Part shown: positions 1 through 64,000 of the stretch, piece after piece
Layout: the number at the start of each line of letters is the position of its first letter
Position numbering within the stretch: the first letter of the stretch is position 1
Assembly (NCBI GenBank): GCA_002428325.1
Contig: DIVR01000052.1
Location: 11,112 to 75,111, forward strand
Reading direction: 5' to 3'
Length of the DNA: 64,000 nucleotides
From: a bacterium UBP4_UBA6127
Lineage (GTDB): Bacteria; UBP4; UBA4092
Notes under the pieces: generated by a model
The model's input: only the letters and a program-made list of their open reading frames with translations
What the model was told of the DNA's origin: nothing
The model's database searches: none
Position numbers and translations under genes: made by a program

Positions 1-2
1 AT

Positions 3-299
3 GGTGCTTTTTTTAATGACAACACTGAACAGTCGCTACAATTAATCAAAACCGAAGAAATGCGGGCACGCAAAAACAATGTTTATTCCAGAATCGTTCA
101 AATTGTTAAAAACAGAGCGCCTGTATTGGTAAAAACGACCAATTCCCAGTTGGCCATCCAAATCGGAAAACAGTTCAAACGTCAATTTAAGGGACAATTG
201 GATATTTCCACCAGTAAGAAAAACGGAGTAATGGTCCGCTGGAGCTATGAGCAGGAAACAGCTAAACCTGCCAAAGAGACCTCTCATTCTACTGTCTGA
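3..299 (+). CDS. BCAM0308-family-like protein, 5'-truncated by window edge
   Basis: Frame of ORF 60..299 is open back to base 3 (GAFFNDNTEQSLQLIKTEEMRARKNN...). LVKTTNSQLAIQIGKQFKRQFKGQLDI...VRW resembles the BCAM0308 family C-terminus (by eye). Confidence 0.55.
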   Translation, partial: GAFFNDNTEQSLQLIKTEEMRARKNNVYSRIVQIVKNRAPVLVKTTNSQLAIQIGKQFKRQFKGQLDISTSKKNGVMVRWSYEQETAKPAKETSHSTV

Positions 300-314
300 A
301 TTTTAAAATGAACC

Positions 315-2306
315 GTGCCACAATTTAATTTAAAATCCTCGTTTGCTCCAAGTGGGGATCAGCCTGGTGCAATCAAAGAACTCATTAAGGCGATCCAGGA
401 TTTAAACCGTTATGTAACCTTAGTCGGGGTAACCGGATCCGGTAAAACCTATACCGTGGCAAATCTGGTTCAATCTCTGCAGAAGCCCACGTTGGTAATT
501 GCCCATAATAAAACATTGGCTGCCCAGCTATATCAAGAATTCAAAGATTTCTTTCCTGAAAATGCTGTTGAATATTTCGTCAGTTATTATGACTATTACC
601 AGCCTGAAGCTTATATTCCCACCACAGACACTTATATCGAAAAAGATTCTGCCATCAACGACGAAATAGACAAACTGCGCCAACGGGCCACCATGTCCCT
701 GCTGACTCGAAGAGATGTTATCGTGGTGGCCAGTGTTTCCTGCATCTATGGACTGGGGTCCCCTGAGATATACTTCGAGATGGTGTTAAAATTCGTAAAG
801 GGGACTTCCCTGGACAGGGATGCCGCTATCCGTAAGCTTATTTCTATCCTGTATGAAAGAAATCCTATAGATTTCAGTAGAGGAAAATTCAGGGTTTCCG
901 GTGATGTTTTGGAAATCTTCCCGACTTATGAGGATACCGCCTTAAGAATAGAGTTTTTTGGAGATGACATTGACCGCATATCCAGAATAGACCCTTTAAC
1001 CGGATCGGTGATTGAAGAGTTGGAGCAGATCACTATCTTTCCAGCAAAACATTGGGTGATGCCTGAGCTTCAGCTTCGAGCTGCAACCGAGAAGATTCGG
1101 GAAGAGCTTCAAGAAAGGGTGGAATGGTTCAATAAGAATAATATGCCATTGGAAGCAGAAAGAATCCGGCAGCGGACCAATTTTGATTTGGAGATGATGC
1201 AGGAAATCGGGTATTGTTCCGGGATTGAAAACTATTCCAGGATTCTTACGAATCGAAGTCCCGGGTCTCCTTCTGAAACCCTGATGGATTATCTTCCTGA
1301 GGATTCCCTGGTCGTAATTGATGAGTCCCATGTTACCTTGCCGCAAATCCATGGAATGTATGCAGGGGACCGCTCCAGGAAAAAGAATCTCATTGATTAC
1401 GGATTCAGGCTTCCCTCCGCTTTTGACAACCGTCCTTTAAAATTTGATGAATTCCATTCAAAGGTCAAGCATTTCCTATTTGTCTCCGCCACTCCCGGAG
1501 AATGGGAGATGAAGAAATCCGAGGGAGCCATTATTGAACAGATAATCCGCCCCACAGGACTTCTGGACCCGGAAATTCTTATTCGTCCGGTTAAGAATCA
1601 GGTGGACGATTTAGTCAATGAAATCCGCAAACAAATCGAGGTTAGCGAAAGAGTGCTGGTTACTACTCTAACCAAGAAAATGGCCGAGAATCTCACTGAC
1701 TATCTGACTCAGCTGGGAATCAGAGCCAGATACTTGCATTCAACGATTGAAACCCTTGAAAGGATAGAAATCATCAGAGGGCTTCGATTGGGAGAATTTG
1801 ATGTTCTAGTGGGAGTTAATTTACTTCGAGAAGGATTAGATATTCCTGAAGTATCCCTGGTCGCTATCTTGGATGCCGATAAAGAGGGATTTCTCCGTTC
1901 AGAACGATCCTTGATCCAGACTATTGGGCGCTGTGCCAGAAATGTTCGATCCCGGGCCATATTATATGCAGATAGAATTACTGATTCTATGAAAAAGGCC
2001 ATTGATGTAACCGAACGACGACGAAAAATCCAGTTTGATTATAATAAGGCCCATGGAATCACTCCCCAAACGATTATTCGTCCAGTGCAAGATGCGATGG
2101 TTGATACCAAGGAAATCTTGGAAGTACCCGCCAGGGAAACAGGCTTATCCGGAGAATTGCATTCCGATGAGGATTTGAATAAACTGGTAATTGAATTAGA
2201 GAAGAAAATGAAACAAGCCGCTAAAGAGCTTGATTTCGAATCTGCAGCTCATTACCGAGACAGTCTGGTAAAGTTAAAAGAGTTTATGCTGGGTATGCAA
2301 AAGTGA
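315..2306 (+). CDS. uvrB: Excinuclease ABC subunit B
   Basis: Walker [36 protein letters not shown] beta-hairpin, DESH, C-terminal UVR coiled coil ([15 protein letters not shown]). GTG start. Confidence 0.99.
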
Positions 2307-3985
2307 GAGGGTTACTGACCCATAAAATACTGAAAAATCCCATATGGTTTGGAATAGTTTTCATTATTTTAGCAGGTATCTTCAGCCGGTTTTATGGGCT
2401 AGGCACCCATAGCCTTTGGGTAGATGAAGTGATTGCCAGTTATGTATCAGCAGGTCCTGACTTGCATGCGGGCCCTGAAGATATTAAGTATATTTACCAA
2501 CAGCGTTTTAATGATGTAACCCCACCTCTACGTGATTACCTCGCCCATTTATCCTTTCGTTTCTTAGGTGTAAATGAATACGGGCTTCGCTTCTTCCCTG
2601 CCCTCTTTGGGGTTCTGGGTATCGCATTGATTTTTCTGGTCGCCCGAAGATGGTTTAATGAGGAAACAGCCTTAATTTGTGCCTTTCTTTTGTTGATATC
2701 TCCCTTTTATCTGCATCATTCACAAGATGGGAGAATGTACACCCTTTTGATGTTTTTTTCATTATCAGCTTTTTTCTGCCTTCATCAGACCCTGTTTTCA
2801 TCCCAGCATTCGTTTTACTGGGGAACAGGCTTCATCATTTTCAACCTCCTGAATATTTACCTGAGTTATTTTGGTTTCTGGTGCTTATGTACCCAGTGTT
2901 TGATTGCCCTTGTCTGGATCGGTTTGAAATCAAGAGAAACCGACCAAAGCCTTCGATACATCCTTAGAGGGTCTGGATATCTAGCTTTAGGACTGGCTAT
3001 TTTGTTTATCCTTTATCTACCATGGGTGAAAGCGATTTATTTATTTATTACCCGGAACATCCATTCTCCAGTGCCTTATCAATTACCTTTCACCCCTCCC
3101 ATCATTGATGAGGAGACCAGCCGCAACTATATCTACCATCTGAAACCTAATTGGCCTTTTTTAAAAGGATTGCTGGCTGATTTTGGACAAAAGGGATGGA
3201 TGAATTATGTTTATATTGGTTTTTTCCTTACAGGACTGCGATACCTTATTAAAACCAATGTGAAATTGGGATTGGGATTCATCTTATGGCTTACAATCCC
3301 ACTAATTATCACTTTTGCTCCTCCGGCGAAAGCCCTTTTCTTTAATCGTTATATTTCCTTTATGATGCCGGTTTATATTCTGACGACAGGTGTGGGGATG
3401 ATGCAGATTATCTATTGGCTGAAAAATAAATCGACTCCTTATATCAACCTCTCAAGTTATCCTTTCATCTTATCGATAATGGTCCTTTTTACGGTCGTTA
3501 CCCTCCCCGCTATTCGAGACCATTATAGGGTTCAGAAGCAGGATTGGAAGAAAGCCGTCGCTTTCATGATTCCCCAAATCCAGAATGAAGATGTCATTAT
3601 TGCCGGCCCTTATAATTCTTTCTGGAGTACCATGTACTACCTTCAACGCAATGGGGCCAAACGCTCTGAGTTATATCCAGCCCCCTGGAGCGGTCAGTAT
3701 TCTGAAGTAAACTTGCAGGGTAAAATCATTCGGCTTTGCCAGAAAATTCAAGATACTGAAAATCTTGCTCAATACTATCAAAACAATAATCGAGTCTGGT
3801 ACATTTCAGCCTATTATCGGACTTACCAATATAGAAATCCTTCCTATTATTCATATATTGAGTCCCATTCGGGACGCTATGCCCGATTTGATTCAGCTAT
3901 TGATGATGATTCTATCTTTGTTTTTCTATCTGATAAATTGGAACTGAAACCTACCCTGGCACCCATTTTTCCCTCAAGGAACTAA
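2303..3985 (+). CDS. GT-C fold membrane glycosyltransferase (GT39/PMT-like)
   Basis: LWVDE motif in first loop, [20 protein letters not shown], about 11 hydrophobic segments and a soluble C-terminal domain. GTG start overlaps the uvrB stop (GTGA). Confidence 0.8.
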
Positions 3986-3997
3986 ACCTTCTTTAGA

Positions 3998-4044
3998 TCG
4001 GAGCAGTAACGGAGAGGGTCAGACCCTCTCCGTTACTGCTCCGA
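3998..4044. repeat. Perfect 23-bp-arm palindrome, REP-like element (family A copy 1)
   Basis: TCGGAGCAGTAACGGAGAGGGTC-A-GACCCTCTCCGTTACTGCTCCGA, 12 nt after the GT-C stop, between convergent genes. Confidence 0.9.
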
Positions 4045-4138
4045 ACACTCTAAATCAGCATATTTTAGTATTTATTATTGAATATATTAAAGTTAACAAA
4101 TAATCCTTAAAGTAACTTATCAAAGATGGGTTTTAGGC

Positions 4139-4172
4139 AAAAAAAAAGACTGGTTGGAAGCAACCAGTCTTT
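4139..4172 (-). terminator. Intrinsic terminator of the glyA operon
   Basis: Stem AAAGACTGGTTG/CAACCAGTCTTT with 4-nt loop, followed by a U run on the minus strand, about 20 nt after the glyA stop. Confidence 0.85.
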
Positions 4173-4194
4173 AATAAAAAAACAAATAGATGTC

Positions 4195-5430
4195 TTATAC
4201 GTAGAGAGGAAATTTTTGGCAGAGGACTAAAACATCATTTTTGACAGCTGCCAAAACCTCAGGATTATTCCGATTCATCAGAGCTTTATTGATCAGCTCC
4301 GCAATTCGTTTCATTTCAGGCTCTTTCATACCCCTGGTGGTTACCGCTGGTGTCCCGATACGAACTCCGCTGGTGATAAAGGGTTTTTCGGTATCAAAAG
4401 GTACGGTATTTTTATTAACCGTGATTCCAGCCTCTTCCAAAGCTATCTGGGCTTCTTTACCTGTTATTCCCTTATTTCTGAGGTCCACCAACATCAAGTG
4501 ATTATCTGTGCCTCCGCTGACTAATCGATACCCATCGGCCATCAGAGAGTCAGCCAGGGTCTTGGCATTCAGGATGATTTGTTTCTGATATTGTTTGAAG
4601 TCATCAGACATGGCTTCCTTGAAAGCGACCGCCTTAGCCGCAATAATATGCATCAAGGGCCCGCCCTGAATCCCGGGGAATATAATAGAATTAATTTGTT
4701 TGGTATATTTTTCTTTACAGAGAATCAATCCGGCACGAGGTCCCCGAAGAGTTTTATGGGTCGTGGTCGTCACCACATCAGCATAAGGAACAGGACTGGG
4801 ATGCAATCCTGCCGCCACTAATCCGGCGATATGGGCCATATCCACCATAAGATAGGCGCCGACTTCATCTGCTATTTCCCGGAATTTAGGGAAATCCAGA
4901 ATCCTGGGATAAGCGCTGGCTCCAGCCAAAATCATTTTAGGCTTAAATTCCAATGCCTTACTGCGCAATTCATCGTAATCAATCTGTTCGGTTTCCCGGT
5001 TGACCCCATAAGAAACGATATTAAAATATTTACCAGAGAAATTAACCGGGCTTCCATGGGTCAAATGCCCACCATGAGACAATTCCATACCTAAAACAGT
5101 ATCCCCAAGATTTAATAACGCAAAATAGACTCCCATATTGGCCTGAGAACCGGAATGAGGCTGAACATTGGCATGCTCAGCGCCAAAGAGGGCCTTGGCC
5201 CTTTCAATAGCAAGATTTTCAACCACATCAACGAATTCACATCCGCCATAGTAACGTTTCCCCGGAAGGCCTTCGGCGTATTTATTGGTCATGATACAAC
5301 CTTGAGCTTCCAGAACCGCTTTGCTGACAAAATTTTCCGAGGCAATAAGTTCCAGACCGGATTCCTGCCGTTCGGTTTCCTTTTGGATTGCTGAATAGAC
5401 TTCGGGGTCCACCTGCTGAAGATATGACAT
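4195..5430 (-). CDS. glyA: Serine hydroxymethyltransferase
   Basis: [41 protein letters not shown] lysine motif [12 protein letters not shown]. Confidence 0.99.
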
Positions 5431-5461
5431 GTTAAACTCCTTCTGACTTTATGTATAAGCC

Positions 5462-5923
5462 TTATTTACAGTATTTTTTCTCAATATCCGTTATTAGATC
5501 CAGCCTGCGTTGATGCCGGCCGCCTTCAAATTCTGTCTCTAGCCAGGTTTTAGTAATAGCCAAGGCCTTTTCTGGTTCAATGCCACCGGTTTCAGGCCTG
5601 CCTCCCAGCGACAGTACATTGGCATTTCCATGTTGCCGGCTCTGTTGAGCTAATAAGACAGTCGTGGCCAATGCTGCCCGAATTCCGGGAACTTTATTGG
5701 CAACATAACTCATCCCCAAACCATTTCCGCAAATAACAATCCCCCGGTCTGACTCTCCCCGGGAGACACTCTCTGCAACCTTTTGTCCATAGAGAGTAAA
5801 ATCCACTGATTCGGTGCTGTGAGTCCCATAATCCTGAACATCATAACCCCAATCGATTAGTTGGGATTTAATGATTTCTTTTAATGGGAATCCCGCATGA
5901 TCTGAACCGATAGCTATTTTCAT
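5462..5923 (-). CDS. rpiB: Ribose-5-phosphate isomerase B (RpiB/LacA/LacB family)
   Basis: KIAIGSDHAG, GIVICGNGLGM, ANKVPGIRAA, HGNANVL, FEGGRHQRR. Confidence 0.93.
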   Translation of the reverse strand: MKIAIGSDHAGFPLKEIIKSQLIDWGYDVQDYGTHSTESVDFTLYGQKVAESVSRGESDRGIVICGNGLGMSYVANKVPGIRAALATTVLLAQQSRQHGNANVLSLGGRPETGGIEPEKALAITKTWLETEFEGGRHQRRLDLITDIEKKYCK

Positions 5924-6396
5924 GATTGACTGCTCTCCAAGATTTCTTTATGAATAAGATTCCGGATACAGGTATGAATCTCATTGGCGCAAGACCTGTA
6001 TTCCGCTAAGCCTAGACCATAGGGGTCATCAATCTCATGATGATTTTCGCTATCAGGATGATAATCCCCCATAATTTTTATTTTATTATCCAAATCAGGG
6101 GTCATACTCAGAAGGACATCCCGATGCATGGTTTCCATGACAATGACTAAATCAGCTTCCCTTAACAATCCTTCATTGATACGGGTTGAATGATGCCCCA
6201 TAATATCAATGCCACGCTCATTCATCACCAGGATGGCAGGATCCGATGCTAAACGGCCATCTACAGTAAGAACCCCGGCAGAAGATATGTGGATATCATA
6301 AGAAGGATACTTTTCCATCTCCTTCTTCATCAAAGCTTCAGCCATAGGGCTTCGGCATAAGTTACCCGTACACACAAAGAGAATAGATTTAATCAT
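5920..6396 (-). CDS. Low-molecular-weight protein phosphatase (LMW-PTP/YwlE family)
   Basis: P-loop FVCTGNLCRSPMAE and acid loop IDDPYG. Confidence 0.93.
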   Translation of the reverse strand: MIKSILFVCTGNLCRSPMAEALMKKEMEKYPSYDIHISSAGVLTVDGRLASDPAILVMNERGIDIMGHHSTRINEGLLREADLVIVMETMHRDVLLSMTPDLDNKIKIMGDYHPDSENHHEIDDPYGLGLAEYRSCANEIHTCIRNLIHKEILESSQS

Positions 6397-6431
6397 AAAA
6401 TATCCGCCTGTTAATCAATTATACCGTAAAA

Positions 6432-7085
6432 TCAAAGGCTTGAGATTTGTAGAATACGCCGAATATCATCCGATTGAATATTACCTTCCCTCAATATCCG
6501 GGGAGGTTCAGTTGTAAGATCAACCACCGTGGATGGAATTCCGCTGCCAATGATACCCCCATCGATTATCAAATCAATCTCTGTCAAGAAATCTTGAGGC
6601 AATGATTTAAAATCTATACAGGGCGGTTCATCCGAGTAATTAGCGCTTGTACTTGCTACGGGTCTCCCCAGTTGTTCAATGAGCCGAGTTACCAGCTGAG
6701 ACTGGGGCATTCTCAGTCCAATTTTTCCAGTTCCACAGGTGATGGCAGCATACGGGGCTTGTGAACAGGGCACTATTATCGTAAGGGCCCCAGGCCAATA
6801 GGTTTCACATAATGCCTCTGTTCTATCTGGAATTGAATCCGATAAAGCAAGCACTTGATGGAAACCATTAACCAATACCGGCAGAGGTTTTTGGTTGTCG
6901 CGTTTCTTCAGCTGATAAATTCTCGAAACCGCCTGGGGATTATCAATATCGCAAATCAGGCCATACACAGTATCCGTAGGGACCATAACGACTCCGCCCT
7001 GCAGAAGGCAATTGACTATATTCTGAAGAGATTCAGCCGATGGATTATCAGGACTGATTTTGATTGATGCATTTCGGGGAATCAT
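6432..7085 (-). CDS. tsaC: L-threonylcarbamoyladenylate synthase (YrdC domain only)
   Basis: PTDTVYGL, KKRDNQKPL, WPGALT, GLRMP, STSANYS, PSTVVD. No Sua5 C-terminal domain. Confidence 0.93.
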   Translation of the reverse strand: MIPRNASIKISPDNPSAESLQNIVNCLLQGGVVMVPTDTVYGLICDIDNPQAVSRIYQLKKRDNQKPLPVLVNGFHQVLALSDSIPDRTEALCETYWPGALTIIVPCSQAPYAAITCGTGKIGLRMPQSQLVTRLIEQLGRPVASTSANYSDEPPCIDFKSLPQDFLTEIDLIIDGGIIGSGIPSTVVDLTTEPPRILREGNIQSDDIRRILQISSL

Positions 7086-7091
7086 TTAAAT

Positions 7092-7736
7092 CTATCTTTC
7101 AATAACAAATTTTGAGATATCTTGGAACAGGAAATCATAAACCCGGTTAATTCGTTCCAGGGGAATGGAGGAGTTATAAACGACTCCATGGAATTCACCT
7201 TTTATCTCAATAAACAGATTGTTCATATCTCTGAACCAAGGTTCAATTCGAATATCCATTACTTCGTCTTTTCCGGGCAAATTCAAACGAAGGCCGGCCC
7301 CACCCAGGTTTTTCCCCAAAGTATTGATATCTTCGGATGTAAAGCTGAAAAACTTATTCAATAAAATATCCCGGGAAGAATTCCCAGAATCACAGGGCCA
7401 GAGAGACCTTAAAACTACCGCTTGAAATAAAAACATAGGGATATTCATTTCGGTACGAATATGTTCCATGACTGTTTTGGTTTTATCCATAAACAACTGG
7501 ATATTAAACTGGGAATCCTCTTCCTGGATATAGAGACGATCCGACATGATTCTTAATGCCGAACCATTGGGGTGAGTTAATTGTGCCCCATTGGGAATCA
7601 GAGAAAAGGAGGGATATTCAAAGGTCTGGCAAATCTTGGAATAAATATCCACCAGGGTATTCTTCTCAAGGTTGGTGATAGGAGGAAAAACAATTTCAGT
7701 TGAATAATGGATAGTCTTAAGTAATTCTGGATTCAT
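7092..7736 (-). CDS. Hypothetical soluble protein
   Basis: 214-aa ORF, co-oriented and tightly packed (6- and 10-nt gaps) in the operon, with AAGGAAA RBS. No family confidently recognised. Confidence 0.75.
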   Translation of the reverse strand: MNPELLKTIHYSTEIVFPPITNLEKNTLVDIYSKICQTFEYPSFSLIPNGAQLTHPNGSALRIMSDRLYIQEEDSQFNIQLFMDKTKTVMEHIRTEMNIPMFLFQAVVLRSLWPCDSGNSSRDILLNKFFSFTSEDINTLGKNLGGAGLRLNLPGKDEVMDIRIEPWFRDMNNLFIEIKGEFHGVVYNSSIPLERINRVYDFLFQDISKFVIER

Positions 7737-7746
7737 AATATTTCCT

Positions 7747-8259
7747 TTATTGATGATATATTTCGTGATGTCTTAATCTTTTTTTCTTTATATGGTCCTG
7801 GTAAGCTACCATGATCCTGTAAGTAATCAGATAACTTATCAGAGATATTAAAACTGAGGTAATGATAACGCCAATCAGGAGAGAGATTCCAGTAGCAGAG
7901 AGGATATCCCATACTTCCTTTATCGTTCTAGCTTTCATTAATCGATAGATATAATCTGAACTATTCCAGCCATGTCCCATCAAAAAACTACCTAACGAAT
8001 AACTGAAAATCCATATAGGAATAGTCGTGGCCGTATTAAATAAGATTGTTCCTAAAACAGCCGCTCCCCGATTCAACTTCAAAAGAGTGGCAAAAATCAA
8101 AGCATAAATCGGACCCGCGATAGGCATTACGCCAAGAAACATTCCTAACGCCATCCCTCCAGCAACTTTATGAGGGCTGTCTTTCATCCTGACTAAACGG
8201 TAATAATTCAGCTTAATCCACCGTTTCAGGCGGTTTTTTTTCGGTATATGTAATGACAT
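7747..8259 (-). CDS. DUF2062 family membrane protein
   Basis: DSPHKVAGGMALGMFLGVMP, LKLNRGAAVLGT, NTATTIPIW...SYSLG pattern. Confidence 0.85.
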   Translation of the reverse strand: MSLHIPKKNRLKRWIKLNYYRLVRMKDSPHKVAGGMALGMFLGVMPIAGPIYALIFATLLKLNRGAAVLGTILFNTATTIPIWIFSYSLGSFLMGHGWNSSDYIYRLMKARTIKEVWDILSATGISLLIGVIITSVLISLISYLITYRIMVAYQDHIKKKRLRHHEIYHQ

Positions 8260-8405
8260 AAATTGATTGATTATAACGATAGTCCGAATTATTTAATTTG
8301 CGACCTGTAAACATTTTAAACAGTTTAGTAGTAAAATTGAAGAGAAATTGATTTCCATGATAGACTGCTTTGATAATCATTCATCTTCCATGAAATAGGA
8401 ATACT

Positions 8406-9191
8406 ATGTTTATAACAGATACATTTTTAAATTTTGCTGTCCAAATTGCTGATTCCGGTGTCGTAAATTCTGGAAATGCCCCTGTTTTCCCCTCCGGCTT
8501 CTCAACTTTCTTCAAGATATTAACAAATTGCGTTCAACAGAGTGGTCCGTTTGGAAAATTGATTTTACTAATCTTACTATTATTTTCCATTGGGTCATGG
8601 GCCATCATGTTTGACCGGTGGCGTTATTTTAAGAGAATTAACCAGGCAAGTAAACAATTTTTAGAAGAAGTCTGGTCAAAAAAGAGAATGTCATTGGAAA
8701 TAGCTCAGTTTTCCATGAGAAATCCAAGTCCCTATGCCCAGATTTATCGGGTTGGTAATATGGAATTAAACGTTCTTCAGGGAGATACTCCTGTTAATAC
8801 ATCCATTTTGCCTGGGACGATAAAATTATCCCTCTTGGAAAGAGCGATTGAAAATGTTATTTCCGAAGAAACCGCTAAAATGGAGAAGAACCTTTCTTTT
8901 TTGGGAACCACTGCCAGTGCAACCCCCTTTATTGGATTACTTGGAACGGTTTGGGGTATTCTGGCAACCTTTTATCAAATGGGTGTATCCGGTTCGGCCA
9001 ATTTTACAACCATCGCCCCCGGATTAGCGGAATCCCTGATTGCAACAGCAGCAGGTCTGGCTGCTGCCATTCCGGCAGTCATCGCTTATAACCATTACAT
9101 TCAAAAAGTCAGAAGTGAAACCAATAAAATGTATCATTTTTCCGGTCAGTTTTTAAATCATGTGGAACAAAATTACAGGATATCCGATTAA
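8406..9191 (+). CDS. tolQ: TolQ/ExbB (MotA family) proton channel
   Basis: FLGTTASATPFIGLLGTVWGI, IAPGLAESLIATAAGLAAAIPAVIAYN. First gene of the tol-pal run. Confidence 0.92.
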   Translation: MFITDTFLNFAVQIADSGVVNSGNAPVFPSGFSTFFKILTNCVQQSGPFGKLILLILLLFSIGSWAIMFDRWRYFKRINQASKQFLEEVWSKKRMSLEIAQFSMRNPSPYAQIYRVGNMELNVLQGDTPVNTSILPGTIKLSLLERAIENVISEETAKMEKNLSFLGTTASATPFIGLLGTVWGILATFYQMGVSGSANFTTIAPGLAESLIATAAGLAAAIPAVIAYNHYIQKVRSETNKMYHFSGQFLNHVEQNYRISD

Positions 9192-9200
9192 GTATTCCTT

Positions 9201-9614
9201 ATGTTAAGACGCCGACAAGTTCAATATACTCCTCTGGCCAGTATCAATGTTACTCCTTTTGTGGATGTTACTTTGACCCTGCTGGTTATTTTTATGGTCG
9301 TAGCTCCAGCCCTGCACCAGGGATTGAATGTCCAATTACCAAAGACTCAGAGTAAAGGAACGGATGTTTCCGGTAAATGGGTTGTTACGATTTCTGAAAA
9401 AGAACAAATATATCTAAATGAAAGGCCTGTTACTATCCAGGAACTGAGCCAAAGAATGCAGGCTATTTCCCAAACTGACAGTGCCCTGCAAGTATTTATT
9501 ATTGGAGACAAGAGAAGCGATTATGGAGCTGTCATAAAAGTTCTGGATATTGTCAAACAGTCCGGAGTTCAAAAAGTCGGGATAGTAACCGAATTTGAAA
9601 ATACCACCCGATGA
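9201..9614 (+). CDS. tolR: TolR/ExbD
   Basis: INVTPFVDVTLTLLVIFMV (conserved Asp), GLNVQLP, IIGDK...YGAVIKVLD. Confidence 0.92.
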   Translation: MLRRRQVQYTPLASINVTPFVDVTLTLLVIFMVVAPALHQGLNVQLPKTQSKGTDVSGKWVVTISEKEQIYLNERPVTIQELSQRMQAISQTDSALQVFIIGDKRSDYGAVIKVLDIVKQSGVQKVGIVTEFENTTR

Positions 9615-9626
9615 AGATAACCCGTC

Positions 9627-10478
9627 ATGACAGATTTTTATAACAGTATAGATAATCATTCAATACGCAAAGCACTCATAAGTTCGATAATTATCCACTT
9701 CATCATCGTGCTTCTAATCTATTTTGGTTCTATATTGACACCAAAACCAAGCTACCTTTTAGGCGATGTCTATACGGTTAATTTGACCGGAATGCCGATG
9801 GCTTCAGGCACCTTGCAGCCATCCCAAGGAGCTGTTCCTTTATCCCTGCCAGAGGCTCCGGCAAGTTCTAAGGGTAAATCAGATGCCGTATCTCCTATAA
9901 GCGATAAGGTAACACCCAAAACATTTAATACCAAAACAGACGATGCTTTTCCCTTAAAGATCAAGACACCGCAACTTTCTCAGGCTAAACCATTGATTCG
10001 ATCAATATTTAATCAGGGAAATGACACAGAGAAAACCAACCCATCAACTAAAGCGGGTCCAGAAATCAAAAAGTTTTCCGGTGGAACCATGTTGGGCGCA
10101 GTCAAAGGGAATAACCATTCAACAAATGCTTCAACAGGAACACCGGGTAGTAATATGGGAAGTTCCATGGGAGGAATGCAGGGTAAACCCTTTCCTGATC
10201 CATACTATTTGCAGAAAATCCAGGAGAGAATCACTCAAAATTGGAGTCCCCCAGAAGGAATTATTGGGAGAAATAAACAAATGAACCTTTTGGTTTATTT
10301 CTCTATTAATCGTCAGGGGAAAATCAGCAGTGTAATGATTGAAGAGCCTTCAGGTTCGACTGTTTTGGACCAATCAGCAATCAGAGCTGTCCAATTATCA
10401 GACCCTTTACTCCCAATTCCGGCTGTGATTAAGGAAGATATGTTAAAAGTTCATTTTAAATTTACCTATAATAGCTGA
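9627..10478 (+). CDS. tolA: TolA-like protein with TonB C-terminal domain
   Basis: N-terminal anchor SSIIIHFII (SxxxH), low-complexity linker, C-terminal YYLQKIQERITQNWSPP...SGSTVLDQSAIRAV. Lies between tolR and tolB. Confidence 0.75.
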   Translation: MTDFYNSIDNHSIRKALISSIIIHFIIVLLIYFGSILTPKPSYLLGDVYTVNLTGMPMASGTLQPSQGAVPLSLPEAPASSKGKSDAVSPISDKVTPKTFNTKTDDAFPLKIKTPQLSQAKPLIRSIFNQGNDTEKTNPSTKAGPEIKKFSGGTMLGAVKGNNHSTNASTGTPGSNMGSSMGGMQGKPFPDPYYLQKIQERITQNWSPPEGIIGRNKQMNLLVYFSINRQGKISSVMIEEPSGSTVLDQSAIRAVQLSDPLLPIPAVIKEDMLKVHFKFTYNS

Positions 10479-10494
10479 TTAGAGGTTAGAAAAA

Positions 10495-11793
10495 ATGCTG
10501 AATAATCATAAGAAACTTACTATATTAATAATTACATTATGGATTCTCTCATTTTCATTTTCCTTGGCTACGGATGTCTATATCGGTTCAATATATTCGG
10601 TTGGGAAAAAATGGAATATCTTAATGACTCCCTTTCAGCCGATGCCCGGTTCACAAAAATCTGATGAAATGGATCACTTATGGTCCATAGTTAAAAATGA
10701 TCTTGAATTTTCGGGATATTTCAGTGTTATCACTGTTCAAAAAGTCCCCACCATGCCCAATTCTCCGAATTTTATTGATTTAGGGTTTCTACAAACATTA
10801 AATTTGGATAACTACACCCAGGGGGCCTATTCCCTTTCAGGAAACAGGCTTTATTTGGAAGCTGATTTAATGAATCCCCAAACAGGATTACGGCTTTGGG
10901 GAAAGAGATATCGGGGAAATATCGAATTAAACAGGGAAATGGCTCATCGATTCTCCGATGAAATAGTTAAAAATGTAACCAGCTACATGGGTATTGCCAA
11001 TAGTAAGATTACTTTTATTGGTAAATCAGGGACTTCAAAAGAATTATATATGATGGATTATGATGGAGCTAACATGGTTCAGCTAACACATGATAAATCC
11101 ATTACATTATCTCCTTCCTGGTCTCCAGATACCACCCATATTGCATTTCTTTCCTATAGAGATGGTTATCCGGGCATTTTTGTCATTAATGTAGCGACCC
11201 GAAAAATCAGAAAAATCGCTTCATATAAAGGGCTCAATTCATCGCCCGCATGGTCTCCAGATGGTAAATGGATAGCTGCCATGCTCAATAAAGATGGGGA
11301 TGAAGAAATTTACCTCCTGGATCCTTCTGGGCAAGGAGAACCCAAGAGAATTACTTTTAGCAGAGGGATTGATACTTCACCTGTATGGTCTCCAGACGGT
11401 AAACAACTCGCGTTTGTATCAAATCGTTCCGGAGGACCTCAAATATATATTATGGATGCCGATGGTGCGAATGTCAGAAGACTGACTTTCCAAGGCAGTT
11501 ATAACACATGTCCAAGCTGGTCCCCCCGAGGTGATATGATTGCATATGCTTCACAAAATGCAGGCGGTTTCAATATATATGCGATTTCTGTAAATGGACA
11601 AAATCCCATACAGGTTTCTTCTTCAGGTGGATCTAATGAAGAACCTTCCTGGGCGCCTGATGGGAATCATATTATCTTTAGCTGCAACCGAGGAGGCAAT
11701 TCCCAGTTATATACCATGTCATTGAATGGTAATGGACAAAAACAACTTACCCGTTTATCCATTAGTTGCAGTCAACCCAATTGGTCTAGATGA
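10495..11793 (+). CDS. tolB: Tol-Pal beta-propeller protein TolB
   Basis: Signal peptide, N-terminal domain ending AHRFSDEIV, repeated PD40 blades (SPSWSPD, SPAWSPDG, SPVWSPDG, PSWSPRG, EPSWAPDG). Confidence 0.95.
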   Translation: MLNNHKKLTILIITLWILSFSFSLATDVYIGSIYSVGKKWNILMTPFQPMPGSQKSDEMDHLWSIVKNDLEFSGYFSVITVQKVPTMPNSPNFIDLGFLQTLNLDNYTQGAYSLSGNRLYLEADLMNPQTGLRLWGKRYRGNIELNREMAHRFSDEIVKNVTSYMGIANSKITFIGKSGTSKELYMMDYDGANMVQLTHDKSITLSPSWSPDTTHIAFLSYRDGYPGIFVINVATRKIRKIASYKGLNSSPAWSPDGKWIAAMLNKDGDEEIYLLDPSGQGEPKRITFSRGIDTSPVWSPDGKQLAFVSNRSGGPQIYIMDADGANVRRLTFQGSYNTCPSWSPRGDMIAYASQNAGGFNIYAISVNGQNPIQVSSSGGSNEEPSWAPDGNHIIFSCNRGGNSQLYTMSLNGNGQKQLTRLSISCSQPNWSR

Positions 11794-11942
11794 TTCTTGT
11801 CAACCGATATGTAACATTTTAGGTATAGAAATTGTTTTATTCTTTTCATTGAAGTCATATTTTGTATTTGATAAGATTAAACAAGTAACTTTTGTTAAAA
11901 AACTAATATAACTTGTTTATTTAAAGGGGTGAAAAATTAAAA

Positions 11943-12545
11943 ATGTTTTTTGAATTCAAAAAATCTTTATCTGTTAAACGTAGCTTAATGATATTAATGC
12001 TGATAGGTTTATCCGTCATGCTCATGATATCAGGTTGCGCACGCAAGACGGGTGCCGTTAAAAGCCAGAAACTGGATGAGACTCCTTCTCAGCCAGCAAA
12101 AGTTGATGTACAGACTCCTCCGGCTCCTGTCGAACAAGTCGCACCACAGCCATCCGTTGAAGATGATAATGCAAATGCACAAGATGCCACTAAACCTCTA
12201 GCTGTAGCTTCCTCTGCAATTAGTTCTGTTTATTTTTCTTTTGATAAATATGATCTATCTGATGAAGCCAGAGAGACTTTAAAAAAGAATGCCCTATGGC
12301 TTAGGGATAACGCAACTGTTAAAGTGATTGTTGAAGGCAATTGCGATGAAAGAGGTACCGTGGAATACAATTTGGCCCTTGGTGAAAAACGTGCCAAATC
12401 AGTAAAAGACTATTACATTTCTCTAGGTATTCCCGCAGCCCGCATTCAAACTATCAGTTATGGTGAAGAACGTCCTGTTGATCCAGCTCATGATGAATCT
12501 GCCTGGGCCAAAAATCGTCGTTCTGAAACAAACATCTTGAAATAA
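11943..12545 (+). CDS. pal: Peptidoglycan-associated lipoprotein
   Basis: Lipobox ISGC, VYFSFDKYDL, EGNCDERGTVEYNLALGEKRA, SYGEERP, NRR. True start may be a downstream Met. Confidence 0.96.
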   Translation: MFFEFKKSLSVKRSLMILMLIGLSVMLMISGCARKTGAVKSQKLDETPSQPAKVDVQTPPAPVEQVAPQPSVEDDNANAQDATKPLAVASSAISSVYFSFDKYDLSDEARETLKKNALWLRDNATVKVIVEGNCDERGTVEYNLALGEKRAKSVKDYYISLGIPAARIQTISYGEERPVDPAHDESAWAKNRRSETNILK

Positions 12546-12550
12546 GCAGG

Positions 12551-12589
12551 TTGAAAGAGGATGAAATATCTGATTTCATCCTCTTTCAA
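12551..12589 (+). terminator. Perfect 17-bp stem-loop between pal and cpoB
   Basis: TTGAAAGAGGATGAAAT-ATCTG-ATTTCATCCTCTTTCAA, 5 nt after the pal stop. Confidence 0.7.
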
Positions 12590-12623
12590 TTATTAAGTTG
12601 GATTTAATCCAGGGGGTGTTTTC

Positions 12624-13499
12624 ATGATGACCATTTTTAGAACAATGAATCATATTCTATTATTCATATTATTAATTCCTTTTTCATTCATACTTACAGG
12701 ATGTGTAACCTCAGAAAAAACATTAGACCCCATCTATGCAGATATTCAGACTCTGAGACAACAAATTTCCAGTACTCAACAGGAACTCGCTCTTCTCCGG
12801 CAGGATGTTAAGAAGGATACTCAAGAGGAACTGAAATCCCTGAATGGGAAAATGGATGATTTCCAATCCTCATTTGCTGATGTAAAAGCTAATACAGAAT
12901 TAAATACCCGTGATTTGAATATCATCAATAACCGGTTAGATGAATATCAGGAGCGTATCTCTAAATTTGAAGAGAAATTAGCATCTTCTGAGAAGGATAC
13001 TAATCAGCGGCTTGAATATTCAGTAAAAAATCTGGAAAACAGGATAAGCGTATTAGAACAGAAAATGAGTAATTCTGGGAATACTTCAAATATTGAAGGA
13101 ATGAATCAATCCTCACCCATCGGTTCGGGAAATGACGCAAAATCCTTATTATCCAAAGCGGAACAAGCATATCAAAAAGGATCATTTGCTGAAGCTCTCA
13201 CCCTTACCAATAATTACATAGATACTTATCCGAATGATAATGACATACCTTCCATAAAGTTTATCCAGGGACAAGCCTTGTCGGGATTAAAAGAAAATAG
13301 TAAATCATTGGAAGTTTTTAGCGATTTCATAAAGAATTATCCTGAACATGAAAAAGTCCCGGCCGCTATGCTCAAACGAGCCCTTTTATATAAGGAACTC
13401 AAAGAAAATAATAAGCAGGTTGATGAGTTAAAGTCGTTAGTAAAGAAATATCCCTTATCGCCCGAGGCTGAACAAGCTTTAGAAGAATTAAAGCAATAA
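12624..13499 (+). CDS. cpoB: Tol-Pal coordinator CpoB/YbgF-like lipoprotein
   Basis: Lipobox LTGC, long coiled coil, C-terminal TPRs (FIKNYPEHEKVPAAMLK, LVKKYPLSPEAEQA). Directly after pal. Confidence 0.85.
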   Translation: MMTIFRTMNHILLFILLIPFSFILTGCVTSEKTLDPIYADIQTLRQQISSTQQELALLRQDVKKDTQEELKSLNGKMDDFQSSFADVKANTELNTRDLNIINNRLDEYQERISKFEEKLASSEKDTNQRLEYSVKNLENRISVLEQKMSNSGNTSNIEGMNQSSPIGSGNDAKSLLSKAEQAYQKGSFAEALTLTNNYIDTYPNDNDIPSIKFIQGQALSGLKENSKSLEVFSDFIKNYPEHEKVPAAMLKRALLYKELKENNKQVDELKSLVKKYPLSPEAEQALEELKQ

Positions 13500-13525
13500 T
13501 ATATTATTAATTAGTTTTTTTAATA

Positions 13526-13570
13526 TAAAAGGGGCAAACCTGTGGAATTTACAATGGATTGCCTCTTTTA
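13526..13570 (+). terminator. Possible terminator hairpin after cpoB
   Basis: TAAAAGGGGCAA...TTGCCTCTTTTA, one G-U pair, long (21-nt) loop. Confidence 0.4.
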
Positions 13571-13617
13571 TCAGTTATAATGAATAACGTTGGGAATATG
13601 GTCAGGTTACAATTATT

Positions 13618-15069
13618 ATGATTAAACAGAAAATCAACCAGATTCAAACACAAAAAATAATCATGACCCCCCAGCTTCAACAGGCGGTAAAGCTTCTCCA
13701 ATTAACTACCTTAGAACTACAAACACTGATTGAACAGGAACTAGAATTAAACCCTGTTTTAGAGATAACAGAGCATTCCCAGGAAGACTCCGTTGAATCC
13801 TCCAGCTTAAATATATCGGATAAGGAAATACCTAAAGAAAATGAAACCATGAACTCATCAGATTCTAAGGCTATTGATGAGTTGAATATTCAGGAATTTT
13901 ATCCTGATGATAGAAACTGGGAATCCTTTGATTCATCTGAAGATTATTCTGAATCAAGAGATGGTTATTTATCAGAGATTCATCAGCAATCAAAAGATAT
14001 TTATGAACATCTATTATCACAATCCCATTTTTTAAAGCTAAATCCTGAAGAATTGAAAATTGCGGAAAGCATTATTGGCAATTTAGATACGGCAGGATAC
14101 TTACGAATACCCCTCGAAGACTTGGCAAAACTCCATTCTACAGATATTCAATCTATAGAAAAAGTCCTTTTTCAGATCCAGACACTTGATCCTCCGGGTA
14201 TAGCAGCACGAGATTTAAGAGAGTGCCTATGCTTACAATTAAAGAGCCGCAATATTGATAATGATACGGTCGCTTTATTGTTAGATACGGAGAATTTTAA
14301 CGATTTTGTAAACCATCATTTTCAACAGATTGCACGAAGAACAAACCACCGATTAAATGAAATCGAGAAAGCTGCCCAAATAATTGCGACCTTCAACCCC
14401 AAACCGGGGCACCAGTTTAGTCAATCAATACCTCATTATGTAATTCCCGATGTCATCATCCAAATACATGATGGGGAATATGAAATCATTATGAATGATG
14501 ATCGATTGCCTCAGCTAAAAATGAGTACAACCTACCTGAATATGCTTAAAAATAAGGATAATATACCTCAACAGGATTATGATTTTGTTCTGGATAAGTT
14601 TAGGGCAGCCCGTTCATTAATTCGTAATATTGAGCGTCGCAGAAAAACTATTTTGGAGGTCACCCAGGAAATTGTTAATACCCAAAAAGACTTTTTAGAA
14701 AAGGGTGTCGATAAATTGAAACCCTTAAAATTAAAAGAAATTGCCGATAAATTAGGAATTCATGAATCGACTGTCGCCCGAGTTACCAGTAATAAATATG
14801 TCCATACTCCCCAAGGGACGTTTGAGTTGAAATACTTTTTCAGTCCCGGATTAAGTAAAGAAGATGGTTCATCAATTTCCGTAAGAACTATTCGGACAAT
14901 GATTCAAGAATTAATCTCACAAGAAAATCCTGCCCATCCCCTTTCTGATCAGACGATTGCCGATATTATCACCAATAAGAATATTAATATTGCCAGGCGC
15001 ACAGTAGCCAAATACCGTGAACAGTTAAAAATCCTTCCTGCTCATTTAAGAAAATCACATATAAAATAA
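13618..15069 (+). CDS. rpoN: RNA polymerase sigma-54 factor
   Basis: Region I MTPQLQQAVKLLQL, ELELNPVLE, HESTVARVTSNKY HTH, PLSDQ, RpoN box ARRTVAKYRE. Confidence 0.98.
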   Translation: MIKQKINQIQTQKIIMTPQLQQAVKLLQLTTLELQTLIEQELELNPVLEITEHSQEDSVESSSLNISDKEIPKENETMNSSDSKAIDELNIQEFYPDDRNWESFDSSEDYSESRDGYLSEIHQQSKDIYEHLLSQSHFLKLNPEELKIAESIIGNLDTAGYLRIPLEDLAKLHSTDIQSIEKVLFQIQTLDPPGIAARDLRECLCLQLKSRNIDNDTVALLLDTENFNDFVNHHFQQIARRTNHRLNEIEKAAQIIATFNPKPGHQFSQSIPHYVIPDVIIQIHDGEYEIIMNDDRLPQLKMSTTYLNMLKNKDNIPQQDYDFVLDKFRAARSLIRNIERRRKTILEVTQEIVNTQKDFLEKGVDKLKPLKLKEIADKLGIHESTVARVTSNKYVHTPQGTFELKYFFSPGLSKEDGSSISVRTIRTMIQELISQENPAHPLSDQTIADIITNKNINIARRTVAKYREQLKILPAHLRKSHIK

Positions 15070-15143
15070 AGTTGGTTTAATTTTCCAGTCTTTTACCGTA
15101 TTATATTTCCATTAATCAATGATTCAGTGAAAGGTTATCCAAT

Positions 15144-16220
15144 ATGCTTCTAGGAATAATAATGGCTGGCGGCCGTGGTGAACGTTTCTGGCCTAAATCA
15201 AGAAAATCCATGCCTAAACAGCTTTTAGATGTTTTTACAGGGACTCCTTTGATCCAGGAAACTGTTTTACGATTAAAAGATTTAATTCCAATAGATAATA
15301 TTTATGTCATAACCAATAAAATTATTGCTTCTAAAATAAAAGATTATGCAACTTCTCTGAATCTGGAGAATATTGTTGCCGAGCCCATGGGGAAAAATAC
15401 AGCTGCAGCCATAGGAATAATGGCTATCTACTTAAATAAAAAATACTCAAATCCAACTTTATTGATAGCGACGGCCGACCATGTTATTCCGGATCATGCC
15501 TTATTTTTAAAGCATGTTTCAGTAGCAGCCGAGATTGCTGAAAAATATAACGGACTTGTAACTTTTGGAATAAAACCTACTTATCCGGAAACCGGTTTTG
15601 GTTATATCAAATCAGGGAATGAAATCAAAACGATTAATGGAATAACCGCATATCAAATTGATCGATTTGAAGAAAAACCCGATATTGATACTGCCATCCA
15701 GTATATGGAGAATGGCAGTTTTTTCTGGAACAGTGGAATGTTTTGTTGGAAATGTGAAACTATCCTAGAGGCATTTAAGATACATATGCCGGATTTATAT
15801 CAAATGCTTATGAGGATTGAATCAGCCATTGATAAAGAGCAATGGCCAGAAATTCTTGATGAGATATATCCAGACCTTCAAAGTATTCCAATTGATAAAG
15901 GAATTATGGAAAAAGCAACCAATTCCATCGTATTGGAATCAAATTTTGGCTGGCACGATATTGGGTCTTGGGTAACTCTGGAAGCCATTCGTACTAAAGA
16001 TGGGCATAATAATGTCCAAATGGGACCTGGAATATCCATTGATTCTGAAAACAACATCATTGTTTCAGAAAAGCCATTTATCGCAACCCTTGGGGTCAAG
16101 GATATGATAATTGTCGCTTTGGAAGACACTCTTCTTGTCTGCCCAAAAAATAAGGCCCAGGAAATCAGAAAAGTCATTCAGGAAATGGAAAAAGTGCCTG
16201 ATTATACAAAATATCTTTAG
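15144..16220 (+). CDS. manC: Mannose-1-phosphate guanylyltransferase (no cupin isomerase domain)
   Basis: IMAGGRGERFWPKSR...PKQ, EPMGKNTAAA, ADH, FGIKPTYPETGFGYI, FEEKP, WNSGMF, WHDIGSW. Confidence 0.92.
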   Translation: MLLGIIMAGGRGERFWPKSRKSMPKQLLDVFTGTPLIQETVLRLKDLIPIDNIYVITNKIIASKIKDYATSLNLENIVAEPMGKNTAAAIGIMAIYLNKKYSNPTLLIATADHVIPDHALFLKHVSVAAEIAEKYNGLVTFGIKPTYPETGFGYIKSGNEIKTINGITAYQIDRFEEKPDIDTAIQYMENGSFFWNSGMFCWKCETILEAFKIHMPDLYQMLMRIESAIDKEQWPEILDEIYPDLQSIPIDKGIMEKATNSIVLESNFGWHDIGSWVTLEAIRTKDGHNNVQMGPGISIDSENNIIVSEKPFIATLGVKDMIIVALEDTLLVCPKNKAQEIRKVIQEMEKVPDYTKYL

Positions 16221-16230
16221 ATAATATTTA

Positions 16231-18369
16231 TTAAGGCTTAACTGTCAGATTGAAATGGATGATTGGGGAATGTACTTTACTAAAGGTCTCAAATAGGAGA
16301 CTTATCTGATGGTTCCCCTCCGGCAATGGGGTTTCTGCCTTATATGTAATGATCCCATTTTTCCAATCATACTCAAATAAAACTTCATTTCCATCAATCT
16401 GCATGGATATTGATGACGGGTTTATTTTATAAACAGAATCAGAGACTCCATCCTCTAACTGGATTTTGATAAGCTCAATTCCCTTTGGGATATCGCCTGA
16501 GGGCTCTAAAAGGACAGCCGAAGGCTGGGGTTGCGAATACCAGTCAATAATCCCCCTGAAATAGGCATACGATTGTCTTTTCAGATAATCCAAATTACGT
16601 AATTGCTCTTCTTCATCGAAACAGTAAAAATGAGACCCCTCTCCCAGTATTCCCGGGACTCCCCTCAACCCACGTAATTCGGCATATCCAGAATTCCAAT
16701 AAGAAAAATAATCTGACATACTTCCCTTATCCGGAATATTTAAATATCCAGATATTTTTTGAGTAACAAGATTTGATAAATCCAGGGATTGGGGATTTTC
16801 TGCAGGATTTCCATGAAAATATACACACGCATAATTGGAATAAAAGTCGAAAGAATTGTGATGGATAGAAACAAACAAATCAGATTGGGTCGCATTTGCC
16901 AAGGCCGGTCTTTCATCTAAATCCACATCGATATCGGTTGTTCTACACATATAAACAGTAACATCGGCTTTTTCCAGATACTCCTTAAGGAATAAGGCTA
17001 CTTGAAGGTTTAATTCATCTTCCCGGGTGTTAGTTGCACCCCATCGATATTCAGAAAGGTGAGCTAAGCCCCCATGCCCGGCACTGATGGTTATCTTTTT
17101 ACCTCTCAGGCAGGTTGATTCAGAAGGAATGTAATTAATATCCAAGGGAGGCAAATAACGTTTTCTATGGGCCGTATAATTTGTGAAAGTAATTGTCGCA
17201 GATGGGTTTCTCATCTGATAAAGAGGAGTTAATGATTTCTGGTAATATATTTCAGTATCAAAACCATCAAACCCATAATAGACTAAATGACCATATCCTT
17301 TTGAATCCATGGCTAGAACAGGTTGATATTGAAAGATATTATCGTTTGTCAACGCTACAGGATTGGAAAATAAACCCTGGATATTATTGGAATAATAAAT
17401 CTCATAGGGACCTTCATTTCCGCCTGTTCCACCGTTAAAAACCAGGTAAATATATCCACGGGTATCTGCTAATAAATATGTATTATCGAAATCCCCCCTA
17501 TGATCCATAATCCTTTCAGGAAGGTTCCAAGCACCTGATTGCCCTTTAATGAGGGAGATCTTTCGTTTTAAGGGGGTATCACATGCATAAGCGATATAGA
17601 CGACGCCTTTGCCATCTACAGCCAGAGAAGGTCTCCATGGATGGGATATGGATTTATTTATTATCTCCGGTTCTGACCATAATCCCTGATAATACGTTTG
17701 ATATATCAGGGTATAATTCCCCTGCTCTCCTCCCAGATATATCAAATGGAGTTTTCCCTTAGTATCAAACGTAATCGAGGGTGCCCAGCATATGGGCATT
17801 TCTTTATTGCTAATATCCTGTTTGGGGCTCCATTTCCCGTCAGAACAGTTTGAATAATAAAGCTTCCCATCATCATCATGAAAGACCATATGCAAAACAT
17901 CATGGTTATCAATTGCCGCTGCAGGTCTGGATTCAGGAGACACACCCTTCTTATCCAGGGTAATACAGGAGGATTCTGACCATTGTCCATTTTTATAAAA
18001 AGTATGGAAAATAAAAAGCTTATTCTTCCGATCCGCTAATCTGGATAAGAAAAGAACATGGATACTGCCTTGGGAATCTGCTTTGACTATTGGCTGATAA
18101 TCACTGACTAAAGGAGTCTGGGTGATATTATCCATCTTCCATTCTGATTGAAGGTTCTGGAATAAAACGATGTCATATTTTTTCCCCGGTATAATTTCAT
18201 TGCAGGCAACGACCGGGATATCGTCTTTAGTAATTGCAATGGAAGGAAACTGATCCATCACCTCATTGGAAGTAATTGCCTGGCAAGTCCCCCATCCTGA
18301 TGCGGCAAGAAGAAATGAGGGGGAAAGTAAAAATAATATAAATAGGCTCTGTACCAATATCTTTTTCAT
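16231..18369 (-). CDS. Secreted N-acetylmuramoyl-L-alanine amidase (Amidase_3) with N-terminal 7-repeat propeller and C-terminal beta domain
   Basis: Signal peptide, seven PxxxxDxxGxxHxxY repeats, amidase motifs ISAGHGG, EDELNL, FVSIHHNS, PGILGEG. Confidence 0.85.
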   Translation of the reverse strand: MKKILVQSLFILFLLSPSFLLAASGWGTCQAITSNEVMDQFPSIAITKDDIPVVACNEIIPGKKYDIVLFQNLQSEWKMDNITQTPLVSDYQPIVKADSQGSIHVLFLSRLADRKNKLFIFHTFYKNGQWSESSCITLDKKGVSPESRPAAAIDNHDVLHMVFHDDDGKLYYSNCSDGKWSPKQDISNKEMPICWAPSITFDTKGKLHLIYLGGEQGNYTLIYQTYYQGLWSEPEIINKSISHPWRPSLAVDGKGVVYIAYACDTPLKRKISLIKGQSGAWNLPERIMDHRGDFDNTYLLADTRGYIYLVFNGGTGGNEGPYEIYYSNNIQGLFSNPVALTNDNIFQYQPVLAMDSKGYGHLVYYGFDGFDTEIYYQKSLTPLYQMRNPSATITFTNYTAHRKRYLPPLDINYIPSESTCLRGKKITISAGHGGLAHLSEYRWGATNTREDELNLQVALFLKEYLEKADVTVYMCRTTDIDVDLDERPALANATQSDLFVSIHHNSFDFYSNYACVYFHGNPAENPQSLDLSNLVTQKISGYLNIPDKGSMSDYFSYWNSGYAELRGLRGVPGILGEGSHFYCFDEEEQLRNLDYLKRQSYAYFRGIIDWYSQPQPSAVLLEPSGDIPKGIELIKIQLEDGVSDSVYKINPSSISMQIDGNEVLFEYDWKNGIITYKAETPLPEGNHQISLLFETFSKVHSPIIHFNLTVKP

Positions 18370-18427
18370 TTATTATTCCTCTAAAATGAATTGCTAGACA
18401 CAAAGCATTATACGACAACTATCTGCC

Positions 18428-18464
18428 AAAAGAAAACGCCTTCGGGAATGAATCCCGGAGGCGT
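18428..18464 (-). terminator. Intrinsic terminator after sdhB
   Basis: Minus strand ACGCCTCCGGGA-TTCAT-TCCCGAAGGCGT-TTTCTTTT. Confidence 0.8.
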
Positions 18465-18491
18465 CAGGTATAAACAGTATTCTTGAATAAA

Positions 18492-19190
18492 TTACATTTT
18501 ATTAAACATAATCTCTTTTTTAACTTTACCGATAGCGCGTGTAATGTTAATGTCCCTGGGACAAGCTTCCACACAGTTGAATATCGTCCGACATCGCCAG
18601 ACACCCATCTGTTTGTCAGCAATATCTAAACGTTCATCAGTGGCCTGATCACGGGTATCAAAGATGAAACGATATGCAGCAACAAGCGCGGCAGGCCCCA
18701 GATACTGGCCATTGGCCCAGAAAGAGGGACAAGAGGTTGTACAGGATGCACAAAGAATACACTTTGTAGCTTCTTCATATTTATCCACTTCGGCCTGTGA
18801 TTGCTTTCTTTCCCGGGTACCGGGTTCATCATTGTTGATAAGGAATGGTTTTACCGAACGATATTTCGCAAAGAATGGTTCCATATCAACAATTAAATCT
18901 TTTATGACCTTCAATCCAAGAAGTGGCTCAATAAGAATAGGCTGTTTTAAATCCTTGATCAGAACTTTGCAGGCAAGCCGATTCTTTCCATTAATTCTCA
19001 TGGCATCTGAACCACAGACTCCATGAGCACAGGAACGGCGGTAGGAAAGAGTTCCATCTATTTTCCATTTGACTGCATTGAGTCCGTCCAAAGCCCGGTC
19101 CGTTGGTTCAAGTTCAACCTCATAAGTCTCATAATGAGGTTCCTTGTCCACTTCGGGATTATATCTTTTGATTTTAAATTTAACGTTCAC
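18492..19190 (-). CDS. sdhB: Succinate dehydrogenase iron-sulfur subunit
   Basis: RRSCAHGVCGSD...LAC [2Fe-2S], CILCASCTTSCP [4Fe-4S], CRTIFNCVEACP [3Fe-4S]. Confidence 0.97.
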   Translation of the reverse strand: MNVKFKIKRYNPEVDKEPHYETYEVELEPTDRALDGLNAVKWKIDGTLSYRRSCAHGVCGSDAMRINGKNRLACKVLIKDLKQPILIEPLLGLKVIKDLIVDMEPFFAKYRSVKPFLINNDEPGTRERKQSQAEVDKYEEATKCILCASCTTSCPSFWANGQYLGPAALVAAYRFIFDTRDQATDERLDIADKQMGVWRCRTIFNCVEACPRDINITRAIGKVKKEIMFNKM

Positions 19191-19216
19191 AGATATACTC
19201 CGTTCAAAAATATTTT

Positions 19217-20944
19217 TTAATATTTACGTTCTTTTGGTTGGAATCGTGAGATAACAACAGGTTTATATTTCAATTCAATTCCCTTGTCATTCTTAAATGC
19301 CAGTGTGTGTTTGAGGAAATTGATATCATCCCGTTTAGGATAATCTTCACGATAATGGGCTCCTCTGGATTCTTTTCGATTCAACGCGCTGGTAACGGTA
19401 ACTTCGGCCAGTTGAATCAGGTTTTCCATTTCAATGGCTTCCAGAAGGTCTGAATTATATTGAGTCCCCTTATCCTGAATCGAAATGTTGGCAAATCGAG
19501 TTTTAATTTCTTGCATTTTTTTCAGCATACGAGTAAGGGTCTCTTCAGTACGGAACACACCTGAATCCTCCATCATGGCTTCCTGCATGTCGGCACGAAC
19601 AGCTCCGACTGTTTCCTTGCCGGTTGCTGAAATGAATCGTGTAACCATATCACGGCTGCGTTTTTCAGCATTTTCCGGCAAGGCAGACCAATCAGTATTT
19701 TTCACATATTTGGCCATGTGGCGACCGCCACGACGTCCAAATACAAGAATATCCACCAGAGAGTTAGTTCCCAAACGATTAGCTCCATGGACAGAAACAC
19801 AAGCGCATTCACCTGCTGCATAGAATCCCGGAACAGGAGTATTTTGTTCATCCCGTACAACCCTGGAATCCACATCGGTTGGAATTCCGCCCATTTCATA
19901 ATGCGCTGTCGGTTGAATTGGAATCGGCTGGGTAGCCGGATCAACTCCCAGATAAACTCTGACAAATTCAGTAATATCGGGTAGTTTTTTATCCAGTACT
20001 TCTTTACCCAGATGGGTCAAATCAAGATAGACATAATCTTTTCCTTCGATACCTCTTCCAGCACGAACTTCAAGGTGAATGCAGCGGGAGCAGATATCTC
20101 TTGGAGAAAGGTCTTTCATTGTCGGAGAATAACGTTCCATGAAACGTTCGCCATCTTTATTACGAAGGATACCCCCTTCACCACGAGCCGCTTCACTTAA
20201 CAGAATCCCCATTTTATATATTCCTGTTGGGTGAAACTGGAAAAATTCCATATCTTCCAGGGGAATGCCCTGATTATAGGCAATCGACATCCCATCACCG
20301 GTCAACGCATGAGCATTGCTGGTGATCTTGAACATTCGTCCCGATCCCCCAGTGGCAAACATGACCGCTTTGGTATGGAATGAGTGGATTTCTCCGGTCG
20401 CCAGGCAGATAGCCACCACACCGCAGCAGACATCATTATTCATTATCAAATCAAGAACATGATATTCATCATAAAATTTAACATTCTGTTTGATACACTG
20501 TTGATACAGTGTTTGCAGAATCATGTGTCCGGTACGGTCTGCGGCAAAACAAGACCGCATGACAGGCCCTTCACCAAAATTACGAGTGTGGCCACCAAAT
20601 CGGCGCTGGTCGATTTTACCTTCCGGGGTCCGGTTAAAGGGAAGCCCTAAATGTTCCAGTTGGATAACCGTTTCAACGGCTTCCTGGCACATGATTTCAG
20701 CGGCATCCTGGTCTGTCAGGTAGTCGCCGCCTTTACAGGTATCAAACATATGCCATTCCCAGGAATCCTCTTCTTTATTTCCGAGAGCGGCGCCAATACC
20801 GCCTTGAGCCGCACCCGTATGAGAACGGGTTGGATATAGCTTGCTGATAACCGCGATTTTTGCGCCATCCATGGAAGCTTCCAGAGCTGCAAAAAGTCCT
20901 GCTCCTCCGGCTCCTACGATGACGGCATCAAATTTATGGACCAC
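19217..20944 (-). CDS. sdhA: Succinate dehydrogenase flavoprotein subunit
   Basis: GAGGAGL, covalent-FAD motif [47 protein letters not shown]. Confidence 0.98.
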
Positions 20945-20983
20945 AGTAATGAACTCCTTATCTAAGGTATTTATATTGTCCGG

Positions 20984-21397
20984 TTAAAATGACTGAAGCT
21001 GGGGAGTAAACGTCAGAATACCCACCATCCCATAAATTAACAGGGTCAGAGAAATCGTATAAAGAACTGAAAGAGCTAAAACTCTCAGTCCCTGATGATG
21101 AATATAATCATCCACCACATATCGCACACCATTCATGCCATGAATCATGGCTAAAAACAGTAAAATAATGTCATAGGTACGCCAGATTGGAGATGAAAAC
21201 CGAGCCGCTACCCATGCGTAGTCAATGGTCTGGCTGTCCCTGAATATGTGCATGATGGCAAAGTGGGTAACAGCCATCAGAAGTAACACAATTCCAGAAA
21301 TTCGCATAAAATACCATGCCAGAAGTTCCATGCTTCCGTTTGGCTGGGTTCGCGAACCATAAAGATTTCGTGCCATAGTTCCTTCCTTTTTTCTCAT
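20984..21397 (-). CDS. sdhD: Succinate dehydrogenase membrane anchor (likely start at ATG 21376)
   Basis: WYFMRISG, THFAIMH, IHGMNGVRYVVDDY, three TM segments. Confidence 0.88.
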   Translation of the reverse strand: MRKKEGTMARNLYGSRTQPNGSMELLAWYFMRISGIVLLLMAVTHFAIMHIFRDSQTIDYAWVAARFSSPIWRTYDIILLFLAMIHGMNGVRYVVDDYIHHQGLRVLALSVLYTISLTLLIYGMVGILTFTPQLQSF

Positions 21398-21400
21398 CAG

Positions 21401-21769
21401 TTATTTACTAATAATTGGCGATAACATAATATAGGCGGCCGGAAGCGCCATTCCAGCAAACACCAGCATCTGGACCCAGAACATCTGACGATGATAAACC
21501 ATCAAATTATCAAAAAAGTCCATTAGAACAATCCGTGTCCCATTCAAAGCATGAAACAATACAGTCATTCCCAATGCAAATTCCATTAATCGGAAAAAAT
21601 CATTGTGATATAACGCTAAAGCCTTATTATATGCTTCAGGGCTATATCCCATCATTGACATCTCCAGAATGTGAATCAAAAGGAAAAAGAAAACTCCCAG
21701 TCCCGTAAAGCGATGCAAGGCCCAGGCCAACATGCCTTCTCTTCCTTTGTACCGGATTTCTTCAAACAT
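21401..21769 (-). CDS. sdhC: Succinate dehydrogenase cytochrome b subunit
   Basis: WALHRFTG, LIHILE, FHALNGTRIVLMDF. Confidence 0.9.
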   Translation of the reverse strand: MFEEIRYKGREGMLAWALHRFTGLGVFFFLLIHILEMSMMGYSPEAYNKALALYHNDFFRLMEFALGMTVLFHALNGTRIVLMDFFDNLMVYHRQMFWVQMLVFAGMALPAAYIMLSPIISK

Positions 21770-21949
21770 AGAACCCCCTTCATTGAAGTGAATAATATTA
21801 ATATAAATAACCGATTCTTAACGTTGGAATAATTTCGGAGTGATTACTATTATTCTAGAAAATCCACAGATTAAAGTCAATCAAATCTGCTTTAAATATT
21901 TCAGTTAACAATATTAGTTAACTTGTCAAACTATTTTAGGCTTCATCAC

Positions 21950-21992
21950 GGGTTCAGACCCAGGCTGAAGATAACAGCCTGGGTCTGAATCC
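21950..21992. repeat. 18-bp-arm inverted repeat, REP-like (family B copy 1)
   Basis: GGGTTCAGACCCAGGCTG-AAGATAA-CAGCCTGGGTCTGAATCC (one G-T pair), downstream of pilT. Confidence 0.85.
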
Positions 21993-22066
21993 AGAGGATA
22001 ACGCTAATCATTTAGAAATGGCACAGATTGAGCTATTTATTATTGCCATTTCAATGAATTATCCAG

Positions 22067-23176
22067 CTATTTTCTTTGGAAAAAACGTTTGGGAACAGGC
22101 GGTGATTCAGAAAGATTTTTGTCCTGCATATTAAATTGGACAAACAGGCTGGGGTCCATTGCCCGAGAAACAGCCTCTTCGGCAGAAATAACCCCCCGGG
22201 TCATGAGATCCAGTAAAGAAGCGTCCATGGTGTTCATTCCATAGGTGGCCCCAGATTGCAACATAGACATTATCTGCTCAGTTTTTTGGGTTCGAATGAC
22301 ATTTCTAACCGCGGTTGTCGCTATTAGTACTTCCATGGCTAACGCTCTGCCGCCACCTATTTTGGGAATCAATTGCTGAGCTAAGATTCCTTCCAGACAG
22401 GCAGCTAACTGAATTCGAATCTGTTCTTGCTGATTGGGAGGAAAAACATCGATAATGCGGTCAATGGTTTGAGAAGTATTCGGGGTATGCAAGGTAGCTA
22501 AGACTAAATGACCGGTTTCAGCAGCCGTAATCGCCGTGCTGATAGTTTCCAAATCCCTCATTTCCCCAATACAGACAACATCAGGGTCTTGTCGGAGGAC
22601 ATGTCTCAACGCCGCATTAAAAGAGCGGGTATCGCTACCGACTTCCCTCTGTTTAACAATTCCCTTCTTGTGGGAAAGAACATATTCAATAGGATCTTCT
22701 ACCGTAATAATCAAACAGTTTCTCTCTGAACAAATTAAATCAAGCATGGAGGCCAGTGTGGTGGTTTTTCCCATACCTGTAGGGCCTGTTACCAAAATAA
22801 AGCCACTGGTTTTCCGCGCCAGAGAAGCAACCACCGGAGGAAGACCTAGTTCCTCAATAGTACGAATACTCCTGGGGATGGTTCTGAAAGCCGCCTCAAC
22901 ACCACCCTTTTGCCGATGAATATTACATCGAAATCGACCCAGATCTTCATACTCTATTGAAAGATCCAATTCCATGGTTTCTTCAAACTTAGCTTTTTGC
23001 TCATCATTGAGAATGGAATAAATCATTTGAATATTATCGTTTTGAGTCAATCGGGTCTCAATGGCAGGAATCAATTTTCCATCAACCCGGATCATAGGAG
23101 GAGCTCCAGCCGTCAAATGGAGATCGGACCCCCCCATAGCTAGCACTTGTTCAAAAAGCGCTTTCAGGCTAAACAT
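22067..23176 (-). CDS. pilT: Type IV pilus retraction ATPase PilT/PilU family
   Basis: SDLHLTAG, Walker A GPTGMGKTT, TVEDPIEY, LRQDPDVVCIGEMRD, His box TGHLVLATLH, AVRNVIR (AIRNLIRE-like). Confidence 0.93.
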   Translation of the reverse strand: MFSLKALFEQVLAMGGSDLHLTAGAPPMIRVDGKLIPAIETRLTQNDNIQMIYSILNDEQKAKFEETMELDLSIEYEDLGRFRCNIHRQKGGVEAAFRTIPRSIRTIEELGLPPVVASLARKTSGFILVTGPTGMGKTTTLASMLDLICSERNCLIITVEDPIEYVLSHKKGIVKQREVGSDTRSFNAALRHVLRQDPDVVCIGEMRDLETISTAITAAETGHLVLATLHTPNTSQTIDRIIDVFPPNQQEQIRIQLAACLEGILAQQLIPKIGGGRALAMEVLIATTAVRNVIRTQKTEQIMSMLQSGATYGMNTMDASLLDLMTRGVISAEEAVSRAMDPSLFVQFNMQDKNLSESPPVPKRFFQRK

Positions 23177-24361
23177 TTATGAATCCACCTCCGTAATCAT
23201 ATTGGTTTCATTCGGGATACCCGAATCGATAAATCCTTTATCAAATAAACGGAGAGTCGCTTCCACGATATTTCGGCTTGAATTTCTGATTACAATATTC
23301 TCAATATTCATTTTCAGTTGATTCATCTGGGTGGGGTCGCTCAAAAGAGAGTTGATGATTGCGGGAAGGTCTTCTTCAAAATCAATCCTAAGGGCTGCCT
23401 TTTCACTTACCAGGTATTGGGAATTATTTTCTTCCTGACCCGGCAAGGGATGGATAATAAGCATCGGTAAACCCTTGACCAGTGCTTCGGAACTTGTCAC
23501 CCCACCCGGTTTAGTGATCAATATATCACTGACAGACATAAATTCATGGACATTATTCACAAATCCAAAGATATGCAAAGGTAAACCTGATTCTTCCTTT
23601 AACATCGATAAGGATCGCCTCAGACGAGTGTTATGGCCCGTAATGACAACTATCTGGTAGGGACAGTTGATATTCTTGAATTCCTTGACGATATCTTCAA
23701 AAGGCCCCAGTCCCTGGCTTCCCCCCATCAATAAAATAACCGGTAATGAAGCATCCAACCCCAGTCTATTCCGAATATCTGTTTTCTCGGCCTCGGAGTG
23801 TTGGACTTCAAATTCAGGATTGACGGGGATTCCCAGAATATTTATGCGTGAGGATTCAATCCCATGAGCTGCCAGGTCATCTTTGCAAATCTGGGAGGGT
23901 ACCGTGTATAAATCCACCTCTGGATGAACCCAGTAGGCATTGGCAATATAGTCGGTTACAACAGCAACAATGGGAACAGATAAAGCATTTTCCTTTTTCA
24001 GAGAACAGGCTACTTCACAGGGAAATGCCTGCGTTGAGATAATGACATCAGGTTTGACTTCCCTGAGGATTTCCTTGAATTTCATGGAAGCCTGGTGAGT
24101 CACTAGATTTCTCAATTTGCGGATTCTTACTACAAATTTATCATTATCATAGAGATAATCCCACAATTCAGGAGTTGTTTTTAGAATCCCCATGTAAGTG
24201 GTATTGATCATTTGTTCTAATAATGGATTTTTTATAAATTCAAAGAAATTCTGGTTAATAACTTGATGTTCCGGAGCATAACAATGAAAAGCCTTCTCAA
24301 TGGCTCGAGCTGCATGTTGATGTCCAGATCGTTTTGATATAGATAAAATTAATACTTTCAT
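23177..24361 (-). CDS. MGDG synthase/UgtP-like diacylglycerol glycosyltransferase (GT28)
   Basis: SGHQHAARA, VVTDY..NAYWVHP, GIPV, LLMGGSQGLG, ITKPGGVTSSEAL, PGQEENN. Confidence 0.88.
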   Translation of the reverse strand: MKVLILSISKRSGHQHAARAIEKAFHCYAPEHQVINQNFFEFIKNPLLEQMINTTYMGILKTTPELWDYLYDNDKFVVRIRKLRNLVTHQASMKFKEILREVKPDVIISTQAFPCEVACSLKKENALSVPIVAVVTDYIANAYWVHPEVDLYTVPSQICKDDLAAHGIESSRINILGIPVNPEFEVQHSEAEKTDIRNRLGLDASLPVILLMGGSQGLGPFEDIVKEFKNINCPYQIVVITGHNTRLRRSLSMLKEESGLPLHIFGFVNNVHEFMSVSDILITKPGGVTSSEALVKGLPMLIIHPLPGQEENNSQYLVSEKAALRIDFEEDLPAIINSLLSDPTQMNQLKMNIENIVIRNSSRNIVEATLRLFDKGFIDSGIPNETNMITEVDS

Positions 24362-24480
24362 ATCTTTAGCGGTATCCCCTTACTGCCGTTCCAATCGTAT
24401 CATACCCGATTATACCCCGCAATAATATTATCACTGTAGGTGGTTTCAATTCTATTGAATAGAATAGGTCTTAATCGTGA

Positions 24481-25620
24481 TTATTTGAGTTCCAACATTC
24501 TATTTAAAGCGATTTTCGCCCATTGCTTTATTTCATTGGGTACCCTGACTTGATTAACCACCCTACCCTGGACTAATTCCTCTAAAACCCAACAAAGGTA
24601 AGCCGGATGTATCTGAAACATAGTAGCACAAGGACAAATCATCGGATCTAGACAAAAAATCAATTTATCAGGCATTTCATTTACCAGCCGATTCACCAGA
24701 TTGATTTCAGTTCCAACTGCCCATTTTGAGCCAGGTGCAGATTCTCGTATCCGTTTGCAAATAAATTCGGTGGAACCATATTCATCCGCGGCCTGAACAA
24801 CATCCAATGAACATTCAGGATGAACTATAACTTTGATATCGGGATAGGCCTCACGGGCCTTTTGAATCTGAGCGATATTAAATCGTGCATGAACAGAACA
24901 ATACCCTTTCCAGAGGAGTATTTGTTTTTTTATAAGTTCTTCACATAAATGCCCCCCCATTTTTAATGAGGGATCCCAGACAACCATTGCCTCTAAAGGT
25001 ATTCCAAGATTAAAGGCAGTGATTCGACCGAGATGCTGATCAGGGAAAAATAAGACTCGTTTGGATTGTTTCAATGCCCAGTCAACAACTCTGGGAGCAT
25101 TGGAGGAGGTACAGACAATTCCACCCTGTTTTCCAACAAAAGCCTTTAAATCAGCAGCTGAATTGATATAGGTAACCGGTATCGCATCATTGATTCCTGC
25201 CTCATTCAATTCATCCCAACATCTTTCCACTTGAGTAATGTTTGCCATATCTGCCATGGAGCAACCGGCTGACATATTGGGCAAAATGACGATTTGTTCA
25301 TCAGTAGAAAGAATATCTGCTGATTCAGCCATAAAATGAACACCACAGAAAACTATGTATTTTACATCTTTTCTTTGAGCAGCTTCCTGAGAAAGCTTTA
25401 AAGAATCTCCCTGAAAATCAGCATGCTGGATAATTTCATCTCTTTGATAATGATGTCCTAATATCACCAGTGAATTCCCCAAACTCTGACGGGCTTTTTG
25501 AATCCTCGAAGATAATTCCTCATCAGACATCTTTCTATATAAATCAGGGATTACTGAATCTTTATAAATTTTATAATCTTCATTACAGCTATCGCTTGGG
25601 ATCAGACTTTTCATTTTCAT
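24481..25620 (-). CDS. nadA: Quinolinate synthase
   Basis: LGHHYQ, FCGVHFMAES, AGCSMAD, YINS, CTSSNA, PDQHLG, GYCSVH, HPEC, CPCATM. Confidence 0.97.
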   Translation of the reverse strand: MKMKSLIPSDSCNEDYKIYKDSVIPDLYRKMSDEELSSRIQKARQSLGNSLVILGHHYQRDEIIQHADFQGDSLKLSQEAAQRKDVKYIVFCGVHFMAESADILSTDEQIVILPNMSAGCSMADMANITQVERCWDELNEAGINDAIPVTYINSAADLKAFVGKQGGIVCTSSNAPRVVDWALKQSKRVLFFPDQHLGRITAFNLGIPLEAMVVWDPSLKMGGHLCEELIKKQILLWKGYCSVHARFNIAQIQKAREAYPDIKVIVHPECSLDVVQAADEYGSTEFICKRIRESAPGSKWAVGTEINLVNRLVNEMPDKLIFCLDPMICPCATMFQIHPAYLCWVLEELVQGRVVNQVRVPNEIKQWAKIALNRMLELK

Positions 25621-25696
25621 ATCCCTTCTATATGCTTCTTTCAGTTGATGCTTTAATTATGTTAGATTGAATATTGATTAATTCAATTATCTGAAA

Positions 25697-26965
25697 GTGT
25701 TTTATATGGCCTCACTATTTAATCATAACGTATTTTATTCTAAAAATGGGATGGTTGCCTCTTCTCACCCCTTAGCATCCACTGTTGGCATGGAGATTTT
25801 ACAAAAAGGAGGGACTGCTGCTGATGCCGCCATTGCAGCCAGTGCTGTCCTTGGTTTTCTAAAGCCATATGCCTGTGGTCCGGGGGGAGATATGGTAGCT
25901 TTTATCTGGAATCATACTGAAAAAGAGCCCTTTTTAATCAATGGTCTTTCTAACACACCCATTAATCTATCCTCTGATCGATTACTGAAAAGAGGTTTGA
26001 AAGAAGTGCCGCTAAATGGGGCCCTTCCTTTGGGAATACCCGGAACTATAAAAGGCTGGAAAATACTTCATGATAAAGCTGGCATTTTACCTTTATCAGA
26101 TATTCTTACTCCTTCGATAATCTATTCTGAAGAAGGTTTTCCAGTCTCAAAGGAAACAGCATTAGAATGGAAACCCTTTGAAGAGAAATTGATGCTTTGG
26201 GATGCTTCATCAAAAATCTTCCTTCGGGGAGATAGGACACCAAATGAAGGTGAACTTTTCAGAAATCCATATTTATCTGATTTATATAAGACATTTATTG
26301 AAAAAGGTTTTGATTCCTTTTATCAGGGAGATATTTGCACAAACATTTTAGAATTATCCTCTATTCATAATGGTTTTTTATTAGAAACAGATTTTAAAGA
26401 CTATGAAAAAGGCTCTGCTTTTTCCATAAAAGGGATTCTCCCCCAAACCAATACAGAAGCCATCCACATTCATTTTGGAAATAAAAACACCTCATTATAT
26501 CCTCATGACTGTTCAGGAACGGCCCTAACTGTAATTGATAAAAACAGAAATGCTGTAGTACTCTGCCAATCAATGTACAGCCATTTCGGCTCAGGATTAG
26601 TCCTTGAAAAGTATGGGTTTGCTTTAGGTAATCCAATGGCTAAAATGAAAGTTTCCAACCTTTCTTTTCCTGATAATAAAATTCCTTTCCCTTGGAGGCT
26701 TTCATTAATTACTAACCAGTATTGTCTGGCAGGTATTGGCACTTATTACAATGGATCAGGCCAGTGTTTTCATCATGATCTGCCAGAGGAATATATTCGA
26801 AGGGATGTTTCCATCGGCATCTCAGGGGATGTTTTTATTGATAACATAGTTGATTCAGATAGTCTTCTCAAAATGAATCAATTCCTTCAAATTTCCCCTT
26901 CAACCCAATCCTTAATTAAGGGAACCATCTTATCTGAAAAAGAGATAAGTGTCGTTGTTGCCTAA
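25697..26965 (+). CDS. Degenerate gamma-glutamyltransferase-family protein (probable pseudoenzyme or decaying gene)
   Basis: Clear GGT N-terminus (GMVASSHPLAS, GGTAADAAIA, CGPGGD, GIPG) and small-subunit start GTALTVID...FGSG. The nucleophile position is Gly, with a large internal deletion and an unrecognisable C-terminus. Confidence 0.75.
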   Translation: MFYMASLFNHNVFYSKNGMVASSHPLASTVGMEILQKGGTAADAAIAASAVLGFLKPYACGPGGDMVAFIWNHTEKEPFLINGLSNTPINLSSDRLLKRGLKEVPLNGALPLGIPGTIKGWKILHDKAGILPLSDILTPSIIYSEEGFPVSKETALEWKPFEEKLMLWDASSKIFLRGDRTPNEGELFRNPYLSDLYKTFIEKGFDSFYQGDICTNILELSSIHNGFLLETDFKDYEKGSAFSIKGILPQTNTEAIHIHFGNKNTSLYPHDCSGTALTVIDKNRNAVVLCQSMYSHFGSGLVLEKYGFALGNPMAKMKVSNLSFPDNKIPFPWRLSLITNQYCLAGIGTYYNGSGQCFHHDLPEEYIRRDVSIGISGDVFIDNIVDSDSLLKMNQFLQISPSTQSLIKGTILSEKEISVVVA

Positions 26966-26986
26966 TAATATCATCAGAAAGAGTGT

Positions 26987-27316
26987 ATGAAAGCCATATT
27001 TTTACTTACAATATCCAATATTTTTATGACTTTTGCATGGTATGGTCATCTTAAATATAAGCAATCGGCTTTATGGAAAGTAATCATCCTCAGTTGGATG
27101 ATTGCCTTTATGGAATATTGTTTTCAGGTTCCGGCAAACCGTATAGGCTCGTATCAGTTCTCTACGGCGCAATTAAAAACAATCCAGGAAGTGATAACCC
27201 TGATTGTCTTCTCTTTTTTCTCGATTTTTTACTTAAAAGAAACCCTGCGATGGAATTACATCGCAGGGTTTTGCTGCATCATTGGAGCTGTCTTTTTTAT
27301 CTTTAAGAAATGGTAA
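26987..27316 (+). CDS. DMT-family small membrane protein (DUF486-like)
   Basis: SNIFMTFAWYGHLK, SWMIAFMEYCFQVPANRIG, QLKTIQEVITL. Confidence 0.9.
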   Translation: MKAIFLLTISNIFMTFAWYGHLKYKQSALWKVIILSWMIAFMEYCFQVPANRIGSYQFSTAQLKTIQEVITLIVFSFFSIFYLKETLRWNYIAGFCCIIGAVFFIFKKW

Positions 27317-27328
27317 TATGATAGGAGT

Positions 27329-29548
27329 CTATATTACCTTTTTAATTGTTTTAATCTGATAAGTCACTTCACCCTCAGGAAGAGTAATATCGAATATGTC
27401 TCCTGGTTTTTTTGATAATAAGGATTTACCTAACGGAGATAAATAGGAGATGATATTTTTAGATGGTTCAGCTTCCCATATTCCCAGAATAGTATAGATT
27501 TCTTCATGTCCTGTTGTTTGATTCATAACCGTTGTATGAGTGCCGAAAGCAATTCTTTCATCGGATATTTGACCCGGGTCGATAGGTCGGGCCCTTTCCA
27601 ATAAGTCTCTTAACTCATCGGCCTGATTCATCAGAACCTTTTGTTTCTGTTTAGCTGATTGATATTCGGCATTTTCCCGAAGGTCTCCATGAGCTCTGGC
27701 AATAGCAATTTCTTTGCTATTTTCAGGTATTTCCATCGTCATTATTCTCTGATATTCCTGCTTTTTCTCTTCATACTTCTTCAAAGTACAATAATGGGTG
27801 GCAGTGGTATCTACGGTTTCACCCGATCGCTGTTCCTTTTTGAATAAATCAGGCCGTGAATTGGTCAAGGCATATTCAACTGAACTTTTGAAATTATCAT
27901 TGAGGGAAATTGCTGAATGGAATGTATCTAGCAGATGCCGCACATCGTCCAGGGGAATATCAATCACAGCATTGCGAAGAAGCCAATATTCATCTGCCTC
28001 AATTAATTTTCTAGCTTTAGATAAAGCATTTGATTTAGCTTTTTTATCCAGGGGAATCGGAAGGATATCTCGGGTAAGATTCTCCATCCAGCCGGTAATA
28101 TCAATGACCATGTCATAACTACTATAATTATTGATTTGATATTTACCTTTTACGATCTGGGAAAGAGCCCACATATACAGCTCAGGATTATGGTATCTCA
28201 AAGCCATAATCTTTTTTATATAATTACTAATGATTTCTTTGGAATTCTCGCCTTTGAGTTGTTTAATGAGGTTTTCAAATAATTTAGGAGATATCTTCAT
28301 TAGAAGCTTATCAATTGATTCAAGCCATTTCTCAGGTGAATCCTGCAGCCATGCATCCATTATTATTTTCTGATAATCTGAATTACTGAATGAGAAGATG
28401 ATATCGATTGGATCTGAAGCTTTTGATAATAATTCGGCGATAGATTCGGGGAATGCAGGATATTCCCCTTTGATGCATTTCTTGAGATATTCGTATGCAA
28501 AATAATACTGAAGTTTTAGTACTATTTTCTCTTCATTGATATTTTGATATTTAGCAAGGATGCTTTCAGCCATCAACCTGGGAGTATCACTGATATCTCC
28601 CTGAATTTTCCGGGTTTCAGAATAACCCAGAATTATTCCCATGATTTCCTGTGGATTGGCAGCCTTCTCAAATTTATCAAAAGACTGCGGCTTGGCTGAT
28701 TGGGGAGTTGAACGTAAACGAATCATCCCTTTTCCTGTTTCATCATATTCAAAAAAGGAATCTTTCTTAATGGCTAATCGGGTATTCATCCACCATTTAT
28801 TCCAATCAGCTTCATTGATAAATCCACTTAAGAGGATTTTTTTCAATTCGTTTATTCCTAATGAATTGTCGTGTTGTCTAAGAATTCTTTTAATGAGTTC
28901 CAAGGGGTTATTTTCAATCATATCTTTTAGTTTAACAGACTCTTTCTTTAACAATATCCAATAATGGTCTTGCGGTAATTTCGTAAGAAATTCACGGGCT
29001 CCGGTAAATGAGAGCGATTTATTTCCTTCTTTCCCGAAATCCAATTGAATCTGATTCTTTACAAAATCCAGATTTTTTACAACACCGACTTTCCAAGTAG
29101 CATGAAAGAATACTTGCCCGATATCATAGAAAAAATATTCATTGATTTTCTTGAATCCTTTTTCAAAATCAATGGCGGTTTCCAGTTCCGAATAAAGTAG
29201 GTATTTATCTAATAAAATATTGGACTGATTTTTTACTTTAATGGAATTAATCAATACTTCTCTTAATGCCGGTTTAAAGATTTTCTTATCAAACATCAAT
29301 TCGCCAACAAAGATGACTCCATCATGGAGATTTCTGCTGGAATATTCCTGGATTAACATATCCAGGAATTCTCTCAAAAGAGAAGATTTATTATTAGAGA
29401 TCAATAGATGTGTTATCTGATATAGGAACCCTGAATCATAATCACCTGTTTCAATATAATTAAGCCATTCTGATTCCAAAGCATCATAATCATGGTTCTT
29501 TATGAGGGTAAGAATATTATGTTTTATGGATGAGTTATTATCTGTCAT
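27329..29548 (-). CDS. greA: Long-form transcription elongation factor GreA (about 580-aa N-terminal extension)
   Basis: C-terminal Gre domain with ARAHGDLRENAEY acidic tip, IAFGTH, YTILGIWEA, ISYLSPLGKSLL. Extension contains WNKWW. Confidence 0.88.
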   Translation of the reverse strand: MTDNNSSIKHNILTLIKNHDYDALESEWLNYIETGDYDSGFLYQITHLLISNNKSSLLREFLDMLIQEYSSRNLHDGVIFVGELMFDKKIFKPALREVLINSIKVKNQSNILLDKYLLYSELETAIDFEKGFKKINEYFFYDIGQVFFHATWKVGVVKNLDFVKNQIQLDFGKEGNKSLSFTGAREFLTKLPQDHYWILLKKESVKLKDMIENNPLELIKRILRQHDNSLGINELKKILLSGFINEADWNKWWMNTRLAIKKDSFFEYDETGKGMIRLRSTPQSAKPQSFDKFEKAANPQEIMGIILGYSETRKIQGDISDTPRLMAESILAKYQNINEEKIVLKLQYYFAYEYLKKCIKGEYPAFPESIAELLSKASDPIDIIFSFSNSDYQKIIMDAWLQDSPEKWLESIDKLLMKISPKLFENLIKQLKGENSKEIISNYIKKIMALRYHNPELYMWALSQIVKGKYQINNYSSYDMVIDITGWMENLTRDILPIPLDKKAKSNALSKARKLIEADEYWLLRNAVIDIPLDDVRHLLDTFHSAISLNDNFKSSVEYALTNSRPDLFKKEQRSGETVDTTATHYCTLKKYEEKKQEYQRIMTMEIPENSKEIAIARAHGDLRENAEYQSAKQKQKVLMNQADELRDLLERARPIDPGQISDERIAFGTHTTVMNQTTGHEEIYTILGIWEAEPSKNIISYLSPLGKSLLSKKPGDIFDITLPEGEVTYQIKTIKKVI

Positions 29549-29651
29549 AGGAATCCTTTCATGTATTTACTGGCCCAACCGATAAAATGGTCATTGTATC
29601 AGGATTAAGAAAAGGTATGTGAATTGATTCATAAGGATTGAAGAATAAATA

Positions 29652-29727
29652 TGGTGGAGGATAGCGGGGTCGAACCGCCGACCTCCTCGTTGCGAACGAG
29701 GCGCTCTCCCAACTGAGCTAATCCCCC
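29652..29727 (-). tRNA. tRNA-Ala(CGC)
   Basis: GGGGGATTAGCTCAGTTGGGAGAGCGCCTCGTTCGCAACGAGGAGGTCGGCGGTTCGACCCCGCTATCCTCCACCA: G3-U70 pair, anticodon CGC, encoded CCA, 76 nt. Confidence 0.97.
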
Positions 29728-29756
29728 ACAGGAAGCTAAATTCTTTCAATCTAATT

Positions 29757-29786
29757 ATACTATTGGAATCCTAAAACTTCTGTCAA
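29757..29786 (-). promoter_or_regulatory. Sigma70-type promoter for tRNA-Ala
   Basis: TTGACA (29786-29781), 18-nt spacer, TAGTAT(AAT), about 30 nt upstream of the tRNA. Confidence 0.6.
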
Positions 29787-29807
29787 GAAATGATACGGTG
29801 AAAAGGG

Positions 29808-31229
29808 TTATTTAACCCTTGATCCTGAGGGAACAGGCTCATCAGTAGTCAAAGCTATAGGAAGATTATCTGCAGTCGCAGCCAGTATCATACCCCTGGA
29901 CTCAATTCCCCTGATTTTTCTGGGTTCCAAGTTTGTCAGAAGAATCATTCTTTTCCCGACCATTTCTTCCGGAGTATATTTCAAGGCGATTCCAGCAACT
30001 ACCTGACGGGGAGTTTCTTCTCCAATATCAATTTGCAATTTGAGTAATTTATCAGCCTTTTCAACCTTTTCGGCGGATACTACCGTGCCGACCCGAATAT
30101 CCAATTTTGAAAAAGTATCATAATCCACGATATGGGTTTCTTCTTTTTTCTCAATATCTTCCATTTTTTTATTCATCTCCTCAGATTTTAGCTCTTTAAC
30201 CGGTTGTCCCTCGGAAAACTGTTTTAAGAAACGGATATCATTATCAAAGAACAATCGAATATCATCAATTCCGTATTTAAGCATCGCAATACGTTCGATT
30301 CCAAACCCGAAAGCAAATCCGCTATAGACTTCAGGGTCATATCCAACATGTTTAAAGACCTCGGGATCAACCATTCCGCATCCACCCAGTTCAATCCAGC
30401 CAGAGTTCTTGCATACCCTGCAGCCTTTACCTTTGCAGAAAAGGCAACTCATGTGAAGTTCAGCACTGGGTTCAGTAAAAGGAAAGAAATGAGGGGTGAA
30501 CCGGGTCTTACAATCTTCCCCAAACATAGCTTTTACCAATGAATCCAAGACACCCTTAAGATCTCCTAAGGTTATCCCTTTATCTACCATTAACCCTTCT
30601 ATCTGATGAAACTGATAATTATGGGTAGCATCCACAGCATCTCTCCGGTAACATCGGCCAGGAGCAATCATTCGAATTGGTGGTTGTTTGGTTTCCATGA
30701 CCCGGATTTGAACTGTTGAAGTCTGAGTCCTGAGCAAGTGTTTATCTGTGATATAAAATGAATCCTGTTCATCTCTGGCCGGATGATCGGCGGGAGTATT
30801 CAATGCTTCAAAGTTGTAATAATCAGTTTCGATTTCAGGGCCATGTTCGACAGTAAAACCCATTGAAACAAAGATTTCTTCCAATTCATAACGAATTCGG
30901 GTCAATGGATGAATCCCGCCGGTCGCAAGTTTTCTTCCCGGGACTGTAATATCCAGTGATGAAAGAGATGAAGCTTTTGTTCCTGTGGATTTCAATTCCT
31001 CTTTTTTTATATCCAACATCGAGGATATTTCGGTTTTCAATTGATTAGCCTGCTGTCCCAGGAGAGGACGCTCTTCCACAGATACAGAACCTAATCCTCG
31101 AAGGATTTCTGTAATAGCCCCTTTACGCCCTAAAAAACGGGTATTTAGCTGTTCTAATTCTTCAATATTTTTAGCTTCTTTTATAGCTTTAGCAGCTTCT
31201 GATTGTAATTGTTGGACTTTTTCGAACAT
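29808..31229 (-). CDS. pheS: Phenylalanine-tRNA ligase alpha subunit fused to a C-terminal MetRS-C/Trbp111-type tRNA-binding OB domain
   Basis: Residues 1-338 are canonical PheS (FLGRKG, HPARDEQD, LLRTQTS, QFHQIEG, FPFTEPS, GFAFGFGIER, LKQF). A 135-aa in-frame extension has FSKLDIRVG, ADKLLKLQIDIG, RQVVAGI, NLEPRKIRGIESRGMILAA. Confidence 0.93.
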   Translation of the reverse strand: MFEKVQQLQSEAAKAIKEAKNIEELEQLNTRFLGRKGAITEILRGLGSVSVEERPLLGQQANQLKTEISSMLDIKKEELKSTGTKASSLSSLDITVPGRKLATGGIHPLTRIRYELEEIFVSMGFTVEHGPEIETDYYNFEALNTPADHPARDEQDSFYITDKHLLRTQTSTVQIRVMETKQPPIRMIAPGRCYRRDAVDATHNYQFHQIEGLMVDKGITLGDLKGVLDSLVKAMFGEDCKTRFTPHFFPFTEPSAELHMSCLFCKGKGCRVCKNSGWIELGGCGMVDPEVFKHVGYDPEVYSGFAFGFGIERIAMLKYGIDDIRLFFDNDIRFLKQFSEGQPVKELKSEEMNKKMEDIEKKEETHIVDYDTFSKLDIRVGTVVSAEKVEKADKLLKLQIDIGEETPRQVVAGIALKYTPEEMVGKRMILLTNLEPRKIRGIESRGMILAATADNLPIALTTDEPVPSGSRVK

Positions 31230-31233
31230 TGGA

Positions 31234-32679
31234 TTATCCTTTTTTAAAGGGAATAGTATGGCTAAAATATGGCCTGATTTCGCCGATTAAATATAAAGAC
31301 CCAGTCACACATATCAAATCATCTGGACGGGCCTTATCCATTGCATATTTTAATGCATCCAGGCTTTTCTTGGCAATCTGGAAGGGTTTCCCGGTTTCCT
31401 TTGCCAAGTCGGTCAAGACATCAAGAGGTAACGCCCGGGTGGTGTTTGCGGAGGTTATTATGATTTCATCTGCAAGAGAAGCTAAGATTTGAATAACCTT
31501 TTTCCGCTCTTCTCCTTCAGATAACCCTAACACTAAAATTAACCGGTTATAAGAAAAATCATTTTTTAATGATTCATGGAGAGTATCGGCACCACTCTCA
31601 TTATGGGCTCCATCCAGTAATACCAGTGGGGATTCAGAAATGATTTCCATTCTTCCCGGCCAGAAAGCTTTTTTTATCCCTTCATGGATACCGGAGGTCG
31701 TCAATCGATGGATATCCGGCACTAAACAGGAATTTTCATTTTTAAACGGATTAATATTAATATCCGGCTTATCCATTTGAATTCCTTGATGGAGGTTAAC
31801 TGAATTCTGAGCTTTCAGGGATTGTTCAATCAAAACTTCTACAGTAGCTAAAGCTAACCCGATATTCTGGATTTGGTGAGAACCTGTCATTCGAGTGATT
31901 AAATTTGAATAGTCCAATAATCTTCCAGAATAATGTATTTCTTGCCCGACGGGCCATTTTAATCCATCTGCCATTTTATACTGGATTTGGTTTAGCCTGC
32001 ATTTAAAATCTTTTCCATATTGGTAGAGTTTTGCCTTTTTCCCTTCAGCGATTATTTTAATTTGATGAAGAGCCTCTCCTTCCGCAGCGGTAAGGACGAC
32101 TCCCCCTTCTTTAATAATTCCCGCCTTCTCTCTGGCTATCTCAGAGATTGTTTTTCCTAATTGTTTAGTATGATCCAGTCCGATGTTGGTTATAATCTGA
32201 ATTGAGGAATTCACCACATTAGTCGCATCCAACCGACCCCCCAAACCTGTCTCCCATACTACATAATCCACTTTAGCTTTCGAAAAATACATTAAGGCCA
32301 AAGCAGTCGTTACTTCAAAATAAGTGGGATAACACTCATCAGGTTCTTTTTTTAAATCCTCCAAGGCATGCATTAATTCTTCCATCAACCCACAGAGAGT
32401 ATCCGGCTCAATAGGAATGAGATTCAGGGTGAAACGTTCTTCCAATCTTTCAAGATGAGGGGATGTATAGGTTCCGACTGTATAGCCGGAAGAAAATAAT
32501 ATCTGGCTTAAATACTGAGCGACTGAACCTTTACCATTTGTTCCGGCTATATGGATGAACTGGAGTCCTTCCTGGGGGTTATCTAGTTTATCCAAAAGCC
32601 TTACCATATTTTCAAGGCCGAGTTTAATTCCGAAAAATTCAAGATTATTAATATAATTTAATGCCTCTTCATATTTCAT
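31234..32679 (-). CDS. folC: Folylpolyglutamate synthase/dihydrofolate synthase
   Basis: IHIAGTNGKGS, YTSPHL, TYFEVTT, ETGLGGRLDATN, IAREKAGI, WPGRME, LDGAHN, TGSLYLIG. Confidence 0.96.
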   Translation of the reverse strand: MKYEEALNYINNLEFFGIKLGLENMVRLLDKLDNPQEGLQFIHIAGTNGKGSVAQYLSQILFSSGYTVGTYTSPHLERLEERFTLNLIPIEPDTLCGLMEELMHALEDLKKEPDECYPTYFEVTTALALMYFSKAKVDYVVWETGLGGRLDATNVVNSSIQIITNIGLDHTKQLGKTISEIAREKAGIIKEGGVVLTAAEGEALHQIKIIAEGKKAKLYQYGKDFKCRLNQIQYKMADGLKWPVGQEIHYSGRLLDYSNLITRMTGSHQIQNIGLALATVEVLIEQSLKAQNSVNLHQGIQMDKPDININPFKNENSCLVPDIHRLTTSGIHEGIKKAFWPGRMEIISESPLVLLDGAHNESGADTLHESLKNDFSYNRLILVLGLSEGEERKKVIQILASLADEIIITSANTTRALPLDVLTDLAKETGKPFQIAKKSLDALKYAMDKARPDDLICVTGSLYLIGEIRPYFSHTIPFKKG

Positions 32680-32793
32680 AGTATTTATGGGCCTTCTCCC
32701 CGATGGATCAATGTGGAATAAATATTATTCCTTTTATCTTCTGATATTTTTCTCTTTCATTCAATTTCAAAACAAAGATATAATCAATCATCT

Positions 32794-34890
32794 ATGATTT
32801 ATCAAATTGACCAGAGTTTATTTATCTTTTTAAACCAACAATTGCATAATCCTTTATTGGATCGTTTTTTCCCCTTCATCACAAATGCCGGTAATTTTAA
32901 AGCTATCCTGCTTTTCGCCGCCATTTTTATTTTCTGGAAGGGAAAATGGCCATTACGGATAACTCTTTTATTATCAATATTTTCACTCATTATTTCCAGC
33001 AGCATCTCTGAAATATTGAAGGAAACCATTTGCCGAATCAGGCCCTTATGGGTCATTGAGAATACTCGTCTTTTAGTGGGAGGCACCCATTCCTATTCTT
33101 TTCCGTCTGCCCATGCTTCCAGTATGTTCTCGGTCGTAAGTATCTTTATTTATCGTTATAGAGACAAAAAATGGCTGACAGGGATATTACTCAGCCTGGC
33201 ATTGCTAGTGTCTTATTCCAGGATATATGTGGGAGTTCATTATCCTCTGGATGTACTGGGCGGCATAATCATCGGCCTATTGACAGGCATTTTCATCCTC
33301 TATTTTTATCAGAAATGTCCGTTTCTTGAATATGATCAACAGAAATCCAGGGTGAAAGTAAACTATCAATCAGCTTTTTACTTTTTATTCATTTTATTAA
33401 CTTTTTTTCGATTATCCTATATTGCCTCCGGTTCTAGGTCATTAACTCCGGAGGAAACCCAATATTGGGACTGGTCTAGAAATCTTGATTGGAGTTATTA
33501 CAGTAAACCACCCTTTATCGCTTATCTCATTCATCTGTTTACGGTCATTGGGAAGTCCTCGGCTTTCTTTGTTCGGCTTGGTTCTGTTTTGATATTTTCA
33601 GTTCTGGGGATAATTACCTACAAATTTTGCCTGAGATTGATTAAAGATACCCGGATAGCCTTTTGGTGTTTTGTGGTATTCAACCTGATTCCCCTGTTTT
33701 CCGCTGGGGCTTTGCTTATGACAACAGACACCCCTTTGGCTTTGTTCTGGGGATTAACTGTCTATGCCCTTTATATTGCCTTATTCGAGAATAAGCCTTC
33801 CTGGTGGTATCTGACAGGTCTTTTTTTCGGATTGGGGATGCTGAGTAAATATACAATGGCTTTATTAGCTCCCGGTATTTTATTATTCCTATTATTGCAA
33901 CCAGAGAATCGGAAATGGCTCTATCGAAAAGAACCCTATCTGGCCGGTTTAGTCGCCCTGTTTTGCTTTCTGCCCGTTATCTATTGGAATTATACCCATG
34001 ATTGGGTTACTTTTAAACATGTCGCCGGACAGGCCCATGTGAATGAAGGATTTATCCTGAAATGGAAATATTGCCTTGATTTTGTGGGTTCTCAGGCCGG
34101 AGTCATCACACCCTTCGTTTTTTTAGCCATGCTTTATTACACCTATAAAGCCATTTGCCGGTATTTTTCCCGAACCTTAGATGCTAAAGAATTGTTTCTT
34201 CTTTGTCTGTCAGTCCCTGTTTTCCTCTTCTTCCTTTTCAAAAGTATGCAGGGAAAAGTTGAAGCAAACTGGGTGGGAACTGGATATTACACCTGGATAA
34301 TGTTTTTAGTTATTGATTTTGAGAAAAGAAGATTGGCTGTCCCATCAATTATCCGTAAGAAATTGAATATTCTCGCTATCTCCAGTCTTTTAGTTGCCTT
34401 TTTAATAACCCTGGTTATGCATGACAGTTCTATCATCAGAAAACTGGGAATCAATCTTCCTCCCAAAAAAGACCCCACCAGCCGCCTTTATGGATGGGAT
34501 GATTTAGGTACTCAAGTTTCCCAGATAAAATCTCAAATGCCTTCCCCTGATTCCACTTTTGTCTTCAGTGATTATTACCAACTCTCGGCTGAATTAGCTT
34601 TTTACACGGAGGGTCAGCCCCGGGTTTATTGTATAAATCTGGGTCGAAGGATGAACCAATATGACCTTTGGGAAAACATTTCTACGCAGAAAGGGCGGGA
34701 TGGCCTTTTTGTGACCAATGGAAGACACTCGTCCATAGATTCGAGAATTACCAGCTCTTTTGATAAAATTGAATCTCCGATAATCATTCAAACAAAACGA
34801 AAAGGTCTTCTATATCAAGAGTTTACAGTCGTACGGTGTTATGGATTCCATGGAACGATTCTTGATGAACATCAAACGGACCGTTATTAG
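32794..34890 (+). CDS. PAP2 phosphatase fused to ArnT/GT39-like GT-C glycosyltransferase
   Basis: PAP2 motifs KETICRIRP, SFPSAH, SRIYVGVHYPLD. GT-C motifs PEETQYWDWSRNLDWSYYSKPP, TTDTP, LSKY. Confidence 0.88.
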   Translation: MIYQIDQSLFIFLNQQLHNPLLDRFFPFITNAGNFKAILLFAAIFIFWKGKWPLRITLLLSIFSLIISSSISEILKETICRIRPLWVIENTRLLVGGTHSYSFPSAHASSMFSVVSIFIYRYRDKKWLTGILLSLALLVSYSRIYVGVHYPLDVLGGIIIGLLTGIFILYFYQKCPFLEYDQQKSRVKVNYQSAFYFLFILLTFFRLSYIASGSRSLTPEETQYWDWSRNLDWSYYSKPPFIAYLIHLFTVIGKSSAFFVRLGSVLIFSVLGIITYKFCLRLIKDTRIAFWCFVVFNLIPLFSAGALLMTTDTPLALFWGLTVYALYIALFENKPSWWYLTGLFFGLGMLSKYTMALLAPGILLFLLLQPENRKWLYRKEPYLAGLVALFCFLPVIYWNYTHDWVTFKHVAGQAHVNEGFILKWKYCLDFVGSQAGVITPFVFLAMLYYTYKAICRYFSRTLDAKELFLLCLSVPVFLFFLFKSMQGKVEANWVGTGYYTWIMFLVIDFEKRRLAVPSIIRKKLNILAISSLLVAFLITLVMHDSSIIRKLGINLPPKKDPTSRLYGWDDLGTQVSQIKSQMPSPDSTFVFSDYYQLSAELAFYTEGQPRVYCINLGRRMNQYDLWENISTQKGRDGLFVTNGRHSSIDSRITSSFDKIESPIIIQTKRKGLLYQEFTVVRCYGFHGTILDEHQTDRY

Positions 34891-34902
34891 CGGGTAATTA
34901 AT

Positions 34903-35865
34903 ATGAATCATACAGAAAATAAAATTGCATTATCCATTGTCATCCCTGTTCTCAATGAAGAAGAAAATGTCCTAAAACTGCATCAGGCCTTGAATCCTGT
35001 CTTGCAAAAATATGGACAGCCTTACGAGATTATTTTTGTAGATGATGGAAGCACAGATAAAACTTCCGAACTGGTTTCGGGAATCCAGGATCCTCAGGTA
35101 GTGCTGATTCGACTCCGCCGCCGTTTTGGGCAGACAGCCGCCATGTCGGCCGGGATTGATTATGCCAGAGGGGATATCATCATCATGATGGATGGGGATT
35201 TGCAGAACGACCCTCAGGACATCCCCCGTCTTCTGGCTAAAATGAATGAAGGATATGATATTGTCAGCGGTTGGAGAAAAGACCGGAAAGACAAATATAT
35301 GACCCGGATTTTCCCCTCTAAAATCGCCAACTGGCTGATTGGGGCAATCACCGGAGTCCGGCTTCATGATTATGGCTGTTCCCTGAAGGCATACCATAAA
35401 GATGTCATCAAAGACCTCAAGTTATATGGTGAAATGCATCGGTTTATCCCTGCCCTGGCCAGCTGGTATGGCGCCAGTATCGCTGAGATGCCCGTGACCC
35501 ATCATCCCCGGCAATTCGGGAAAAGTAAATATTCCCTGACCCGAATCACCCGAGTGGTGCTGGATTTATTAACGGTTAAATTCCTTTTATCTTTTGTAAC
35601 CAAACCTTTGCAGATATTTGGATTGTTAGGATTAGGCTCCTTTTCAATCGGGACATTGATCTGCCTTTACCTTACTTTCATTAAATTTTTCTATCAGGTC
35701 AATATTGGAGGCCGCCCCCTGCTCCTCCTTGGGATATTGATGCTGATGGCTGGAATCCAGTTTATCACCCTGGGCTTATTAGCCGAAATGATTTCCAGGA
35801 CCTATTTCGAATCCCAGGATAAACCTATTTATGTCATTAAAGAAGTAGTTCGCAGAGAATCCTGA
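34903..35865 (+). CDS. GT2 polyprenyl-phosphate glycosyl synthase (ArnC/DPM1-like)
   Basis: VIPVLNEE, VDDGSTD, DGDLQNDP, VSGWR, DYGCSLKAY, YGEMHRFIP, GKSKY, two C-terminal TM helices. Confidence 0.9.
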   Translation: MNHTENKIALSIVIPVLNEEENVLKLHQALNPVLQKYGQPYEIIFVDDGSTDKTSELVSGIQDPQVVLIRLRRRFGQTAAMSAGIDYARGDIIIMMDGDLQNDPQDIPRLLAKMNEGYDIVSGWRKDRKDKYMTRIFPSKIANWLIGAITGVRLHDYGCSLKAYHKDVIKDLKLYGEMHRFIPALASWYGASIAEMPVTHHPRQFGKSKYSLTRITRVVLDLLTVKFLLSFVTKPLQIFGLLGLGSFSIGTLICLYLTFIKFFYQVNIGGRPLLLLGILMLMAGIQFITLGLLAEMISRTYFESQDKPIYVIKEVVRRES

Positions 35866-35869
35866 TACC

Positions 35870-36916
35870 GTGAAAAAGCATCTTTCCTTTTTGCTTAAAT
35901 TGGTATTAACAGTTGTCCTTCTGGTCATCTTGTATTATCAGATTGACCTGGAACATATGGTATTAACCATTCAACAGGCCGATTGGCGGATATTGCTGGG
36001 TTGTGTGCTGTTCTATGGTTTCAGCCAGTTTTTGAATACTTATAAATGGGCCATCCTGTTACATTCCCACGGTGCGGTTCATCCCTACCCCAAGCTTCTG
36101 ACCTATAACTTTATCGGGATGTTTTTTAATTTCTTTATGCCCGGAATGGTGGGGGGAGATGTCCAGAAGTGTTATGCCGTATATCGGGATGAAAAGAAAC
36201 AATTTGGAGAAACGATTCCCAAAGGCCGAATGACCCAGATCATCAGCAGTATCATGATGGCCAGAGTGACCGGGGTGCTGGCGATGATTTGGCATGCGAA
36301 CTTCGCCTATTTCTTCATATTCCGGCAAATGAAGATAGCCACCCAAACCCATGACCTATTCTTGGAGTATTACCTTCCCAGGATTTTGTTACTCCTTTTG
36401 TTGGGGACTTTCATGGTCATCATAATCCCTCTTTTTTTCAACTTTAGAATCGACTCCCAGAAAGAAAAGAAAAATCTTCTGGATAAAATCATTACTCCTT
36501 TTTTACACATGGCGATGGTCATGAAAGGATATATCAAGGATACCCGGATGTTTCTTTATATTCTTTTCCTTTCGGTGCTATTCCAGGGAATGATGAATAT
36601 TTTGAATGCGATGGTTGGGTATGCCCTTCATCTGAATATCCCCTTGTCCTATTATTTCATTGCTGTTCCCCTGATAACATTGTGTACGGCGGTTCCCATC
36701 AGTTTAAGCGGATTTGGGGTTCGAGAAGGTTCCTATGCTTATTTTCTGCATTTTGTGGGAATCACTCCGGCCCAATCCGTATTATTATCTTTGACGACAG
36801 TGCTGGTAACAGCTGTCAATTCTGCTATTGGTGGGTTTCTTCTTATCAAGGAAGGTTTCTTTATTGAGAAGAAAATCCCTCAAGAGGATGAGCTAAATGG
36901 AAATGGAACTGATTAA
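35870..36916 (+). CDS. UPF0104/lysylphosphatidylglycerol-synthase TM (flippase-like) protein
   Basis: FFNFFMPGMVGGDV, PISLSGFGVREG, multi-TM. Follows the GT2. Confidence 0.85.
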   Translation: MKKHLSFLLKLVLTVVLLVILYYQIDLEHMVLTIQQADWRILLGCVLFYGFSQFLNTYKWAILLHSHGAVHPYPKLLTYNFIGMFFNFFMPGMVGGDVQKCYAVYRDEKKQFGETIPKGRMTQIISSIMMARVTGVLAMIWHANFAYFFIFRQMKIATQTHDLFLEYYLPRILLLLLLGTFMVIIIPLFFNFRIDSQKEKKNLLDKIITPFLHMAMVMKGYIKDTRMFLYILFLSVLFQGMMNILNAMVGYALHLNIPLSYYFIAVPLITLCTAVPISLSGFGVREGSYAYFLHFVGITPAQSVLLSLTTVLVTAVNSAIGGFLLIKEGFFIEKKIPQEDELNGNGTD

Positions 36917-37871
36917 GCCTCCCTGCTTAGAGCCAGGGGATACCCTTGGATTGATTGCCCCTTCCGGTCCGGTAATTCGTAATAACGATATTCCGGCAGG
37001 GACCATGCCGTCCCATTTGGAAAAAGGAATCGCTTACCTGGAGAAAATGGGTTATCACCCCGTCTTAGGAAAACATGTTTTGAATCGCCGAGGCTATCTG
37101 GCAGGGACGGACATGGAACGTCTGGAAGATTTGCATGCCATGTTGGCGAATCCCAAGATTAAGGGGATTTTCTGTGTAGCCGGGGGATATGGAACCCCAA
37201 GGCTTCTCCCCCACATTGATTATGAGCTTCTGAGAAAGAATCCTAAGATTTTTGAGGGGTATAGCGATATCACCGCCCTGAATAATACTTTCTTTTCTCT
37301 GACAGGATTGGTTACCTTTGAAGGTCCCATGGCCAATTACGATTTTGGCAGGCATATCGATTTCAACCGGGATAATCTTTGGAAGGTCATGACGCAGAGA
37401 GAACCGGTGGGGGAAGTCCCAGTCCCGGAAGATTACCCATCCATGGAAACCCTCTATCCTGGTAAAGCATCAGGACGGTTAATTGGAGGAAATCTCTCCC
37501 TTTTAGCGGCTACCCTGGGAACGCCTTATGAAATCGACACTCGGGATAAAATCCTGTTCCTTGAGGATATTGATGAATATCCCTATCGGCTGGACCGGAT
37601 GCTGAACCATTTGCTCCTGGCAGGCAAATTGCAACAGGCCAGTGGAATTATTATTGGAGAATGTGTGGACTGTATCCCCGATCCTCCTGAAAATCCTTCC
37701 TTAAGCTTAATGGAAATTTTTGATGATTTGATTGTCCCTCTGCAGAAACCCACTTTTTATGGGCTTCCCTGTGGGCATGGAACTTATAAATTGACTCTCC
37801 CCATTGGGATTCAGTCGTCAATGGATGCGGATAGATGCAAACTCTATCTGGAAGAATCTGCTGTTTCATAA
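36897..37871 (+). CDS. LD-carboxypeptidase (peptidase S66, LdcA/MccF family)
   Basis: GLIAPSG, GGYG, nucleophile GYSDITAL, GGNLSLL, LFLED, CGHG. Confidence 0.93.
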   Translation: MEMELIKPPCLEPGDTLGLIAPSGPVIRNNDIPAGTMPSHLEKGIAYLEKMGYHPVLGKHVLNRRGYLAGTDMERLEDLHAMLANPKIKGIFCVAGGYGTPRLLPHIDYELLRKNPKIFEGYSDITALNNTFFSLTGLVTFEGPMANYDFGRHIDFNRDNLWKVMTQREPVGEVPVPEDYPSMETLYPGKASGRLIGGNLSLLAATLGTPYEIDTRDKILFLEDIDEYPYRLDRMLNHLLLAGKLQQASGIIIGECVDCIPDPPENPSLSLMEIFDDLIVPLQKPTFYGLPCGHGTYKLTLPIGIQSSMDADRCKLYLEESAVS

Positions 37872-37877
37872 GTATGT

Positions 37878-38783
37878 GTGGAGGTTTCTCTTATGTTTTT
37901 AGGTGAAGTTGAACTGGAAGGTTATCCAATACGCCAATATCGGATAAATGATTTGATTATTGGGATATCCACTCAATTCGGGCCACGAATCCTTCAATTA
38001 TCTCCCATAGAGAATCCTGACCTGAATATTTTCGGTATCCTGCATGATAAGGGAGTAGCGACCCGGGAAGGTTTCTGGAATACTTATGGAGGGCATCGGC
38101 TTTGGAGCTCTCCGGAAGCGACTCCCCGTTCCTATTCATTGGAAAATACCCCCATTCAGTGGGTTGAAAAAGAGTCCTCCTTAACCCTTTTGGGACCCAT
38201 CGAAATTCAAAACAGCCTGCAGAAAGAAATCATCCTGGAACCGGATGGTCCAAAGGGTATCAGGATTACCCATCGTTTAAAAAATATCGGACGCTGGCCG
38301 ATTCGGATGGCCTGTTGGGGTTTATCGGTCATGAAACCGAAGGGGTTTGCAGCGATTCCAATCCTTCCGGGAACTGTTGATGCAGAGGGTCTTTTGCCTG
38401 ACCGGAAAATAGTCTTATGGCCTTATACGGATTTATCTGATTCGAGATTGATTCTTCAAAAAGATTTTTTATTTCTCAGACAAGACCCTTCCAGGGATTC
38501 TCCTATTAAAATTGGAGCCACTTCGAAACCGGCCGTCGCTTTTTACCATTGGAACTTTTTGACATTTGTCAAAAAGACCATAATTTCTGATGGTGAATAC
38601 CCGGATGGTGGAGTCTCTTTTGAGGCTTATGCCAATGCCGATATGCTTGAATTGGAATCATTAGGACCTTTATCCCTTATTCAACCGGATGATTTTATTG
38701 AACATATTGAATCCTGGAATTTGCTCAAAACAGGACCTTTGACTCCCAATGCCAATGACTTTTATCCTCTTATTAACTCTTAA
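37878..38783 (+). CDS. DUF4380-like protein (mutarotase-like beta-sandwich)
   Basis: GPRIL, GGHRLWSSPE, ITHRLKN, LELESLGPL...IEHIESW pattern. Confidence 0.65.
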   Translation: MEVSLMFLGEVELEGYPIRQYRINDLIIGISTQFGPRILQLSPIENPDLNIFGILHDKGVATREGFWNTYGGHRLWSSPEATPRSYSLENTPIQWVEKESSLTLLGPIEIQNSLQKEIILEPDGPKGIRITHRLKNIGRWPIRMACWGLSVMKPKGFAAIPILPGTVDAEGLLPDRKIVLWPYTDLSDSRLILQKDFLFLRQDPSRDSPIKIGATSKPAVAFYHWNFLTFVKKTIISDGEYPDGGVSFEAYANADMLELESLGPLSLIQPDDFIEHIESWNLLKTGPLTPNANDFYPLINS

Positions 38784-38840
38784 TCATTACTAAACATGAA
38801 GTTAGGCTTTATTATCTAAGGTGATTTCTTGTAATAATTC

Positions 38841-38903
38841 ACTGATAGTATCAAAGAGAGACCCAGGCTGATGCCATCAGCCTGGGTCCCTCTCCGTATC
38901 AGT
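38841..38903. repeat. Composite REP-like hairpin (family B core with family A-like outer arm)
   Basis: GACCCAGGCTGAT-GCC-ATCAGCCTGGGTC (38860-38888) followed by CCTCTCCGTATCAGTTCC. Outer ACTGATA/TATCAGT pairing. Between convergent genes. Confidence 0.8.
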
Positions 38904-39027
38904 TCCAAAGCAGAATTTAACATAATAAGCATTTATTTCATTGAGAATAAGAGGGTTATTGATGGAATCAGACGATGTTGATGAGATATAGTCGATTATC
39001 TTTAATTAAACCAATAATCAGGAAATA

Positions 39028-39642
39028 TTAATCAAGAGTTTTCCAAAGGCCTCGCTGGTTTTCCCGAGCCTCTTTCTGAAGGGAAAGGAACTGGTCCTGA
39101 TATCTGACATTGGGAGGAATACTCATAATCTGGGCATAGCCTTCCTTCACCAGCAGAGCATTCAGCATTTGTCCATCAGGAAGATAGACATAAGCCAGAA
39201 GTCTCCCATATCTATCACGAATTTGAACATCGGTTTCCAATTGAATCTGTGTCCCTTTCAGCAAAAGGGATTTCGTAAAATTAGACGATTTTTTACCGAG
39301 AGCGATTAAGGTATCCAGACTGGCGCCCGTTTTCAGGGAATCTCTCTCAACTTTCTCGTTTCTCCTGGATTCAGGGGTATCTACTCCCAATAATCTGACC
39401 CTTTCCTCCAGTCCATTGTCTAAACTGCAGGCAAAAGTGTCCCCGTCAATGACTCGAATCACCGTCGCTGTCAGGGTTGAATATTCAGAAGGGGATTGTG
39501 TTGTGAACGGTTGAGGTATGCTTTTGGGAGAAGGGGCCTTTTTACCTGGGAATCCTGATTGCAATAGAGTTGCTAAGCCCAATATCAGTAAAACAATGGC
39601 GGTTGAGAGGATATGAATGGGACGCCTGGAAGACCGTTTCAT
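39028..39642 (-). CDS. Thermonuclease (SNase) family, N-terminally anchored
   Basis: VIDGDT, VRLLGVDTPE, DRYGRLLAYV, NALLVKEGYA, ARENQRGLW. Hydrophobic N-terminus. Confidence 0.93.
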   Translation of the reverse strand: MKRSSRRPIHILSTAIVLLILGLATLLQSGFPGKKAPSPKSIPQPFTTQSPSEYSTLTATVIRVIDGDTFACSLDNGLEERVRLLGVDTPESRRNEKVERDSLKTGASLDTLIALGKKSSNFTKSLLLKGTQIQLETDVQIRDRYGRLLAYVYLPDGQMLNALLVKEGYAQIMSIPPNVRYQDQFLSLQKEARENQRGLWKTLD

Positions 39643-39680
39643 GCAGATTTTATCTTCCTTATTGATGGATAGGATAATAA

Positions 39681-39769
39681 TGGTGCCGAAGGAGGGAGTC
39701 GAACCCTCACGAGGGGTAACCCTCGGCAGATTTTGAGTCTGCTACGTCTGCCAGTTCCGTCACTTCGGC
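39681..39769 (-). tRNA. tRNA-Leu(CAA)
   Basis: GCCGAAG acceptor stem, anticodon arm GCAGA-CTCAAAA-TCTGC, long variable arm, TTCGACT, encoded CCA, 89 nt. Confidence 0.97.
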
Positions 39770-39804
39770 ATTAAGATAGTTTAATTAAATGTTTTGTATT
39801 TAAA

Positions 39805-39834
39805 AAAATATCACTCTCCAGCTAACTCCGTCAA
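39805..39834 (-). promoter_or_regulatory. Sigma70-type promoter for tRNA-Leu
   Basis: TTGACG, 18-nt spacer, extended -10 TGA-TATTTT. Confidence 0.5.
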
Positions 39835-39868
39835 GCGGTTTCATGATAAAATTTTTATTTTACATAGT

Positions 39869-39898
39869 TTGACACTCCATTTTCTCTGATGGTAAGTT
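39869..39898 (+). promoter_or_regulatory. Sigma70-type promoter for the hisF-trp operon
   Basis: TTGACA (39869-39874), 18-nt spacer, extended -10 TGG-TAAGTT. Confidence 0.55.
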
Positions 39899-39926
39899 TT
39901 AAAATTAGGAAGCGAGTCGAGGTCTG

Positions 39927-40688
39927 ATGTTAGCAAAACGTATTATCCCTTGTTTAGATGTAAAAAATGGCCGAGTCGTCAAAGGCGTTAATTTTGTTAA
40001 TTTGAAGGATGCCGGCGATCCGGTGGAGATAGCGGCGGCTTATGATGAACAAGGTGCTGACGAACTGGTATTCCTTGATATCACAGCTTCCAACGAAAAA
40101 CGGAATATTATCATTGATGTAGTCTTCCGGACCGCTGAGAAGGCTTTTATGCCCCTGACTGTCGGCGGCGGCATCAGGACCCTTGATGATATCAGAAACC
40201 TGCTGAATGCAGGCGCGGATAAAGTATCCATTAATACTGAAGCGGTTAATAACCCGGAATTCGTCAAACAGGCTGCAGATAAGTTTGGGGCCCAATGCAT
40301 AGTCGTTGCAGTCGATGCCAAAATGGTATCCCCGGACCGATGGGAAGTCTTTACCCATGGAGGCCGTAATCCGACCGGATTGGAAGCTATCCAATGGGCT
40401 AAACGGATGGCTGACTATGGAGCTGGGGAAATACTCCTGACCAGCATGGACAGGGATGGCACCAAAGATGGCTATGATATCCCCCTGACCCGAAAGATTT
40501 CCGAAGCGGTTCCTATCCCGGTGATTGCCTCCGGGGGAGCTGGTAAACTGGAACACCTTCTGGATGCTTTGACAGTTGGCAAAGCAGATGCGGCTTTATG
40601 CGCTTCGATTTTTCATTATCGTGAATATACCATCCATCAGGCCAAGGAATATTTAAAATCCCAGGGCGTTCCTATTCGGATGGCTTAA
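39927..40688 (+). CDS. hisF: Imidazole glycerol phosphate synthase cyclase subunit
   Basis: [56 protein letters not shown]. Confidence 0.99.
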
Positions 40689-40744
40689 CCTCTTATAATT
40701 ATATTAATAATAGTTATTTCTTACTTGATTAAAGGACATTAAAA

Positions 40745-41131
40745 ATGGAAGAGATAATCAAAAACGTCAAATTTGATAAAAACGGCCTTGTTTGCGCTGT
40801 AATCCAGGATGACCGGAGCCAGGAAGTATTAATGGTCGCCTATATGAACAAGGAGTCCCTTATCGAGACGCTGGAAACCGGAAAATGCTGCTATTGGTCC
40901 CGTTCTCGACAAAAGTTGTGGCGAAAGGGTGAGACCTCCGGACATGTTCAAGCCGTTAGAAGTGTCCGGATAGACTGCGACGGTGATGCCCTCCTTTTTC
41001 GTATTGAACAGATTGGCGGAGCCTGCCACACAGGTTACCAATCTTGTTTTTACAGGCAGATTAAGGATAACAAAGAATTTGAGATCGTTGGAACGAAAGT
41101 CTTCGACGAGAAAGATGTTTATAAAACATAG
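40745..41131 (+). CDS. hisI: Phosphoribosyl-AMP cyclohydrolase (monofunctional)
   Basis: VLMVAYMN, YWSRSRQKLWRKGETSG, DCDGDALL, ACHTGYQSCFY. Confidence 0.98.
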   Translation: MEEIIKNVKFDKNGLVCAVIQDDRSQEVLMVAYMNKESLIETLETGKCCYWSRSRQKLWRKGETSGHVQAVRSVRIDCDGDALLFRIEQIGGACHTGYQSCFYRQIKDNKEFEIVGTKVFDEKDVYKT

Positions 41132-41139
41132 GAAACTTT

Positions 41140-42618
41140 ATGATTTACCCTTCAATAGATGAATTTAAACAAAAAGCTAAAGAATTTAACATCATCCCGG
41201 TTTACCGGGAAATCCTTGCAGACCTTGATACTCCGGTGTCTGCTTACCGAAAAATCAACCAATCAACCTATGGGTTTCTTCTGGAAAGTGTTGAAGGCGG
41301 GGAACAATTAGCCCGATATTCATTCCTGGGAACCAATCCTTCCATCATCTTTAAAAGCAAAGGAACACAGGTAGAAATTACCAAAGATGGTGAAACTCTT
41401 CTACAAAAAGAATCTTCCAATCCTCTGGATGAACTCAAAACTCTTTTAAGTCAGTACAATGTTTACAGAGATCCTCAGTTACCCCGGTTTTTTGGCGGTG
41501 CTGTCGGGTATATCAGTTACGATATGGTCCGGTTTATGGAAAAGCTGCCGGATAATAATCCTGATGACCTGAATCTGCCTGATATGTATTTCATGGTAAC
41601 GGATACCATCCTGATTTTCGACCATGTTCGGCATAAAATTAAAATTATCTCTAATGCCCATGTGGAAAATGGAGATGCGGAAAAGGCTTATCAAACGGCA
41701 TTAGCTAAAATTGATTTACTGGTAAAATCCTTAAATTCGCCGGCACCTCCTCTTCCTGAGACACTAAAATCCACAGTTAAACATCAATTGACCTCTAACT
41801 TTCAGAAGGAAGAATTTAAAAAAGCTGTTTCTGACTCCAAGGAATTCATCAAAGCGGGAGATATTTTTCAGGTTGTGCTTTCCCAGCGTTTTGAGACAGA
41901 TATTACGGCCAGCCCTTTTGATATTTATCGGGCATTACGGTCCATTAATCCTTCCCCCTATATGTATTACCTGCAATTTAATGATGCAATTCTGGCAGGT
42001 TCCTCCCCCGAAATTCTGGTTCGGGCTGAAGACGGAAAACTTCAATTACGGCCGATTGCCGGAACTCGCCCCCGTGGACGAAGCCCGGAAGAAGATGAGG
42101 CCTTGATTAAAGACCTTTTAGCAGACCCGAAAGAACGAGCTGAGCACCTGATGCTGGTGGATCTTGGGCGTAACGACCTTGGCCGAATCAGTGAATATGG
42201 GACGGTTAATGTTACAGATTTCATGATGATTGAGAAGTATTCTCATGTTCTCCATATTGTATCTAATGTGGAAGGAACCCTGGCAAAGGGAAAAGATGCC
42301 TTTGATGTATTAAAAGGGACTTTCCCGGCGGGAACAGTTTCCGGCGCTCCCAAAATCAGAGCCATGGAAATTATTGATGAATTGGAACCCACCCGTAGAG
42401 GACCCTATGCGGGAACTGTAGGATATTTCAGTTTCTCAGGAAACCTGGATGCCTGTATCACTTTAAGAACGATTGTCATTAAAGGGAATAAGGCTTATAT
42501 TCAGGCAGGTGGGGGAATTGTTGCTGATTCTATCCCTGAAAATGAATACCAGGAAACTGTCAATAAATCCAAAGCCATGTTGAAAGCCATTGAACTGGCT
42601 GAAGCCGGGCTTGAATAA
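41140..42618 (+). CDS. trpE: Anthranilate synthase component I
   Basis: DLDTPVSAY, FLLESVEGGE, GDIFQVV, NPSPYMYY, GSSPE, PIAGTRPRG, KERAEHLMLVDLGRND, FPAGTVSGAPK. Confidence 0.96.
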   Translation: MIYPSIDEFKQKAKEFNIIPVYREILADLDTPVSAYRKINQSTYGFLLESVEGGEQLARYSFLGTNPSIIFKSKGTQVEITKDGETLLQKESSNPLDELKTLLSQYNVYRDPQLPRFFGGAVGYISYDMVRFMEKLPDNNPDDLNLPDMYFMVTDTILIFDHVRHKIKIISNAHVENGDAEKAYQTALAKIDLLVKSLNSPAPPLPETLKSTVKHQLTSNFQKEEFKKAVSDSKEFIKAGDIFQVVLSQRFETDITASPFDIYRALRSINPSPYMYYLQFNDAILAGSSPEILVRAEDGKLQLRPIAGTRPRGRSPEEDEALIKDLLADPKERAEHLMLVDLGRNDLGRISEYGTVNVTDFMMIEKYSHVLHIVSNVEGTLAKGKDAFDVLKGTFPAGTVSGAPKIRAMEIIDELEPTRRGPYAGTVGYFSFSGNLDACITLRTIVIKGNKAYIQAGGGIVADSIPENEYQETVNKSKAMLKAIELAEAGLE

Positions 42619-42625
42619 ACAGGAT

Positions 42626-42660
42626 TTTTCGAGGGCTGTGCCACTCACCGCCCTTGAAAA
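42626..42660 (+). other. Stem-loop in the trpE-trpG intergenic gap
   Basis: TTTTCGAGGGC...GCCCTTGAAAA (one G-U pair). No U tract follows. Confidence 0.5.
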
Positions 42661-42678
42661 GAAAGATGGGATAACTTC

Positions 42679-43251
42679 ATGATACTAATTATTGATAACT
42701 ATGATTCTTTTACCTATAACCTGGTTCAATACCTTGGAGAATTTGGTGAAGAGATAAAGGTTTATCGTAATGACCAAATTACCTTGGATGAAATTAAAGA
42801 ATTAAAACCTGATAAAATAGTGATTTCTCCCGGACCTTGCACTCCCAAAGAAGCTGGGATTTCATGCCCGGTCTTGGAAAAAATCAGTCCGGAAATACCG
42901 ACTCTGGGAGTCTGTCTCGGACATCAAAGTATTGGAGCTGTCTATGGCGGGGTTGTCATCAGAAATTATCGGTTAATCCATGGCAAAACCAGCCTGATTC
43001 ATCATAATAATAAAGGGATTTTCCATGGGATAGAAAACCCCTTTGAAGCAACACGATATCATTCTCTGGTTATTGAAAGAGAAACCTTTCCTGATAAAGA
43101 ACTTGAAATAACAGCCTGGACAGATGAAAATGAAATCATGGGAGTCCAACATCGGAATTATCCCATCTATGGCGTTCAGTTCCATCCAGAATCCATATTG
43201 ACCCGAGAAGGCAAAAAAATCCTTCGTAATTTCGTTAATTTGGACAAATAG
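42679..43251 (+). CDS. trpG: Anthranilate synthase component II (glutamine amidotransferase)
   Basis: IDNYDSFTYN, ISPGPCTP, GVCLGHQ, RYHSL, QFHPESI. Confidence 0.95.
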   Translation: MILIIDNYDSFTYNLVQYLGEFGEEIKVYRNDQITLDEIKELKPDKIVISPGPCTPKEAGISCPVLEKISPEIPTLGVCLGHQSIGAVYGGVVIRNYRLIHGKTSLIHHNNKGIFHGIENPFEATRYHSLVIERETFPDKELEITAWTDENEIMGVQHRNYPIYGVQFHPESILTREGKKILRNFVNLDK

Positions 43252-43289
43252 AACCTTCCCGGTTCACTGTATTAGGAGGATAATGGGAA

Positions 43290-44312
43290 ATGATACGTGA
43301 AGCCATATCTAAGCTTTCTGACGGGAATACCCTCTCCAGGGAAGAAGCTCGCCAGGCGATGGATGAAATCATGTCTGGTGAGGCGACTGATGCCCAAATC
43401 GCAGCTTTTTTAACAGCTCTTCGTATGAAAGGTGAAACAATCGAAGAGATTACTGGGTGCGCTATGGTTATGCGGGAAAAGGTTACAACCATCAAAACAC
43501 ACCATACTATATTTGTGGATACCTGTGGAACCGGTGGTGATCGAAAAGGAACCTTTAATGTTTCTACCTGTGCTGCTTTTGTTGTCGCAGCGGCAGGAAT
43601 CCCCGTAGCCAAGCATGGAAATCGTTCTGTATCCAGTTCCTGTGGAAGTGCGGATGTACTCTCTGAGTTGGGAGTCAAAATTGACGCTCCACTTTCCATT
43701 TCTGAAAAGTGCCTTGATGAAATAGGGATTTGTTTTCTTTTTGCTCCCTTATTCCATAAAGCCATGCGATATGCAATGCCTGCCCGGCAACAAATAGGAA
43801 TCCGAACTGTATTCAATATTATTGGCCCTCTGACCAATCCTGCAATGGCTCCCTGCCAGGTCATGGGAGTATTTAATCCAAATTTGACCGATACCCTGGC
43901 TGAAGTATTAAAGAACCTTGGCACTCATCATGCCTTAGTCTGCCATGGAATAGATGGTCTTGATGAAATAACCATTACCGGAGACACTAAAATCGTTGAA
44001 CTGAAAAATGGTAAAATCCTGGATTATTATGTCGAGCCGGGTGATTTTGGTTTTGCAAAAGCCTCACTAGACAGTATCCTGGGAGGCGATTCTAAAGACA
44101 ATGCCATTATCATTAAAGATATCCTTGAAGGTAAAAAGGGTCCTCAACGTGATATTGTGCTGATGAATGCCGGAGCCGCTATTCTTGCCGGTGATGGAGC
44201 GAATACCCTTCATGAAGGGGTCATGAAAGCTATAGAGGCCCTGGATTCAGGAGCAGCATTGAATAAATTGAACCAATTAATTGAATATTCCCAGATGGGT
44301 GAGGCGCAATAA
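43290..44312 (+). CDS. trpD: Anthranilate phosphoribosyltransferase
   Basis: DTCGTGGD, FNVST, KHGNRSVSS, GSADVL, RTVFNIIGPLTNP, GLDE. Confidence 0.98.
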   Translation: MIREAISKLSDGNTLSREEARQAMDEIMSGEATDAQIAAFLTALRMKGETIEEITGCAMVMREKVTTIKTHHTIFVDTCGTGGDRKGTFNVSTCAAFVVAAAGIPVAKHGNRSVSSSCGSADVLSELGVKIDAPLSISEKCLDEIGICFLFAPLFHKAMRYAMPARQQIGIRTVFNIIGPLTNPAMAPCQVMGVFNPNLTDTLAEVLKNLGTHHALVCHGIDGLDEITITGDTKIVELKNGKILDYYVEPGDFGFAKASLDSILGGDSKDNAIIIKDILEGKKGPQRDIVLMNAGAAILAGDGANTLHEGVMKAIEALDSGAALNKLNQLIEYSQMGEAQ

Positions 44313-44318
44313 AAGCTT

Positions 44319-45104
44319 ATGATTCTGGATGATATAATCGCCCACAAAAAGATTGAGATTGAAGAGATGAAATCTCTCAGGCCTTTATCTGATATCATGG
44401 AATCTGTGGATGTGGTGAGTAAAAATATCCATAGTTTCAAGGATGCTATTACCAGAAAATCAGGTGAACCAATTCACCTGATTGCTGAAGTAAAAAAAGC
44501 ATCTCCCAGCCAGGGAGTGATTCGGCCTGATTTTGATCCCCAAGATATTGCCGAGACTTATCAAAACCATGGAGCTCATGCCATCTCGGTATTGACGGAC
44601 TCACGTTTTTTTCAGGGAAAACTGGATTATCTCAGGCAAATCCGGAAATCGGTCTCTCTACCCTTACTGAGAAAAGATTTTATTCTTGATGAGTATCAGT
44701 TATGGGAGGCAAAAGAAGCGGGTGCTGATGCCATTCTATTGATTGTTGCAGCCCTATCTCAGGAGGACCTTGCCAACTTACTAAAAAAAGCACGAGAACA
44801 GCTTTCATTGGATGTTTTAGTAGAAGTGCATTCTAAACCTGAGATGGAAATAGCCTTAGATGCCGGAGCGGATATTTTAGGAATCAACAATCGCAACCTG
44901 AAGACATTTAAAGTATCATTGGAAATAACCGAATCATTAAAACCTCTGGTTCCATCAGGTATTCCTGTCGTCGGAGAAAGTGGAATTAAAACTCGTCACG
45001 ATGTAATCAGCTTGGAGAATATGGATGTGGATGCGCTCTTGATTGGTGAAACATTTATGCGAGCTGATAATATTGGCAAGAAGATGGATGAGTTATTTCA
45101 ATAA
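44319..45104 (+). CDS. trpC: Indole-3-glycerol phosphate synthase
   Basis: IAEVKKASPSQG, ISVLTD, LLRKDF, LVEVH, GINNRNL, ESGI. Confidence 0.98.
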   Translation: MILDDIIAHKKIEIEEMKSLRPLSDIMESVDVVSKNIHSFKDAITRKSGEPIHLIAEVKKASPSQGVIRPDFDPQDIAETYQNHGAHAISVLTDSRFFQGKLDYLRQIRKSVSLPLLRKDFILDEYQLWEAKEAGADAILLIVAALSQEDLANLLKKAREQLSLDVLVEVHSKPEMEIALDAGADILGINNRNLKTFKVSLEITESLKPLVPSGIPVVGESGIKTRHDVISLENMDVDALLIGETFMRADNIGKKMDELFQ

Positions 45105-45140
45105 ATGAAATTTAATTACATTAAAGGTATCTAAAATACA

Positions 45141-45767
45141 ATGACACGTGTAAAAATATGCGGAATAACAAATCTGGAAGATGCTTTGCTGGCTACCTCA
45201 TTTGGAGCAGATTCTTTGGGATTTGTCTTTTCAAAAAGTCTAAGAAGAATTGAAGCGGACGAGGCTAGAGAAATCATCCAAAAACTTCCTCCTTTCCTTT
45301 CAATCACAGGAGTTTTTGTAAACGAGACCGATGAATTCGTAAAGCATGTTGCCCGTCGATGCAATTTAAATATTCTTCAATTTCATGGAGAAGAAGATCC
45401 TGATTATTTAAAGAATTTTAACCGTAAAATCATCAAAGCATTCAGGATTAAAGATAACGCATCTCTTGATAAATTACCTATGTATAAAGTCCATGGTTAC
45501 CTTTTAGATTCTCATGTGGAAGGTAAAATGGGAGGTACAGGAGTTACCTTTGATTGGGATTTAGCTATTCAGGCCAAACAGTATGGCCCCATTATTTTAT
45601 CAGGAGGCTTAAACCCGGAAAACATCCAGTCCGCCATTGAAACAGTAAGACCTTATGCCGTGGATGTCAGTTCAGGGCTTGAATCGGAACCGGGGAAAAA
45701 AGACCCCGATAAAATGAAATTGTTTTTTGAAATAATTAAAAGGTTGGCAAATAATGACAAACAATAA
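45141..45767 (+). CDS. trpF: Phosphoribosylanthranilate isomerase
   Basis: [53 protein letters not shown]. Confidence 0.98.
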
Positions 45768-46956
45768 TATACCCTTACCTGATGAGATGGGTCGATTTGG
45801 AATATATGGAGGTCTTTTTGCTCCAGAAACCTTAATGCCTGCGGTCAAAGAACTTGCCTTTGAATATGAAAAAGCAAAGAATGATCCTTCTTTTCATAAG
45901 GAATTAGATTTTTATTTTAGAGAATATGTTGGCAGGCCTACCCTACTGTATTTTGCTAAAGAGTTGACCCAATTCCTGGGGGGCGCAAAGATTTATCTGA
46001 AACGTGAAGACTTGGCACACACTGGCTCCCATAAAATCAACAATACTATTGGGCAGGCTTTACTGACAAAAAGAATGAAGAAAACCAGGGTCATTGCAGA
46101 AACAGGAGCGGGGCAACATGGAGTAGCAACAGCGACGGCCAGTGCCCTGTTTAAGCTTAAATGTGAAGTCTATATGGGTGAAGAAGACACCCGTCGACAG
46201 TCCCTGAATGTCTTCCGAATGCAGTTACTGGGTTCCAAAGTAATTCCGGTTTCCTCGGGTTCAAGAACCCTAAAGGACGCTATTAATGAAGCGATGAGAG
46301 ACTGGATTGCAAATGTAAAAGATACTAACTATATCTTTGGAACCGTAGCAGGTCCTCATCCTTTCCCTATGATGGTCAGAGATTTTCAATCTATTATCGG
46401 CCAGGAGACCCGAAGGCAAATCTTGGAAAAAGAAGGAAGACTTCCTGATTATCTGATTGCATGTGTTGGCGGAGGGAGCAACTCAATGGGGCTATTCTAT
46501 CCTTTCTTTGAAGATAAAAACGTTAAATTCATCGGAGTCGAAGCAGGAGGGTTAGGTGTTGACACCGATAAGCATTCAGCTACCATTGGAAAGGGAACTA
46601 TTGGGGTCCTTCATGGCGCCAAAACATATCTTCTTCAGACCTTGGAAGGTCAAATAACGGAAACCCATTCCATCTCAGCTGGACTCGATTATCCAGGAGT
46701 AGGACCTGAGCATTGTTATTATAAAGATTCAGGAAGAGCCCAATACCTTTCAGCAACGGATGAAGAATGCCTTGAAGCTTTCCAGAAGCTTTCTGAACTG
46801 GAAGGAATCATCCCTGCCCTGGAATCTTCTCATGCAGTGGTTCAGGCAATTAAATTAGCTCCTACATTACCCAAAGATACAATCATCATAGTCAATCTCT
46901 CCGGTCGTGGAGATAAGGATGTTCAGCAAGTAGCAGAAATCCTTAATAAAAGATAA
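45754..46956 (+). CDS. trpB: Tryptophan synthase beta chain
   Basis: [64 protein letters not shown]. Confidence 0.99.
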
Positions 46957-46968
46957 GAGAATATACCT

Positions 46969-47769
46969 ATGAAAAACATTCAAAAAGCTTTCAATAAGGC
47001 AAAAGAAGAAAACAGGTCGGCTCTGATTACCTACATTTGCGCAGGGGATCCTGACATGAATACAACAAAGAAGCTTGTCCTTGAGTTGGTGAAAAATGGT
47101 GCAGATATCATTGAATTAGGTGTTCCTTTTTCAGACCCCATAGCAGATGGCCCGACTATTCAACGAGCGGCTCAGAGAGCTTTGAAAAATAATACGAATC
47201 TAAATTCAATACTTGAATTAGTTAAAGAATTAAAGAAAATAATCTCAGTGCCTATCATTTTAATGGGTTATTACAATCCGTTTCTCAAAGCAGGTTTAAA
47301 AGAATTTTCTAAAAAGGCTGTTGCAAATGGAGTGGATGGAATCATTATTCCTGATTTACCGCCCGAAGAAGCCGAGGACTGGATTGCTGCAGCCCACTCA
47401 GCAGAACTGGATACGATATTCCTTTTAGCCCCTACCAGTAATGAGGATAGGATTTTAAAAGTCGCTAAAATATGCCGGGGATTTGTTTATTACGTATCTA
47501 TCTTGGGGGTAACAGGAGCCAGAAATGAGCTGCCAGAAGGAATATCAGGTAAAATTAGTAATATAAAAAAACATACTCAATTGCCAGTTGGCGTTGGGTT
47601 TGGTATTTCATCTCCTCAACAGGTTAAACAGATTGTTTCAACCGGAGCCGATGGAATTATCGTTGGAAGTGCTATCATCAGCATAATAGAGAAAAACTTG
47701 GAACAACCGGACTTGGTCAATAATGTTGGGAAATTTATTGCAGAATTAAGAACCGGTCTTTCTCGATAA
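46969..47769 (+). CDS. trpA: Tryptophan synthase alpha chain
   Basis: ELGVPFSDPIADGPTIQ, LMGYYNP, PDLPPEE, YYVSILGVTG, VGFGIS, GIIVGSA. Confidence 0.99.
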   Translation: MKNIQKAFNKAKEENRSALITYICAGDPDMNTTKKLVLELVKNGADIIELGVPFSDPIADGPTIQRAAQRALKNNTNLNSILELVKELKKIISVPIILMGYYNPFLKAGLKEFSKKAVANGVDGIIIPDLPPEEAEDWIAAAHSAELDTIFLLAPTSNEDRILKVAKICRGFVYYVSILGVTGARNELPEGISGKISNIKKHTQLPVGVGFGISSPQQVKQIVSTGADGIIVGSAIISIIEKNLEQPDLVNNVGKFIAELRTGLSR

Positions 47770-47802
47770 CAGAATTTAATAAGGAGCATCTACAAATCCT
47801 TT

Positions 47803-48717
47803 ATGTCATGGTTTAAGAAAAAAGAAGAATACACTGTACTCCGACCTAAACAAGTTGCCAAAAAGGTGGAGATTCCTGAAGGGTTATGGACTCGCTGTGA
47901 AGAATGCCAGACCATAATTTACAATAAAGATTTGGAAACTAATTTAAACGTTTGCAGTAAATGTGGATTCCATTTCAAGATCAATCCTGAAGACAGGATC
48001 AGGTACACTCTGGATGATGGAAGTTTTCATCCGGAAGACCAACAATTAAGGTCTATTGATCCTTTAAAATTTCCCAATTATCAAAAAAAGATTGATACCC
48101 TTCATCGTCAGAATCTTGAGAAAGAAGTTCTTTCAGGTGTAGGAAAAATCAATGGGATTCCAACATCCATCGCAATTATGGATTTTCGTTTTATTGGCGG
48201 TTCCATGGGGTCATTAGTTGGAGAAAAGGTTACCCGTGCCATTGAAAGAGGCATTGAACGGCGTATTCCGGTCATTATCTTTTCTCAAACAGGCGGCGCT
48301 AGAATGCATGAAGGAATTTTATCATTGATGCAAATGGCTAAAACTAGCTGTGCAATCAAAGAACTTCATAAACAGGGGATACCCTATATTTCGGTATTAA
48401 CAGATCCGTCAACCGCAGGGGTAATGGCTAGTTATGCTTCTTTGGGGGATGTTGTTATCGCGGAACCCAAGGCTTATATTGGATTTGCAGGCGCAAGAGT
48501 CATTGAGCAGACGATTCGGCAACCCCTTCCCCCAGGATTTCAACGGTCTGAATTTTTATTGAAACATGGAATGCTGGATAAGGTTGTTGACAGGCGAGAG
48601 ATGAAAAATACTTTGTTTACCTTATTGAAATTGTTTTCTGGCAAAACCTGTGACTTGGGCCATATTTCTGCAGCCCAAACAGATATTATGGATGTAAATG
48701 ATAATATATGTAAATGA
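47803..48717 (+). CDS. accD: Acetyl-CoA carboxylase carboxyltransferase beta subunit
   Basis: Zn finger LWTRCEEC...CSKC, DFRFIGGSMGS, GGARMHEG, GVMASYA, GFAGARVIEQT, FQRSEFLL. Confidence 0.98.
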   Translation: MSWFKKKEEYTVLRPKQVAKKVEIPEGLWTRCEECQTIIYNKDLETNLNVCSKCGFHFKINPEDRIRYTLDDGSFHPEDQQLRSIDPLKFPNYQKKIDTLHRQNLEKEVLSGVGKINGIPTSIAIMDFRFIGGSMGSLVGEKVTRAIERGIERRIPVIIFSQTGGARMHEGILSLMQMAKTSCAIKELHKQGIPYISVLTDPSTAGVMASYASLGDVVIAEPKAYIGFAGARVIEQTIRQPLPPGFQRSEFLLKHGMLDKVVDRREMKNTLFTLLKLFSGKTCDLGHISAAQTDIMDVNDNICK

Positions 48718-48723
48718 TAATAT
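48692..48723. repeat. Exact 16-bp tandem duplication spanning the accD stop
   Basis: ATGTAAATGATAATAT x2 (48692-48707, 48708-48723). Confidence 0.9.
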
Positions 48724-48776
48724 ATAGAGTATTGAACATACTTCATCAGGGGAATCTTTCCCTGGGATTTAGAAAT

Positions 48777-48808
48777 AAAGGAGCTTTTACACCTGTAAAA
48801 GCTCCTTT
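48777..48808. terminator. Bidirectional terminator between accD and the corrinoid gene
   Basis: AAAGGAGCTTTTACA-CC-TGTAAAAGCTCCTTT with flanking A/T tracts, between convergent genes. Confidence 0.85.
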
Positions 48809-48843
48809 TTAATTTATCAGTTTTCAATGCTGATAAATCAGAT

Positions 48844-49533
48844 TTATTCAATTCCTTTGACCCAGCCTCCGGACGAAATGAACATATCCTTATTCACCTG
48901 AATTCCCAATAAATATTTCACGACTTGCACTGCTGTCGCAGCATCCGGAGCGTAGGCATCGCAACCAATTTCTTCAGCAAAAGCAGCATTTACAGGTGCT
49001 CCTCCGCACATAAGCTTAACCTTATCTCTTAATCCTTCTTTAATTAGTGCCTCATTAACCAGCTTAAAATTAATCATAGTTGTTGTCAAAAGAGCCGACA
49101 TTCCTATAATTTGAGCATTATTTTCGATGACAGCCTTAATATATTTTTCGGAAGAATTATTAATGCCAATATCGATCACCTTGATACCTGCACCTTCCCA
49201 CATCATCCCAACAAGGTTCTTACCAATATCATGAAGGTCTCCTTTTATGGTACCAAGCACAGCTACTCCGATTGGTTTGGCACCTGTCTGGGTCAAAAGG
49301 GGTCGGAGGATTTCCATGGCAGATTTCATAGCACGTGCAGAAATAAGAACTTCCGGGACATAAATAATATTTCTTCGGAAACGATCTCCGACAACATCCA
49401 TTCCCGGGATGAGTCCCTTATTAAGAATCTCTTCAGGACGGACTCCCTCACTAATGGCCTGATTTGTTAATTCAGCACACCGTTGCTGTTGACCTTTGAT
49501 AACGGAATCAGAAAGACCTTCAAAATCAGCCAT
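48844..49533 (-). CDS. Corrinoid (cobalamin-binding) methyl-carrier protein, MtbC/MttC/MetH-B12-domain family
   Basis: Cap domain GLIPGMDVVGDRF..YVPEVL, B12 motif GDLHDIGKNLV, GMSALLTTT, CGGAP. Start moved to ATG 49533 (GAGGA RBS); the track starts at 49548. Confidence 0.93.
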   Translation of the reverse strand: MADFEGLSDSVIKGQQQRCAELTNQAISEGVRPEEILNKGLIPGMDVVGDRFRRNIIYVPEVLISARAMKSAMEILRPLLTQTGAKPIGVAVLGTIKGDLHDIGKNLVGMMWEGAGIKVIDIGINNSSEKYIKAVIENNAQIIGMSALLTTTMINFKLVNEALIKEGLRDKVKLMCGGAPVNAAFAEEIGCDAYAPDAATAVQVVKYLLGIQVNKDMFISSGGWVKGIE

Positions 49534-49608
49534 ATTATTAATCCTCATCTTCTATGATAAATTAGAATAAGATTTACTTAACTATTGTAACAAAACAGGG
49601 TATATAAA

Positions 49609-50370
49609 ATGTTATTAAACAATAAAACGGCTATTATATCAGGTTCAAGCCGAGGTATCGGTAAGGCTATAGCGATCCAACTTGCTAGGGAGGGAGCCGG
49701 GGTTGTCATTAATTGTAATCAACATCCCCAGGAAGGACTCCTGTTACAGAATGAATTGATAGAAAAAGGATATAAGGCAATATTTATCAAAGGGGACATG
49801 ACCGTTACTGAAGATGTTAAAAGATTGGTTACTGAAACATATGAACAATGGGGCCATATAGATATATTAGTTAATAATGCTTCAGGTTATTTACCGGGTT
49901 TGGCTATTGTTGAGAGTGATTGGAATACCTTTCAAAAAGAGTTTGATAGCAATTTTAAAACAGCCCTTCTCTGTAGTCAGGAAGTTTTACCCCATATGGA
50001 AAAATCCGGGTATGGCAGAATCATTAATCTGGGTGCTACTTTAATCTCACGGCCGGCCCAAGGGCATGGTGCGCATATTACTGCCAAATCGGCACTACTG
50101 GGATTAACCAGAGAATTAGCCATCAAGGAAGGACCCTTCGGAATCACCGTTAATATGGTTTCTCCTGGATTTACATTAACGGAAAAGAATCTGAGCGATC
50201 AAAAAGAATTAATCAAAACGCTTCGAGAGAAAACACCATTAAAAAGATTAGCAACCACTGAGGATGTTGCCAAGGCTGTATTGTTTTTCGCTTCGGATCT
50301 AGCTCAATTCATTACAGGCAGTTATCTGGCAGTCGATGGGGGATTATCCAATATCATTCTGCCATTCTAA
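49609..50370 (+). CDS. Short-chain dehydrogenase/reductase (FabG-like)
   Basis: ISGSSRGIG, DILVNNA, GRIINL, TVNMVSPG, FITGSYLAVDGG. The YxxxK site reads HITAK (Tyr replaced by His). Confidence 0.9.
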   Translation: MLLNNKTAIISGSSRGIGKAIAIQLAREGAGVVINCNQHPQEGLLLQNELIEKGYKAIFIKGDMTVTEDVKRLVTETYEQWGHIDILVNNASGYLPGLAIVESDWNTFQKEFDSNFKTALLCSQEVLPHMEKSGYGRIINLGATLISRPAQGHGAHITAKSALLGLTRELAIKEGPFGITVNMVSPGFTLTEKNLSDQKELIKTLREKTPLKRLATTEDVAKAVLFFASDLAQFITGSYLAVDGGLSNIILPF

Positions 50371-50418
50371 AGTCATTTTTTATCATTAAATGGATAACCA
50401 ATATTATTTCTCAATAGA

Positions 50419-52809
50419 TTAAATGCCAATATCCATTTCATCACGATACTCATTAAGCTGGGTAAAATCCTCTGGAATAATGACATTGAAGGTAGTCCCT
50501 ATTCCTTCTTTGGATTCAACTGTGATTTCTCCATGATGAATCTCTTGAATGATATATTGGGAGATAGGGAGGCCTAATCCAGTACCTCTAAGAGGATTCC
50601 GTTGAGACCGGACTTGATGGTATTTTTCAAAGATATGCTCTATTTCTTCTTTTTTTATCCCTATTCCTGAGTCTGATACTGAAATCTTAACCCCTCGGAT
50701 GCTTGACTCCATATCATGGTTCATCGGCTTATAAGAAACATTACCGATGGTTACCTGAATTTTTCCGTTAGGGGGAGTGAATTTAATAGCATTGCTTAAC
50801 AGGTTATTTAAAACTTGAAGCAGCCAATCGGAATCGCCCATGGGTTTCAGAATATCATCGGGGCAATACGATTCAAGAGTAATATTTTTCTCAGCTGCCA
50901 GAATGGAGAAAGTCTCAAAACTATTTTCCACCAATTGGGAGATATCCACCGGAATGATATACAACTTCACTTTGCCGGCTTCCAGTTTTGCCATCTGCAG
51001 AAAGTTATCGACTAACCGATTCAATCGGCTGACATTCCCGGCGATAATTTCCAGCATTTGTTTTTGTGAAGGTTCTATATTCACTGGCTGATTTTCAATC
51101 AGTGCTTCAGAAGCGCCTTTTAGGGCAGTTAATGGAGTTCTGATTTCATGGGACAGGAAAGAATAATATTCAGATTTTAACGTATCGATTTCTTTTAATT
51201 TTGCGGTCATATTATTAAACAGGTTGGCTAATTCGGCCAGTTCATCACTGGATTGAGTCGGGACCTTAACATCAAGATTACCCTGGGTCACTTCCTGCGC
51301 AGCATGGCCCAATGCCTCAATAGAATTCGTCATGGTCCTGGATAATCTAGATCCCATCACCCAGGCAATTAAGGTTACAGGGATAGTGATAAGAATCAAG
51401 AACGCAAGAATCTCACTTTTCCGATGCTCATAATCATCGGACATGACCCCATTGATAAAAACACCAAGGACTTTTTGTCGGGGTCCAAATATCGGTGTCA
51501 TAGCTGCATAATAAGGCCTTGAGAAAAGATATATTTCGTTGAGGACATTTTGTTTTCCAGAATAGATTTTAGTCCAATCAGAATCATGGATTGAATAAAT
51601 CAGTCCCTGCCGTTGAGACTCATTCATCTTAAAGCTCGTTGCTACCAAGTTTTTATCTTTATAAACACTGGTATCCAATTGAAGGTCTTTTTTCATCTTA
51701 TTCAAATAAACATCATTAATGCTTACACCCGTTATCACTATACCAACAGCCTTCCCATTAAGGTAAAGAGGGGCAGCTCCCAATATATCCAATGGAGAAA
51801 TGAAGTTTTCCTGAACAGATATGATCCTTTGCCCGGCAAAAGCTTTTTCGATAACCCATTGATCTTGCCACTTGTAGGAATGATCTTCCATTAAGCCCCA
51901 ATGAGCTACAGGAATACCATAACGATCAATCACTACGATAAAATCATTTCCTGTTTCCTGGAGTATTTTTCTCAGTTCATTATTCCGGGAAGTGATACTG
52001 CCATTTTTCCCTTCAACCATGGATTGGACGACTGGGTTGACTGAAATCACATAGGCTGTACTTAAAATGTGTTGTTTATCTTTTTCAAAGTAATCATGGA
52101 TTCGTTGTGAATCCCGGTCCACCGTAGAAAAAGCATTCATTCTTATATTGTAGAGAATCAATGTTGCCAGAGGCATTATGACCAGAATGACTGTCATTAA
52201 GACCAGTCCCCTGAGAACGACTTGGAGTTTTTCTACAAATTTCAATCTGGGTACTCTTAAAAAAGTCCAAGCCAATATTCCAAATCCAATAAGCCTTAGT
52301 AGATATGAAAGGTAGATATAAGGCTGATTCCTGTTGGTAAAAGTCAGAATCGCTTCACTCAGGCTAATCAGTAAAAAACAAAAGGAAAACCGACTGGATA
52401 GAATAGCTCGGAAACTGTTTCGCCTTTTAAATGAAGCCCATGCGATACCCGCTGAAAGTATGAACCCGAGGAAGTTTGAGAAAGGTATCCATTTAAGAAG
52501 TATTGGAACCATAGCAAAATTTGAGGAGAACCTGAGTCCTTCTCCCTTAGACCTGGTAACGGCCCAGAGGATGAGACTGTATCCTAACAGTTTTCCTCCC
52601 ATCATCAGAGACAGGTAAAGATTGCTGGTAAGGTTAAATGAATGGATGACTCCACTTAAGCCGGTTAGTGAAAAACCAAAAGCATAAGCCATCATCACCA
52701 AACGTTTATTACGATGGTAAAGCTGCCATGCCACATAGGCAATAGCAAAACACATCAGAAAGATGATGAATTCAAATCCAAATTGTAATACCACAAAAAA
52801 ACTGCCCAT
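50419..52809 (-). CDS. Membrane sensor histidine kinase (multi-TM N-terminus, Cache-like, HAMP, HisKA, HATPase)
   Basis: H-box FLSHEIRTPL, N-box VLNNLLSNAIKFT, G1 VSDSGIGI, G2 GTGLGLPI, HAMP DELAELANLFNNM. Confidence 0.93.
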   Translation of the reverse strand: MGSFFVVLQFGFEFIIFLMCFAIAYVAWQLYHRNKRLVMMAYAFGFSLTGLSGVIHSFNLTSNLYLSLMMGGKLLGYSLILWAVTRSKGEGLRFSSNFAMVPILLKWIPFSNFLGFILSAGIAWASFKRRNSFRAILSSRFSFCFLLISLSEAILTFTNRNQPYIYLSYLLRLIGFGILAWTFLRVPRLKFVEKLQVVLRGLVLMTVILVIMPLATLILYNIRMNAFSTVDRDSQRIHDYFEKDKQHILSTAYVISVNPVVQSMVEGKNGSITSRNNELRKILQETGNDFIVVIDRYGIPVAHWGLMEDHSYKWQDQWVIEKAFAGQRIISVQENFISPLDILGAAPLYLNGKAVGIVITGVSINDVYLNKMKKDLQLDTSVYKDKNLVATSFKMNESQRQGLIYSIHDSDWTKIYSGKQNVLNEIYLFSRPYYAAMTPIFGPRQKVLGVFINGVMSDDYEHRKSEILAFLILITIPVTLIAWVMGSRLSRTMTNSIEALGHAAQEVTQGNLDVKVPTQSSDELAELANLFNNMTAKLKEIDTLKSEYYSFLSHEIRTPLTALKGASEALIENQPVNIEPSQKQMLEIIAGNVSRLNRLVDNFLQMAKLEAGKVKLYIIPVDISQLVENSFETFSILAAEKNITLESYCPDDILKPMGDSDWLLQVLNNLLSNAIKFTPPNGKIQVTIGNVSYKPMNHDMESSIRGVKISVSDSGIGIKKEEIEHIFEKYHQVRSQRNPLRGTGLGLPISQYIIQEIHHGEITVESKEGIGTTFNVIIPEDFTQLNEYRDEMDIGI

Positions 52810-52881
52810 AGGTATCTACTAGCTCAATTCTGATTCCTTCCAAAAACACCTATTTATCTAATCAAAAGGAATTAATAGATT

Positions 52882-54534
52882 TTATTGGTTCTTAAGCTGA
52901 GATTCAATATCTTTTACCTTTTTTTGTATATCTGGGATACGGCTATCCTTTGAATCCTCTAAAATATTTAATGTTTCTTGGTAGAATTTCAACGATTCTT
53001 CCCAATTTTTATTTTTTTCAAATAACCTGGCCAATCTCAATCTTGATTCAGGGTCATAAGGAGATAAGGCTGTCACTTGCTGATATTTATGGATAGCGGC
53101 ATTCCAGTTTTTGTCCTTTTCATACAGGTTTCCCAGGGCAAACTGAATATCAGAATTTTCAGAATCGAATCGCAGCGCAATCTCATAGGCTTCAATGGCT
53201 TTTTTCAACCGGCCGGCCTTTTCATCCAATTCCCCACGCTTTTCAAACATGGAGATGTTCCAAGGATAATAGATACATTCTTTTTCTACATAATCGGCCG
53301 CGGCATTAACATCTTTATAATATCGCTCCATGGTAACAGCCAGATTATAATTCATTCCTTCCACATCGAATCCGATTTTTCCAGCCAATTCAAATTCGTT
53401 TCTAACCTTCTGAGTATCTCTGGCAAACAGATAATTTCGGGCCTTCATAAAATGGTAATTGGCTATTAATTCCCGCTGCATGAATTGGCTCGAATCAGTA
53501 AAATAATTATCCAGAGGGATCAATCCGTCAATATCCTCTTGTCGGAAAGCTTCAGGCTTTCCTGTCTCCAATGAAAAAACCATTCCCCTGGGGAGAGAAT
53601 AAATCCGTTCTCTCCGGTTTCCAATATAATCCAGTATCCCGTTGTAATTTTTTTCCAGCACTGTATAGATGGGGGCTCCACCAGAGTTATTTATCAATCT
53701 GATTTCCAGAAGTCCCTTCTGCATTGGTGAGAGAACTTTTATTTTAGCGGTGGCTTCATCCATCATAGGGAGGTTATTAAACCAGCCTTCCTCTCCATAA
53801 TAAGTGATATCCTGTCGCCATTGGCTAGATTCTCTGAGATAACTCAATGCGCAGGAAGGAGCCATTCCCTGAACCAATAACTTGCTCCCAGAATCAATTG
53901 AATGGGTCAGATTCTTACCAAAAGCAATACCTAAAGGACCTGTCTGCTGAATAAAATAATCGATAGATTTTTTTCTGTTATCAGGTTCATTATCTTTGAA
54001 TAATATGGGATCAACCCATACCTTGGATAAAAGCCAATGCCCTTTTTCCAGAGACCATTGATGATATTGAAATACCTGTTTATCAAAAGGAGGGAGATAC
54101 TGGCTTCCAAAACTTGGAAATTGCTCTCGGATATGCCGTTGGGAAAGAGTTTCAGCATGCCATTTCCCTTTCCACTTAACCACCCGTTTGGTCGTATCCT
54201 GACTGTCCAGAACTTCAATGGAATCCGTCTCAAGCTGAAAAATTCCATATCCCTGGAATAATTGGTCCAGTGACAACTTGAATATCTCTCGATTCCAACC
54301 CATATCAGAAACATAATCCTTAGAGATAAAACTCATTATCCCATCCAAGGTTCTCTCATTGAACATGACCGACAACCGGGAATAATTTGCTTCCATCTGG
54401 GCAAGGGCCGTGGCTGATAGTCCACGGCCTGCCAGAAATACTGTAATTATCATTAAAAACAGGATTTTTCTTAGCATAAAATAAAACTCCGGTATTTGAC
54501 CCCCAAAAACCGGAATCTCCTGACATTTAGTCAT
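52882..54534 (-). CDS. Secreted TPR protein with NTF2-like N-domain (likely start at ATG 54477)
   Basis: Signal peptide MLRKILFLMIITVFLAG, N-domain ending WSLEKGHWLL, C-terminal TPRs (AIEAYEIALRFDSEN, LGNLYEK, LSPYDPESRLRLARL). Confidence 0.75.
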   Translation of the reverse strand: MTKCQEIPVFGGQIPEFYFMLRKILFLMIITVFLAGRGLSATALAQMEANYSRLSVMFNERTLDGIMSFISKDYVSDMGWNREIFKLSLDQLFQGYGIFQLETDSIEVLDSQDTTKRVVKWKGKWHAETLSQRHIREQFPSFGSQYLPPFDKQVFQYHQWSLEKGHWLLSKVWVDPILFKDNEPDNRKKSIDYFIQQTGPLGIAFGKNLTHSIDSGSKLLVQGMAPSCALSYLRESSQWRQDITYYGEEGWFNNLPMMDEATAKIKVLSPMQKGLLEIRLINNSGGAPIYTVLEKNYNGILDYIGNRRERIYSLPRGMVFSLETGKPEAFRQEDIDGLIPLDNYFTDSSQFMQRELIANYHFMKARNYLFARDTQKVRNEFELAGKIGFDVEGMNYNLAVTMERYYKDVNAAADYVEKECIYYPWNISMFEKRGELDEKAGRLKKAIEAYEIALRFDSENSDIQFALGNLYEKDKNWNAAIHKYQQVTALSPYDPESRLRLARLFEKNKNWEESLKFYQETLNILEDSKDSRIPDIQKKVKDIESQLKNQ

Positions 54535-54708
54535 TTAATTCATTTTATTAAAGTTATACCGACCTTTTTAAAGTGGGACACTAATGTTTTACATATTCAT
54601 CTTATTAAGTATTCGACTGATTAATAAGAAGTTAGAATAAGTTTATCACTCAAATAATTCATTCACAAGGAAATCATCATTGATTTATATTTTTTATCGT
54701 CTGGAAAC

Positions 54709-54751
54709 GGAGTTATAACGGAGAGGGTCTGACCCTCTCCGTTATAACTCC
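54709..54751. repeat. Perfect 21-bp-arm palindrome, REP-like element (family A copy 2)
   Basis: GGAGTTATAACGGAGAGGGTC-T-GACCCTCTCCGTTATAACTCC, about 40 nt downstream of the aldo/keto reductase stop. Confidence 0.9.
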
Positions 54752-54790
54752 TAAGAGTCACTTAATTCACAGAAATTGGAATAATTCTCA

Positions 54791-56011
54791 TTACGCTAAT
54801 GTTTTCAATGCTTCATGGACAATAAGCCCAATAGGGACCTGCCTGGGGCAGGCTTTTTCGGCTTTTACCCAATTTTGGTGAGCCAGGGTTACTCTGATTT
54901 CCCCTGGAATTTCCGCATATTTTTCCCTGGCCAGTTCCAGGTTCCCATAACTTCGATAATACATCATATATCGCATAATATCAGCAATCACTGGCATTTC
55001 AGGGAGAGCTGATTCGCAATTTTCCCGGCATCCGGCGCAATAATGAGAACAGGTCTTTTCGGCATAATGCTGTAACAATTGAATGTCACTGGTCTTTAAT
55101 TGGGTCTTATCCAGAGCGGCCGCTACATTTGCCGATAAAAGGGTCACATTGGGCATCTGAGAGCAAATACTGCTGATAAGAGGCTCCTGCCATACTGCTT
55201 TCATTTTAGCCTGCTGAGGTGAAAATCCCTTATTCATAAATTTACCGGCTAAAGCCAGTTCATCATCAGAATCGGTTCGAACAGAGCCCCCTCCCTGGGT
55301 CTTCATGGCAGTGAGTCCGATTCCAGCTTTATGGGAAGCTTCGACTGCTTTTTTCATGGAATCTTCCTGCATCAGCCGATAGTTATAGGCCAACATGATT
55401 CCATCTACCCAACCCAATTTAGAGGCTCCCATCAGGCATCCTGCCATATTACTGTGGGTACTAAATCCAAACAGTTTGATTTTTCCAGCAGATTTAGCTT
55501 TTTTGACCCAAGCCTGCATCTCAGGAGTCAATTGATCAGGATTTCGGAGTCCATGAATAAAATACAAATCGATATAACTGGTTTTCATACGGCTCAGGGA
55601 CCGTTCCAGTAATTGGGTCATGCCTGCCGGGTCCGTTTTATCTGATTTGGATACAAGGAAAACCTTTTTCCGGATATCCGGAAACTTCTCAAAAAACATA
55701 CCGATACCCAATTCGCTGTTTCCACCGTTATAACAATCGGCTGTATCCCAATATGTAACTCCCCAATCCAATGCTTTTTTCAGGACAATCAGATTGGTGG
55801 TGATATCAAACATCCCGCCTAATCCCAAGATAGGAACCTTCACCCCCGATTTGCCAAAATCTCTCAGGGGCATTTTATCTTTAGAAGGGGACTCTTTAGC
55901 TTTAGTCTCTGCAGCAGTCAAAGGTACTGAAGCGGCCAGAGAAGTCATCCCCGCCAAACCCGTCATTTTGATGAAGTCTCTTCGGTTTAAGTTTGAATCA
56001 GATTTTGCCAT
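54791..56011 (-). CDS. Tat-exported aldo/keto reductase with C-terminal Fe-S motif
   Basis: Twin-arginine NRRDFIK, catalytic DTADCY, VSKS, YFIHG, C-terminal CAGCRENC and CP. Confidence 0.88.
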   Translation of the reverse strand: MAKSDSNLNRRDFIKMTGLAGMTSLAASVPLTAAETKAKESPSKDKMPLRDFGKSGVKVPILGLGGMFDITTNLIVLKKALDWGVTYWDTADCYNGGNSELGIGMFFEKFPDIRKKVFLVSKSDKTDPAGMTQLLERSLSRMKTSYIDLYFIHGLRNPDQLTPEMQAWVKKAKSAGKIKLFGFSTHSNMAGCLMGASKLGWVDGIMLAYNYRLMQEDSMKKAVEASHKAGIGLTAMKTQGGGSVRTDSDDELALAGKFMNKGFSPQQAKMKAVWQEPLISSICSQMPNVTLLSANVAAALDKTQLKTSDIQLLQHYAEKTCSHYCAGCRENCESALPEMPVIADIMRYMMYYRSYGNLELAREKYAEIPGEIRVTLAHQNWVKAEKACPRQVPIGLIVHEALKTLA

Positions 56012-56016
56012 GGCTT

Positions 56017-57759
56017 TTACCCTCGCTTTAATAATAGAGAATGTTGTATTTCCCGAGTTTCATTTTCAGCGGTAACCCGGATGGCCCGAAGGCCGCTGAC
56101 CGGGCATTCATGCTCACAAATCCCACATCCGATACACTTTTCAATATCGACAACCGGTCCCATCAAGTGGACCCTGATTTCTCCTGAAGAACCAGGTTCA
56201 AATATAGGGAGTCCATCTCCTTCCAATGAAACAGTTTTTTCAGTATTAGAGATGATTCGATAATAATTATTTTCATAGGCAAGAAAATAGTCCCCTCCCC
56301 CATAATTACCCGATTTTAAAGATTTTCCTTGAATCGTTAATTGCCCATCCTGGAAATGTTCAATGTTTATTTTCCCATCTCGAACCGGCGAATAATATTC
56401 CTTTAAATAAATTGCTTTGGGAGTAACCGGACAGTTCTCCTGACAGACTATGCAGGGGATATTCATTGCCCAGGGAAGGCATCGGGTAGTATCTACAAAA
56501 GCAGTCCCCATTCGGACAGGACCTCTCTCCCGATAAGGACCTATCCCTAATTTTTCTTCCAGTTTCAAGGGTCGTATGGCTGAGGTAGGACAGACATTCC
56601 CGCAGGCAACACAATTCAACTGGCATCCACTGGTACCAATTCTAAAATTCAGAATCGGCGTCCAAAGGCTTTCAAAACCTCCTTCAACTCCTCCCGGCAT
56701 AATAATATTAGTTGGACATATCTTCATGCATTGACCGCATTTCAGGCACCGTTTTAGGAATTCAACTTCGGATAATGAGCCTGGAGGCCTGATTAATCCG
56801 GGATTCCAGTTTTGCCCCAAGGCAGCGCCTACTCTCAATACCGGGACGGCTGCTACTCCCATGATGCCCGATAAGATAAGCCCTCTCCGGGTAACATCCG
56901 GTTCGGTAATCTCTCCAGCGGCTGAAGGGGTCCGTTGAAAAGCCATGAATTGACGATTACAGGCATGGATACAGTTCATACAGAGAAGACACTCACTTAT
57001 CCTGATTTTCCCGAAGGGGTCACAGGCACCCTCACAATGGTTCTCACATAATTCACAGGCTGAACAATCCGCCTCGCTCTTACCGATTCTCCAAAGGGCA
57101 GACCGGCTGAAGACAGCCATCAAAGCCCCGGCTGGGCATAAGTATCGGCAATAGAATCGGGGTTTCCAGAAATTCAGAAATAAAACCAGTATAAAGAGGA
57201 CTCCAATTATTCCAGCTCCTTCATAATATCGGGGAGTTAAAGAAATCCCTAAGGGCAAATGGCTGGCAATGGAAATCAATATCAAGTTAATGGCCCGATG
57301 GGCAAAGGGTATCGGATCCAGCAAACCGGTAGCCAGGCTGACAGAAGTTCCCATGGGGATAGCGGCCATGACCAGGAAAACAACCAGAATGTAATACTTA
57401 ATATTCTGTGACTTATGATATTGATTAGATTCTACTCTTTTCTTGAAGGTCTTAAACCGGCTTCCCCAATACCCGAAGAATTGATGCATGCTGCCAAAAG
57501 GGCAAATCCATCCGCAAAAGAAGCGGCCGAAAACTACTGTCAGAATAAGAGTCCCAATTCCCCAGGCCAGTCCCCTGTACAAAGTATGAGTCGTGAGTAA
57601 ACTACTTAACCCGACCAGCGGGTCCAATTCCAGTATCCAGTTTATCGGCCATCCTCTTAATTCATTCCATCGGGTTCCCCATACAGTCACAATACAGAAC
57701 CACATGAAAAGAATGAAGAAGAATATCTGTGTAATTCTGCGGGCTATGGTAATTTTCAT
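56017..57759 (-). CDS. Membrane polyferredoxin (NapH/MauN-like membrane domain fused to MauM/NapG-like ferredoxin)
   Basis: GRFFCGWICPFG, RFYCRYLCPAG, CSACELCENHC, CLLCMNC, internal TRRG, IRPPG, CLKCGQCMKICP, CIGCGICEHECP. Confidence 0.88.
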   Translation of the reverse strand: MKITIARRITQIFFFILFMWFCIVTVWGTRWNELRGWPINWILELDPLVGLSSLLTTHTLYRGLAWGIGTLILTVVFGRFFCGWICPFGSMHQFFGYWGSRFKTFKKRVESNQYHKSQNIKYYILVVFLVMAAIPMGTSVSLATGLLDPIPFAHRAINLILISIASHLPLGISLTPRYYEGAGIIGVLFILVLFLNFWKPRFYCRYLCPAGALMAVFSRSALWRIGKSEADCSACELCENHCEGACDPFGKIRISECLLCMNCIHACNRQFMAFQRTPSAAGEITEPDVTRRGLILSGIMGVAAVPVLRVGAALGQNWNPGLIRPPGSLSEVEFLKRCLKCGQCMKICPTNIIMPGGVEGGFESLWTPILNFRIGTSGCQLNCVACGNVCPTSAIRPLKLEEKLGIGPYRERGPVRMGTAFVDTTRCLPWAMNIPCIVCQENCPVTPKAIYLKEYYSPVRDGKINIEHFQDGQLTIQGKSLKSGNYGGGDYFLAYENNYYRIISNTEKTVSLEGDGLPIFEPGSSGEIRVHLMGPVVDIEKCIGCGICEHECPVSGLRAIRVTAENETREIQHSLLLKRG

Positions 57760-57776
57760 AAGTTGATTTCAGTCTT

Positions 57777-58760
57777 TTATGTCATGATAGGGTTCAATGA
57801 TTTATAATCGGCCGTTCCCACTCCTGCTTTCAGAGCATTTCTAATGAACGGTAACAAAGGTTTACCTAATAATTCTGCTCCATAGGCATCTGCCGCCACT
57901 TGATCCGTGGAAACAATCATCAATCCCGTTGGTTTTAAATCATCCAGGGAACCGCCTGTCGGCCCATTGGTCATCATAGTAACGGTTGCATCCAGTACCA
58001 CAAAAGTAGGCTTTATCAGGAGTGCCAATTCTTCAATAATGGTATGAATATCCTGATGAAATATATTCCGCCGCCCGCCTAATAATCCATACCAGTTTTT
58101 CATAGTCATAGAGGCGCCACTACGATGGTGGTCTTTCAGGGGAGCAACCCCGATTAATTTCGTTACATTCTTCATAGGAGTCCATAGAAAGGGCCAATTT
58201 TTTATCAGTTTTCCATTACTTAAAGTAATAGGAGAAAAAGAAGATTTCCCTGGCAGAAATAACCTTCCGCCTGAATTCCGTGTCGCTTGTTCTAATCCTG
58301 ATAATCGAAAGCAACTTTCAGGGTCGTTAATAGGATTATCGGATACCCTGACTTCCCGGGCGCCTGCTTTGAGACATAATGAAATGAGAGTCTGTACCAA
58401 TTCAGGATGGCTGGTAGCCCCCAGTTCAGGAGGGGTAGCGAAAGCTCCATTGACTTTAATCAGGACAATATCATCCTTTTGGATATATGCTTCTATTCCT
58501 CCCAAAGCACCAATCGCCTTGGTTAAGGTGTCAGACCTTTTTGTCCCCCTTGCTATCGCTATCTTTTTCCCTGCTTTGGATATTGAATAGTCACTTAACG
58601 AAATATTCTGCCGAGGGGCTGTCAGAATCTCCGGTGGGTTATTTCTGTAAAATACATATCCCACCGAGGCGAGCCCTGCTATGGTCAGGCTGGCTTTGAT
58701 TGAACGATTAATAAATTCCCTTCGGTTCATATTTCTTATTTCATCTTCCTGATAGGTCAT
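57777..58760 (-). CDS. DUF362 family protein with Tat signal
   Basis: MNRREFI, ALGGIEAYIQKDDIVLIKVN, TSHPELV, LKDHHRSGASMTMKNWYG, DQVAADAY. Confidence 0.85.
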   Translation of the reverse strand: MTYQEDEIRNMNRREFINRSIKASLTIAGLASVGYVFYRNNPPEILTAPRQNISLSDYSISKAGKKIAIARGTKRSDTLTKAIGALGGIEAYIQKDDIVLIKVNGAFATPPELGATSHPELVQTLISLCLKAGAREVRVSDNPINDPESCFRLSGLEQATRNSGGRLFLPGKSSFSPITLSNGKLIKNWPFLWTPMKNVTKLIGVAPLKDHHRSGASMTMKNWYGLLGGRRNIFHQDIHTIIEELALLIKPTFVVLDATVTMMTNGPTGGSLDDLKPTGLMIVSTDQVAADAYGAELLGKPLLPFIRNALKAGVGTADYKSLNPIMT

Positions 58761-59776
58761 TGGATTTGACTCCCGATATACTTATACAACTCAGAAGCCA
58801 TTTTTAATGCAGTGTCTTTATCCTTGGCTCCATGGACTCCGGCGACAACCTTTCCCCGAGAAAATACCAAATCATAATCCCCAAGTAAATCACCGCCATA
58901 CAGGCCGGGCAGGTTCTGATTGGATACATCCCATGATTCGCCGCCATATTCCACCATAAATGCATGATACCCTTCCGCGGTCTTTTTTGCCTTTTCCTCA
59001 TTACTCTGGAGGATAATAAAAAGGGTAATCTCTTTTTTATCCAATTTATAAACAGCTGTCATGACATTAGAAAACTGGTCATATCCAAAAGCATTATGGG
59101 CATATAATTTATAACTGCCTTGTACCAGGGACTTGGCAGGAAAATAAGTTATCTCCGGCAGAGATACTTGGACTGTATCAAGGGGACGTTTCAGTATGGA
59201 TTGGGCAACAGTTTGAATAGCTTTTTTCATGGCAGTATCTGATTTTCCAGATACAATTTCCATGTAATATTTTCCCTGAATAAAATAAACAGCATTATCC
59301 GATTCATACGAAAAAGGTGCTAATGAGGATGTTCGGCTGTTAGGACGTCTTTGATTACTGTAAACCACAAACGCATTCCGTGGATTTCCCATATCATAAA
59401 GATAACACTCAAACCATAAAGACGGATTCCCTGCCAGTGAAAAACGCCGGCAATATAACCTGACAAATCCTTCCTCGAGATAGAGATCCGCTTTACCGTC
59501 GATCTTATCGGAAAGGGTCTGAGGCCCAAAGGTTTCCATTTCACCCATGGGGCTGATCTCCTTAACAGGAATGCTTAAGAGACCCGTTTCAGTTTCCTGG
59601 GGAAAACTGATTTCTTCCTGGGGTATTTCCAACTTCTCAGGAATCGTCATGGTACGGGTTTGAGTAGGAACAGTAAATAAGGTTTTGTCATAATGAGACT
59701 GCTTAACCAACAGGATCCCGGATAGGCATAAAAGAAGAAGGATTATGGCAATACTGATCGTTGTTTCATATCTCAT
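58757..59776 (-). CDS. DUF6599-like exported protein
   Basis: N-terminal anchor, LSDKIDGKADLYLEEGF, LYDMGNPRNAFVVYS, FIQGKYYMEI. Stop overlaps the DUF362 start (ATGA). Confidence 0.65.
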   Translation of the reverse strand: MRYETTISIAIILLLLCLSGILLVKQSHYDKTLFTVPTQTRTMTIPEKLEIPQEEISFPQETETGLLSIPVKEISPMGEMETFGPQTLSDKIDGKADLYLEEGFVRLYCRRFSLAGNPSLWFECYLYDMGNPRNAFVVYSNQRRPNSRTSSLAPFSYESDNAVYFIQGKYYMEIVSGKSDTAMKKAIQTVAQSILKRPLDTVQVSLPEITYFPAKSLVQGSYKLYAHNAFGYDQFSNVMTAVYKLDKKEITLFIILQSNEEKAKKTAEGYHAFMVEYGGESWDVSNQNLPGLYGGDLLGDYDLVFSRGKVVAGVHGAKDKDTALKMASELYKYIGSQIQ

Positions 59777-59869
59777 AAGTTATGAATCCCTGGATATTTA
59801 AAACCTTTTTTCATTACCATCGATTGTCTTGATGCATTATCCCCTATAATAATAGAGAATGGGTAAATT

Positions 59870-61036
59870 TTGAACAGATTTTATCCATATAAAAAACACA
59901 TGATACTCAATAAAAGTCCCCATTTAAAATTGCTATTTGATGCCCGAATGATTGCTCATTCCGGCATTGGCAGATATATAAACAATTTATTGACTCAATT
60001 TGTTCAAATGGATATGGACCCTTTCGAGATTATCTTAGCAGGAAACCCTGCCCTGCTTCAGTCCTTTGCAGGTTATCCTCAGATTAAAATACACCCTTTC
60101 ATTTCTTCGGTTTACAGCCCACAGGAACTCATCCAGTGGCAGATAATCCTCAAAAAAACTCAGCCAGACCTGCTTCATGTGCCCCATTATAATACCCCAG
60201 TTTTCCCCGGCTCTAAAATGGTTGCTAATATTCATGACCTTTTACACTGGAAATATCCTGAAACAATCAGAAATCCCCTGGGCCGGTATTATTCCAAAAT
60301 CAGATTCAAAAGAACGATTCAACAATCGGATGTGCTATTAACCCTTACCCAAACCATCAAAAATGAGTTAGGGGATGAATTTTCCGGTATTAATCATAAA
60401 GTTGAAGCAATTTACCCAGGCATCCCTGCTTTTATAGAACCCCTGGCTAATGGTCCCATGAATCAAAAGATATTAGATAAATATCATATAATTTCACCCT
60501 ACTTTTTATTCGTTGGGATTGATAAGCCGCATAAAAACCTGACTCGATTGATGGAGGCATTTGGCAAGGTTAAAACACTTTTGAATGAGCCTGTTCAATT
60601 AGTTATTACGGGAAACCATGATGTATCATTATTTAACATGCCAGAGGGTTCAAGCATTATAAAAACCGGTCAAATTCCTGATGACGAACTCTCAATTCTA
60701 TATAAAAAGGCTTTGGCCCTTATATCCCCTTCGCTTTCAGAAGGTTTTGGCTTTACTCCTTTTGAAGGATTTATTCATGGAATCCCCTCAGCGGTCTCAG
60801 ATATCCCTGTTTATCATGAAGTCTGTAAAGATTCTGTTTTATACTTTAATCCTCTGGATACTGATCAAATGGCATCGGTAATGATTCGCTTATCCAAAGA
60901 AAAGTCTTTGCGTAGTGAGTTGATTATGAAAGGGTCCCGACAAATGAAGGAATATTCCTGGAATCAGACTGCCAGGAAAACCCTTGAAGTCTATCGAAAG
61001 CTGATTATTGGTGGACCGGCAAGAGGGTTTCGATGA
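59870..61036 (+). CDS. GT4 glycosyltransferase (MtfB/WbaZ-like)
   Basis: FDARM...SGIGRY, IHDL, VGIDKPHKNL, PSLSEGFG, SDIPVYHEV, YSWNQTA. Likely ATG start at 59900. Confidence 0.9.
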   Translation: MNRFYPYKKHMILNKSPHLKLLFDARMIAHSGIGRYINNLLTQFVQMDMDPFEIILAGNPALLQSFAGYPQIKIHPFISSVYSPQELIQWQIILKKTQPDLLHVPHYNTPVFPGSKMVANIHDLLHWKYPETIRNPLGRYYSKIRFKRTIQQSDVLLTLTQTIKNELGDEFSGINHKVEAIYPGIPAFIEPLANGPMNQKILDKYHIISPYFLFVGIDKPHKNLTRLMEAFGKVKTLLNEPVQLVITGNHDVSLFNMPEGSSIIKTGQIPDDELSILYKKALALISPSLSEGFGFTPFEGFIHGIPSAVSDIPVYHEVCKDSVLYFNPLDTDQMASVMIRLSKEKSLRSELIMKGSRQMKEYSWNQTARKTLEVYRKLIIGGPARGFR

Positions 61037-62214
61037 AAATTGCGCTTGTCCATGACTGGTTAAATGGGATGCGTGGGGGAGAAAAAGTATTAGAAGTCCT
61101 CTGCGAACTGTATCCTGAGGCAACCATTTATACTTTGATCTATGAACCAGAAAAGGTTTCTTCCACTATTCGTAAGATGAAGGTCATTTCTCATCCGGTA
61201 TTAGGGAAACTCCCTTTGGTTAAAAACCATTATCGCCATTACCTTCCCCTATTCCCTTATTTCATAGAGCAATTTGATTTAAGAGGATTTGATCTGGTCA
61301 TCAGCACTTCCCATTGCGTGGCCAAAGGAGTTATTGTTCCCCCGGAAGCTTTCCATTTATGTTATTGTTTTACTCCCATGCGATATGCCTGGGACCAGTA
61401 TTTTGAGTATTTTCCTTCTAATCAAAGGGGACTAAAATCATTACTCATACCCTTTTTTATGAATCACTTAAGAATATGGGACCAGTTATCCGCTTCAAGA
61501 GTCGATAAATTCATTGCTATCTCTGAGAATATCGCCCGAAAAATCAATAAATATTACAGACGGGATGCCCACATTCTTTATCCACCCGTTGATACCGCTT
61601 TCTTTCATCCGGTGGAAAATATATCAGAGGATTATTTTTTAGTTGTATCTGCCCTTGTTCCTTATAAAAGAGTTGATATTGCTGTTCAAGTATTTAATAA
61701 ATTAGGGTTTCCCTTGAAAATTGTCGGAAAAGGTCCAGATTTGAATCGTTTGATTCAAATTGCGAAACCCAATATCACCTTTTTAGGGTGGCAGGATAAT
61801 CACACCTTAAGAAATCTATATTCTGGGTGTAAAGCCCTTATTTTTCCTGGAGAAGAAGATTTTGGCATTGTACCCCTCGAGGCAATGAGCTGTGGAAGAC
61901 CTGTCATTGCTTATGGTAAGGGTGGAGCCTTGGAAACAATTCAAAGCGGTATCAATGGTCTCTTCTTTGATGAGCTTTCAGTCGATTCACTGATTTCTGC
62001 GGTAGATAAATGGAATAAAATGCCCCCTTTTATTCCGGAAATGGTACAAAAAAGCATCAGAAGCTTTGAGCGTTCTGTTTTTAAAGAAAACTTTAAAAAT
62101 ACTGTTAATCAATATTACAATGAATGGATATATAATGGGAAAACGAAATCATTCTCCAATTGTTATCCAATACAATACTTAAATAAAGCAGGAAAATGGA
62201 CTTTGAATGAATAA
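61033..62214 (+). CDS. GT4 glycosyltransferase
   Basis: KIALVHDWLNGMRGGEKVL, STSHCVAKG, YCFTPMRYAWD, SALVPYKR, EDFGIVPLEAM. Confidence 0.92.
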   Translation: MKIALVHDWLNGMRGGEKVLEVLCELYPEATIYTLIYEPEKVSSTIRKMKVISHPVLGKLPLVKNHYRHYLPLFPYFIEQFDLRGFDLVISTSHCVAKGVIVPPEAFHLCYCFTPMRYAWDQYFEYFPSNQRGLKSLLIPFFMNHLRIWDQLSASRVDKFIAISENIARKINKYYRRDAHILYPPVDTAFFHPVENISEDYFLVVSALVPYKRVDIAVQVFNKLGFPLKIVGKGPDLNRLIQIAKPNITFLGWQDNHTLRNLYSGCKALIFPGEEDFGIVPLEAMSCGRPVIAYGKGGALETIQSGINGLFFDELSVDSLISAVDKWNKMPPFIPEMVQKSIRSFERSVFKENFKNTVNQYYNEWIYNGKTKSFSNCYPIQYLNKAGKWTLNE

Positions 62215-63610
62215 ACAAGAAAAAATGCGCCAGGACCTCCTACTTCAAGTTTCTTTAATGCTCCTGGATATTATTGCTATATGGATAGCCTTTTCTCTGG
62301 CATATTGGATTCGTTTTGAAGCCAATGTCATTCCTGTCACTAAAGGCCTGCCCAACCTTGGAGAGTATTTAAGAGCCTTGATTTTTACGGTCATTATTTG
62401 GGAGACTCTCTTGATCTATAATGGCCTTTATATCATTAGAGGCAAGGATTTCAGTTATAACAGTGTTTATCGAATTGCACGCTCTACCTTAATCGGTACC
62501 ATTATTTTAATGGCTTTTGTTTTTATCTTTAGAAATCTAAACCTTTCCCGATGGGTTGTATTCCTTGGGTTAATCTTCAGTAACATCTTCTTAAGCCTCG
62601 GCCGCTGGGCATTTTATGACATAATTCGGCATTTTAGGAAAAACGGTTGGAGTGTTTACCGAACCCTGATTGTCGGGACAGGGAAAATGGCCAAAGTGAT
62701 TGCTGATAAAATCCGAAATCATCCTGAATCAGGGCTGTCTTTCATTGGGTATATTTCCAATCCCATTACAGATGAGAATAATCATGTTAACGATGAGACC
62801 ATGGGTTCTATCTATGATTTAGATAAAATCATCATCGATAATTCTATTGATAAGGTTATTATTGCCTGCCCTCATTTGGATCGGAATCTGATATTTGAAT
62901 TACTTTTGCATATCGAGAAGAATATCGCTGATTTTTCAATTGCACCGGATATGTTAGAACTGATGATAAACCGAGTCACAGTAGATGACATTTATGGGAT
63001 TCCCCTATTAAGCCTGAAAGATTCTCCATTAAAAGGGTGGAAGTTGTTTGTGAAACATAGTTTTGACCGCTTGACCTCTCTGATAGGGGTTATTTTTCTG
63101 ATACCTCTTTTCCTGATAATTGCCATTCTTATCAAATTAGACTCTGAAGGCCCTGTCTTCTATAAACAGGAACGAATCGGCGCTGATGGAAAACGATTTT
63201 TAATTTTTAAGTTCCGTTCTATGAGAGTAGATGCAGAAGATGATACCGGTCCGGTCTGGGCTAAACCGGATGATCCCAGAAGAACGAAACTGGGGTCCTT
63301 GCTTAGAAGGTATAACTTGGATGAATTACCACAACTTATTAATGTACTCAAGGGTGATATGAGCCTGGTTGGACCTCGCCCTGAAAGACCTTATTTTGTG
63401 ACCAAATTTAAGGAAAAAATCCCTTTATATATGAGTCGGCATCGTGTAAAATCCGGGATTACCGGATGGGCTCAGGTAAATGGTTTACGAGGCGATACCT
63501 CTATAGAAGAAAGAACCAAATATGATGTATATTATGTAGAAAACTGGTCTTTTCTGTTTGATTTGAAAATCCTTTTGATGACTTTTATTTCAAAAGATAA
63601 CGCTTATTAG
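62207..63610 (+). CDS. Undecaprenyl-phosphate sugar phosphotransferase (WcaJ/WbaP family priming GT)
   Basis: Four N-terminal TMs, CoA-binding-like domain, KFRSM, LDELPQLINVLKGDMSLVGPRPERP, KSGITGWAQVNG, YYVENWS. Confidence 0.95.
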   Translation: MNKQEKMRQDLLLQVSLMLLDIIAIWIAFSLAYWIRFEANVIPVTKGLPNLGEYLRALIFTVIIWETLLIYNGLYIIRGKDFSYNSVYRIARSTLIGTIILMAFVFIFRNLNLSRWVVFLGLIFSNIFLSLGRWAFYDIIRHFRKNGWSVYRTLIVGTGKMAKVIADKIRNHPESGLSFIGYISNPITDENNHVNDETMGSIYDLDKIIIDNSIDKVIIACPHLDRNLIFELLLHIEKNIADFSIAPDMLELMINRVTVDDIYGIPLLSLKDSPLKGWKLFVKHSFDRLTSLIGVIFLIPLFLIIAILIKLDSEGPVFYKQERIGADGKRFLIFKFRSMRVDAEDDTGPVWAKPDDPRRTKLGSLLRRYNLDELPQLINVLKGDMSLVGPRPERPYFVTKFKEKIPLYMSRHRVKSGITGWAQVNGLRGDTSIEERTKYDVYYVENWSFLFDLKILLMTFISKDNAY

Positions 63611-63623
63611 GTTGAGGATGACA

Positions 63624-64000
63624 ATGAAAAACAAAGTACTATTATTTACCCTGCTGGGATTTTTTGTCCTTTTCATGGGAGTGGTTGGGATTTTATTGGT
63701 GTTATCCCTTATTTTCGGCGGAAATCGGAATTCAGACTTTTCAATATCTGATAATAAAATCGCGATTATTGAACTTAATGGGACCATTGATAATTCTGAA
63801 AAAATAAATGCTCTGATAAAAAAAGCTAAAGACAATTCATCTGTCAAAGCGATTGTCTTGAGAATTAACAGTCCCGGTGGAATGGTCGGAGCTTCTCAGG
63901 AAATATACCAGGAAGTAACCACAGCTCGTTCCGAAGGAAAAATCATTGTTTCTTCCATGGGGGATTTAGGCGCATCAGGAGCTTACTACATCGCTTGCGG
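63624..64000 (+). CDS. sppA: Signal peptide peptidase SppA, 3'-truncated by window edge
   Basis: Not in the ORF track. Translated by hand from ATG 63624 (GAGG RBS): TM anchor, IAIIELNGTI, VKAIVLRINSPGG, SQEIY, VSSMGDLGASGAYYIA. Confidence 0.93.
   Translation, partial: MKNKVLLFTLLGFFVLFMGVVGILLVLSLIFGGNRNSDFSISDNKIAIIELNGTIDNSEKINALIKKAKDNSSVKAIVLRINSPGGMVGASQEIYQEVTTARSEGKIIVSSMGDLGASGAYYIAC

Follow-up and report, generated by a model that had tools for sequence, protein, structure and literature searches.

The window, the whole stretch of 64,000 nucleotides that was analysed, carries on its minus strand a single reading frame, pheS::trbp (29808..31229; 473 codons from an ATG start to a TAA stop, from the list of open reading frames and the sequence), that joins PheS, the alpha subunit of PheRS, to an OB-fold domain. 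The PheS moiety (residues 1-338; 30216..31229, minus strand), identified by PF02912, PF01409, TIGR00468 and AF2/Foldseek, is composed of an N-terminal coiled coil (PF02912, residues 21-81) and a class II core (PF01409, residues 92-338) that spans the full profile (2-246 of 246) and in which motif 3, GFAFGFGIER, begins at residue 304. This moiety ends in FLKQF at residue 338 (bases 30218-30216), without a stop codon, and is followed by the linker SEGQPVKELKSEEMNKKMEDIEKKEETH (28 residues, 339-366; 30132..30215, minus strand), which contains eight glutamates, one aspartate and six lysines. The Trbp111/MetRS-C-type OB-fold domain (residues 367-473; 29811..30131, minus strand), assigned by PF01588, TIGR00399 and a PDB match, begins with IVDYDTFSKLDIRVG and closes with GSRVK at the stop, as read from the sequence; the PheS/OB junction region of the fused protein includes FLKQFSEGQPVK. 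Three Pfam domains thus lie in one frame: Phe_tRNA-synt_N (21-81, 69 bits), tRNA-synt_2d (92-338, 350 bits) and tRNA_bind (378-470, 102 bits), the last scoring 101.7 bits against a cut-off of 27. The whole protein also exceeds the equivalog cut-off of the NCBIfam pheS model TIGR00468 (356.9 versus 237.45 bits) and the curated cut-off of metG_C_term, TIGR00399 (136-138 versus 116.65 bits), whose match spans residues 348-473. The architecture given in the preliminary description, a PheS without a stop that continues through a charged, E/K-rich linker of ~28 residues (bases 30215-30132) into a complete MetRS-C/Trbp111-type OB domain, is borne out by this single frame and its three domains.

Directly upstream, and separated from pheS by a gap of 4 nt, lies a folC-like Mur-ligase gene (31234..32679, minus strand) whose position is conserved: a folC-like neighbour is also found at L001, L003, L084-L086 and L092. 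The two genes are probably co-transcribed. Downstream, 80 nt beyond the stop of the fusion, a tRNA-Ala(CGC) gene (29652..29727, minus strand) was identified by both ARAGORN and Rfam. A tRNA-Ala follows the fused gene or a free trbp gene at seven loci (the window, L084, L085, L086, L003, L001 and L087), and L092 has a further one in the same position. The next gene downstream (27329..29548, minus strand) encodes a 739-aa GRAD/GreA-like protein with the Pfam domains GreA_GreB_N and GreA_GreB at its C-terminus; it is a synteny marker common to fused and unfused loci, and HTH_GRAD is found in the homologous loci. Promoter-like sites in the region were no more frequent than in shuffled sequences (9 versus 10.2 +/- 2.8), a terminator scan found none between the fusion and the tRNA-Ala, and an Rfam scan returned two tRNAs only, with no T-box or leader upstream. 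Neither pheT nor metG is present in the 64-kb window or in the 10 kb that flank it on each side (~84 kb).

The OB domain is of the Trbp111 type. Its best match in the PDB is Trbp111 of Aquifex aeolicus (1PYB/8VTZ, 100 bits) and its closest homologues are free proteins of 105-110 aa. The pocket residues K394, P436, R437, I439, S444 and M447 correspond to K33, P74, R75, I77, S82 and M85 of Trbp111; F78 of Trbp111 is replaced by R440, arginine being the majority state at this position (62 of 75 free homologues). Both dimer-interface segments, N-terminal (1-15) and C-terminal (90-111), are present and can be aligned with those of Trbp111. A free-standing form of ~110 aa is encoded in the sister clade described below and not in the window, where the domain is in frame with PheS; nor is it attached to MetRS, being joined to PheS with no metG in the surrounding ~84 kb. 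Free bacterial homologues of Trbp111 are usually annotated automatically as 'MetRS beta subunit'. Other members of the wider family fit less well. The CsaA export chaperone was rejected on scores of 61-65 bits with TIGR02222 (cut-off 119.65) and 62-66 bits with NF007496 (cut-off 171), and the B2 domain of PheRS beta on 34.7-35.7 bits with pheT_bact (cut-off 402.65) and 27.7 bits with PheRS beta itself (2RHS_B), as against 100 for Trbp111. An EMAPII-like domain was likewise discarded, the reading frame stopping at the end of a plain OB fold, residue 473, without a pseudo-dimer extension. A co-crystal of Trbp111 with tRNA, published in 2024, has contact only with the 3′-terminal C75-A76 (PMC11286949), which contradicts the earlier proposal that such a domain binds the tRNA elbow.

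In the AF2 monomer model (pTM 0.50), the PheS part matches bacterial PheRS alpha chains (Foldseek E-values 6e-41 to 1e-23) and the OB domain has a pLDDT of 83-92 over residues 371-450, falling to ~75 at its C-terminal end. Between these two confident domains the linker has a pLDDT of ~30 and is predicted to be a disordered, flexible tether.

A missing stop codon in a single contig invites the suspicion that a stop was missed, that the assembly is chimeric or that read-through is due to a private mutation. A single-base error could in principle erase a stop, and nothing else speaks for such an origin. Against it, the identical protein is encoded on three contigs, one of which is an independent Logan assembly, and the same three-domain architecture is found in the homologues P0001-P0004 and L092 (72-99% identity), drawn from Logan, JGI, ENA and NCBI; L092 was the one additional fused locus recovered with a junction-specific DNA pattern from JGI metagenomes. 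Contigs with the fused gene include ENA ERZ21831019 ctg33745l and ERZ27315036 k141_435950, and JGI 3300021167 Ga0216365_126855 and Ga0116193_1003246. The in-frame fusion has been kept across four diverged lineages (72-86% identity) between which synonymous sites are saturated. Over the OB domain, dN (0.05-0.24) is close to that over PheS (0.09-0.19) and dN/dS is 0.04-0.12; by this measure, purifying selection on the OB domain is as strong as that on PheS. The linker sequence, with a dN of 0.2-1.2 and a dN/dS of 0.3-0.8, drifts; its length (26-28 aa) and frame are kept in all four lineages. An assembly error or private read-through is ruled out by the independent assemblies and the four diverged fused lineages, and the chance that the fusion is an artefact is considered negligible. 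The worry about a missed stop, raised in the preliminary description, is answered by comparison, as none of these sequences has a stop at the junction. On the evidence of the compared sequences, the analysis shows a genuine gene fusion, far beyond chance and selectively maintained.

How this fusion arose can be followed in a sister clade, whose PheS proteins are 68-75% identical and in which a separate trbp gene, encoding a tRNA_bind protein of 109-110 aa, lies 60-133 nt after pheS. In one member (P0005, PheS 75% identical) the free trbp is 76 nt downstream and the gene order is folC-pheS-trbp-tRNA-Ala-GRAD; in two others, both on short contigs, it is 133 nt (P0006, 71%) and 60 nt (P0007, 68%) downstream. 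The unfused sister is represented by a 990-kb contig, ENA ERZ25039471 contig_8206. The linker of the fused proteins stands where this clade has its pheS-trbp intergenic spacer, and in one fused lineage (P0004) it still holds 'MSEI', the start of the unfused trbp. A neighbour-joining tree built on the PheS core places all fused sequences in one monophyletic group (92.5% bootstrap), which points to a single read-through fusion; its sister is the adjacent-gene clade (96.5%), and 92% support joins the two. These comparisons show an ancestor in which pheS was followed by a free-standing Trbp111-type gene of ~110 aa, with pheT elsewhere in the genome, and one descendant lineage in which the pheS stop was lost and the spacer of ~60-130 nt came to be read in frame as a flexible acidic/basic linker of 26-28 residues. 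The preliminary description was right about the unusual fused architecture and did not foresee its origin from a prior pheS-trbp gene pair.

Such an architecture is exceptionally uncommon. Among the best 120 homologues of PheS, 115 are 335-358 aa long and lack a tRNA_bind domain, in agreement with the earlier statement that bacterial PheS normally has no C-terminal appendage. A search of 1.84 billion representative proteins found this order of domains in the present clade and in one eukaryote-like PheS-EMAPII protein (P0252) only. Among GTDB species representatives the closest PheS in the matches listed has 58% identity, a figure that is not taken to mean absence from GTDB. In a comparison of UvrB, relatives down to 70% identity were followed by a 'MAG: bacterium' at 68% and by generic Clostridia at ~62%, and PheS behaved in much the same way. 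Candidate fusions that were rejected include two junction-spanning fragments (P0263 and P0304), which are PheS-PheT read-throughs with B1-B2 sequence, and a set of contig matches over 'residues 1-450', which consist of pheS and a normal pheT (~800-900 codons) whose B2 matches weakly at 28-39% identity. No description of a PheS-Trbp fusion was found in the searchable literature, as the preliminary description had supposed, and PheRS is absent from the known hosts of OB fusions given in a 2024 structural paper (PMC11286949).

Close to the junction, an SD-like GAGGAG (30182-30177) and in-frame ATG codons at 30176 (residue 352) and 30164 (residue 356) are located as originally reported (30162..30182, minus strand). 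On the sequence, they could be what remains of the former trbp start, or else serve as an internal initiation site. An in-frame ATG with a purine-rich run 0-12 nt before it occurs in all four fused lineages, at differing positions, and for this reason a certain amount of separate OB protein may continue to be produced. The locus would then yield two products, the fusion and a free Trbp-like protein of ~118-122 aa initiated at one or more ATG codons in the linker. Spacings in favour of this are, in the window, GAGGAG 0 nt before ATG352 and 12 nt before ATG356; in P0002, GAGGAG-6 nt-ATG; in P0003, GAGGG-7 nt-ATG; and in P0004, AAAGG-7 nt-ATG at the relic MSEI start. Dual products are nevertheless thought unlikely: the ATG codons of the different lineages do not occupy homologous positions, Glu, Lys and Gly codons would in any case give rise to purine-rich SD-like runs, a methionine somewhere in 28 random codons has, by our own estimate, a ~50% chance, and the region has no excess of promoter-like sites.

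OB domains of the Trbp/EMAPII type are a recurrent addition to aminoacyl-tRNA synthetases, found with MetRS, TyrRS, LysRS and the scaffold proteins of multisynthetase complexes. Free Trbp111 of A. aeolicus (1PYB, 8VTZ/8VU0) has in common with the domain in the window its OB fold, length, 3′-CA pocket residues and dimer-interface segments; it differs in that the latter is covalently placed on the PheS C-terminus by a disordered linker of 28 aa, so that the N-terminus of the OB domain is no longer free. The C-domain of bacterial and archaeal MetRS (e.g. P. abyssi 1MKH/1RQG) is a homologous OB fold that is similarly positioned at a synthetase C-terminus behind a K/E-rich linker, where it lowers the Km for tRNA and dimerises the enzyme (PMC11286949). 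MetRS is a class I enzyme, whereas the host here is the catalytic subunit of a class II (alpha-beta)2 heterotetramer. The B2 domain of PheT, a distant relative within Pfam tRNA_bind, is itself part of the PheRS holoenzyme and is encoded right after pheS in canonical operons; however, it sits on the other subunit, between B1 and B3, and the domain in the window is not derived from it. EMAPII-type appendages (the human TyrRS C-domain, AIMP1/p43, Arc1p, and Entamoeba LysRS and MetRS) are Trbp-related tRNA-capture modules acting in cis or in trans. Beyond the OB fold they have a C-terminal pseudo-dimer extension, frequently together with a basic region that binds the tRNA body, in contrast to the plain Trbp fold seen here. 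The eukaryote-like P0252 has the same order of PheS, linker and OB domain, but combines a bacterial-type PheS with an EMAPII-type OB domain bearing the extension; judged by its sequence, it is the product of an independent joining of PheS to an OB domain.

On balance we favour, with somewhat better than even confidence and largely by analogy, a genuine fusion of a former gene pair in which the OB domain acts as a tethered capture module for the tRNA 3′-CA end at PheRS. The pocket of A. aeolicus Trbp111 grips the universal 3′-terminal C75-A76 of mature tRNA with micromolar affinity, and fusions of OB domains to aminoacyl-tRNA synthetases lower the Km for tRNA (PMC11286949 and its Discussion). 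With its complete Trbp111-type pocket, the domain in the window would catch tRNA 3′ ends. Attached 34 residues beyond motif 3 of the class II core, by a linker that should be long enough to sweep the active-site entrance, it would raise the local concentration of tRNA at PheRS and hand the 3′ end over to the PheRS active site, reducing the Km for tRNA in the manner of the homologous MetRS C-domain. Since PheRS is an (alpha-beta)2 enzyme and the OB domain has kept the Trbp dimer-interface segments, the two copies of this domain in each enzyme may also pair across the alpha subunits as a Trbp-like dimer. The lowering of Km, the hand-over and the dimerisation are inferred from MetRS and Trbp111. 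The benefit is not self-evident, as the active site of PheRS would have to compete with the OB pocket for one 3′ end; Trbp111 binds all mature tRNAs, and hence would bring no specificity for tRNA-Phe; and the advantage of covalent linkage may be small, given that only one small clade has the fusion and its sisters manage with separate genes.

A rival reading is a near-neutral 'frozen accident', in which the genes became fused through proximity alone and the OB domain retained its general Trbp111 role, chaperoning or protecting the 3′ ends of tRNAs, with no specific benefit to PheRS. This scenario, a minority possibility in our estimation, is consistent with an adjacency of pheS and trbp that is older than the fusion, the restriction of the fused form to one small clade, a linker sequence that is almost unconstrained, the presence of the recognised CA end on all tRNAs and the existence of a closely related free trbp that is not beside pheS (P0128). 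It accounts less readily for the retention of frame and linker length through saturating divergence in four lineages, for the independent PheS-EMAPII fusion of the eukaryote-like sequence, and for the conservation of pheS-trbp adjacency throughout the sister clade, which is suggestive of a functional connection and of an existing role for free Trbp as a helper of PheRS in trans in that clade. This last point can be taken further, with the fusion read as a 'Rosetta stone': PheRS would be the physiological partner of free Trbp111 in this lineage, the Trbp of the sister clade being a dissociable third component of PheRS that feeds in tRNA 3′ ends or receives and protects Phe-tRNA and possibly stands in for a B2-less PheT, and the OB domain of the fused clade becoming permanent and cross-linking two alpha subunits through a Trbp-type dimer. 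Taken jointly, these proposals are speculative and tentative.

Compensation for a reduced PheT has also been considered, whereby the PheT of this lineage would have lost its B2 OB fold and a Trbp module, beside or fused to PheS, would replace it. The trbp gene does occupy the usual place of pheT, which (with ~800-900 codons and a detectable B2) directly follows pheS in at least 45 of 80 GTDB loci; the others comprise one match cut at a contig end and 34 without an OB match. In addition, pheT is absent from the ~84 kb around the fused gene, and the pheT accompanying a more distant relative at 59% identity (P0008) lacks B2, its N-terminus passing directly from a B5-like B1 to B3_4 at residue 96. 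The domain is nevertheless of the Trbp type and not the B2 type (100 versus 27.7 bits; 138 versus 36 bits). Moreover, we know of no demonstrated tRNA contact by B2 in the T. thermophilus PheRS-tRNA structure, which makes the need for compensation doubtful, and we regard this explanation as improbable. More improbable still is that the OB domain is a detached MetRS C-domain whose fusion couples PheRS, by OB heterodimerisation, to a MetRS lacking its own. The metG_C_term score is above its cut-off, and in MetRS the domain does mediate dimerisation (PMC11286949), but all free Trbp111-type proteins are by convention annotated 'MetRS beta subunit' and metG is not nearby. A heterodimer would, besides, need a partner OB domain on MetRS, the opposite of a MetRS that lacks one.

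The fusion probably has a modest effect, in a small clade of uncultured bacteria, and the case is instructive as a variant without amounting to a new principle. It provides a natural before-and-after series, one clade keeping the two genes side by side and its sister having them fused, and a clean example of domain accretion in which an intergenic spacer was read through into a linker. By linking a Trbp-type domain to the catalytic subunit of PheRS, the fusion also offers a testable idea for Trbp111, namely that it may serve a particular synthetase by handling the 3′ end of its tRNA.

The fused pheS::trbp gene runs from 31229 to 29808 on the minus strand as one open reading frame of 473 codons, with an ATG start and a TAA stop. 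The preliminary description held that bacterial PheS normally carries no C-terminal appendage, and this is borne out by the 120 best homologues, 115 of which are only 335-358 aa long, placing the usual PheS end point at residue ~338. The PheS part of the window protein (residues 1-338) ends there with ...DIRFLKQF; the stop is replaced by a 28-residue linker, SEGQPVKELKSEEMNKKMEDIEKKEETH, containing 8 Glu, 1 Asp and 6 Lys, and the OB part follows (IVDYDTFSKLDIRVG...GSRVK). Phe_tRNA-synt_N (residues 21-81, 69 bits), tRNA-synt_2d (92-338, 350 bits) and tRNA_bind (378-470, 102 bits) are all matched in the same frame (Pfam), confirming that PheS lacks a stop at FLKQF and continues in frame into a full OB domain. 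The NCBIfam models pheS (357 bits, curated cut-off 237) and metG_C_term (136 bits, cut-off 117) are likewise both exceeded. In an AlphaFold2 model (mean pLDDT 78, pTM 0.50), the coiled coil and catalytic core are confident, as is the OB barrel (pLDDT 83-92 over residues 371-450, ~75 at the C-terminal end), whilst linker residues 340-365 score ~30; PheS and the OB domain are thus modelled as independent modules on a flexible linker. Foldseek places the PheS part with the PheRS alpha structures of bacteria (E 6e-41 to 1e-23). The tether is the PheS C-terminus, 34 residues past motif 3, so that the OB domain is anchored on the catalytic module itself.

The OB domain is most similar to Aquifex-type Trbp111 (A. 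aeolicus, 1PYB, and the 2024 tRNA co-crystal 8VTZ; 100 bits), followed by archaeal and bacterial MetRS C-domains (73-80 bits) and by YgjH, CsaA and EMAPII (45-68 bits), with the PheRS beta chain the lowest of these comparisons at 27.7 bits. This ranking rules out a displaced B2 domain of PheT. In a 5.8-billion-protein collection, the best matches are free proteins of 105-110 aa, many automatically named 'MetRS beta subunit'. The window protein belongs fully to the PheS family, and the appendage belongs fully to the Trbp111/MetRS-C OB family; what is new is only their combination.

An assembly artefact or private read-through, against which the preliminary description had advised checking for a missed stop, is excluded: the identical protein occurs on three contigs, one of which Logan assembled independently from run SRR5323159. 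Four further fused homologues from Logan, JGI, ENA and NCBI data (P0001, 99% identity; P0002, 85%; P0003, 74%; P0004, 72%) are 471-474 aa long and carry the same three Pfam domains, and a junction-specific DNA pattern recovered an additional fused JGI contig, L092, arranged as in the window. Between the fused lineages synonymous sites are saturated (dS >1.3 or undefined). The OB domain shows dN of 0.05-0.24 and, where computable, dN/dS of 0.04-0.12; for the PheS core dN is 0.09-0.19, dN/dS not being computable at saturated dS; for the linker dN is 0.2-1.2 and dN/dS 0.3-0.8. The linker sequence therefore drifts almost freely, yet it has kept an open frame and a length of 26-28 residues, which, together with the low dN/dS of the OB domain, indicates that this domain and its covalent link are both under selective maintenance.

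The nearest PheS proteins without an extension, P0005 (75%), P0006 (71%) and P0007 (68%), are each followed by a separate tRNA_bind gene of 109-110 aa, after gaps of 76, 133 and 60 nt, respectively; the synteny of the P0005 locus matches that of the fused loci, the other two contigs being short. Neighbour-joining analysis of the PheS core (200 bootstraps) unites the five fused sequences (92.5%) as sister to the three adjacent-but-separate sequences (96.5%), and the two groups are joined at 92%. The free proteins of the sister clade begin MSEII(N/S)(Y/F)E, and the P0004 linker retains ...GAAMSEIDNGLVSYDQF, which, read from this match, is the fossilised start of the former downstream gene; M-E-[DE]-... 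stands at a comparable place in the window protein and P0002. These data are most simply explained if the pheS stop was lost once and translation then ran in frame through a short spacer, which became the linker. In the more distant P0008 (59%), pheT directly follows pheS without pheS-trbp adjacency, and a similar free trbp gene from another organism, P0128, does not adjoin pheS. Neither a fusion nor an adjacent short trbp gene was seen at pheS in 80 GTDB genomes: a normal pheT of ~800-900 codons comes next in 45, one more match is truncated by the end of its contig, and the other 34 loci, whose downstream gene lay outside the check, have no OB match.

When all 1.84 billion cluster representatives were scanned by HMMER with the last 68 PheS residues, linker and OB domain as query, only two proteins reached E <= 1e-30: P0002, representing the fused clade, and P0252. 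The latter (618 aa; a 1.9-kb transcript-like contig, L088 1-1901, Logan ERR4084828) comprises a low-complexity N-terminal presequence, bacterial-type PheS, a basic 54-aa linker and an OB domain scoring 122 bits to AIMP1/EMAPII (8ONG/1E7Z). It shares the PheS-linker-OB plan but differs in its EMAPII-type C-terminal extension, and is an independent fusion, probably the alpha subunit of an organelle-targeted PheRS from a microbial eukaryote. Comparison with the PDB adds Entamoeba LysRS as a further OB-bearing synthetase. Two metagenomic fragments, P0263 (203 aa) and P0304 (162 aa), run from the PheS C-terminus without a stop into PheT B1-B2 sequence; they come from other lineages and look like PheS-PheT read-through fusions, unless they reflect sequencing errors. 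The preliminary description treated the fusion as not known to have been described, and no description of a PheRS alpha-subunit OB fusion was found in the literature searched, the coverage of which is incomplete and does not prove absence.

The organism, an uncultured bacterium, has ~40% G+C. Fused homologues share the order folC, fusion, tRNA-Ala(CGC), GRAD/GreA-like gene. The folC-like gene ends 4 nt ahead of the pheS start (31229-31236), and the two frames overlap by 11-17 nt in P0002 and P0003, spacing that suggests translational coupling; Rfam revealed no T-box or leader RNA upstream. The tRNA-Ala(CGC) gene (29652-29727, minus strand), preceded by a TTGACA...TATAAT-like site at 29786-29757, lies 3' of the fused gene or free trbp in every locus checked (window, L084, L085, L086, L003, L001 and L087), with a tRNA-Ala also in L092; a tRNA gene directly behind that of a tRNA-binding protein is thus a conserved placement. 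Beyond it, a 739-aa GRAD/GreA-like protein (27329-29548, minus) carries its GreA/GreB N- and C-domains at the C-terminal end alone (residues 586-736), after a long N-terminal region annotated HTH_GRAD in homologous loci, and its gene adjoins the pheS locus in fused and unfused relatives alike. The plus strand encodes two large membrane proteins (32794-34890 and 2303-3985) that bear PMT_2/STT3-like glycosyltransferase domains, one of them (698 aa) with an N-terminal PAP2 phosphatase domain, a fusion conserved beside folC in related loci. UvrB, encoded at 315-2306 (plus), has its first labelled matches at 68% identity ('MAG: bacterium') and ~62% (generic Clostridia), after others down to 70%.

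Binding to the tRNA elbow, as originally presumed for this domain, is contradicted by the Trbp111 co-crystal and mutants, in which this OB class contacts mature tRNA solely at the 3'-terminal C75-A76 (Kd ~3 uM), through K33, the backbone at E32/K73, R75, I77, F78, S82 and M85, with binding almost lost in R75A (PMC11286949). The equivalents in the window protein, K394, P436, R437, I439, S444 and M447, are all identical to Trbp111; F78 is replaced by R440, a state shared by 62 of 75 free homologues, and this pocket pattern is common to all fused and sister sequences. OB fusions to MetRS and other synthetases reduce the Km for tRNA, and the Trbp dimer is very stable, formed via N- and C-terminal segments (PMC11286949) that are present in the window protein. 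By analogy, the likely role is that of a cis-acting tRNA 3'-end capture module on PheRS: the tethered domain would catch 3' ends close to the active site and pass them on, perhaps also taking the charged end on exit, and in an (alpha-beta)2 enzyme the two OB domains may pair with each other. The OB pocket competes with the active site for the same nucleotides, and Phe specificity cannot come from the OB domain.

It is also plausible that two neighbours fused near-neutrally and the OB domain keeps a general Trbp role, as the narrow distribution and drifting linker would allow; however, the long-term retention of the frame, the conserved pheS-trbp adjacency in the sister clade and the separate origin of a eukaryote-like PheS-EMAPII fusion speak against this. 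Less probably, a fused or adjacent Trbp module might compensate for a PheT without B2, a suggestive idea in that trbp occupies the usual position of pheT, and the pheT of P0008 seems to pass from B1 straight to B3_4. There, the gene after pheS (L090 4092-4544) has a weak B5 match at residues 1-62, presumably B1, and B3_4 already from residue 96, leaving no room for a B2 OB fold, so that this bacterial-type PheRS beta, cut by the contig end at residue 151, seems to lack B2. Internal initiation in the linker might yield some free OB protein as well. The GAGGAG (30182-30177) and two in-frame ATGs (30176 and 30164) of the preliminary description are present, and an in-frame ATG lies 0-12 nt past a purine-rich SD-like run in each fused lineage, but the ATG positions differ among lineages, such runs are expected anyway in Glu/Lys/Gly codons, and promoter-like sites are not enriched. 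The proposed docking of MetRS by the OB domain reflects only an annotation convention.

This is a real, conserved and rare fusion with a readily traceable evolutionary history, valuable chiefly as a natural experiment tying free Trbp111 to one specific synthetase.
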